Source: a virus
Lineage: Duplodnaviria; Heunggongvirae; Uroviricota; Caudoviricetes
Virus record (IMG/VR): IMGVR_UViG_2531839486_000015
Length of the DNA: 13,044 nt
Direction: 5' to 3' (one strand)
Part shown: positions 1 to 13,044 of the stretch, piece after piece
Numbering within the stretch: position 1 is the first letter of the stretch
Layout of the letters: every line of letters begins with the position of its first letter
The notes under the pieces: model-generated
Seen by the model: the letters and a program-made list of their open reading frames with translations, nothing else
Told to the model about the DNA's origin: nothing
Databases searched by the model: none
Program-made: the position numbers and the translations under genes

Positions 1-225
1 CGTAACAAGATGCCGCATACTGCGCCCCAACCTGTCCAGCTTCCAGACAACCAGCGTGTCTCCTGCCGATAGTGTCCTGAGCAGTTTTTTCAGCCCCGGT
101 CTGTCGGACTTAGTGCCGCTGATTTTATCCTCAAAAATCCGCTCACATCCCGCGCAGTTCAGCGCACTACGTTGCAAATCGGTGTTCTGGTCATTTGTTG
201 ACACGCGTACATAGCCAATAAGCAT
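1..225 (-). CDS. Serine DNA invertase, N-terminal 75 codons only (inverted duplicate of the 5' end of the 2334-2900 gene); 3' part lies beyond the window start, so complete gene vs fragment is undetermined
   Basis: Reverse complement of 1-225 is identical to 2334-2558 and encodes MLIGYVRVSTNDQNTDLQ... with the start codon at complement 223-225. Confidence 0.6.
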   Translation of the reverse strand, partial: MLIGYVRVSTNDQNTDLQRSALNCAGCERIFEDKISGTKSDRPGLKKLLRTLSAGDTLVVWKLDRLGRSMRHLVT

Positions 226-252
226 GATCATCTCCTTGAATAAAAATCGGGG

Positions 253-747
253 ATGATGCCAGTTAGTCGTAATCGCTGCATTTTCATAAACGTTGGTTTG
301 GGAGAAGCGGCAAAACGAAATGTGGGCAACGGGGAAAACCAAATCCCTGATATGTCTTTCTGGACGGTTACTGGTGGCAATGGAAATTTTGTGATTCGTC
401 AACCTGACGGGCTAATCATTCAGATGGTTACTGTAAGTATAAGCGGTCCAGTGGCGATGAATGGAATGACTGATAATGCTTATGCCATTACAGGTTCTAA
501 TAAGTCTTATATTGCCACAGCCACATTGCCCTTTGTATTTCCTAATAAGGTGCTGGGCGTTATCCCTCTGGTATCAACAACAGTTTATGGTGGTGTATCC
601 AGTAATATTACAGGTTCATACGCGACGGCGGTTTGTTCTTTTGCCGCTGTCAGGGGGAATAATACGATTGTGTTCAAAGTCGACAAACCACTGAATGCAG
701 CCTTTCCTTTAGATACCAGCGTCTCAGCGTTAATCATTGGACGGTAA
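253..747 (+). CDS. Tail-fibre C-terminal (receptor-binding) variable cassette A; ORF as drawn starts at an ATG in the flank, and unique sequence begins after the crossover site at codon ~19
   Basis: 164-aa ORF immediately followed by, and stop-overlapping, a tail-fibre assembly gene. The first 18 residues (MMPVSRNRCIFINVGLGE) are shared with the opposing cassette because they are encoded in the inverted repeat. Weak Shine-Dalgarno; in-frame TAA at 241-243 upstream. Confidence 0.5.
   Translation: MMPVSRNRCIFINVGLGEAAKRNVGNGENQIPDMSFWTVTGGNGNFVIRQPDGLIIQMVTVSISGPVAMNGMTDNAYAITGSNKSYIATATLPFVFPNKVLGVIPLVSTTVYGGVSSNITGSYATAVCSFAAVRGNNTIVFKVDKPLNAAFPLDTSVSALIIGR
281..306. other. 26-bp Hin/Gin-type inversion crossover site (left): ttttcataaacg-tt-ggtttgggagaa
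   Basis: Two 12-bp imperfect inverted half-sites around a 2-bp core. On the reverse strand it reads TTCTCCCAAACC AA CGTTTATGAAAA, which resembles hix/gix sites as I recall them (TTCTTGAAAACCAAGGTTTTTGATAA-like). It lies exactly where the sequence between the two arms becomes unique. Confidence 0.65.
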
Positions 748-749
748 GA

Positions 750-1193
750 ATGAACTCAGTATTCTTTTCACCCGGAAGTAAAAGTTTTTATCTGCAAGAA
801 TTGTTTCCAGAATATGAGGATGCGGGAACGCTTCCTGATGATGTTATTGAAATTACCAGAGAAACATATGAGCAATTTCTTGGGCTGCATCCTGAAGGGA
901 AAGAGATTGGCGCTGACAGTTCAGGACGGCCAGTATGGATTAATTCCCCACCACCTTCAAAAGAGGATGAGGTATTGACGGCTGAAATGAAAAAAATATC
1001 TTTGGTTTCAGAAGCCAATACCTACATCAATACCCATCAGTGGCCTGGCAAAGCTGCTATTGGTCGTCTGAAAGGTGACGAGCTGGAACAATATAATTTA
1101 TGGCTGGATTATCTGGACGCACTGGAACTGGTTGATCCCTCCAGTGCTCCAGATATTGAATGGCCTACGCCTCCGGCAGTTCAGGCCAGATGA
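750..1193 (+). CDS. Tail-fibre assembly chaperone (Tfa family), cassette A
   Basis: 147 aa; position directly after the tail-fibre cassette; C-terminal ...DIEWPTPP... motif resembles the conserved Tfa C-terminus (compare cassette B ...VIWPELPEA). Confidence 0.7.
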   Translation: MNSVFFSPGSKSFYLQELFPEYEDAGTLPDDVIEITRETYEQFLGLHPEGKEIGADSSGRPVWINSPPPSKEDEVLTAEMKKISLVSEANTYINTHQWPGKAAIGRLKGDELEQYNLWLDYLDALELVDPSSAPDIEWPTPPAVQAR

Positions 1194-1767
1194 CATTCGG
1201 CACGGTGCTGGTATCTGTTGCCATCACCGCGTCAATATAATCCAGCACAGCGTTAAGCCGGGTTGTTTCTGCCTGCGTCAGTTTCCGTCCGGCCTGTAAT
1301 TTCAGCTGAATCAGACTGATGGAAGCCATTGCAGCATCAATCAGTGACTGGCGCTGTGCTTCTGCCGCGTCTACTGCGGCGTTATGCTGTGCTTCAGTAT
1401 CGGTCACCCATTTCTCACCATCCCATTTATCGTATGGAGATAAAGGGGCGATAGTGGTTGTATTTTCAGGGTAATCACCCGGAGCTTTGATTTCTTTTGA
1501 TTCTCCTGTTTCAGTGCTATAGACAATTTCACCACGGTGGTCTGGCACATATATCCATGAGTTAAAATCTTCAGAACGGCAAATTGCATAACCAGTTTTG
1601 TATGGGCCAGGAGCATCTAAACAGGAACATGCCGGAATGCCGACACCAATGGCAAGATATTCGGTTGATGTGGAAATATATTCCCGTGATTCACCATCAT
1701 AGTTATAGACGGAAATATTCCCCGCCTTCGTGGCAATAAGCTCGCTATTTAATACGGCGTTATCCAT
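1165..1767 (-). CDS. Tail-fibre assembly chaperone (Tfa family), cassette B
   Basis: 200 aa; N-terminus MDNAVLNSELIA... and C-terminus ...RLNAVLDYIDAV...VIWPELPEA are typical of lambdoid/Mu-type Tfa proteins. Start codon overlaps the stop of the upstream minus-strand tail-fibre cassette (TAATG at 1765-1769). Confidence 0.8.
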   Translation of the reverse strand: MDNAVLNSELIATKAGNISVYNYDGESREYISTSTEYLAIGVGIPACSCLDAPGPYKTGYAICRSEDFNSWIYVPDHRGEIVYSTETGESKEIKAPGDYPENTTTIAPLSPYDKWDGEKWVTDTEAQHNAAVDAAEAQRQSLIDAAMASISLIQLKLQAGRKLTQAETTRLNAVLDYIDAVMATDTSTVPNVIWPELPEA

Positions 1768-2306
1768 TATGCAGCCCTCACGATATAGTTAAATGCAATA
1801 TTACGTGGACGCGTTTCTGAGGCTGCGGCACCTAAACCAGCCACTGATTGTTTATATGTTTTAAAGGTTCCATAATCCGGTGCTGGTAATCCGGCATCGT
1901 TTGTGTTTCCTCTTTTGATAATGTCAGTGCCACTATTTACCCAGCTTTCATCAAAATAAAAATTAATCGTTGCATCAGTCACAATCGTGGATCTTGACGG
2001 TAATCCATGAGCATGATCCTCCGTTGCATACCCCTGAACAGTGAGAAGACTTCGCCCATTATCTACACCACGCCCATCATCCCAGCCACGAATAAACTCA
2101 CCGCGTAAATCAGGCAATTTATTTGTCGGGTAAGCCTTCGCCAGCTTAGGATATTCAACGGCAGAAAAAGCCGCACCGTTACATTTCAGCCAGCCAGTAG
2201 GCGGTGTTGCAGAAGGCCACGGAACAGGCACACCAACGGGTAATGCCGAACCTTCTCCCAAACCAACGTTTAAGAAAATGCAGCGATTACGACTAACTGG
2301 CATCAT
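1767..2306 (-). CDS. Tail-fibre C-terminal variable cassette B with phage tail-collar-like domain
   Basis: 179 aa; after the shared 18-aa leader it contains ...WPSATPPTGWLKCNGAAFSAVEYPKLA...LPDLRGEFIRGWDDGRG..., the hallmark motif of the phage tail-fibre collar domain. Confidence 0.7.
   Translation of the reverse strand: MMPVSRNRCIFLNVGLGEGSALPVGVPVPWPSATPPTGWLKCNGAAFSAVEYPKLAKAYPTNKLPDLRGEFIRGWDDGRGVDNGRSLLTVQGYATEDHAHGLPSRSTIVTDATINFYFDESWVNSGTDIIKRGNTNDAGLPAPDYGTFKTYKQSVAGLGAAASETRPRNIAFNYIVRAA
2253..2278. other. 26-bp Hin/Gin-type inversion crossover site (right): ttctcccaaacc-aa-cgtttaagaaaa, inverted relative to 281-306
   Basis: Inverted copy of the 281-306 site, differing at one base in the outer half-site (2273 vs 286). 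It sits 50-56 bp upstream of the invertase start. Confidence 0.65.
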
Positions 2307-2558
2307 CCCCGATTTTTATTCAAGGAGATGATCATGCTTATTGGCTATGTACGCGTGTCAACAAATGACCAGAACACCGATTTGCAACGTAGTGCGCTGA
2401 ACTGCGCGGGATGTGAGCGGATTTTTGAGGATAAAATCAGCGGCACTAAGTCCGACAGACCGGGGCTGAAAAAACTGCTCAGGACACTATCGGCAGGAGA
2501 CACGCTGGTTGTCTGGAAGCTGGACAGGTTGGGGCGCAGTATGCGGCATCTTGTTACG
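2253..2558. repeat. Right arm of the long inverted repeat; covers the crossover site, the invertase leader and the first 75 codons of the invertase
   Basis: Same comparison as the left arm. The right arm extends at least to 2558 and may be longer, since the left arm is cut by the window edge. Confidence 0.9.
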
Positions 2559-2900
2559 CTGATAGAAGAGTTACGCCAGCGTGGTGTGAATTTCAGAAGC
2601 CTGACTGACAGTATTGATACCAGTACCCCAATGGGCCGTTTCTTTTTTCATGTCATGGGTGCCCTGGCTGAAATGGAACGCGAACTGATAGTTGAACGTA
2701 CCAGGGCAGGGCTGGCTGCAGCTCGTGCCAAAGGCAGAGTAGGTGGACGCCGTCCTAAGTTGACCACCGAACAGTGGGCACAGATTGGGCGTTTACTCGA
2801 GGCCGGAGAATCAAGACAGCGTATTGCACTGATTTTTGATGTAGGCGTTTCTACCATTTATAGAAAATTTCCGGCAAATAAGAGCAATGAATCCCCCTGA
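2334..2900 (+). CDS. Site-specific serine DNA invertase, Gin/Pin/Hin/Cin family
   Basis: MLIGYVRVSTNDQNTDLQR... N-terminus with catalytic Ser9 context; ...VVWKLDRLGRS...; C-terminal helix-turn-helix ...GVSTIYRKF. AAGGAG at 2322-2327 sits 6 nt before the ATG at 2334; the longer ORF from 2328 has no spacing to that Shine-Dalgarno. Confidence 0.92.
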   Translation: MLIGYVRVSTNDQNTDLQRSALNCAGCERIFEDKISGTKSDRPGLKKLLRTLSAGDTLVVWKLDRLGRSMRHLVTLIEELRQRGVNFRSLTDSIDTSTPMGRFFFHVMGALAEMERELIVERTRAGLAAARAKGRVGGRRPKLTTEQWAQIGRLLEAGESRQRIALIFDVGVSTIYRKFPANKSNESP

Positions 2901-2948
2901 ATCAGCATTATTTTGATTATCCCTGCAAGTAGACAAATACCGTCATTT

Positions 2949-2966
2949 TGTGTGAATAACGACACA
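2949..2966 (+). promoter_or_regulatory. Candidate Ogr/Delta activator binding site (TGT-N12-ACA) of a P2-type late promoter upstream of FI
   Basis: TGTGTGAATAACGACACA fits TGT-N12-ACA exactly, 77-94 bp upstream of the FI start codon, in the 142-bp gap between the invertase and FI. This is consistent with the site being centred near -55 of a late promoter. Confidence 0.45.
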
Positions 2967-3042
2967 ACTGCGCTTAGCTGTTTGTCAGGCACAATCACTT
3001 CAACATAGGGCGAAGCCTAATCCAATCAGGAGGTTCGCCACT

Positions 3043-4215
3043 ATGGCTCAGGATTACCACCACGGGGTGCGCGTTGTTGAAGTCAACGAAGGCACCCGAT
3101 CTATTACCACGGTGAGCACCGCCATCGTGGGTATGGTCTGCACGGGCGATGATGCCGATGCAAAAATGTTTCCTCTTAATAAACCCGTGCTGATCACTGA
3201 TGTGCTGACTGCCAGCGGTAAAGCGGGTGAGTCAGGTACTCTGGCCCGTTCGCTGGATGCCATCGCTGACCAGGCAAAACCCGTGACCATTGTTGTGCGT
3301 GTGCCGCAGGGTGAAACGGAAGACGAAACCACGACCAATATCATCGGCGCAGTGACTGCTGAAGGTAAAAAAACAGGTATGAAAGCCCTGTTATCTGCCC
3401 AGTCACAGCTCGGCGTTAAACCGCGCATTCTCGGCGTGCCAGGCCACGACACCAAGGCGGTAGCTACTGAGTTGCTAAGCGTGGCGCAAAGCCTGCGTGG
3501 ATTTGCTTACCTGTCAGCGTATGGCTGCAAGACAGTGCAGGAGGCGATCACTTACCGCGAAAACTTCAGCCAGCGTGAAGGGATGCTGATCTGGCCTGAC
3601 TTTACTGGCTGGGACACGGTGCTGAATGCCGAAGCAACGGCATATGCCACCGCCCGTGCGCTTGGTCTGCGCGCCAAAATTGACGAGCAGACCGGATGGC
3701 ACAAAAGCCTGTCCAACGTGGGCGTGAACGGTGTCACCGGAATTTCTGCAGATGTGTTCTGGGATCTGCAGGACCCGGCAACCGATGCAGGTCTGCTGAA
3801 CCAGAACGACGTCACCACGCTTGTGCGTAAAGACGGTTTCCGCTTCTGGGGTTCCCGCTGCCTGAGTGATGACCCGCTCTTTGCCTTCGAAAACTACACC
3901 CGCACGGCGCAGGTGCTGATGGACACGATTGCAGAAGCACACATGTGGGCGGTGGATAAACCTCTTAACCCGTCGCTGGCCCGCGACATTATCGAAGGTA
4001 TCCGCGCCAAAATGCGCAGCCTGGTCAGTCAGGGCTATCTCATTGGTGGTGATTGCTGGCTGGATGAGTCGGTGAACGACAAAGACACGCTGAAAGCCGG
4101 AAAACTCACCATCGACTATGACTACACGCCAGTGCCGCCACTTGAAAATCTGATGCTGCGCCAGCGCATCACCGATCAGTACCTGGTGAATTTTGCCAGC
4201 CAGGTCAGCGCGTAA
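3043..4215 (+). CDS. FI: Contractile tail sheath protein (P2 gpFI-like)
   Basis: 390 aa; N-terminus [19 protein letters not shown]...[10 protein letters not shown]... is characteristic of P2 FI sheath; AGGAGG Shine-Dalgarno 9 nt upstream; first gene of the late operon. Confidence 0.9.
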
Positions 4216-4224
4216 GGGGACAAC

Positions 4225-4740
4225 ATGGCTTTACCACGCAAATTAAAACATCTGAACCTGTTTAACGACGGGAACAACTGGCAGGGGATCGTAGAGTCGC
4301 TGACGCTGCCGAAATTCACCCGCAAATATGAGAAGTATCGCGGCGGCGGAATGCCGGGGGCAGTAGATGTGGATCTGGGGCTTGATGACAGTGCGCTGGA
4401 CACAGAATTTTCCATTGGTGGTACTGAACTGCTGCTGTTTAAGCAGATGGGCAAAGCCACTGTGGATGGCATCCAGCTGCGCTTTACCGGCTCTATCCAG
4501 CGTGACGATACCGGGGAAGTGCAGGCTGTGGAGCTTGTGGTGCGTGGACGTCACAAAGAAGTGGATTCCGGCGAGTGGAAGACGGGCGAAAGCAACACCA
4601 CCAAAGTGACCAGTACCAACAGCTACGCGAAGCTGACCATCAATGGTGAGGTGCTCTATGAAGTGGACCTTATCAACATGGTGGAAATTGTGGATGGTGT
4701 GGACCTGATGGAAGCACACCGCAACGCACTCGGCCTCTGA
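4225..4740 (+). CDS. FII: Tail tube protein (P2 gpFII-like)
   Basis: 171 aa, size and position immediately after the sheath gene; Shine-Dalgarno AAGGGGA upstream. Confidence 0.88.
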   Translation: MALPRKLKHLNLFNDGNNWQGIVESLTLPKFTRKYEKYRGGGMPGAVDVDLGLDDSALDTEFSIGGTELLLFKQMGKATVDGIQLRFTGSIQRDDTGEVQAVELVVRGRHKEVDSGEWKTGESNTTKVTSTNSYAKLTINGEVLYEVDLINMVEIVDGVDLMEAHRNALGL

Positions 4741-4794
4741 TCTATCTGAACGGCGCGGGATACCGCGCCAGAACCCAATTTAAAGGACAGCAAA

Positions 4795-5097
4795 ATGAGC
4801 GATAAGCAGACTGAAAAGACCATTCAACTGGATACCCCCATCAAGCGCGGTAAAACGGAAATCACCGAAATTGTGCTGCGTAAACCGCAGTCCGGTGCGC
4901 TGCGCGGTACACGCCTGCAGGCCATTATGGATATGGATGTAAACGCGATGATGACCGTGATCCCCCGCATCTCCAGTCCGGCACTGACTGCACAGGAAAT
5001 TGCAGAGATGGACCCGGCAGATCTCACTGCCATGTCGGTTGAGGTTGTCACTTTTTTGTTGAAGAAGTCGGTGCTTGCCGGTTTACCGACAGCCTGA
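4795..5097 (+). CDS. E: Tail assembly chaperone gpE (zero-frame product)
   Basis: 100-aa ORF between the tube and tape-measure genes; contains slippery heptamer T_TTT_TTG at 5052-5058 near its 3' end. Confidence 0.8.
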   Translation: MSDKQTEKTIQLDTPIKRGKTEITEIVLRKPQSGALRGTRLQAIMDMDVNAMMTVIPRISSPALTAQEIAEMDPADLTAMSVEVVTFLLKKSVLAGLPTA

Positions 5098-5231
5098 CGG
5101 TTGACGATCTGGTGGCAGATATCGCCACCATTTTTCACTGGCCGCCATCCGTTACTGACGTTATGCCGCTGACCGAAGTGCTGGAATGGCGGTATAAAGC
5201 GATTCAGAGAAGCGGGGCCAACGATGAGTGA
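4795..5231 (+). CDS. E: Tail assembly chaperone gpE+E' (-1 programmed frameshift product; join 4795..5058 with 5058..5231)
   Basis: After a -1 slip at 5052-5058 the -1 frame stays open for 57 codons (VEEVGACRFTDSLTVDDLVADIATIFHWPPSVTDVMPLTEVLEWRYKAIQRSGANDE) to TGA at 5229-5231, overlapping the T start at 5224. Total about 145 aa, close to P2 E+E' size as I recall it. Confidence 0.65.
5052..5058 (+). other. -1 ribosomal frameshift slippery heptamer TTTTTTG (X_XXY_YYZ in the gpE frame)
   Basis: Codons ACT TTT TTG in the E frame; heptamer directly visible in the sequence. Confidence 0.65.
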
Positions 5232-8200
5232 TAACAACCTGCGTCTGCAGGTCATTCTTAATGCGGTTGACAAGCTCACCCGCCCATTTCGATCTGCGCA
5301 GGCCAGTTCAAGAGAACTGGCTGCTGCTGTCAAAAAATCCCGCGATGCAATAAAGCAGCTTGATCAGGCCGGGAGCAGTCTGGACAGCTTCCGAAAGCTG
5401 CAGGCAGAAAATCAGAAATTAGGCGACAGGCTGAACTATGCCCGCCAGCGTGCAAATTTGCTCAGTCAGGAACTGGGTGCGATGGGGCCGCCTTCGCAAC
5501 GTCAGGTTGTTGCTCTGGGCCGTCAACGGCTGGCTGTTCAGCGCCTGGAAGAACGCCAGAAAAAGCTGCAGCAGCAGACGGCGCTTGTGCGTGCTGAACT
5601 GTACCGGGCGGGAATTTCTGCGAAAGACGATGCGGGAGCAACTGCCCGTTTAGCCCGTGAAACATCACGTTATAACCAGGAACTTTCGAAACAGGAGGCG
5701 CGGCTGAAGCGACTGGGGGAAGCTCAGCGCAGGATGAATGCAGCGCGTGTCAGTTATGCCCGTTCGCTGGAGGTGCGTGATCGTATTGCAGGTGCCGGAG
5801 CCACCACCACGGCTGCAGGGCTGGCAATGGGCGCACCAGTGATGGCGGCAGTAAAAAGCTATACCAGCATGGAAGATGCCATGAAAGGTGTGGCAAAGCA
5901 GGTCAATGGTCTGCGTGACGATAATGGCAACCGCACTGCACGTTTTTATGAAATGCAGGATGCCATCAAGGCTGCCAGCGAACAGTTGCCGATGGAAAAC
6001 GGTGCGGTGGATTTCGCTGCACTGGTTGAAGGTGGTGCGCGCATGAACGTCGCAAACCCTGACGACAGTTGGGAAGATCAGAAACGTGACCTGCTGGCCT
6101 TCGCCAGTACGGCAGCAAAGGCGGCAACAGCCTTTGAGCTGCCAGCGGATGAACTGTCAGAAAGTCTGGGGAAAATCGCCCAGCTCTACAAAATCCCCAC
6201 CCGCAATATTGAACAGCTCGGTGATGCGCTGAACTATCTGGATGATAACGCCATGTCGAAAGGGGCAGACATCATTGATGTGATGCAACGTCTGGGCGGT
6301 GTGGCTGACCGTCTGGATTATCGTAAAGCGGCGGCGCTGGGTTCCACCTTCCTGACACTGGGCGCTGCGCCAGAGGTTGCAGCCAGTGCAGCAAACGCGA
6401 TGGTGCGTGAATTGTCCATTGCCACCATGCAAAGCAAAAGTTTCTTTGAAGGGATGAATCTGCTGAAACTCAATCCTGAAGTGATTGAAAAGCAGATGAC
6501 GAAGGATGCGATGGGAACCATCCAGCGCGTGCTGGAGAAGGTAAACGCGCTGCCGCAGGACAAGCGCCTGTCTGCCATGACTATGTTGTTTGGTAAAGAG
6601 TTTGGCGATGACGCGGCGAAACTGGCAAACAACCTGCCGGAACTGCAGCGTCAGTTAAAACTGACAGCGGGCAATGATGCGCTCGGCTCCATGCAGAAAG
6701 AATCCGACATTAACAAGGATTCACTTTCTGCGCAGTGGTTGCTGGTCAAAACCGGAGCGCAGAACACCTTCAGCAGCCTGGGCGAAACGCTGCGCCAGCC
6801 GCTGATGGATATTCTGTACACGGTGAAAAGCGTCACGGGGGCGTTGCGTCGCTGGGTGGAAGCTAACCCGGAACTGACAGGCACACTGATGAAAGCATCG
6901 GCTGTTGTGGCTGCGGTTACCGTCGGCCTCGGCACCTTAGCGGTGGCGCTGGCTGCAGTGCTGGGGCCGCTGGCAGTGATCCGTCTGGGATTCTCTGTGT
7001 TGGGTATCAAAACGTTATCTTCCGTTACGGCAGCAGTAACTCGAACCAGCAGCGCGTTGTCCTGGCTGGCTGGCGCGCCACTGGCACTGCTGCGACGCGG
7101 GCTTGCTTCATCGGGCAACGCCGCAGGGTTACTTACTGCGCCGTTGTCGTCTTTGCGCCGCACGGCATCACTGACGGGAAATGTCCTGAAAACTGTAGCA
7201 GGTGCGCCGGTTGCACTTTTGCGGTCTGGATTATCCGGTTTACGTGCTGTTGCTGTGATGTTTATGAATCCTCTGGCGGTACTGCGCGGTGGACTGGCCG
7301 CCGCAGGCACGGTGCTGCGAGTACTGGCATCTGGTCCACTGGCGATGCTGCGCGTTGCCCTGTATGCCATATCTGGTCTGTTAGGTGCTCTGCTCAGTCC
7401 GATAGGTCTTGTGGTTACTGCACTGGCGGGCGTGGCGCTGGTTGTCTGGAAATACTGGCAACCCATCACCGCATTTCTCGGTGGCGTGGTGGAAGGATTC
7501 AAAGCGGCGGCAGGTCCCATCAGTGCAGCGTTCGAACCGCTTAAGCCCGTGTTCCAGTGGATTGGCGACAAAGTGCAGGCGCTGTGGGGCTGGTTTACTG
7601 ATCTGCTGACGCCCGTTAAGTCGACCTCTGCCGAACTGCAGAGCGCAGCGGCAATGGGGCGACGATTCGGGGAGGCACTGGCGGAAGGGCTGAATATGGT
7701 CATGCATCCGCTGGACTCCCTGAAATCCGGCGTTTCCTGGTTGCTGGATAAACTCGGCATTGTCAGTAAAGAGGCTGCAAAGGCGAAACTGCCGGAAAGC
7801 GTGACGCGTCAGCAACCTGCGACGGTGAATGCAGACGGTAAAGTGATGATGCCATCGGGTGGTTTTCCGTCATGGGGATATGGCTTTGCGGGGATGTATG
7901 ACAGCGGCGGCTATATCCCGCGCGGGCAGTTCGGCATTGTCGGTGAAAACGGGCCGGAAATTGTCAACGGTCCGGCAAACGTGACCAGCCGGAGAAATAC
8001 CGCTGCACTGGCTGCGGTTGTCGCCGGAATGATGGGAGTTGCTGCCGCGCCAGCAGAGCTTCCACCGTTGCATCCTTTGGCGCTTCCCGCGAAAGGCGGT
8101 GAAGCGATGGTGAGTCGCGTAGCTGCTGTGCCGCCCGTTCACCGGATTGAGGCACCGACGCAGATCATCATCCAGACGCAGCCAGGACAAAGTGCGCAGG

Positions 8201-8301
8201 ATATTGCGCGGGAGGTGGCCCGCCAGCTTGATGAACGTGAACGCAGGCTGAAGGCAAAAGCCAGGAGTAACTACAGCGATCAGGGGGGATACGACGCATG
8301 A
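5224..8301 (+). CDS. T: Tail tape measure protein (P2 gpT-like)
   Basis: 1025 aa; coiled-coil-rich N-terminal third, a central hydrophobic region with tandem ~22-aa repeats, and its position after E/E'. Confidence 0.9.
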   Translation: MSDNNLRLQVILNAVDKLTRPFRSAQASSRELAAAVKKSRDAIKQLDQAGSSLDSFRKLQAENQKLGDRLNYARQRANLLSQELGAMGPPSQRQVVALGRQRLAVQRLEERQKKLQQQTALVRAELYRAGISAKDDAGATARLARETSRYNQELSKQEARLKRLGEAQRRMNAARVSYARSLEVRDRIAGAGATTTAAGLAMGAPVMAAVKSYTSMEDAMKGVAKQVNGLRDDNGNRTARFYEMQDAIKAASEQLPMENGAVDFAALVEGGARMNVANPDDSWEDQKRDLLAFASTAAKAATAFELPADELSESLGKIAQLYKIPTRNIEQLGDALNYLDDNAMSKGADIIDVMQRLGGVADRLDYRKAAALGSTFLTLGAAPEVAASAANAMVRELSIATMQSKSFFEGMNLLKLNPEVIEKQMTKDAMGTIQRVLEKVNALPQDKRLSAMTMLFGKEFGDDAAKLANNLPELQRQLKLTAGNDALGSMQKESDINKDSLSAQWLLVKTGAQNTFSSLGETLRQPLMDILYTVKSVTGALRRWVEANPELTGTLMKASAVVAAVTVGLGTLAVALAAVLGPLAVIRLGFSVLGIKTLSSVTAAVTRTSSALSWLAGAPLALLRRGLASSGNAAGLLTAPLSSLRRTASLTGNVLKTVAGAPVALLRSGLSGLRAVAVMFMNPLAVLRGGLAAAGTVLRVLASGPLAMLRVALYAISGLLGALLSPIGLVVTALAGVALVVWKYWQPITAFLGGVVEGFKAAAGPISAAFEPLKPVFQWIGDKVQALWGWFTDLLTPVKSTSAELQSAAAMGRRFGEALAEGLNMVMHPLDSLKSGVSWLLDKLGIVSKEAAKAKLPESVTRQQPATVNADGKVMMPSGGFPSWGYGFAGMYDSGGYIPRGQFGIVGENGPEIVNGPANVTSRRNTAALAAVVAGMMGVAAAPAELPPLHPLALPAKGGEAMVSRVAAVPPVHRIEAPTQIIIQTQPGQSAQDIAREVARQLDERERRLKAKARSNYSDQGGYDA

Positions 8302-8783
8302 TGATGGTGCTGGGATTGTACGTGTTTATGCTGCGCACCGTTCCGTATCAGGAACTGCAGTATCAACGCAGCTGGCGACATGCGGCAAACAGTCGGGTAA
8401 ACCGACGTCCGTCCACGCAGTTTCTGGGACCGGAAAACGACATGCTGACGCTTTCCGGTGTTCTTATGCCGGAAATAACAGGCGGCAGGCTGTCGTTGCT
8501 GGCACTGGAGCAGATGGCAGAACAGGGGAAAGCATGGCCCCTGATTGAAGGCAGCGGCACGATTTACGGCATGTATGTGATTGAGGGACTGAATCAGACT
8601 AAAACGGAGTTTTTCCGCGACGGTATGCCGCGCCGGATTGAGTTCACCCTGTCGCTAAAACGCGTGGATGAATCCCTGCCCGATATGTTCGGTGATCTCA
8701 GTGCGCAACTGAATAATCTGCAGGGAACGGCAACATCTGCCTTAAGCGATATCAGTAAAACGGTGGGAGGGCTGCTGTCGTGA
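8298..8783 (+). CDS. U: Tail protein gpU-like
   Basis: 161 aa; ATGA start/stop overlap with T; position and size match P2 U. Confidence 0.8.
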   Translation: MMMVLGLYVFMLRTVPYQELQYQRSWRHAANSRVNRRPSTQFLGPENDMLTLSGVLMPEITGGRLSLLALEQMAEQGKAWPLIEGSGTIYGMYVIEGLNQTKTEFFRDGMPRRIEFTLSLKRVDESLPDMFGDLSAQLNNLQGTATSALSDISKTVGGLLS

Positions 8784-9880
8784 ATTTCAGCTCTGAACTG
8801 CTTAACAAAGGCAACAAAACTCCGGCATTCAGCATCAGTATTGAAGGCAGGGATATCACCACTGTGCTGGACAACCGCCTGATGGGGCTGACGCTGACGG
8901 ATAACCGGGGCTTTGAAGCGGACCAGCTTGATCTGGAGCTGGACGACGCCGATGGAAAAATCGTGCTGCCGCGCCGTGGTGCGGTCATTACGCTGGCGCT
9001 GGGCTGGAAGGGGCAGCCGCTTTTCCCGAAAGGGGCATTCACGGTGGACGAGATTGAACACACTGGCGCACCGGACCGCCTGACTATCCGGGCGCGAAGT
9101 GCTGATTTTCGTGAAACGCTGAATACCCGTCGTGAAAAGTCGTGGCACAAGACCACTGTCGGGGAAGTGGTGAAGGAAATAGCCGCGCGTCATAAGCTGA
9201 AGATGGCACTGGGTAAAGACCTGTCGGATAAGCCCGTGGAGCATATAGACCAGACTAATGAGAGTGACGGCAGTTTTCTGATGCGGCTGGCGCGCCAGTA
9301 CGGTGCCATCGCGTCGGTGAAAAATGGCAATCTGTTATTCATCCGGCAGGGACAGGGCAAAAGCGCCAGCGGTAAACCACTGCCGGTGATCTCAATCACA
9401 CGTAAGGACGGCGACAGTCACCGCTTTACCCTGGCAGATCGCGGAGCCTACACGGGCGTAATTGCCAGTTGGTTGCATACCCGCGAACCCGCGAAGAAAG
9501 AAAGCACCACGGTGAAGCGTAAGCGCAGGACTAAGAAGCAGAAGAAAGAGCCGGAAGCGAAGCAGGGCGATTACCTGGGGGGTACGGATGAAAACGTGCT
9601 GGTACTTAATCGCACTTATGCCAACCGGAGCAACGCCGAACGGGCAGCGAAAATGCAGTGGGAACGCCTGCAACGCGGCGTTGCATCATTCTCGCTACAA
9701 CTGGCGGAAGGGCGGGCAGATCTCTACACAGAAATGCCTGTGAAGGTCAGTGGCTTTAAACAGCCGATAGATGATGCGGAATGGACCATTACGACTCTGA
9801 CGCATACCGTCAGCCCCGATAACGGTTTTACAACCAGTCTGGAGCTTGAAGTGAGGATTGATGATTTCGAAATGGAATGA
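8780..9880 (+). CDS. D: Tail protein gpD-like (late gene D)
   Basis: 366 aa; GTG start overlapping the U stop, with GGGAGG Shine-Dalgarno 9 nt upstream; position before ogr as in P2. Confidence 0.8.
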   Translation: MNFSSELLNKGNKTPAFSISIEGRDITTVLDNRLMGLTLTDNRGFEADQLDLELDDADGKIVLPRRGAVITLALGWKGQPLFPKGAFTVDEIEHTGAPDRLTIRARSADFRETLNTRREKSWHKTTVGEVVKEIAARHKLKMALGKDLSDKPVEHIDQTNESDGSFLMRLARQYGAIASVKNGNLLFIRQGQGKSASGKPLPVISITRKDGDSHRFTLADRGAYTGVIASWLHTREPAKKESTTVKRKRRTKKQKKEPEAKQGDYLGGTDENVLVLNRTYANRSNAERAAKMQWERLQRGVASFSLQLAEGRADLYTEMPVKVSGFKQPIDDAEWTITTLTHTVSPDNGFTTSLELEVRIDDFEME

Positions 9881-9970
9881 TTCTTCGCAATGGAGAACTT
9901 TTAAGTTTGCAAAATGGAATAATGCGGTATCATTATTGTGAATTTAGCAAAAATGGGGAGAACTCGAAAA

Positions 9971-10189
9971 ATGATGATTTGCCCACTGTGTGGAAGTGCC
10001 GCCCATACTCGTAGCAGTTTTCAGGTATCTTCATTGACCAAAGAGCGTTACAACCAGTGCCAGAACATTAACTGCAGCCATACTTTTGTTACCCATGAAA
10101 CTTTTGTTCGTTCGATTGCAACGCCAAAAGAGTCAAATCCGGTTCAGCCGCATCCAATGAAATCAGGACAGGTGGCGCTCTCTCTTTGA
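9971..10189 (+). CDS. ogr: Ogr/Delta-family zinc-finger late transcription activator
   Basis: 72 aa from the ATG at 9971: MMICPLCGSAAHTRS...KERYNQCQNINCSHTF... with C-X2-C...C-X4-C zinc finger. This length matches P2 Ogr; the longer ORF from 9938 adds 11 residues not expected in the family. Confidence 0.85.
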   Translation: MMICPLCGSAAHTRSSFQVSSLTKERYNQCQNINCSHTFVTHETFVRSIATPKESNPVQPHPMKSGQVALSL

Positions 10190-10424
10190 CGCTGCCGCCA
10201 ATTTGTCGCCATCGTTAAAAAACAGCGCTTCTAACATCATGATTTTAAAAGGCATAAATTTCAGGCAACAAAAAACCCATCAACCTTGAACCGAAATGGC
10301 GGGGGTGATGGGCTCCACAAAATGGGGACATCAAAGAAAAGCAGTGGCACTAATTAAGACTGATGCCCTGCGGAAAAGTTCTGCGGTTGTGCAAAAAAAT
10401 TTCATTTTCAGGGCAACTTCAGTT

Positions 10425-12110
10425 TTATCCTAATCCTGGCCATACCATGACGATGATTGTCCCTGCCAGCGTCAGCAGGACGTTGGCGATTGCATAGGTG
10501 CCCGCATAGCCCAGCGCCGGGATGTTACTGCGAGCTGTATCACTGATGATCTCCATTGCCGGCGCGCAGGTACGTGCGCCCATCATTGCGCCGAACAACA
10601 GCGCGCGGTTCATTCGCAATACATAAGCACCGAACAAGAAACAGATAACCACGGGCACCAGACTGACAATCAATCCGGCAATCAACATCTGACCGCCAAT
10701 CGCGCCCAGGCCGTTATTAATACCGCTACCGGCGCTCAGACCAACGCCTGCCATAAACACCATCAAGCCGAACTCTTTCACCATGCTTAATGCACCCTGC
10801 GGAATGTAACCGAAGGTCGGGTGGTTAGCACGCATAAAGCCCAGCATAATTCCGGCGAATAACAACCCGGCAGCGTTCCCCATGCCGAAACTGAATGTGC
10901 TGAACTGGAAGGTGATCATCCCGATCATCAGCCCAATAACAAAGAAGGCGCAAAATGCCAGCAGGTCAGTGACCTGGCTGTGAATCGAGATAAAGCCGAT
11001 GCGATCGGCGATGGTTTTTACGCGACGGGCATCACCGCTGACTTGTAAAACGTCACCTTTGTTAAGCACGACGTTGTCATCTATCGGCATCTCAATCTGG
11101 CTACGAATGACGCGGGTAAGGAAGCAACCGTGATCGGTCAACTTCAGTTGTGCGAGACGTTTACCTACAGCGTTATGGTTTTTAACGACCACTTCTTCAG
11201 TGACGATACGCATGTCGAGAAGGTCACGATCGAAAACTTCTTTACCGTTACGGAAGCTGGGATCGAGTCGGGCATGGGCGTCGGGATAGCCTACCAACGC
11301 TATTTCATCGCCCATTTGTAGCACGGCATCACCGTCTGGATTTGCCAGAATCCCGTTACGTCGAATACGTTCAATGTAGCAGCCGGTTTGTCGATAAATA
11401 CCCAGTTCACGCAGATTTTTGCCGTCGGTCCAGGCCACCAGCTCCGGGCCGACGCGATAGGCGCGGATCACCGGTAAATAAACCTTACGGTTGGCATCAG
11501 TGTCCAGGCCACGTTCGCGGGCGATTTGCTGGGCGCTGGTCTGTAAGTCCTGATGCTGCAATTTCGGCAAGTAACGCGCACCAACAATCAAACTCACCAG
11601 ACCGATTAAATAGGTTAAGGCATACCCGAGGCTCAGATTATCCAGTGCCAGTGAGAGCTGCCTGCTTTCCATGCCGGAATGACGCAGTGTATCGCCAGCA
11701 CCGACCAGAACCGGTGTCGACGTCATAGAGCCTGCTAACATACCGGCCGTCAGGCCAATATCCCAGCCAAACAGCTTACCTAACCCTAAGGCGATCACCA
11801 GCGCACTGCCAACCATCACCAGTGCTAACATTAGGTAATTTTTCCCATCGCGAAAAAAAATGGAAAAAAAGTTCGGTCCGGCTTCAACCCCAACACAGAA
11901 AATAAACAGCATAAAGCCAAGATTAAGCGCATCGGTGTTAATGCTGAAATGTTGTTGGCCTAATAACAGCGATACGACTAAAACGCCAATGGAATTACCC
12001 AGTTGGATCGAACCAAGTCGTAACTTTCCGAGACATAGCCCAAGCGCGAGGACCACAAATAATAACAGAATGTAATTCCCATTTAACAATTCGGCGACGT
12101 TTATATTCAC
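10425..12110 (-). CDS. ybjL: Putative transport protein YbjL (AAE-family transporter with two cytoplasmic TrkA_C domains)
   Basis: 561 aa; [38 protein letters not shown]...; GTG start; recognised as E. coli YbjL. Confidence 0.9.
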
Positions 12111-12379
12111 GGAGGCTAACTTCTTGTTTACTAGTAAGCTGTTGAAAGAAATGGTAATTTACGATAATGTTTTTTACCAGAATTCAGGGCGCAGATTCAT
12201 TCAGCGCACCTAAACGATAGTAAAGTAACAATATATTTTACTAGTGTAATCACATTAGGTATCAACGGCTATATGAATTGCGTTGGCCTATATTAGCATG
12301 GAATGCGAAGCGGCTTTATCTTACTGAACGCCACACTGGCGAAAAATGTGTTCGATAGACGCAGTGTCAGGAGGAACGA

Positions 12380-12757
12380 GTGAAACATAAACAACGTTGG
12401 GCGGGGGCAATCTGCTGTTTTGTCCTCTTCATTGTGGTGTGCCTTTTTCTGGCGACGCACATGAAAGGCGCTTTTCGGGCTGCCGGGCATCCTGAAATCG
12501 GCTTGCTATTTTTCATTCTTCCTGGAGCAGTCGCCAGCTTCTTTTCACAGCGTAGAGAAGTCCTGAAACCTCTGTTTGGCGCAATGCTGGCGGCACCCTG
12601 TTCGATGCTCATTATGCGGCTGTTTTTTTCACCGACGCGCTCATTCTGGCAAGAGCTGGCATGGTTATTAAGTGCGGTGTTCTGGTGTGCGCTGGGGGCA
12701 CTGTGTTTCTTATTTATCAGTAGTTTGTTTAAACCACAGCACAGAAAAAATCAGTAA
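12380..12757 (+). CDS. ybjM: Inner membrane protein YbjM
   Basis: 125 aa hydrophobic protein; GTG start with AGGAGG Shine-Dalgarno at 12368-12373; lies between ybjL and grxA as in the E. coli K-12 order. Confidence 0.8.
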   Translation: MKHKQRWAGAICCFVLFIVVCLFLATHMKGAFRAAGHPEIGLLFFILPGAVASFFSQRREVLKPLFGAMLAAPCSMLIMRLFFSPTRSFWQELAWLLSAVFWCALGALCFLFISSLFKPQHRKNQ

Positions 12758-12777
12758 AGCCCTCAACGCGAGGGCTT
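12757..12777. terminator. Hairpin between convergent ybjM and grxA (stem aagccctc / gagggctt, 5-nt loop); T-run on the minus-strand side, likely the grxA terminator
   Basis: Perfect 8-bp inverted repeat at 12757-12764 / 12770-12777. The minus-strand transcript would read a hairpin followed by UUUUUUCUG (complement of 12741-12750). Confidence 0.45.
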
Positions 12778-12786
12778 GTCAGACGA

Positions 12787-13044
12787 TCAGGCGTCCAGAT
12801 TTTCTTTCACCCATGCAGCAAAATCGGTATAGCCGCCGATATGTTGCTGATCGACAAAAATCTGCGGCACGGTTTCTACGGGTTTACCTGCCTTTTGTTG
12901 TAGATCTTCTTTAGTGATCCCTTCCGCACGAATATCTACATAGTGATACTGAAAATCATCGTGTTCATTGCTCAATTTCTCAGCCAGATCTTTTGCACGC
13001 ACACAGTAAGGGCAACCCGGACGACCAAAAATAACGGTTTGCAT
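12787..13044 (-). CDS. grxA: Glutaredoxin 1
   Basis: 85 aa; MQTVIFGRPGCPYCVRAKDLAEKL... with CPYC active site; complete within the window (start codon at complement 13042-13044). Confidence 0.92.
   Translation of the reverse strand: MQTVIFGRPGCPYCVRAKDLAEKLSNEHDDFQYHYVDIRAEGITKEDLQQKAGKPVETVPQIFVDQQHIGGYTDFAAWVKENLDA

Follow-up and report, generated by a model that had tools for sequence, protein, structure and literature searches.

Invertible segments served by Gin/Cin/Pin/Hin (Din-family) invertases have been described as the G segment of Mu, the C segment of P1 and the P segment of e14, and in the P2-like prophages of E. coli EC958 and EPEC. The locus studied here shows the same biology, and shares with these switches a Gin-like serine invertase, a segment of ~2 kb, inverted 26-bp sites and two opposed tail-fibre sets. 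The only difference from them is that the contig shows an invertase start on both sides of the segment and no H constant region. In P2-like prophages, clonal cultures have been found to contain the segments in both orientations at once (Goldberg et al., 2014, PMC4272514). Additionally, tail-fibre inversions are reported to give spurious contigs, with a warning of 'artefactual duplications in phage regions' (Forde et al., 2014, PMC4134206).

A tail-fibre switch in a P2-like prophage beside ybjL

The window (the whole stretch of DNA that was analysed, 13,044 nt) corresponds to positions 2-13045 of draft contig APYD01000021.1 (121,686 bp), which belongs to the assembly GCA_000357025.2 of E. coli P0299438.4. 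Its limits, contig position 2 on one side and the start codon of grxA on the other (13042-13044, minus strand), look gene- or contig-defined. A literature search found no mention of the source accession. By exact-protein look-up with the invertase and the tfa protein, both of which are very common, the source assembly was not among the matches listed.

The features of the window are collected in Table 1. Gene content and sites are those of a standard Gin/Cin/Pin-type tail-fibre switch, carried by a P2-like prophage that has integrated next to ybjL. In ~490 complete E. coli genomes, at least 80% of the window is matched at one place, and every top-listed match has the tail module, which forms the right end of the prophage, beside ybjL. 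Domain matches give the invertase the layout of an N-terminal resolvase catalytic domain followed by a C-terminal HTH, and its residues 1-184 align to PDB 3uj3 and 4m6f, both 'DNA-invertase' (E = 4e-92). A Fis-dependent recombinational enhancer is expected within the 5' part of the invertase gene, as in Gin, Hin and Cin.

The segment holds two opposed sets, each made of a tail-fibre C-terminus and its cognate assembly gene. The crossover sites are inverted and share the central dinucleotide (core TT/AA at 293-294 and 2265-2266), a layout which agrees with the 26-bp sites listed for DNA invertases in Table 3 of PMC4134206. Both orientations occur among the homologous loci, in which the same invertase allele adjoins Sv (L009, L012, L015 and L026) or Sv' (L008, L010, L014 and L024). 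The constant part of the tail-fibre gene H is absent from this contig and present in the relatives L024-L026. In the window the Sv frame opens at an ATG at 253, within the inverted leader, and is preceded by an in-frame stop at 241-243. The headless junction ORFs at 253-747 (plus strand, 164 aa) and 1767-2303 (minus strand, 178 aa) were found on this contig only in 153 billion gene positions, and both are deposited as hypothetical proteins (e.g., ENC06669.1). These ORFs are annotation by-products of the switch state together with the assembly.

Table 1. Coordinates of the features in the window, and of the two junctions in NZ_CP182374.1
Feature	Location	Strand	Remarks
Inverted copy, first 75 invertase codons	1..225	-	Exact reverse complement of 2334-2558; partial Resolvase gene at contig edge; contig positions 2-226 of APYD01000021.1
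Inverted copy, invertase leader (allele 'a')	226..280	-	Reverse complement of 2279-2333
Left 26-bp crossover site	281..306		TTTTCATAAACG TT GGTTTGGGAGAA; base 286 (A) is the only mismatch to the right site
Variable tail-fibre C-terminus Sv	283..747	+	ORF 253-747, headless here
Tail-fibre assembly gene, Sv partner	750..1193	+	PF02413 Caudo_TAP
Alternative tail-fibre assembly gene, Sv' partner	1165..1767	-	PF02413 and PF28596
Alternative variable tail-fibre C-terminus Sv' (Collar domain)	1767..2278	-	PF07484
Right 26-bp crossover site	2253..2278		TTCTCCCAAACC AA CGTTTAAGAAAA
Gin/Cin/Pin-type serine DNA invertase, 188 aa	2334..2900	+	PF00239 (Resolvase) and PF02796 (HTH_7); leader 2279-2333
P2-like tail module: sheath, tube, E/E', tape measure, U, D; ogr-like gene	3043..10189	+	Pfam matches and annotation of homologous loci
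Chromosomal flank ybjL (-), ybjM (+), grxA (-)	10425..13044		RefSeq annotation of homologous loci
NZ_CP182374.1 junctions	L003 5286-7118; L016 and L017 26687-28573		Record ~2,141,687-2,143,573 and ~2,237,355-2,239,187

Comparison of the sites among loci revealed that this invertase-leader allele was paired with the outer half-site CGTTTAAGAAAA (2267-2278) in every locus examined (L006-L015, L024, L026, L028, L029 and L033), while other alleles mostly carry CGTTTATGAAAA, with two exceptions (the right-hand site of L003, and L022). This linkage suggests that site and enzyme are co-inherited. The cassette at 307-2252 is 99.8% identical to those of L018, L019, L021 and L023. In L021 and on the left side of L003 the invertase arm is only ~89% identical to that of the window, and the invertases measure 594-600 bp. 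In L018, L019 and L023 the downstream genes are arranged differently too: after the invertase come U and tape measure, which lie on the opposite strand. Judged from these comparisons, crossover-bounded cassettes appear to move between prophage backgrounds as units.

The inverted repeat at the contig end

Repeat search of the window revealed that 1-307 and 2252-2558 are reverse complements of each other, with 306 of 307 positions matching and 1944 nt between the arms; the runner-up inverted pair has 35 nt and 71% identity. Compared base by base, the arms have their sole mismatch at 286, which is A although the complement of 2273 would give T, and from 308 they diverge. Between 1-280 and the reverse complement of 2279-2558, all 280 positions are identical, and a perfect inverted repeat of 280 nt is far beyond chance. 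The initial annotation had described this exact match, the single mismatch, a repeat reaching at least 280 bp past the crossover site, and the anatomy of the region (crossover sites, with a leader and ~75 invertase codons on the minus strand cut by the edge), and all of this agrees with our comparison. As the window begins with the second base of the draft contig, the left arm forms the very end of that contig and offers no room for leftward extension; contig base 1, which lies one ahead of the window, also fits the repeat, giving an arm of 308 nt in the source contig.

An identical tape-measure protein was found on 23 contigs. Three of them (L024, L025 and L026) are resolved across the switch, and all three show the order V-W-J-I-H, segment, single invertase. 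Of these relatives L026 is the nearest, with 99.94% identity over window 2252-13044, and it has Sv' fused to the H constant region in a protein of 515 aa. Window 1-2269 matches the reverse of L026 5067-7335 with 99.78% identity; therefore, the arm and the segment together represent the flipped state of a single-invertase prophage. Several other drafts of this prophage break at the switch. One contig starts at the equivalent of window 2253 (L033) and another at 2268 (L030), while L029 ends 127 nt from the site, with ~110 nt of Sv' past the crossover site. In the sibling isolate P0299438.10 (L031) the contig begins at 2337, 3 bases after the invertase start codon, and the Broad scaffold L013 has N-gaps immediately past both sites. 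Across the collections, the tfa protein is confined to contigs of <2 kb in 79 of 243 blocks.

In our view, the left arm is an artefact, a fold-back with which a short-read draft contig ends, rather than a new gene arrangement, with a probability of roughly 0.85. An artefact of mixed orientation is favoured because the arm lies at the contig end, the arms are identical over the 280 nt past the site, the resolved relatives are normal and other drafts break at the same place; these are direct observations, as are the private differences described below. On this view E. coli P0299438.4 has a single P2-like prophage beside ybjL, whose invertible segment is an ordinary one of the Gin/Cin/Pin type. 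If both orientations of the segment were present in the culture, there would be reads for the invertase-Sv' and for the invertase-Sv junction, and the path of the assembler could have run from the invertase through the segment to the far crossover site. At that site, reads of the flipped state would lead back into the same invertase, now reversed, and the path would halt after ~300 nt, which is roughly one read or fragment length. Each junction would thus be real DNA, and the two need not sit on one molecule. In the genome, the segment is expected to adjoin on its left the constant part of the tail-fibre gene H, with the join at TTCTCGCATACC TT GGTTTGGGAGAA; modelled on L026, the junction would read …GGAAAGGATGTAGCTGGCC TTCTCGCATACC TT GGTTTGGGAGAA.

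The initial annotation had presented the cassette as flanked on both sides by invertase starts, which describes the contig correctly but probably not the genome, given that the arm ends a draft contig and that the H constant part stands at this place in L024-L026. Of the three options it had offered, the evidence favours the assembly chimera at an invertible region. The underlying switch is already of a known kind, and the double-invertase arrangement is almost certainly not a real feature. One point against an artefact is that real double-invertase junctions exist, as in NZ_CP182374.1.

Double-invertase junctions in complete genomes

A palindromic BLAST query (the reverse-complemented invertase, a spacer of N and the invertase) was searched against 5,426 complete E. 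coli genomes. Both arms were found only in NZ_CP182374.1 (E. coli bR_120_Kylling, complete), that is in 1 of the ~1,240 genomes with this invertase family, and head-to-head invertases with identical arms were found in none of the 5,426 genomes. We put the prior for a real fold-back at about 10^-3.

In NZ_CP182374.1, the ybjL locus has the arrangement invertase_b(rc)-segment-invertase_a. The complete order is tape measure-tube-sheath-invertase_b (minus strand), segment, invertase_a-sheath-…-ogr-ybjL, and the left-hand module ends at ogrK|pflB. The reciprocal junction, H_a-tfa-tfa'-H_b(rc), lies ~95 kb off, and both of its sites are TTCTCGCATACC TT GGTTTGGGAGAA. One junction has two outward-facing invertases, and at the other two inward-facing H genes share one segment. 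Both breakpoints fall exactly on 26-bp sites, and at the double-invertase junction the left site has TTTTCATAAACG and the right one TTTTCTTAAACG, as in the window. Each arm belongs to an invertase gene of its own, one of 594 and the other of 567 bp, with 88.8% identity across the arm. On these sequence grounds, the genome carries a reciprocal inversion of ~94-98 kb between the sites of two directly oriented P2-like prophages (rcdA/ybjL and pflB). A literature search found no published report of this inversion. Biologically, this side finding outweighs the fold-back of the window: 26-bp sites of the same kind in two different prophages can recombine and invert ~95 kb of chromosome, and therefore 'host-range switches' can occasionally drive chromosome rearrangement and the exchange of cassettes between prophages.

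In NZ_CM132301.1 (L001, near ssrA), a recombinase pseudogene of 123 bp (6013-6135), with its C-terminus missing, lies inverted directly left of the segment. A DUF262 gene is found beyond the pseudogene, and a complete, different recombinase on the right. The partial copy is 80.9% and the right-hand invertase 85.2% identical to the window arm, and the outer half-sites differ too. The arrangement resembles what recombination between two elements would leave behind after decay.

Base 286 and the origin of the left arm

In this invertase family the exchange takes place at the central dinucleotide, and the outer half-site stays with the invertase flank. A read of the flipped state would therefore be expected to have T at 286, the base found at the equivalent position of L026. 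In every other locus examined (13+ loci), this invertase-leader allele is linked to TTTTCTTAAACG. The combination of leader_a with TTTTCATAAACG was absent from all 13+ loci with this leader allele, and at full length it was found in none of the 5,426 complete E. coli genomes (best match 98.5%). The A at 286 is the base that other invertase alleles carry at the equivalent position. For a random error such agreement would be a mild coincidence, roughly 3-10% by our own estimate, because 5-11% of arm positions vary among alleles. Taken alone, the half-site at 286 would favour a distinct copy, and the initial annotation had regarded the mismatch as a weak argument for independent real copies.

Two observations take the force from this argument. 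Compared with both the sibling P0299438.10 and L026, the contig has five private differences in 10.7 kb, all of the form GG[T]->GG[G] (4359, 7128, 9579, 10305 and 11116). The change from GGT to GGG is a classic Illumina miscall pattern, and the five together are a signature of systematic sequencing error in the deposited assembly, in which single-base errors are thus to be expected. Besides, the 280 nt past the site are identical exactly where prophages differ by 5-20%. Over the 280-nt arm other invertase alleles are 80-95% identical, and some divergence would be expected of an independent prophage copy, whereas the arms of the window are 100% identical. The mismatch at 286 (T->A) itself differs in type from the GGT->GGG changes elsewhere in the contig. 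The private differences at 286, 447/450 and 567 crowd within 570 nt of the contig end. Those inside Sv, seen in comparison with L018, L019, L021 and L026, consist of a compensating 1-nt insertion and deletion 3 nt apart at 447-450 and a T/C difference at 567, and they could be errors or real strain differences. The simplest reading of this A is an erroneous consensus call at 286, in an assembly prone to such errors.

Three other sources of the A were discarded. Reads across the normal junction of the H constant part and the left site were rejected, because the half-site TTCTCGCATACC has G at this position. A localized conversion at crossover sequences (Iida and Hiestand-Nauer, 1986, cited in PMC4134206) was set aside because the base lies 7 nt from the core. 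Such conversion reportedly concerns the 2-bp core. A chimera of two prophages formed in a k-mer graph was also rejected, since a 12-mer spanning 275-286 would have to exist in the reads.

Alternatively, the arm could be a real product of the invertase, formed when the left-hand site of the ybjL prophage recombined with the right-hand site in another element, either a second P2-like prophage or a sister chromosome. Such an event would invert the interval between the sites and create two junctions, invertase(rc)-segment-invertase and H-segment-H(rc). This is the architecture at ybjL in NZ_CP182374.1, with its reciprocal junction ~95 kb off; that genome also shares the left TTTTCATAAACG and the right TTTTCTTAAACG with the window, and base 286 differs as the site of a second element would. 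However, the arms differ in NZ_CP182374.1, whereas the 280 nt of the window are identical even in the leader, a part in which prophages vary. Such inversions are rare, with 1 case in the ~1,240 genomes that have this invertase family, the arm ends with the contig after about one presumed read length, and the 121-kb contig crosses the tail module without the break expected from a long second copy. For a sister chromosome, the product would have T at 286 and would be an inviable inverted dimer. We regard recombination between copies of near-identical P2-like prophages (double lysogen or sister chromosome) in P0299438.4 as improbable. If it were true, the segment would have two invertase starts, two copies of any enhancer in the 5' end of the invertase gene and one diverged half-site, and NZ_CP182374.1 would be joined by a second natural case of a host chromosome rearranged by tail-fibre invertases. 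The 'type-b-like' segment of the window was also considered as a sign of inter-prophage origin, and this was rejected because L026 pairs the same segment with the same invertase allele natively.

The two remaining explanations are even less probable, and to much the same degree. The arm might be a real local inverted duplication or a prophage remnant, in which a truncated 5' fragment of the invertase was left beside the segment and 286 is a later point mutation. NZ_CM132301.1 shows that a truncated invertase start can persist on the 'wrong' side, but the partial copy in that genome is a different allele from the right-hand invertase and thus not duplicated exactly. The prophages most closely related to that of the window are intact and normal, and a tail-fibre gene without its constant part, closed off by the stop at 241-243, would disable a tail module that otherwise looks intact. 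Alternatively, a fold-back artefact could have received its A during consensus building or polishing, as a mosaic in which reads of a co-resident 'type-b' P2-like prophage, identical from 281 rightward with 286 as the only differing position of the outer half-site, out-voted the few flipped-state reads. The segments of L018, L019, L021 and L023, whose 99.8% identity was given above, indeed show TTTTCATAAACG TT GGTTTGGGAGAA gcggcaaaacgaaatg beside a different invertase leader. About one fifth of the top genomes listed carry two loci with this invertase family (4 places), and a mosaic predicts a boundary where the two leaders start to differ (275-286). Yet the co-resident type-b prophage in P0299438.4 is an assumption, and L026 has the same segment natively, with T at the equivalent of 286. 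As a k-mer graph cannot make the chimeric 12-mer, an overlap-consensus or mapping-based step would also be required.

A plain fold-back at the contig end carries several cautions for draft genomes. Invertible tail-fibre segments yield folded-back or duplicated sequence at the ends of draft contigs, and the same segments yield headless 'hypothetical protein' ORFs such as ENC06669.1 and its 178-aa partner. A difference of one base between two arms is no proof of two loci where the assembly has systematic errors.

Among described cases, those of PMC4134206 and PMC4272514 resemble the origin proposed for the window's left arm in that reads of mixed orientation at an invertase switch led to flanking phage sequence being duplicated in the assembly. 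In those cases the alternative orientation formed separate contigs in a PacBio assembly, whereas in the window it would be a fold-back of ~300 nt that ends a short-read contig. E. coli bR_120_Kylling (NZ_CP182374.1) and the window have in common the ybjL prophage family, the sites and the invertase(rc)-segment-invertase junction. In NZ_CP182374.1, kilobases of distinct flank extend on both sides, a reciprocal H-segment-H junction is present and the arms are different alleles; in the window, by contrast, the arm has only 308 nt in the source contig, matches the other arm except at base 286 and lies at a contig end.

What the first reader, a model, noticed from the sequence alone, without database searches (positions are those of the whole stretch)
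281..2278. Invertible tail-fibre cassette (shufflon) driven by a Gin/Pin-type invertase in a P2-type tail module
Two 26-bp hix/gix-like sites in inverted orientation (281-306, 2253-2278) bracket about 1.95 kb carrying two convergent tail-fibre C-terminus plus Tfa chaperone cassettes, with a serine invertase gene directly outside the right site. Inversion would swap which receptor-binding cassette lies next to either flank, so this is a host-range switch. It is a known class of system, but it sits where P2 itself carries the non-invertible H-G genes.
Basis: partly seen in the sequence, partly recalled or inferred. Interest (0 to 1): 0.6.

Follow-up and report, generated by a model that had tools for sequence, protein, structure and literature searches.

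The report
Known prophage tail-fibre switch, misassembled end
This is an ordinary, already described Pin/Gin-type DNA-inversion switch that lets a P2-like E. coli prophage alternate between two tail-fibre tips. Its left border in this sequence is not real genome but a fold-back at the start of a draft contig, most likely assembled from a culture holding both orientations.

Summary
Bases 1-280 are an inverted copy of the invertase upstream region and its first 75 codons. The window is bases 2-13045 of draft contig APYD01000021.1, so the fold-back sits at a contig end.

Near-identical prophages at the same chromosomal site, and complete E. coli genomes, carry the constant part of tail-fibre gene H left of the segment. 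They hold the segment in either orientation. The contig therefore joins the two orientation states.

The system is closest to the e14 P segment: invertase 86% PinE, cassette B 90-91% StfE/TfaE, sites 25-26/26. It has the Mu G layout and fills the P2 Z/fun hotspot. Inversion in P2-like prophages is published. It has two sites and a serine recombinase, so it is not a shufflon in the strict sense. It is already known and of low interest. One mismatch (286) is unexplained.

The parts
1..280 (-). Contig-terminal fold-back. It is an inverted copy of 2279-2558, holding the invertase upstream region and, at 225-1 on the minus strand, the first 75 codons of the invertase. It is not the natural left flank of the segment.
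   Evidence: 100% reverse-complementary to 2279-2558. A truncated 75-aa Resolvase gene is called at the contig start. The window starts 1 nt from the contig start. Complete genomes and long contigs have gene H here instead.
281..306 (+). Recombination site, invertase-proximal type: TTTTCATAAACG TT GGTTTGGGAGAA. The crossover dinucleotide is at 293-294. It carries the single mismatch (286 A) relative to the right site.
   Evidence: Identical to the e14 pin-proximal site.
292..747 (+). Cassette A fibre tip: the alternative C-terminal 151 residues of tail-fibre protein H (Gp53-like_C). The ORF as drawn (253-747) takes its first 13 codons from the invertase upstream region.
   Evidence: 98% identical to residues 350-500 of the 500-aa H protein of L002. 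The Pfam Gp53-like_C match is just below the gathering score here; Gp53-like_C is also on record for the full-length H protein of L006, which carries a different cassette A.
750..1193 (+). Tail-fibre assembly chaperone of cassette A (Tfa, 147 aa).
   Evidence: Caudo_TAP E=1e-27. 57% identical to e14 TfaP.
1165..1767 (-). Tail-fibre assembly chaperone of cassette B (TfaE-like, 200 aa). It converges on the cassette A chaperone gene and overlaps it by 29 nt.
   Evidence: Caudo_TAP E=2e-31. 89.5% identical to e14 TfaE.
1767..2267 (-). Cassette B fibre tip: the alternative C-terminal 166 residues of H (Collar domain, StfE-like). The ORF as drawn (1767-2306) takes its first 13 codons from the invertase upstream region.
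   Evidence: 99% identical to residues 350-515 of the 515-aa H protein of L008. Collar E=5e-15. 91% identical to e14 StfE.
2253..2278 (-). Recombination site next to the invertase. Read on the minus strand it is TTTTCTTAAACG TT GGTTTGGGAGAA. The crossover dinucleotide is at 2265-2266.
2334..2900 (+). Serine DNA invertase (188 aa) of the Gin/Cin/Pin/Hin group.
   Evidence: Resolvase E=3e-53 plus HTH_7 E=1.5e-15. Gin structure 3UJ3 matches at E=4e-92 over 184 residues, with the catalytic Ser in YVRVSTNDQ. 86% PinE, 79% Cin, 74% Gin.
2352..2423 (+). Stretch homologous to the annotated recombinational enhancer inside P1 cin (nt 19-90 of the gene). This is the inferred Fis-binding enhancer.
   Evidence: The P1 enhancer annotation is. 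Alignment gives 76% identity to P1 and 88% to e14 over this stretch. Coding constraint cannot be separated from enhancer conservation.
3043..10189 (+). Context: the P2-type tail gene block FI (sheath), FII (tube), E, E', T (tape measure), U, D and ogr.
   Evidence: Pfam families on the called genes. Same order as P2.

Best explanation
This is a Pin/Gin-type (serine invertase) inversion switch of the tail-fibre gene H of a P2-like E. coli prophage, seen through a misassembled contig end.

In the real prophage the order is V-W-J-I-H(constant, about 350 codons) | site | fibre tip A, TfaA > < TfaB, fibre tip B | site | invertase > FI FII E E' T U D ogr. The invertase binds the two 26-bp sites, presumably with host Fis bound to an enhancer in the 5' part of its own gene. 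It cuts at the central TT/AA dinucleotide and rotates the 1,972-bp segment (294-2265). Whichever cassette faces H is read in frame through the motif LGLGE as the C-terminal receptor-binding end of H, and is co-transcribed with its own chaperone. The other cassette is silent next to the invertase.

In this window the H part is absent. Bases 1-280 are an inverted copy of the invertase flank at the very start of a draft contig. The contig therefore holds both 'invertase flank | cassette A' (the flipped state) and 'cassette B | invertase flank' (the unflipped state). Most likely the sequenced DNA was a mixture of both orientations.

Shown here: the anatomy, the homologies, the frame fusion, both orientations in near-identical prophages, and the contig-end position. 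Inferred: Fis dependence, current activity in this strain, and the effect on host range.
For: - Fold-back: 1-307 against 2252-2558, 306/307. The window is contig bases 2-13045, and a truncated Resolvase gene is called at the contig start.
- None of 5,426 complete E. coli genomes has a single place covering both arms. The best places cover 281/293-3300 or 1-2269, each stopping at a site.
- Complete genomes L001, L002, L019 and L020 show I-H-tfa-tfa'-tip'-invertase-sheath, in both orientations.
- L008 is the same prophage at the same chromosomal site. Its flank is 100%, its tail genes 99.94% and its host DNA 99.93% identical, and it has the same segment (99.85%) inverted.
- Both junction types occur in complete genomes: invertase|A in 158 and B|invertase in 567.
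- The H proteins continue in frame into either cassette from residue 350.
- Invertase and site similarity to Gin, Cin and Pin. Only two sites exist in the window.
- Other draft contigs of this prophage break at or near the site (L010-L013, L015).
- Published inversion in e14 and in P2-like prophages, in Fels-2 and in the P2 Z/fun hotspot.
Against: - No reads were available, so mixed orientation in the sequenced culture is inferred from the contig structure only.
- The left site carries A at 286. Every locus with the same invertase flank, in either orientation, has T there. A pure chimera of one population should give T.
- The enhancer is supported only by homology inside a coding region. A simple Fis-core scan was not decisive.
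- Host-range change and Fis dependence were not tested.
Confidence: 0.85

Rival explanations
1. The left arm comes from a second, paralogous prophage or e14-like element in the same genome, with cassette A next to its invertase. The assembler collapsed the shared sequence. The contig would then join two loci rather than two orientation states of one locus.
For: E. coli genomes often hold several such loci (median 2 places, up to 12). The A at 286 is a natural variant of this site in e14 and in L001/L007. That would turn the single mismatch into a paralogous difference.
Against: The 285 nt outside the mismatch are 100% identical to the window's own invertase flank. Loci that carry the A variant have clearly different flanks (97.2% over 1,022 nt, with several differences within 30 nt of the site). 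No complete genome has the left junction at 100%; the best is 99.3%.
Confidence: 0.08
2. The structure is real. The chromosome carries an inverted duplication of at least 308 nt of the invertase 5' region on the left of the segment, so the segment is bracketed by two invertase starts and is detached from gene H.
For: The sequence as deposited shows it. The one mismatch could be divergence between two real copies.
Against: The duplication ends exactly at a contig terminus. No complete genome shows it. Near-identical prophages at the same site have H there. It would leave the prophage without a complete tail-fibre gene. Several other draft assemblies break at this same place.
Confidence: 0.04
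3. The switch is a fossil in this strain, fixed in one orientation. The fold-back would arise from a chimeric read or an assembler error at the short inverted repeat, not from flipped molecules.
For: No reads were inspected. The odd base at 286 suggests low-quality support for the left arm.
Against: In a single orientation the perfect inverted repeat between the H-proximal and invertase-proximal sites is only about 15 nt. That is too short for normal k-mer or overlap joins. The invertase ORF is intact and keeps the catalytic Ser motif. The same prophage is found in both orientations in other isolates. Related loci flip in culture.
Confidence: 0.05

Closest known systems
e14 invertible P segment with PinE (E. 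coli K-12: stfP/ycfK-tfaP | tfaE-stfE | pinE)
   Same: - Same layout and gene order, and the same 29-nt overlap of the convergent tfa genes.
- Invertase 86% identical to PinE. Cassette B is 91% StfE and 89.5% TfaE. TfaA is 57% TfaP.
- The site next to the invertase is 25-26/26 identical.
- Inversion of the e14 segment in culture is published.
   Different: - The host element is a P2-type myovirus prophage with an intact tail module, not the defective lambdoid e14.
- The cassette A fibre tip has no match to StfP.
Phage Mu G segment with Gin
   Same: - Sc | gix | Sv-U > < U'-S'v | gix | gin layout, with the invertase read away from the segment.
- The crossover lies about 68 nt upstream of the invertase start in both.
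- Invertase 74% identical. Site 17/26 identical.
   Different: - The segment is about 3 kb in Mu and 1.97 kb here.
- The fibre tips and chaperones show no BLASTP similarity at E<1e-3 to Mu S/U or S'/U'.
- The central dinucleotide is TC in Mu and TT here.
Phage P1 C segment with Cin
   Same: - Invertase 79% identical. cix sites 19/26 identical, with the same TT core.
- The annotated enhancer in the 5' part of cin aligns with 2352-2423 at 76%.
   Different: - In P1 cin reads towards the segment and cixL overlaps its 3' end.
- The P1 segment is 4.2 kb.
Invertible tail-fibre loci of P2-like prophages (EPEC E2348/69 prophages; Fels-2 Fin of Salmonella LT2; invertase cargo in the P2 Z/fun hotspot)
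   Same: - Same kind of element in the same kind of phage. Phase variation by inversion was shown by sequencing and PCR in EPEC P2-like prophages.
- A Fin invertase lies next to a 2.7-kb invertible fragment in Fels-2.
- An invertase with inverted neighbours is often seen in the Z/fun hotspot.
- Phage records with the same arrangement include pro483, 500465-1, the KC618326 'P2', Cartapus and Klebsiella KP12.
   Different: - Nothing of substance. One EPEC locus has three sites and four variants; this one has two sites and two variants.
- I did not compare sequences with the EPEC or Fels-2 loci directly.
R64-type shufflon
   Same: DNA inversion swaps the C-terminal ends of an adhesin-like protein.
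   Different: - A shufflon uses a tyrosine recombinase (Rci) and many sfx repeats bounding several segments (my own knowledge).
- This locus has a serine invertase and only two sites.

Membership tests
Gin/Hin/Cin/Pin serine DNA-invertase inversion systems | Small serine recombinase: an N-terminal catalytic domain with the nucleophilic Ser, plus a C-terminal helix-turn-helix | tested here: met
   Resolvase E=3e-53 plus HTH_7 E=1.5e-15. Aligns end to end with the Gin structures 3UJ3 and 4M6F, including YVRVSTNDQ. 74-86% identical to Gin, Cin and PinE.
Gin/Hin/Cin/Pin serine DNA-invertase inversion systems | Two 26-bp sites in inverted orientation, each made of two imperfectly symmetric 12-bp half-sites around a 2-bp core, with matching core dinucleotides | tested here: met
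   281-306 and 2253-2278, with core TT/AA and half-site symmetry 8/12, as in cix and gix. In the natural locus the left site is TTCTCGCATACC TT GGTTTGGGAGAA inside gene H.
Gin/Hin/Cin/Pin serine DNA-invertase inversion systems | Sites resemble characterised gix, cix and pix sites | tested here: met
   25-26/26 to e14, 19/26 to P1 cixL/cixR (annotated crossovers) and 17/26 to Mu gix (annotated G boundaries).
Gin/Hin/Cin/Pin serine DNA-invertase inversion systems | Fis-bound recombinational enhancer in cis, inside the 5' part of the invertase gene | tested here: inconclusive
   2352-2423 aligns with the annotated P1 enhancer (76%) and with gin and pinE (71% and 88%). This is coding sequence, and the Fis-core scan gave no clean conserved pair.
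Gin/Hin/Cin/Pin serine DNA-invertase inversion systems | The segment is found in both orientations | tested here: met
   The same prophage has the same segment inverted in L008 relative to the window's right junction. Complete genomes show both states. There are 158 and 567 genomes for the two junctions. Both junctions occur in the one source contig. Inversion within this isolate was not tested directly.
Invertible tail-fibre host-range switch (Mu G / P1 C / e14 P type) | The crossover site lies inside the tail-fibre ORF, so a constant N-terminal part is fused in frame to either of two C-termini | tested here: met
   This holds in related loci. The H proteins of L002 (500 aa) and L008 (515 aa) share residues 1-349 and continue from LGLGE into cassette A or B. 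It does not hold in the window itself, where the constant part is absent.
Invertible tail-fibre host-range switch (Mu G / P1 C / e14 P type) | Each alternative C-terminus is followed by its own Tfa/U-type chaperone gene, and the two cassettes converge | tested here: met
   Two Caudo_TAP genes at 750-1193(+) and 1165-1767(-), each downstream of a fibre tip.
Invertible tail-fibre host-range switch (Mu G / P1 C / e14 P type) | The two orientations give particles with different host range | not testable with these tools
   This needs adsorption or plaque assays with orientation-locked lysogens.
Shufflon (R64 type multiple-inversion system) | Tyrosine recombinase (Rci) acting on three or more repeats that bound several segments | tested here: not met
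   The recombinase is a serine resolvase/invertase. Only two sites exist in the window.
P2-like (Peduoviridae) tail module | Gene order FI-FII-E-E'-T-U-D-ogr downstream of H-G | tested here: met
   Pfam families in this order on the source contig. P2 annotation for comparison, with fun(Z) between G and FI.

The most novel reading that the evidence does not exclude
The fold-back is real DNA. A short inverted duplication of the invertase promoter, 5' coding region and enhancer would flank the segment on both sides and detach it from gene H. This would be a rearrangement product of the invertase itself, or a second enhancer copy that alters inversion control. A weaker variant is that the A/T difference at 286 records recombination or gene conversion between sites of different resident prophages.
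Probability: 0.04. Interest if true: 0.35.

Novelty: already known. Interest (0 to 1): 0.1.

Why it matters
Biologically it adds nothing new. Serine-invertase switches of tail-fibre tips have been textbook material since Mu G, P1 C and e14 P. They are documented in P2-like prophages, and the same prophage is annotated in many E. coli genomes.

The practical lesson concerns reading draft assemblies. An invertible segment that is flipping in the sequenced culture breaks contigs at the recombination site. It can leave a fold-back that mimics a long inverted repeat and a second recombinase gene fragment. Such a fold-back is indirect evidence that the switch is active in that isolate, and it can be checked cheaply against the reads.

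Tried and rejected
- Fis-site scan of the invertase 5' region. Candidate G-N13-C cores exist (for example window 2355-2369, conserved in gin and pinE), but no clean conserved pair was found. I left this as inconclusive.
- Promoter and terminator consensus scan of 1-3100. Counts were no better than shuffled sequence and nothing usable appeared near the invertase start.
- NCBIfam gave no equivalog for any cassette protein, and only far-below-cutoff hits for the invertase.
- Exact-sequence look-ups of the two silent-cassette ORFs were meant to find other assemblies holding both junctions. They returned only the source contig, because the I/L difference caused by base 286 and the start-codon choice make these proteins unique.
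- I tried to read Kutsukake 2006 and Mehta 2004 for Fels-2 and e14 details. Neither is held, so I relied on citing papers.
- I considered searching for the H-constant contig of the same assembly. I rejected this because the look-up tool only accepts proteins of this window or of a homology search, and a gene truncated at a contig end would not be found by exact sequence.
The relatives are e14 StfE, TfaE and TfaP.
- A third or further recombination site (a true multi-inversion system): none found.
Full report
**What is in the sequence**

Each is a 26-bp site with 12-bp half-sites around a central TT/AA. A degenerate pattern for such sites finds only these two places in the 13-kb window, against 0.01 expected by chance.

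Between the sites lie four genes in two convergent cassettes:
- Cassette A: a fibre tip at 253-747 (Gp53-like_C, just under the Pfam cut-off) and a Caudo_TAP chaperone at 750-1193.
- Cassette B, on the other strand: a Caudo_TAP chaperone at 1165-1767 and a Collar-domain fibre tip at 1767-2306.

Just outside the right site is a 188-aa serine recombinase at 2334-2900. It has Resolvase and HTH_7 domains. It aligns over its whole length with the solved Gin structures, E=4e-92, including the catalytic-serine motif YVRVSTNDQ.

The repeat finder reports arms 1-307 and 2252-2558, 307 nt long, reaching base 1 of the window. A direct comparison gives 306/307. The only mismatch is at 286, which is A where the mirror position gives T.

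Bases 1-280 are therefore an inverted copy of the invertase upstream region and its first 75 codons. The left flank of the segment in this window is not tail-fibre sequence.

**Where the window comes from**

An exact-sequence look-up of the tape-measure protein found 23 contigs. One of them, APYD01000021.1 of assembly GCA_000357025.2 (121,686 bp), contains the window at bases 2-13045. A truncated 75-aa Resolvase gene is called at the contig's first 226 bases. The fold-back therefore sits exactly at the end of a draft contig.

**What the natural locus looks like**

- None of 5,426 complete E. coli genomes has one place that covers both arms. The best places cover either 281/293-3300 or 1-2269. 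Each stops at a recombination site.
- The annotated regions of four complete genomes (L001, L002, L019, L020) show V-W-J-I-H, tfa, tfa', silent tip, recombinase, sheath, tube and so on. The segment is in one orientation in L002 and L020 and in the other in L001 and L019.
- L008 is a 341-kb contig of another isolate. It carries the same prophage at the same chromosomal site. Its invertase flank is 100% identical, its tail genes 99.94% and its host DNA 99.93%. It has the same segment at 99.85% identity but inverted, with gene H on the left.
- The site inside H is TTCTCGCATACC TT GGTTTGGGAGAA. The site next to the invertase is TTTTCTTAAACG TT GGTTTGGGAGAA.
- The 500-aa H of L002 and the 515-aa H of L008 run in frame from residue 350 (LGLGE) into cassette A and cassette B respectively.
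- The two ORFs in the window are silent-cassette reading frames. Their first 13 codons come by chance from the invertase upstream region.

**How the fold-back arose**

The junction 'invertase flank | site | cassette A' exists only in the flipped state. The junction 'cassette B | site | invertase flank' exists only in the unflipped state. Both are natural: they occur in 158 and 567 complete genomes respectively.

The source contig contains both junctions. Within one orientation the perfect inverted repeat between the two natural sites is only about 15 nt. That is too short for an assembler to bridge without reads. The simplest reading is that the sequenced DNA held both orientations and the assembler walked from the segment into reads of the other state.

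Other draft contigs of the same prophage break at or near the site (L010-L013, L015), which is what a flipping segment does to short-read assemblies. I had no reads, so this step is inference.

**One thing that does not fit**

A pure chimera should carry T at 286. All eight loci with the same flank have T there, in either orientation. A occurs in e14 and in L001/L007, but their flanks differ. No complete genome matches the left junction at 100%; the best is 99.3%.

The mismatch could be a consensus error at a thinly covered contig end, or contamination of the consensus by a paralogous site. Both are possible and I could not decide between them.

**Mechanism**

Shown:
- A Gin/Cin/Pin-type invertase.
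- Sites with the family's architecture and sequence: 25-26/26 to e14, 19/26 to the annotated P1 cix sites, and 17/26 to the annotated Mu G boundaries.
- Identical core dinucleotides in inverted orientation.
- In-frame fusion to either fibre tip.
- A chaperone gene behind each tip.
- Both orientations in near-identical prophages.

Inferred from what is known of this family:
- Cleavage at the central dinucleotide and 180-degree rotation.
- Dependence on Fis bound to an enhancer in the 5' part of the invertase gene. Window 2352-2423 aligns with the annotated P1 enhancer at 76%, but this is coding sequence and a simple Fis-core scan was not decisive.
- A change of host range.

**Comparison with known systems**

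- The closest relative is the e14 P segment: invertase 86% PinE, cassette B 91% StfE and 89.5% TfaE, and TfaA 57% TfaP. The cassette A tip has no counterpart in e14.
- The layout is that of Mu G. The invertase is read away from the segment and the crossover lies about 68 nt upstream of its start. The fibre tips and chaperones show no BLASTP similarity to Mu or P1 proteins.
- The silent cassette and the invertase occupy the place between G and FI where P2 has fun(Z).
- A recent survey notes that an invertase with inverted neighbouring genes is often seen in this P2 hotspot.
- Phase variation by inversion was demonstrated by sequencing and PCR in e14 and in two P2-like prophages of EPEC.
- Fels-2 carries the Fin invertase next to a 2.7-kb invertible fragment.
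- Phage records with the same arrangement include pro483, 500465-1 and Cartapus.
- 'Shufflon' in the strict sense does not apply, because there are two sites and the enzyme is a serine recombinase.

**Verdict**

The features are real, but the repeat is 307 nt long and the left flank is a contig-end fold-back.
- This is an already known kind of switch in an already known place, so interest is low.
- The only useful by-product is that the fold-back is indirect evidence that the switch was flipping in the sequenced culture. The reads can confirm this.

Noticed in passing
window 286 (mirror 2273): This is the single mismatch in the 307-nt fold-back, A on the left against T on the right. It lies in the outer half-site. 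All loci with the same invertase flank have T in either orientation, and A is the e14/L001/L007 variant. It changes codon 12 of the silent ORF (I against L).
   Followed up: partly
window 10267-10345 (-): The RybB sRNA gene (Rfam, 100 bits) lies 77 nt after the end of ogr and is followed by ybjL-type permease, ybjM and grxA. The right prophage-host junction therefore lies at or next to rybB. The attachment core was not located.
   Followed up: partly
L010-L015 (draft contigs carrying the identical tape-measure protein): Several independent draft or metagenome contigs of this prophage end at or within about 140 nt of the invertase-proximal site. L015 ends exactly at the site's inner edge, and L012 starts two bases past the crossover dinucleotide. 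This is the usual signature of a flipping or repeated segment.
   Followed up: partly
L006 5173-7055 and L010 1-1260, compared with window 281-2278: Prophages 99.9% identical in the tail genes carry a different cassette A (465-aa H, 145-aa Tfa). Segment identity is only 87-88% in patches. Cassettes are therefore exchanged by recombination as well as flipped. L007 has a 97% invertase flank inside an otherwise 99.9% identical prophage.
   Followed up: no
L020 693-2114 (NZ_AP045787.1): In this complete genome gene H is annotated as an incomplete pseudogene (693-1082). A gap follows, then a separate 'gp53-like domain-containing protein' at 1704-2114. The H constant part seems disrupted, although the invertase-side junction is 100% identical to the window.
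   Followed up: no
window 1103-1120 / 1229-1246 and 1165-1193: An 18-nt inverted repeat (89%) flanks the 29-nt overlap of the two convergent tfa genes. It appears to reflect the similar C-terminal stretch of the two Tfa proteins (WLDYLDA and VLDYIDA in the translations) encoded on opposite strands, not a terminator. e14 has the same 29-nt overlap.
   Followed up: partly
window 253-291 and 2268-2306; L001 4256-4747, L002 5478-6026: RefSeq and gene callers annotate the silent cassette as a free-standing 'hypothetical protein' or 'phage tail protein' starting at an ATG in the invertase upstream region. This is an annotation by-product of the switch.
   Followed up: partly
window 6651-7760 (-): A 369-aa ORF lies antisense inside the tape-measure gene. 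It is probably a chance ORF and was not examined.
   Followed up: no

Follow-up and report, generated by a model that had tools for sequence, protein, structure and literature searches.

The control of late transcription in phage P2 has been textbook biology since the 1980s, and it offers the closest described parallel to the locus analysed here. The four P2 late promoters have the inverted repeat TGT-N12-ACA in common and depend on the activator Ogr (PMC3931495). The inverted repeats bound by Ogr have their centres near -55, and Ogr must contact RNA polymerase's alpha subunit; Ogr-dependent late transcription needs the contact with the C-terminal domain of this subunit and is blocked by rpoA109 (PMC3152322). 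In the RefSeq record of P2 (NC_001895), activator sites and mapped starts are annotated at all four late promoters; at PF, the promoter of the tail operon, the activator site occupies positions 17555-17583 and the start 17626-17628. The distance from the centre of the dyad to the start is 55.5 nt at PO, PP and PV, and 56.5-58.5 nt at PF. A related arrangement is known from the Ralstonia P2-like phages phiRSY1 and phiRSA1, in which TGTTGT-N13-ACAACA precedes each late operon and the activator is an Ogr-like zinc-finger protein (PMC5694545); in these sites, longer half-sites are set 13 nt apart instead of 12.

The sequence analysed, hereafter the window, is a stretch of 13,044 nucleotides from an IMG/VR virus record (IMGVR_UViG_2531839486_000015). 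Judged by its sequence, it is the right-hand portion of a P2-like prophage of the Peduoviridae (Wadgaonvirus type) that adjoins E. coli ybjL. An invertible tail-fibre segment, with fibre tips and Caudo_TAP chaperones encoded on both strands (253-2306), is followed on the plus strand by a gene of a Din-family DNA invertase (2328-2900; Pfam Resolvase and HTH_7). The tail operon, also on the plus strand, starts with FI, the tail sheath gene (3043-4215; Pfam Phage_sheath_1, Phage_sheath_1C and Gp18_domIII_N), whose product shares 99.5% identity with the phage 500465-1 sheath. It continues with FII, encoding the tail tube (4225-4740; Pfam Phage_tube, E-value 9e-60), and with the tail assembly chaperone gene E (4795-5097) and its E' frame (5112-5231), both of which were placed using the open reading frame list and the annotation of 500465-1 at an offset of 9301; the transferred coordinates of E and E' were consistent with an E. 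coli sequence (L092). The genes of the tape measure protein T (5224-8301) and of the tail protein U (8298-8783) were assigned from the open reading frame list, the 500465-1 annotation and the same E. coli sequence, and the operon ends with gene D of the late control D / baseplate hub family (8780-9880; Pfam Phage_GPD). Past the end of the prophage lie the host genes rybB, ybjL and then further genes. Over 2700-3300, the identity was 99.2% with Escherichia phage 500465-1 (Peduoviridae, Wadgaonvirus) and 97-98% with several Klebsiella and Escherichia phages.

Both ends of the window showed further features. A full-length gene of the small RNA RybB was found on the minus strand at 10267-10345 (Rfam RF00110, 100 bits), 78 bp past the ogr stop codon and between the end of the prophage and ybjL; the right attachment site of the prophage is probably at or adjoining the 3' end of rybB. 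On the left, the Din-type invertible tail-fibre module (253-2900) comprises the invertase gene, 26-bp crossover sites at 282-307 and 2254-2279, and alternative sets of fibre tips and Caudo_TAP chaperones that are encoded on opposite strands; its place, after the fibre genes and before PF, is the one that Z/fun has in P2. Positions 1-307 of the window are the reverse complement of 2252-2558 with one mismatch (286 A versus 2273 T), and the latter stretch spans a crossover site, the 5' untranslated region of the invertase gene and its first 231 nt. At the position of 1-307, complete relatives carry the constant region of tail-fibre gene H, and the E. coli matches to the window begin at 293. Positions 1-307 are most likely a contig-end assembly chimera of both orientations of the invertible segment 308-2251.

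The sequence TGTGTGAATAACGACACA at 2949-2966 is an exact TGT-N12-ACA with its centre at 2957.5. The dyad extends inwards to TGTGT-N8-ACACA, and its flanks give TTGT...ACAA, so that the conserved extended form TTGT..A.........ACAA spans 2948-2967. It lies in a 142-bp gap (2901-3042) that separates the invertase stop codon at 2900 from the ATG of FI at 3043, directly upstream of FI-FII-E-T-U-D, which is one of the late operons (P, O, V and F). The preliminary description of this DNA had reported an exact match within this gap, and its location was confirmed; it had also pointed to an intact ogr gene and had proposed, from these two features, that the tail operon remains under phage late control.

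The match as such carries little weight. Five exact copies of TGT-N12-ACA occur in the window against 3.5 +/- 2.0 in its shuffled versions, 59 of 200 of which reach five or more, and when the dinucleotides of the 142-bp gap were shuffled 20,000 times, 6.2% of the resulting sequences contained the pattern anywhere. The string is also not specific, since PpsR/CrtJ of purple photosynthetic bacteria has TGT-N12-ACA as its operator consensus too; the strings are identical, whereas the protein family, the host and the function (repression of photosynthesis genes) are unrelated. Thus, the statistics of the bare pattern alone give no support for a function, and the dyad is significant because of its position and conservation, not because of the string itself. 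A functionless palindrome, with FI expression due to another signal or to transcripts that run on from the V operon or the invertase gene, would agree with these frequencies, as well as with the terminator scan of 2300-3300, which found none on the plus strand and so none between the invertase gene and PF. When the distance is considered, the same 20,000 shuffles contained a match centred 78-92 nt from the ATG in only 0.7% of cases. Together with the conservation of the site, its constant distance from FI in every relative and the recurrence of the motif in other late-promoter gaps, which are described below, this makes a chance match extremely improbable.

Relatives were collected by searching viral contigs with FI as the protein query, which gave 80 loci with FI identities of 90-100%. 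An exact TGT-N12-ACA was present in all 80, its centre 78.5-85.5 nt before the ATG of FI, a count that overstates independence as these relatives are phylogenetically related. The 68 distinct upstream regions among them contained 37 distinct 18-mers, the inner 12 nt of which vary freely, and a second match to the pattern was found in just 2 of 72 distinct upstream regions of 200 nt. For the six anchor bases, information content calculated on a motif-anchored alignment is circular; the analysis was therefore redone as an unanchored MAFFT alignment of the 68 distinct regions. In this alignment, T2948, T2949, G2950, T2951, A2955, A2964, C2965 and A2966 were 97-100% conserved, that is, the six outer bases of the dyad as well as T2948 and A2955, amid neighbours that vary: the flanking positions were 30-60% conserved, and those upstream of 2948 fell mostly into this range.

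Between lineages, similarity collapses just upstream of T2948, and what lies there differs by relative: an invertase gene, a strong terminator or other genes. The exact start of inter-lineage homology at T2948 marks where the functional promoter begins, and the moron slot, whether it holds the invertase, Z/fun or a terminator, stops at this base. The PF regions of the Wadgaonvirus-type phages and prophages (Escherichia 500465-1 and Cartapus, Klebsiella Kp48xx-2 and KP12) are 97-99% identical to the window over 2700-3300, carry the identical dyad or a ..GGTACA allele, and have the same layout of invertase gene and FI; nothing material differs at the promoter, and the site is unannotated in their records.

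More distant phages extend this pattern. The exact motif was found 81.5 nt upstream of FI in both Yersinia phage vB_YenM_31.17 (FI identity 70%) and Salmonella phage SEN4 (FI identity 52%), and pro483 has TGT-N12-CCA at 82.5 nt. No TGT-N12-ACA was present at the expected place in Burkholderia phiE202 or Aeromonas LPM4, nor within the short 62-bp gap between the invertase gene and FI in Erwinia ENT90 (L084, 332-395), which also has an invertase upstream. Direct reading of the sequences upstream of position 401 in Pseudomonas Dobby (L087) and Ralstonia RS-AB1 (L088) revealed TGT...ACA repeats with a 13-nt spacing, which match the Ralstonia consensus TGTTGT-N13-ACAACA (PMC5694545).

The dyad might also be read as an RNA element, namely a 6-bp stem TGTGTG...CACACA that forms a hairpin or terminator ending the invertase transcript, and in the minimum free energy fold of 2890-3045, UGUGUG does pair with the ACACA region that lies downstream. 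However, this short stem consists largely of AT and GU pairs, its loop has 8 nt, and it is followed by ACTGCGC instead of a U tract; the plus-strand scan of 2300-3300 was negative at this place as well. In the relatives, the complementarity of the inner stem is not kept, only the outer TGT and ACA are, and many of them retain the dyad despite a strong GC-rich terminator hairpin that ends about 10 nt before it. This reading was rejected on the terminator scan and the fold, and its probability is practically negligible.

As an activator site, the dyad agrees in its geometry with the mapped promoter PF of P2. In both phages the site immediately precedes FI, with which the series FI-FII-E-E'-T-U-D opens and after which ogr follows, and the centre of the dyad is 82.5 nt from the FI ATG in P2 and 85.5 nt in the window. 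The P2 dyad, TGTGCTGTCGATTAGCCA, is an imperfect TGT-N12-CCA with one mismatch, whereas that of the window is perfect and extended to TGTGT/ACACA. The upstream neighbours differ, a same-strand invertase gene in the window and the divergent Z/fun gene in P2, and apart from the half-sites the two promoter sequences barely align. A pairwise alignment with P2 PF was poor and misplaced the dyads, so distances were taken from the annotated P2 features instead.

Downstream of the dyad, a weak -35-like hexamer, cTGttt (2978-2983, plus strand, 2 of 6 consensus positions), contains only two conserved positions in the MAFFT alignment, T2979 (91%) and G2980 (100%). It lies 17 bp upstream of a -10-like hexamer, CAACAT (3001-3006, plus strand, 3 of 6), which fits the pattern NANNAT with A3002 97%, A3005 100% and T3006 97% conserved. 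CAACAT begins 43.5 nt from the centre of the dyad, as compared with 44.5 nt for the P2 PF hexamer GAAAAT, and 13 divergent lineages, among them P2, Yersinia vB_YenM_31.17 and Salmonella SEN4, have a NANNAT in the corresponding position. A consensus scan of the plus strand of 2300-3300 detected no sigma-70 promoter, the gap included, as one would predict for a promoter that depends on an activator. The preliminary description had put the transcription start near 3010; our estimate, based on the conserved -10-like hexamer and on A3013 (91% conserved), is close to it at 3013 (range 3012-3016, plus strand). A3013 is 55.5 nt from the centre of the dyad and 7 nt past the hexamer, and direct reading places the Shine-Dalgarno sequence of FI, AGGAGG, at 3028-3033 on the plus strand.

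The same bases may be read as a binding site of the cAMP receptor protein (CRP), by which the tail operon would respond to the catabolite state of the host, as TGTGA-N6-ACACA at 2951-2966 (centre 2958.5) has 9 of the 10 bases of the core TGTGA-N6-TCACA. This 9/10 match is, however, confined to the allele of the window: the commonest allele of the relatives (..AACGGTACA) scores 8/10, and lineages with TGTGCCATTCCCCACACA or TGTATCAGCGACTATACA only 6-7/10 with the loss of key G residues, while TGT-N12-ACA is exact throughout. CRP acts from -61.5, -71.5 and further positions in steps of about 10.5 at class I promoters and from -41.5 at class II promoters; with a start near 3013 its centre would come to lie at -54.5, on none of the helical faces used by either class. 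The CRP reading was rejected on the lack of conservation of CRP-specific bases among the relatives and on the spacing. It is thus very improbable, and the overlap of the CRP-like core with the Ogr dyad is judged to be coincidental.

Among the four late promoters, the window holds PF alone, so the comparison of the regulon was made on near-identical complete prophages. In 500465-1 (99% identical), the exact pattern occurs in the gap between P and O, as TTGTGTGGTTGTCGGTACAA, and in the gap before V, as TTGTATCAGCACTGATACAA. In both 500465-1 and the prophage of E. coli 2018-06-4CC (98% identical), these two gaps carry the longer form TTGT-N12-ACAA. The centre of the V-gap site is 55.5 nt from the V ATG in 500465-1 and 57.5 nt in 2018-06-4CC; at the leaderless PV of P2 the centre is 55.5 nt from the start. 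Three of the six matches in the 28.1 kb of 2018-06-4CC fall within its 1,522 intergenic bases, and these three lie in exactly the P/O, V and FI gaps.

The ogr gene of the window (9971-10189, plus strand) is indeed intact. It encodes a late-gene activator of 72 aa that matches Pfam Ogr_Delta (PF04606, 78 bits), is of full length and contains the zinc motif CX2CX22CX4C (Cys4, Cys7, Cys30 and Cys35). It is 51% identical to P2 Ogr, also of 72 aa, with all four cysteines aligned. A sigma-70-like promoter, TTTGCA-16-TATCAT, was found upstream of the gene on the plus strand (9906-9933), and the P2 record likewise annotates a promoter of ogr's own in the same gap between D and ogr. No terminator was predicted between D and ogr, and the P2 record labels the terminator after ogr as 'for ogr transcript and F operon'; from both points, it is likely that PF transcripts read through into ogr.

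The Ogr proteins of the window and of 500465-1 (L002, 19250-19468) are only 63% identical, though the PF regions are 99% identical. It seems that activator alleles are freely swapped while the operator stays conserved, in line with the cross-activation known among Ogr-family members.

Taken together, the site shows every property that an Ogr-dependent late promoter has at the level of sequence, and the dyad at 2949-2966 is very probably the activator site of PF, with a predicted transcription start at about 3013. We infer Ogr binding, Ogr dependence, contact with the alpha subunit and the exact start from sequence features, the geometry relative to the mapped P2 promoters, conservation, the other late gaps and the intact ogr gene. 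The suggestion of phage late control made in the preliminary description is supported by the position and conservation of the site, the P2 geometry and the presence of ogr. In the proposed mechanism, Ogr would be made from its own promoter after induction and replication, and would bind the TGT and ACA half-sites centred at about -55.5. By touching the C-terminal domain of the alpha subunit, it would recruit the sigma-70 holoenzyme of RNA polymerase to a very weak promoter composed of the -35 cTGttt, the 17-bp spacer and the -10 cAacAT. Transcription from about 3013 would produce a leader of about 30 nt with the Shine-Dalgarno sequence AGGAGG and proceed through FI-FII-E/E'-T-U-D, after which, for lack of a predicted terminator in the D-ogr gap, it probably runs on into ogr.

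The region of the predicted start may also contribute to an RNA structure. A hairpin at 3004-3045 on the plus strand is formed by a 5' arm CATAGGGCGAA (3004-3014), which covers the -10/+1 region, and a 3' arm TTCGCCACTATG (3034-3045), which includes the FI ATG; its folding energy is -19.6 kcal/mol (z -4.85). The architecture is kept in other lineages with different, covarying arms (GGCAG/CTGCC, GGGTGAA/TTCATT and AGTCAC/GTGACT), in the Yersinia phage (ACTCTC/GAGAGT) and in P2 (CACTCACC/GGATGAGTG, z -3.9), the annotated start of which (17626-17628) is inside the 5' arm (17622-17629). Since MAFFT splits two registers of the hairpin into different columns, folds of individual lineages and an arm-swap comparison were used. 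Across 13 representatives, cognate duplexes averaged -10.8 kcal/mol versus -7.9 kcal/mol for non-cognate ones, and 1 of 20,000 permutations matched the cognate pairing, these representatives not being independent of each other. The hairpin was absent from two of the 13, L062 and SEN4. An RNA that begins at the predicted start, 3013, had no significant fold (z -0.3), Rfam gave no family match on 2850-3150 even at E<=1, and a hairpin at PO was unsupported (z -1.1 and -0.6). At PP of P2 (L003, 2988-3028, minus strand), a hairpin with the arms GCCTTGCCGTG/CACGGCGAGGT has -20.1 kcal/mol and z -5.0; the annotated start is where its 5' arm stops, and the Shine-Dalgarno sequence of gene P is covered by its 3' arm.

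A possible explanation, which we regard as tentative and rather doubtful, is fold-back insulation: the hairpin would form just in RNA started upstream, for instance when transcription runs on from the V operon or from the invertase gene, which lacks a terminator, and FI would be translated solely from PF transcripts initiated with Ogr. A hairpin restricted to read-through RNA fits the negative terminator scan between PF and the invertase gene on the same strand. In the fold-back inhibition of the IS10 transposase, a 5' arm that lies at the start of the element's own promoter, or upstream of it, pairs with the region in which translation begins, and just the RNA that begins upstream is blocked. 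The possible likeness to IS10 concerns the leader hairpin alone, and in P2 the mapped start is inside the 5' arm and not wholly downstream of it. If true, this would be a second, undescribed layer of control at PF and a case of IS10-like fold-back insulation in P2-family phages. The leaderless start of PV would have the same effect for V, and the two together would make the synthesis of late proteins strictly promoter-dependent.

The dyad itself is orthologous to an element that is well known, belongs to a common type of prophage and brings no new principle. At least 80% of the window is covered in 489 of 5,426 complete E. coli genomes; a transcription signal is now assigned to the tail operon of a prophage type present in about 9% of complete E. 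coli genomes. The circuit of activator and operator looks intact, and the prophage is therefore probably still inducible, or at least a producer of tails, rather than a decayed remnant.

Follow-up and report, generated by a model that had tools for sequence, protein, structure and literature searches.

A P2-like tail operon in an Escherichia coli prophage very probably contains a P2-type programmed -1 ribosomal frameshift, by which the two proteins E and E+E' would be made from one start codon. The site lies in the window, by which we mean the whole stretch of 13,044 nucleotides of DNA that was analysed (IMG/VR: IMGVR_UViG_2531839486_000015). Its gene content identifies the window as part of a P2-like (Peduoviridae) E. 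coli prophage that adjoins the host gene ybjL, namely the late right arm. The frameshift is of a known kind with a known mechanism and is an ordinary feature of a widespread E. coli prophage. The sole new point, which is read from the sequence, is a conserved ribosome-binding-like motif just 5' of the slip site. The mechanistic interest of the site lies in a weak slippery heptamer that is strictly conserved, with no support for a conserved downstream structure and with the conserved Shine-Dalgarno-like (SD-like) motif alongside. For annotation, a joined coding sequence (CDS) would give the true 145-aa product and not a free-standing 39-aa protein. In biological terms, the site is the sign of a P2-like tail module that seems intact.

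The tail module and its two reading frames

The tail operon in the window has the gene order FI-FII-E-E'-T-U-D. The sheath gene FI (3043-4215, plus strand) carries Phage_sheath_1 / Phage_sheath_1C domains and the tube gene FII (4225-4740, plus strand) a Phage_tube domain. E/E' follows the tail tube gene FII and precedes the tape measure gene T, as the P2-type location requires. A preliminary description of this DNA had considered the tail module to be intact, and indeed each of the ORFs FI, FII, E, T, U, D and ogr is full-length and shows the Pfam domains to be expected.

The last prophage gene on the right is ogr (9971-10189). Beyond it come the E. coli core genes ybjL (10425-12110, minus strand), ybjM (12380-12757) and grxA (12787-13044, minus strand), so that the attachment junction must fall in about 10190-10424. 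On the other side, 5' of the tail genes, there is an invertible tail-fibre cassette (253-2900). It is composed of a fibre C-terminus with Gp53-like_C (253-747, plus strand), a fibre assembly gene (750-1193, plus strand), an inverted second assembly gene (1165-1767, minus strand), an alternative Collar-domain fibre tip (1767-2306, minus strand) and a Hin/Gin-type serine invertase (2328-2900, plus strand). The arrangement has the look of a switch of host range similar to the G-segment of Mu or the C-segment of P1.

Gene E, annotated by us as a P2 gpE-type tail assembly chaperone from its translation, Pfam match and RefSeq entry, extends on the plus strand from the ATG at 4795 to the TGA at 5095-5097 in the ORF list and encodes 100 aa. 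An AGGA Shine-Dalgarno sequence can be read at 4784-4787 (plus strand), 7 nt 5' of the ATG. The frame-0 product matches Phage_TAC_7 (Pfam: PF10109) over profile positions 1-78 of 79 with an E-value of 1e-18 and 67.5 bits (cut-off 25), and its RefSeq product is WP_001281009.1, named 'phage tail assembly protein'.

The slippery heptamer T_TTT_TTG is located at 5052-5058 on the plus strand. It is assigned by its X_XXY_YYZ phase in the E frame, by the P2 motif and by its conservation. The E-frame codons at the heptamer are ACT (5050-5052), TTT (5053-5055) and TTG (5056-5058), and from this TTG codon to the E stop there are 13 codons, with 12 sense codons in between. The -1 frame has a stop at 5040-5042, after which 62 open codons run from 5043 to the TGA at 5229-5231. 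The first ATG, GTG or TTG in this open frame comes only at 5112, the stretch 5043-5111 being without any of them. Gene T for the tape measure protein (5224-8301, plus strand, 1025 aa; ORF list and PhageMin_Tail, Pfam: PF10145) starts with an ATG at 5224, and the E' stop overlaps this start in the 8 nt ATGAGTGA. The preliminary description had placed the heptamer 13 codons before the gpE stop and the end of the -1 frame at 5229-5231, overlapping the tape-measure ATG; phase and all coordinates agree with the sequence.

In the proposed mechanism the majority of ribosomes on gene E would stop at the TGA at 5095 and release the 100-aa gpE. A minority would slip back by 1 nt with TTT (5053-5055) in the P site and TTG (5056-5058) in the A site, both tRNAs re-pairing with TTT/TTT at 5052-5057. 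Reading would then continue in the -1 frame from G5058 to the TGA at 5229-5231 and give the E+E' protein. Gene T, for the tape measure protein, begins inside the E' stop. Conceptual translation of the fusion gives 145 aa, with 88 residues in frame 0 through the TTG followed by 57 residues in frame -1, so the two proteins would have their first 88 residues in common; the predicted junction includes VVTFLVEEVGACR. The E' segment (5058-5231, plus strand, 57 aa plus the stop at 5229-5231) is defined by its translation after the slip, its Pfam match and its homology to P2 E'. The -1 extension is a Phage_P2_GpE domain (Pfam: PF06528) with an E-value of 2.9e-18, covering profile positions 1-37 of 37. 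This match, at fusion residues 107-143, is seen only when the conceptual fusion is scanned and comes from the -1 extension. A search of the PDB sequences with the family profile returned nothing meaningful (E-value 0.35); a solved relative is not detectable by sequence.

Comparison with P2, lambda and other phages

In the GenBank record of P2 (AF063097) gene E, a joined two-piece CDS for E+E' and a misc_feature 'site of -1 translational frameshift' at TTTTTTG are annotated. The record says of E+E': 'shares amino terminus with gpE; -1 frameshift; essential tail protein'. P2 and the window share TTTTTTG in the same phase, the gene order FII-E-E'-T, a 62-codon open -1 frame and the overlap ATGAGTGA, the last of which is common to the window, P2, PSP3, ENT90 and SEN8. 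Aligning the conceptual E+E' product to P2 gpE+E' (142 aa), a check proposed with the preliminary description, gave 49% identity over 139 residues (E-value 4e-51) with no gap through the junction. E' alone is 56% identical to P2 E' (E-value 8e-24). An extension without similarity to E' proteins, which the preliminary description had named as evidence against its reading, was not what we found, given this identity and the PF06528 match. Its proposal of the P2 E/E' mechanism is supported in that the E and E' parts are both homologous to P2 and the heptamer is kept in phase among relatives.

The two phages differ in detail. Past the shift codon, E continues for 13 codons in the window and for 7 in P2, so gpE has 100 aa compared with 91 aa, while E+E' has 145 aa compared with 142 aa. 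The tape measure protein has 1025 aa in the window and 815 aa in P2; if tail length scales with tape-measure length, the tail of this prophage would be about a quarter longer than that of P2.

For P2 itself, Lynch et al. (PMC3091744) and Lee et al. (PMC3931495) give a shift at TTTTTTG (T6G), with E of 91 aa and E+E' of 142 aa, and describe E' as being without a ribosome binding site and overlapping T. The same papers report, referring to Christie et al. 2002 (J Bacteriol 184:6522), that the P2 frameshift was experimentally shown and that the fusion is produced and essential. In the window, gpE and E+E' would work jointly, at a set ratio to one another, as chaperones of tail assembly around the tape measure protein; this role is suggested by homology with P2 and by analogy with the lambda system. 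We likewise infer that the slip occurs in this prophage and how frequently it does so. In P2, frameshifting is said to amount to about 10%.

The preliminary description had also drawn an analogy to the G/GT frameshift of lambda, and this analogy stands for function and position and fails for sequence homology. The lambda gpG/gpGT chaperone frameshift is the subject of Levin et al. 1993 and Xu et al. 2004, 2013 and 2014. In lambda, as in the window, a pair of overlapping ORFs separates the tube/major tail gene from the tape-measure gene. A -1 slip, which happens at low frequency shortly before the first ORF ends, leads to a fixed ratio of short to long chaperone (review PMC5009743). The slippery sequence of lambda is G_GGA_AAG compared with T_TTT_TTG in the window, and the window phage is, unlike lambda, contractile-tailed. 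In the Pfam scan only PF10109 and PF06528 were detected, and homology to lambda gpG or gpT was not found. The resemblance is thus functional and positional and is not one of family membership.

Among close relatives, the prophages in E. coli A41 and 20A24 match the E/E' stretch with 100% identity, Escherichia phage 500465-1 (Wadgaonvirus, Peduoviridae) and Klebsiella phage KP12 with 99%, and Salmonella phage SEN8 (Felsduovirus) with 86%. Relatives of E/E' with at least 80% identity are present in 999 out of 5426 complete E. coli genomes, which is about one in five. Phages 500465-1, KP12 and SEN8 have the identical heptamer, the 13-codon spacing and the overlap with T.

Conservation of the heptamer and annotation of E'

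The bare heptamer word occurs at chance level, with 4 copies in the window on both strands compared with 4.0 expected from shuffles. We estimate the chance of an in-frame heptamer on the right strand inside the 52-nt two-frame overlap at about 0.3%. The case for the frameshift rests on position, phase, homology and conservation.

Conservation was assessed in two sets of relatives. The phage set has 17 loci, one of them from a near-identical phage, and covers phages of Escherichia, Salmonella, Klebsiella, Erwinia, Burkholderia, Ralstonia, Pseudomonas, Mannheimia, Vibrio, Acidovorax and Zymomonas. In each of the 17 loci the two-frame overlap contains an X_XXY_YYZ heptamer in the E frame; it is T_TTT_TTG in 13 of them and T_TTT_TTC, T_TTT_TTT, G_GGA_AAG, C_CCT_TTC or A_AAT_TTT in the others. 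The second set comes from a species-level scan with one genome per species and a 5-sequence alignment as the query, which gave 80 loci, 77 of them with a full-length match. T_TTT_TTN was found at the equivalent codons in 76 out of these 77 prophages, with G as the last base in 61, A in 12, C in 2 and T in 1. A lack of the heptamer in related prophages had been named beforehand as evidence against the frameshift; instead, an in-frame heptamer was present in 17 of 17 phage loci and T_TTT_TTN in 76 of 77 species.

The exception is Candidatus Symbiopectobacterium (locus L052, about 900-1115), where E and E' are fused in a single frame. The TTTTTTG word is still there in this locus and the segment 5' of it is shortened. 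Either a natural fused variant or the decay of a prophage in a symbiont may account for the one-frame E/E'.

The codon usage at the site shows clear selection on the heptamer at the nucleotide level, beyond the amino acids. The codon 5' of the heptamer, whose last base is the first T of the motif, has 10 forms coding for 9 amino acids (T, G, N, L, S, Y, F, I and V) and ends in T in 76 out of 76 sequences, whereas T makes up 16% of the third positions in the rest of these genes. All 76 Phe codons at the site are TTT, while elsewhere TTC outnumbers TTT by 21 to 3, and Leu at the site is always TTR, compared with 25% elsewhere.

One further explanation for a product spanning both frames is that RNA polymerase slips on the T6 run, so that transcripts with one U more or less are translated normally into E+E'. 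A homopolymeric T run is the typical substrate for such slippage, and in some relatives the run is T7 or T8. In most relatives, however, it is only T6, and transcriptional slippage in bacteria is generally efficient at runs of about 9 or more. Transcriptional slippage would also be indifferent to phase, yet all 76 sequences have the run in the X_XXY_YYZ phase, with a flanking base that is almost always G or A. We consider slippage of the polymerase most improbable as the source of E+E'.

The position and phase of the heptamer are kept across species whose proteins share only 45-50% identity. This bears on the idea that the heptamer and the open -1 frame arose by chance or have decayed in a defective prophage and that no E+E' is made. 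Such a relic would fit the chance frequency of the bare heptamer in the window as well as the prophage copies with frameshifted T and D genes, for instance the one in strain A41. Against it, the tail ORFs in the window are all intact and E' is under strong purifying selection, as its identity to P2 E' and its full-length Pfam match indicate; together with the conserved position and phase, this leaves a relic with next to no probability. The E. coli A41 prophage is of the same type as the one in the window, and its T and D genes are marked as frameshifted pseudogenes in the record.

More distant gpE/E' homologues have other motifs, namely G_GGA_AAG in Mannheimia phage 587AP1, C_CCT_TTC in Klebsiella phage ST16-OXA48phi5.4 and A_AAT_TTT in Escherichia phage 503458. 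They keep the two-frame layout with these other in-frame heptamers, which suggests that the frameshift is conserved more deeply than the particular slippery sequence.

The annotation of E' varies between records. Besides P2, joined E+E' CDSs are given in the records of PSP3 and KL3. In the records of 500465-1, KP12 and SEN8, E and E' are two CDSs that are not joined, and SEN8 names the second 'tail protein E''. PGAP also keeps them as two CDSs in the E. coli 17MR471 record, WP_001281009.1 and WP_000763311.1; in the same RefSeq record an IS1 transposase is joined as a 'programmed frameshift'. The RefSeq entry for E' is a stand-alone 39-aa 'GpE family phage tail protein' with a GTG start (5112-5231, plus strand), which we read as the C-terminal part of E+E'.

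If the annotation by PGAP and several phage submitters were right, E' would be an independent small gene of 39 aa that is initiated at GTG 5112 and requires no frameshift. A GTG or ATG is present at this position in 52 out of 58 enterobacterial-type relatives, while in the other 6 ACG, GCG, GTC or ATT replaces the start codon. No SD-like match was found 5' of 5112. The five -1 frame codons before the GTG are conserved (L 100%, T 94%, V 86%, D 84% and D 86%), and conservation of the -1 frame reaches back to the heptamer, with V89, G93, L101 and D105 invariant in an alignment of relatives. Independent initiation would moreover leave the nucleotide-level selection on the heptamer unexplained. A separate E' gene is accordingly very unlikely. 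The joined CDS advised in the preliminary description is a fair call, because RefSeq lists E' as a separate 39-aa gene with a GTG start; we propose join(4795..5058,5058..5231), as RefSeq/PGAP and most phage records split E'.

An antisense ORF of 169 aa (4824-5333, minus strand) also spans E/E'. It is interrupted in 50 out of 89 relatives and is most likely not a gene. Similar antisense 'hypothetical proteins' are annotated in Erwinia phage ENT90.

Sequence elements flanking the heptamer

Upstream of the heptamer there is an internal SD-like element, GAGGTT in the window and GAGGTG in most relatives, at 5041-5046 on the plus strand. It lies 5 nt 5' of the heptamer and is a candidate stimulator or pause site. 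The best complementarity to the 16S rRNA 3' end (anti-SD) within 4795-5231 is GAGGTTGTCA at 5041-5050. Averaged over 89 distinct relatives, the anti-SD duplex energy drops sharply to its minimum, about -6 kcal/mol, at -15 to -10 relative to the heptamer, and outside the flanks of the motif (-16 to -9) it never falls below -2.5 kcal/mol between offsets -90 and +40.

The element is conserved synonymously, with a strong codon bias. At its codon -4, Glu is encoded by GAG in 64 and by GAA in 5 sequences, compared with 108 GAG to 246 GAA elsewhere in these genes; the sequences are related, so these statistics are not independent and a Fisher P value overstates their independence. At a second Glu column (-19), which is conserved and has the same phylogeny, GAA is found 54 times and GAG 14 times. 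The third base of the element's Glu codon is G in 80 of the 89 sequences regardless of the amino acid, and the Val of the element is GTG in 59 out of 74, compared with 47% elsewhere. The element is weaker in the window (GAGGTT) than in most relatives (GAGGTG), reads AAGGTG in P2 and is missing in some clades, namely Burkholderia, Vibrio MAR and Zymomonas.

In E. coli reporters, U_UUU_UUG gave 0.12% frameshifting without a stimulator, 0.25% with the IS911 stimulators and 0.77% with the IS3 pseudoknot (supplement of PMC4066793). Since the heptamer is intrinsically weak in these reporters, a stimulator in its context is plausible. We infer from the sequence that the GAGGTT/GAGGTG element might pause the ribosome or put it under tension and so raise slippage on the weak heptamer. 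The element would pair with the 16S rRNA 3' end and thereby keep the ribosome in place during elongation while the slippery codons occupy its P and A sites. It is possible, though we put this forward only tentatively, that the conserved GAGGTG(G) 5 nt 5' of T_TTT_TTG gives this heptamer its useful efficiency in P2-type sites. If the motif is a stimulator, it would help to explain how P2-like phages set the ratio of E to E+E'.

The spacing between element and heptamer is 5 nt when counted from GAGGTG and 7 nt when counted from GAGG. This is at or under the short end of the range reported to be stimulatory for -1 shifts; SD-like stimulators have been sought 6-17 nt 5' of -1 motifs (Sharma et al. 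2014, PMC4066793). As in the dnaX and IS911-type signals, the window has an anti-SD-complementary element at a short fixed distance 5' of an X_XXY_YYZ motif that is conserved synonymously. It differs from them in that its spacing is shorter, a supporting downstream hairpin was not found and stimulation is putative. In E. coli dnaX the spacing between SD and heptamer is reportedly 10 nt. As the spacing is shorter than that of dnaX, the tail operons of Peduoviridae could have in it a widespread upstream stimulator that forms a class of its own. A description of the GAGGTG(G) element of P2-type sites was not found in a literature search, which did not extend to the primary P2 paper.

The preliminary description had suggested looking for RNA structure after 5058, and folding, RNAalifold and covariation do not support a conserved stimulator there. 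The 52 nt 3' of the heptamer (5059-5110) fold no better than shuffles (MFE z-score -0.62), nor does the equivalent stretch of P2 (-1.2 and -0.56), and RNAalifold gave 0 consensus pairs for 58 aligned relatives. Lynch et al. (PMC3091744) found no hairpins in three Burkholderia P2-like phages, and the same paper cites Xu et al. 2004 for the absence of a downstream hairpin in P2.

A local hairpin of 6 bp, GUCGGU...ACCGAC (5067-5090, plus strand), is present in this lineage 8 nt 3' of the heptamer. As a conserved stimulator, this pairing of 5067-5072 with 5085-5090 is not supported, since its covariation is weak and not robust; 78% of the cells are paired, and the counts of pairs and of pair types are at or below those of shuffles. 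A GCCG/CGGC mini-hairpin of many relatives was rejected, as it shows no covariation and is absent from the window.

Longer folds are more stable than shuffles, with z-scores of -2.9 for 5059-5140 and -2.5 for 5059-5200, these low scores coming from a hairpin at 5111-5129, at a distance of 52 nt from the heptamer. This hairpin, GGUGGC/GCCACC (5111-5116 with 5124-5129), is followed by AUUUUU inside E' and was flagged by the terminator scan. All 6 pairs are present in 42 out of 58 enterobacterial relatives, and 4 sequences preserve one pair through a double change. Conservation does not extend to the U tail. The stem codes for the conserved VADIAT motif.

Follow-up and report, generated by a model that had tools for sequence, protein, structure and literature searches.

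The right-hand junction of a P2/186-family prophage with the 3′ end of the host sRNA gene rybB

The window, by which we mean the whole stretch of 13,044 nt that was analyzed, covers the late region at the right-hand end of a P2/186-family prophage, followed by host DNA (Table 1). The last phage gene, ogr, stops at 10189 and the minus-strand open reading frame (ORF) of the host gene ybjL begins at 10425, leaving a gap of 235 bp (10190 to 10424). The initial annotation had given the same two gene ends, which the ORFs and the Pfam matches showed to be correct. Homologues of ogr are annotated with the ATG at 9971 as their start (219 nt), and in all matching genomes the gene on the far side of the gap is annotated as ybjL; beyond it on the host side lie ybjM and then grxA. 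The gap had been described as AT rich. Its length was right, but its AT richness is only moderate, with a G+C content of 43% versus 52% for the whole window. No protein-coding gene lies within the gap, ARAGORN detected no tRNA or tmRNA in the window, and neither sequence inspection nor a generic terminator scan revealed a convincing ogr terminator in the phage arm. The gap is made up of 77 bp of phage DNA (10190 to 10266) and 158 bp of host DNA (10267 to 10424), the latter containing rybB and a sigma-E-like promoter.

Table 1. Features of the window and sequences flanking the attachment core
Feature	Position	Strand	Evidence or description
Tail-fibre tip and tail-fibre assembly gene	253-747, 750-1193	+	
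Alternative tail-fibre pair	1165-1767, 1767-2306	-	
Serine invertase	2328-2900		Resolvase and HTH_7 domains
Tail sheath	3043-4215		P2/186-family late gene
Tape measure	5224-8301		P2/186-family late gene
gpU	8298-8783		P2/186-family late gene
gpD	8780-9880		P2/186-family late gene
ogr (late-gene activator)	9938-10189	+	Pfam Ogr_Delta, 6.7e-22; ogr/Delta-like zinc finger in matching genomes
Phage-derived P arm of attR (ogr-proximal arm of attP)	10190-10266	+	Collinear with attP of KP12 and with attR of 4LV2017, M9682-C1 and 2018-06-4CC
Putative integrase arm-type site P1, GCCGCCA, 186 type	10194-10200	+	Matches consensus tgccGCCActt
Putative integrase arm-type site P2, GTCGCCA	10205-10211	+	Direct repeat of P1, 11 bp start to start
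Candidate IHF-like site, AATCATGATGTTA	10232-10244	-	Pattern match to consensus WATCAANNNNTTR, one mismatch
Extended 27-bp core, ATAAATTTCAGGCAACAAAAAACCCAT	10254-10280	+	27/27 with the E. coli 042-type attB; 23/27 with the K-12 type
Exact 14-bp common core, AACAAAAAACCCAT	10267-10280	+	attB (K-12), attR (window, M9682-C1, 2018-06-4CC), attL (the latter two genomes), attP (KP12)
RybB intrinsic terminator	10267-10314	-	Hairpin 10274-10314, tail UUUUUUGUU; Rfam structure line and folds
rybB, complete	10267-10348	-	Rfam RF00110
Sigma-E-like promoter of rybB	10355-10381	-	GAACTT, 16-nt spacer, TCTTA, 6 nt to start at 10348; script pattern
ybjL (aspartate:alanine antiporter family), host gene bounding the gap	10425-12110	-	Pfam Asp-Al_Ex, 7.2e-84, and TrkA_C
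attB flanks			rcdA...GTTTTAGAT core CAACCTTG
attR flanks (window)			...TTTCAGGC core CAACCTTG
attL flanks			rcdA...GTTTTAGAT core TTATGTAAATGGG...int
attP flanks (Klebsiella phage KP12)			ogr...TTTCAGAC core TTATGTAAACGGG...int

The host part of the gap contains a complete copy of the small RNA (sRNA) gene rybB. A covariance-model scan matched RybB (Rfam RF00110) on the minus strand at 10267 to 10345 with a score of 100.3 bits (E = 3.3e-21), above the gathering threshold of 40, and the match spans the full model, positions 1 to 79 of 79. We placed the transcript start at 10348 by the known 5′ end of RybB, GCCACUGC. The expression of RybB is sigma-E dependent, and upstream of this start a sigma-E-like promoter pattern has the right spacing (Table 1). 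In the K-12 locus (L001), rybB likewise lies between rcdA (ybjK) and ybjL, and its 82-nt stretch differs from that of the window by one base. The intrinsic terminator of RybB escaped the generic scan, which returned nothing between 9850 and 10500, because the loop of its hairpin exceeds the 8-nt limit of that scan. In the complete genomes that we inspected, the RefSeq annotation shows no feature under the rybB match, so that this sRNA gene is commonly unannotated, which may be the reason why the gap had first been taken to be empty.

The single base that separates the two rybB alleles is at 10306, where the window has a G and K-12 a T. It creates a C-U mismatch in the stem of the rybB terminator and changes the energy of the predicted fold from -25.2 to -21 kcal/mol. 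An identical 82-nt allele was present in 1 of 5426 complete E. coli genomes, that of STEC17-190, whose site is empty. The substitution may represent a rare but genuine variant or else an error of sequencing.

To position the junction, we aligned a 1021-bp query across the gap by megablast with the 5426 complete E. coli genomes. In most of the strains without the prophage, K-12 among them, homology begins at window position 10254 (query base 375). Host homology thus resumes inside the gap, where the initial annotation had placed the right attachment site and the integration core without identifying the latter. We then compared directly the empty site of K-12 (rcdA to ybjL), both prophage ends in M9682-C1, the window, and the attP of Klebsiella phage KP12, and found that the exact block common to phage and host is AACAAAAAACCCAT at 10267 to 10280. 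This 14-mer occurs once in the window, versus 0.01 copies expected by chance. When attB, attR, attL, and attP were aligned, the core alone was common to the four, and the flanks were swapped as expected for integration. The prophage boundary is thereby set to the base: the last phage-specific base is 10266, and the core continues to 10280. The P arm (10190 to 10266) is absent from genomes with an empty site.

A direct repeat of the junction at the far end of the prophage had also been anticipated, and the same 14-mer is indeed found at attL, between rcdA and int, in related E. coli. The attL of the prophage under study is outside the window; the repeat was verified in related genomes whose junction region is 98 to 99.6% identical to the window, and it stands in direct orientation beside the integrase gene at the other prophage end in M9682-C1, 2018-06-4CC, and EcPF15. 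Among full-length matches to the window, strain 2018-06-4CC ranked first (98%); it carries a complete prophage between two cores that are 33,519 bp apart, with int adjoining rcdA and ogr adjoining ybjL. In Klebsiella phage KP12, ogr, the core, and int are contiguous, as they are in the viral contig L051, and the attL and attR annotations of Klebsiella phage 4LV2017 in GenBank fall at this core. On the left of the core, the lysogens M9682-C1 and 2018-06-4CC have host bases in attL and phage bases in attR, so that in K-12-type lysogens the crossover must fall within 10267 to 10280. For the genome from which the window derives, we predict an attL made up of rcdA, GATAAGTTTTAGAT or GATAAATTTCAGGC, AACAAAAAACCCAT, TTATGTAAA(T/C)GGGTT, and int.

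Some genomes carry at this place a heavily deleted, IS1-riddled prophage (M9682-C1) or a truncated relative (EcPF15), as one would expect if the junction were the scar of a deletion or of illegitimate recombination in a decaying prophage rather than a bona fide attachment site. However, the attL and attR cores are exactly conserved even in these degraded elements, the same core is present in an intact prophage of 33.5 kb and in a free phage genome, and the putative arm sites described below stand at conserved distances, which together make a scar extremely improbable. The M9682-C1 prophage (L002, 34155 to 36710) has lost most late genes, portal and terminase leading straight to a gpD fragment, and two IS1 copies disrupt its cargo genes; both of its att junctions are intact. 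The EcPF15 element (L008, 15455 to 33681) is a second, diverged, and truncated P2-like element at the rybB site. Its ogr-side arm is different, as is its cargo on the attR side, with hypothetical proteins and a TPR protein adjoining int, and it shares the core and the register of the arm sites.

The core is the final 14 nt of rybB (AUGGGUUUUUUGUU on the RNA strand), that is, the 3′ half-stem of the terminator and the U tract. At attR, full-length rybB is restored by the identical copy in the phage core, and the first nonnative base comes after the U tract. The site had been described as an intergenic one downstream of ybjL; its location between rcdA (ybjK) and ybjL holds, but the target is not nongenic. 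A simple insertion between genes that targets none of them, of the kind seen for P2 at locI, would agree with the lack of any protein-coding gene or tRNA in the gap and of any RefSeq feature under the rybB match in the inspected genomes. The full-length RybB match at 10267 to 10345 with 100.3 bits, in which the core supplies the last 14 nt, already refutes such a reading, and published work explicitly names rybB as the target; we consider it very unlikely. Integration into a tRNA or tmRNA gene was ruled out by the ARAGORN result. At attL, the core and a half-stem of the phage's own fold into a hairpin followed by a U tract directly downstream of int. The predicted folds suggest that the core doubles as the 3′ half of an int terminator and so may function at both junctions.

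The length of the identity between phage and host depends on the attB allele. Immediately to the left of the 14-mer, the phage arm in the window has the 13 bases ATAAATTTCAGGC and K-12 has ATAAGTTTTAGAT, with 9 of 13 positions identical. In the attL of EcPF15, the host side carries the phage-like 13-mer. We considered whether this 13-mer was the footprint of an earlier integration and rejected that idea, as it is a natural attB allele in empty sites: a synthetic empty-site query with the 27-mer gave a 180-nt match of 100% identity in E. coli 042. For these 13 rcdA-side bases, E. coli has at least three natural alleles, namely, ATAAGTTTTAGAT (K-12), ATAAATTTTAGAT, and ATAAATTTCAGGC (042 and EcPF15). 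The attB region concerned corresponds to window positions 10254 to 10266, to 2501 to 2513 of L001, to 15442 to 15454 of L008, and to its counterpart in E. coli 042; the intermediate allele ATAAATTTTAGAT was found in attL junctions of viral contigs. The ATAAATTTCAGGC allele is identical to the phage attP and thus extends the core to 27 bp. In Klebsiella, the identity between host and phage amounts to 19 bp (CAGGC plus the 14-mer).

The phage arm contains short motifs of the kind expected for integrase (Int) binding. Two heptamers, P1 and P2, follow the ogr stop codon directly. According to the attachment-site descriptions of Nilsson et al. 2011 (PMC3448106), the arm-site consensus is tgccGCCActt for 186-type integrases and tgTGGaCa for the P2 type, and the two heptamers fit the former. 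To compare diverged arms, further attP and attL sequences were drawn from viral contigs by a search for the core followed by TTAT. P1 lies at -73 and P2 at -62 from the core in the window, EcPF15, L033, L034, L057, and L077, and at -72 and -61 in L048; these seven P arms, all of which keep the heptamer pair, are only 28 to 69% identical overall. A near-identical tandem pair occurs on the int-side arm at +110 and +121 in 41 of 44 distinct loci, the conservation of which is not independent evidence because this pair lies inside the int coding sequence. Between the heptamers and the core is a candidate IHF site. The match to its consensus is perfect in some of the other P arms, and the columns T.TAA.....T.ATT, which overlap the candidate site in the window, are kept at -36 to -22 from the core across the seven diverged arms.

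The segment from 10191 to 10211, which includes both heptamers, resembles the 3′ end of int over 21 bp with one base different. A remnant of an old duplication or of a rearrangement between tandem prophages would account for two copies that differ at only 1 of 21 positions and for the int-side copy being coding sequence. We dropped this explanation and regard it as quite unlikely, since in seven arms of 28 to 69% identity only the heptamer pair is kept, with its 11-bp spacing and a fixed distance to the core, and since the heptamers fit an arm consensus that was reported independently. Arm-type Int sites at 10194 to 10200 and 10205 to 10211 thus appear to be the better reading of the motifs.

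Altogether, the segment from 10190 to 10280 is almost certainly the attR of a P2/186-family (Peduoviridae) prophage that was integrated by a tyrosine integrase into the 3′ end of rybB. We propose that attP lies between ogr and int and that its core copies the last bases of rybB, the 3′ half-stem of the terminator and the U tract. If the strands are exchanged within the 14 bp common to both, or within 27 bp in hosts with a 042-type attB, a full-length rybB would be left at attR, because the attP core copies those last bases, while at attL the core joined to the phage hairpin would provide the terminator of int. In the 77 bp of the phage side, the two direct 186-type arm sites would be bound by the N-terminal domain of Int, and IHF would bend the P arm at the IHF-like site, the distances to the core being fixed. 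The likely mechanism is a heterobivalent tyrosine-integrase intasome of the standard kind, with Int bridging arm and core sites. Excision (attL by attR) would require an excisionase of the Apl/Cox type, here presumably Apl-like because related complete prophages carry a 186-type CI/CII/Fil early region. The sequence comparisons show the position of the junction, the core and its copies at attL and attP, the overlap with rybB, and the conserved positions of the arm motifs, whereas protein binding, the exact points of cleavage, and the present ability of this prophage to excise are inferred. Transcription of rybB is convergent toward ogr. Given the rare substitution that weakens the predicted stem of its terminator, sigma-E-driven transcription of rybB under envelope stress might read through attR antisense into ogr and couple membrane stress to the control of the late genes; alternatively, a K-12-type attB, with 4 mismatches in the 27-bp core, might lower the frequency of integration. 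The geometry and the allele data permit such effects, to which we give very little credence.

The 1021-bp query matched 5419 of the 5426 complete E. coli genomes. In about 1115 of the 5426, ogr, the gap, and ybjL were all covered, meaning that the ogr-rybB junction is present, and a synthetic empty-site query found the site uninterrupted in 4227. These counts agree with a site that is occupied in roughly one in five complete E. coli genomes. In the related prophages, the integrase is 99 to 100% identical to that of Escherichia phage vB_EcoM-813R9 and of several Klebsiella phages, about 35 to 56% identical to other sampled Peduoviridae integrases, and about 39% identical to P2 Int.

Phage 186 targets a tRNA-Ile gene, Fels-2 and SopE-phi target the ssrA tmRNA gene, and HP1 targets a tRNA-Leu gene. 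Like the prophage in the window, these phages have an attP that duplicates the 3′ end of an RNA gene, which is restored at one junction, and 186 also shares with it the integrase family and the type of arm site. Unlike all of these phages, the prophage in the window targets the gene of an Hfq-dependent regulatory sRNA, of which it duplicates only the terminator half-stem and the U tract (14 to 27 bp). Phage P2 resembles the prophage in its gene order (D, ogr, attP, int), in arm sites that are direct repeats, and in a core of about 27 bp that tolerates attB mismatches, but it differs in the sequence of the arm sites (tgTGGaCa versus G(C/T)CGCCA here), in its chromosomal sites, and in its Cox-type switch.

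The rybB gene is already known as an integration site of P2-like phages (Felsduovirus), and the junction is of a known kind. A literature search combining ybjK, P2-like, and integration returned no paper; rybB as a search term gave the relevant ones. The P2-like prophages Rybb*W, Rybb*B, and Rybb*Cr were reported at the "rybB ncRNA" of E. coli W, B, and Crooks (Archer et al. 2011, PMC3032704), and they have the same insertion site and phage type as the prophage in the window. Rybb*B carries retron Ec86, whereas the cargo regions of the prophage studied here are mostly outside the window. The phages PhiECO1 (E. coli HS), PhiECO2 (ATCC 8739), PhiECO3 (CFT073), and PhiSEN1 (S. Typhi CT18) were described as sharing one site and as belonging to the Fels-2 group of P2-like phages, with a CI switch and integrase arm repeats that are both of the 186 type (Nilsson et al. 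2011, PMC3448106). In ATCC 8739, the attR match (3023087 to 3023205) encloses position 3023202, which was published as the left boundary of PhiECO2. These four phages differ from the prophage in the window in strain and cargo, and the portions of the text of Nilsson et al. on which we rely do not name rybB. A defense-island hotspot, #29, was reported within rybB in 109 genomes and with only Felsduovirus phages (Hochhauser et al. 2023, PMC10121019), Kpn38RybB is a prophage within rybB of Klebsiella pneumoniae (Hudson et al. 2014, PMC4048246), and a 2026 paper places the P2-related prophage NC-MV of E. coli NC101 between ybjL and rcdA (PMC12803456). These three cases are, like ours, Felsduovirus or P2-like phages in rybB, with no difference in the junction that matters, and the Klebsiella phages 4LV2017 and KP12 share the core of the window.

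The junction implies no new biology. It is a clean example of a regulatory sRNA gene that a phage targets at its terminator end and restores, at a site known to carry antiphage defense cargo. For annotation, it sets the prophage boundary to the base and calls for rybB to be annotated in the gap, where gene callers and RefSeq often leave it unmarked.

At the other end of the window, the stretch from 253 to 2900 is an invertible host-range cassette of the Mu G/P1 C type. Positions 1 to 307 are a perfect inverted copy of 2252 to 2558 (307 nt, 100% complementary), and this repeat covers 231 nt at the 5′ end of the Gin/Cin-type invertase gene (2328 to 2900) as well as the start of the alternative tail-fibre tip ORF (1767 to 2306, minus strand). 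With other genomes, the alignment begins only at about base 290. Most likely, the repeat is not a real structure but an assembly fold-back through the invertible tail-fibre segment, both orientations of which would have been present in the culture. Such a fold-back, if true, would also explain why the contig stops at this end.
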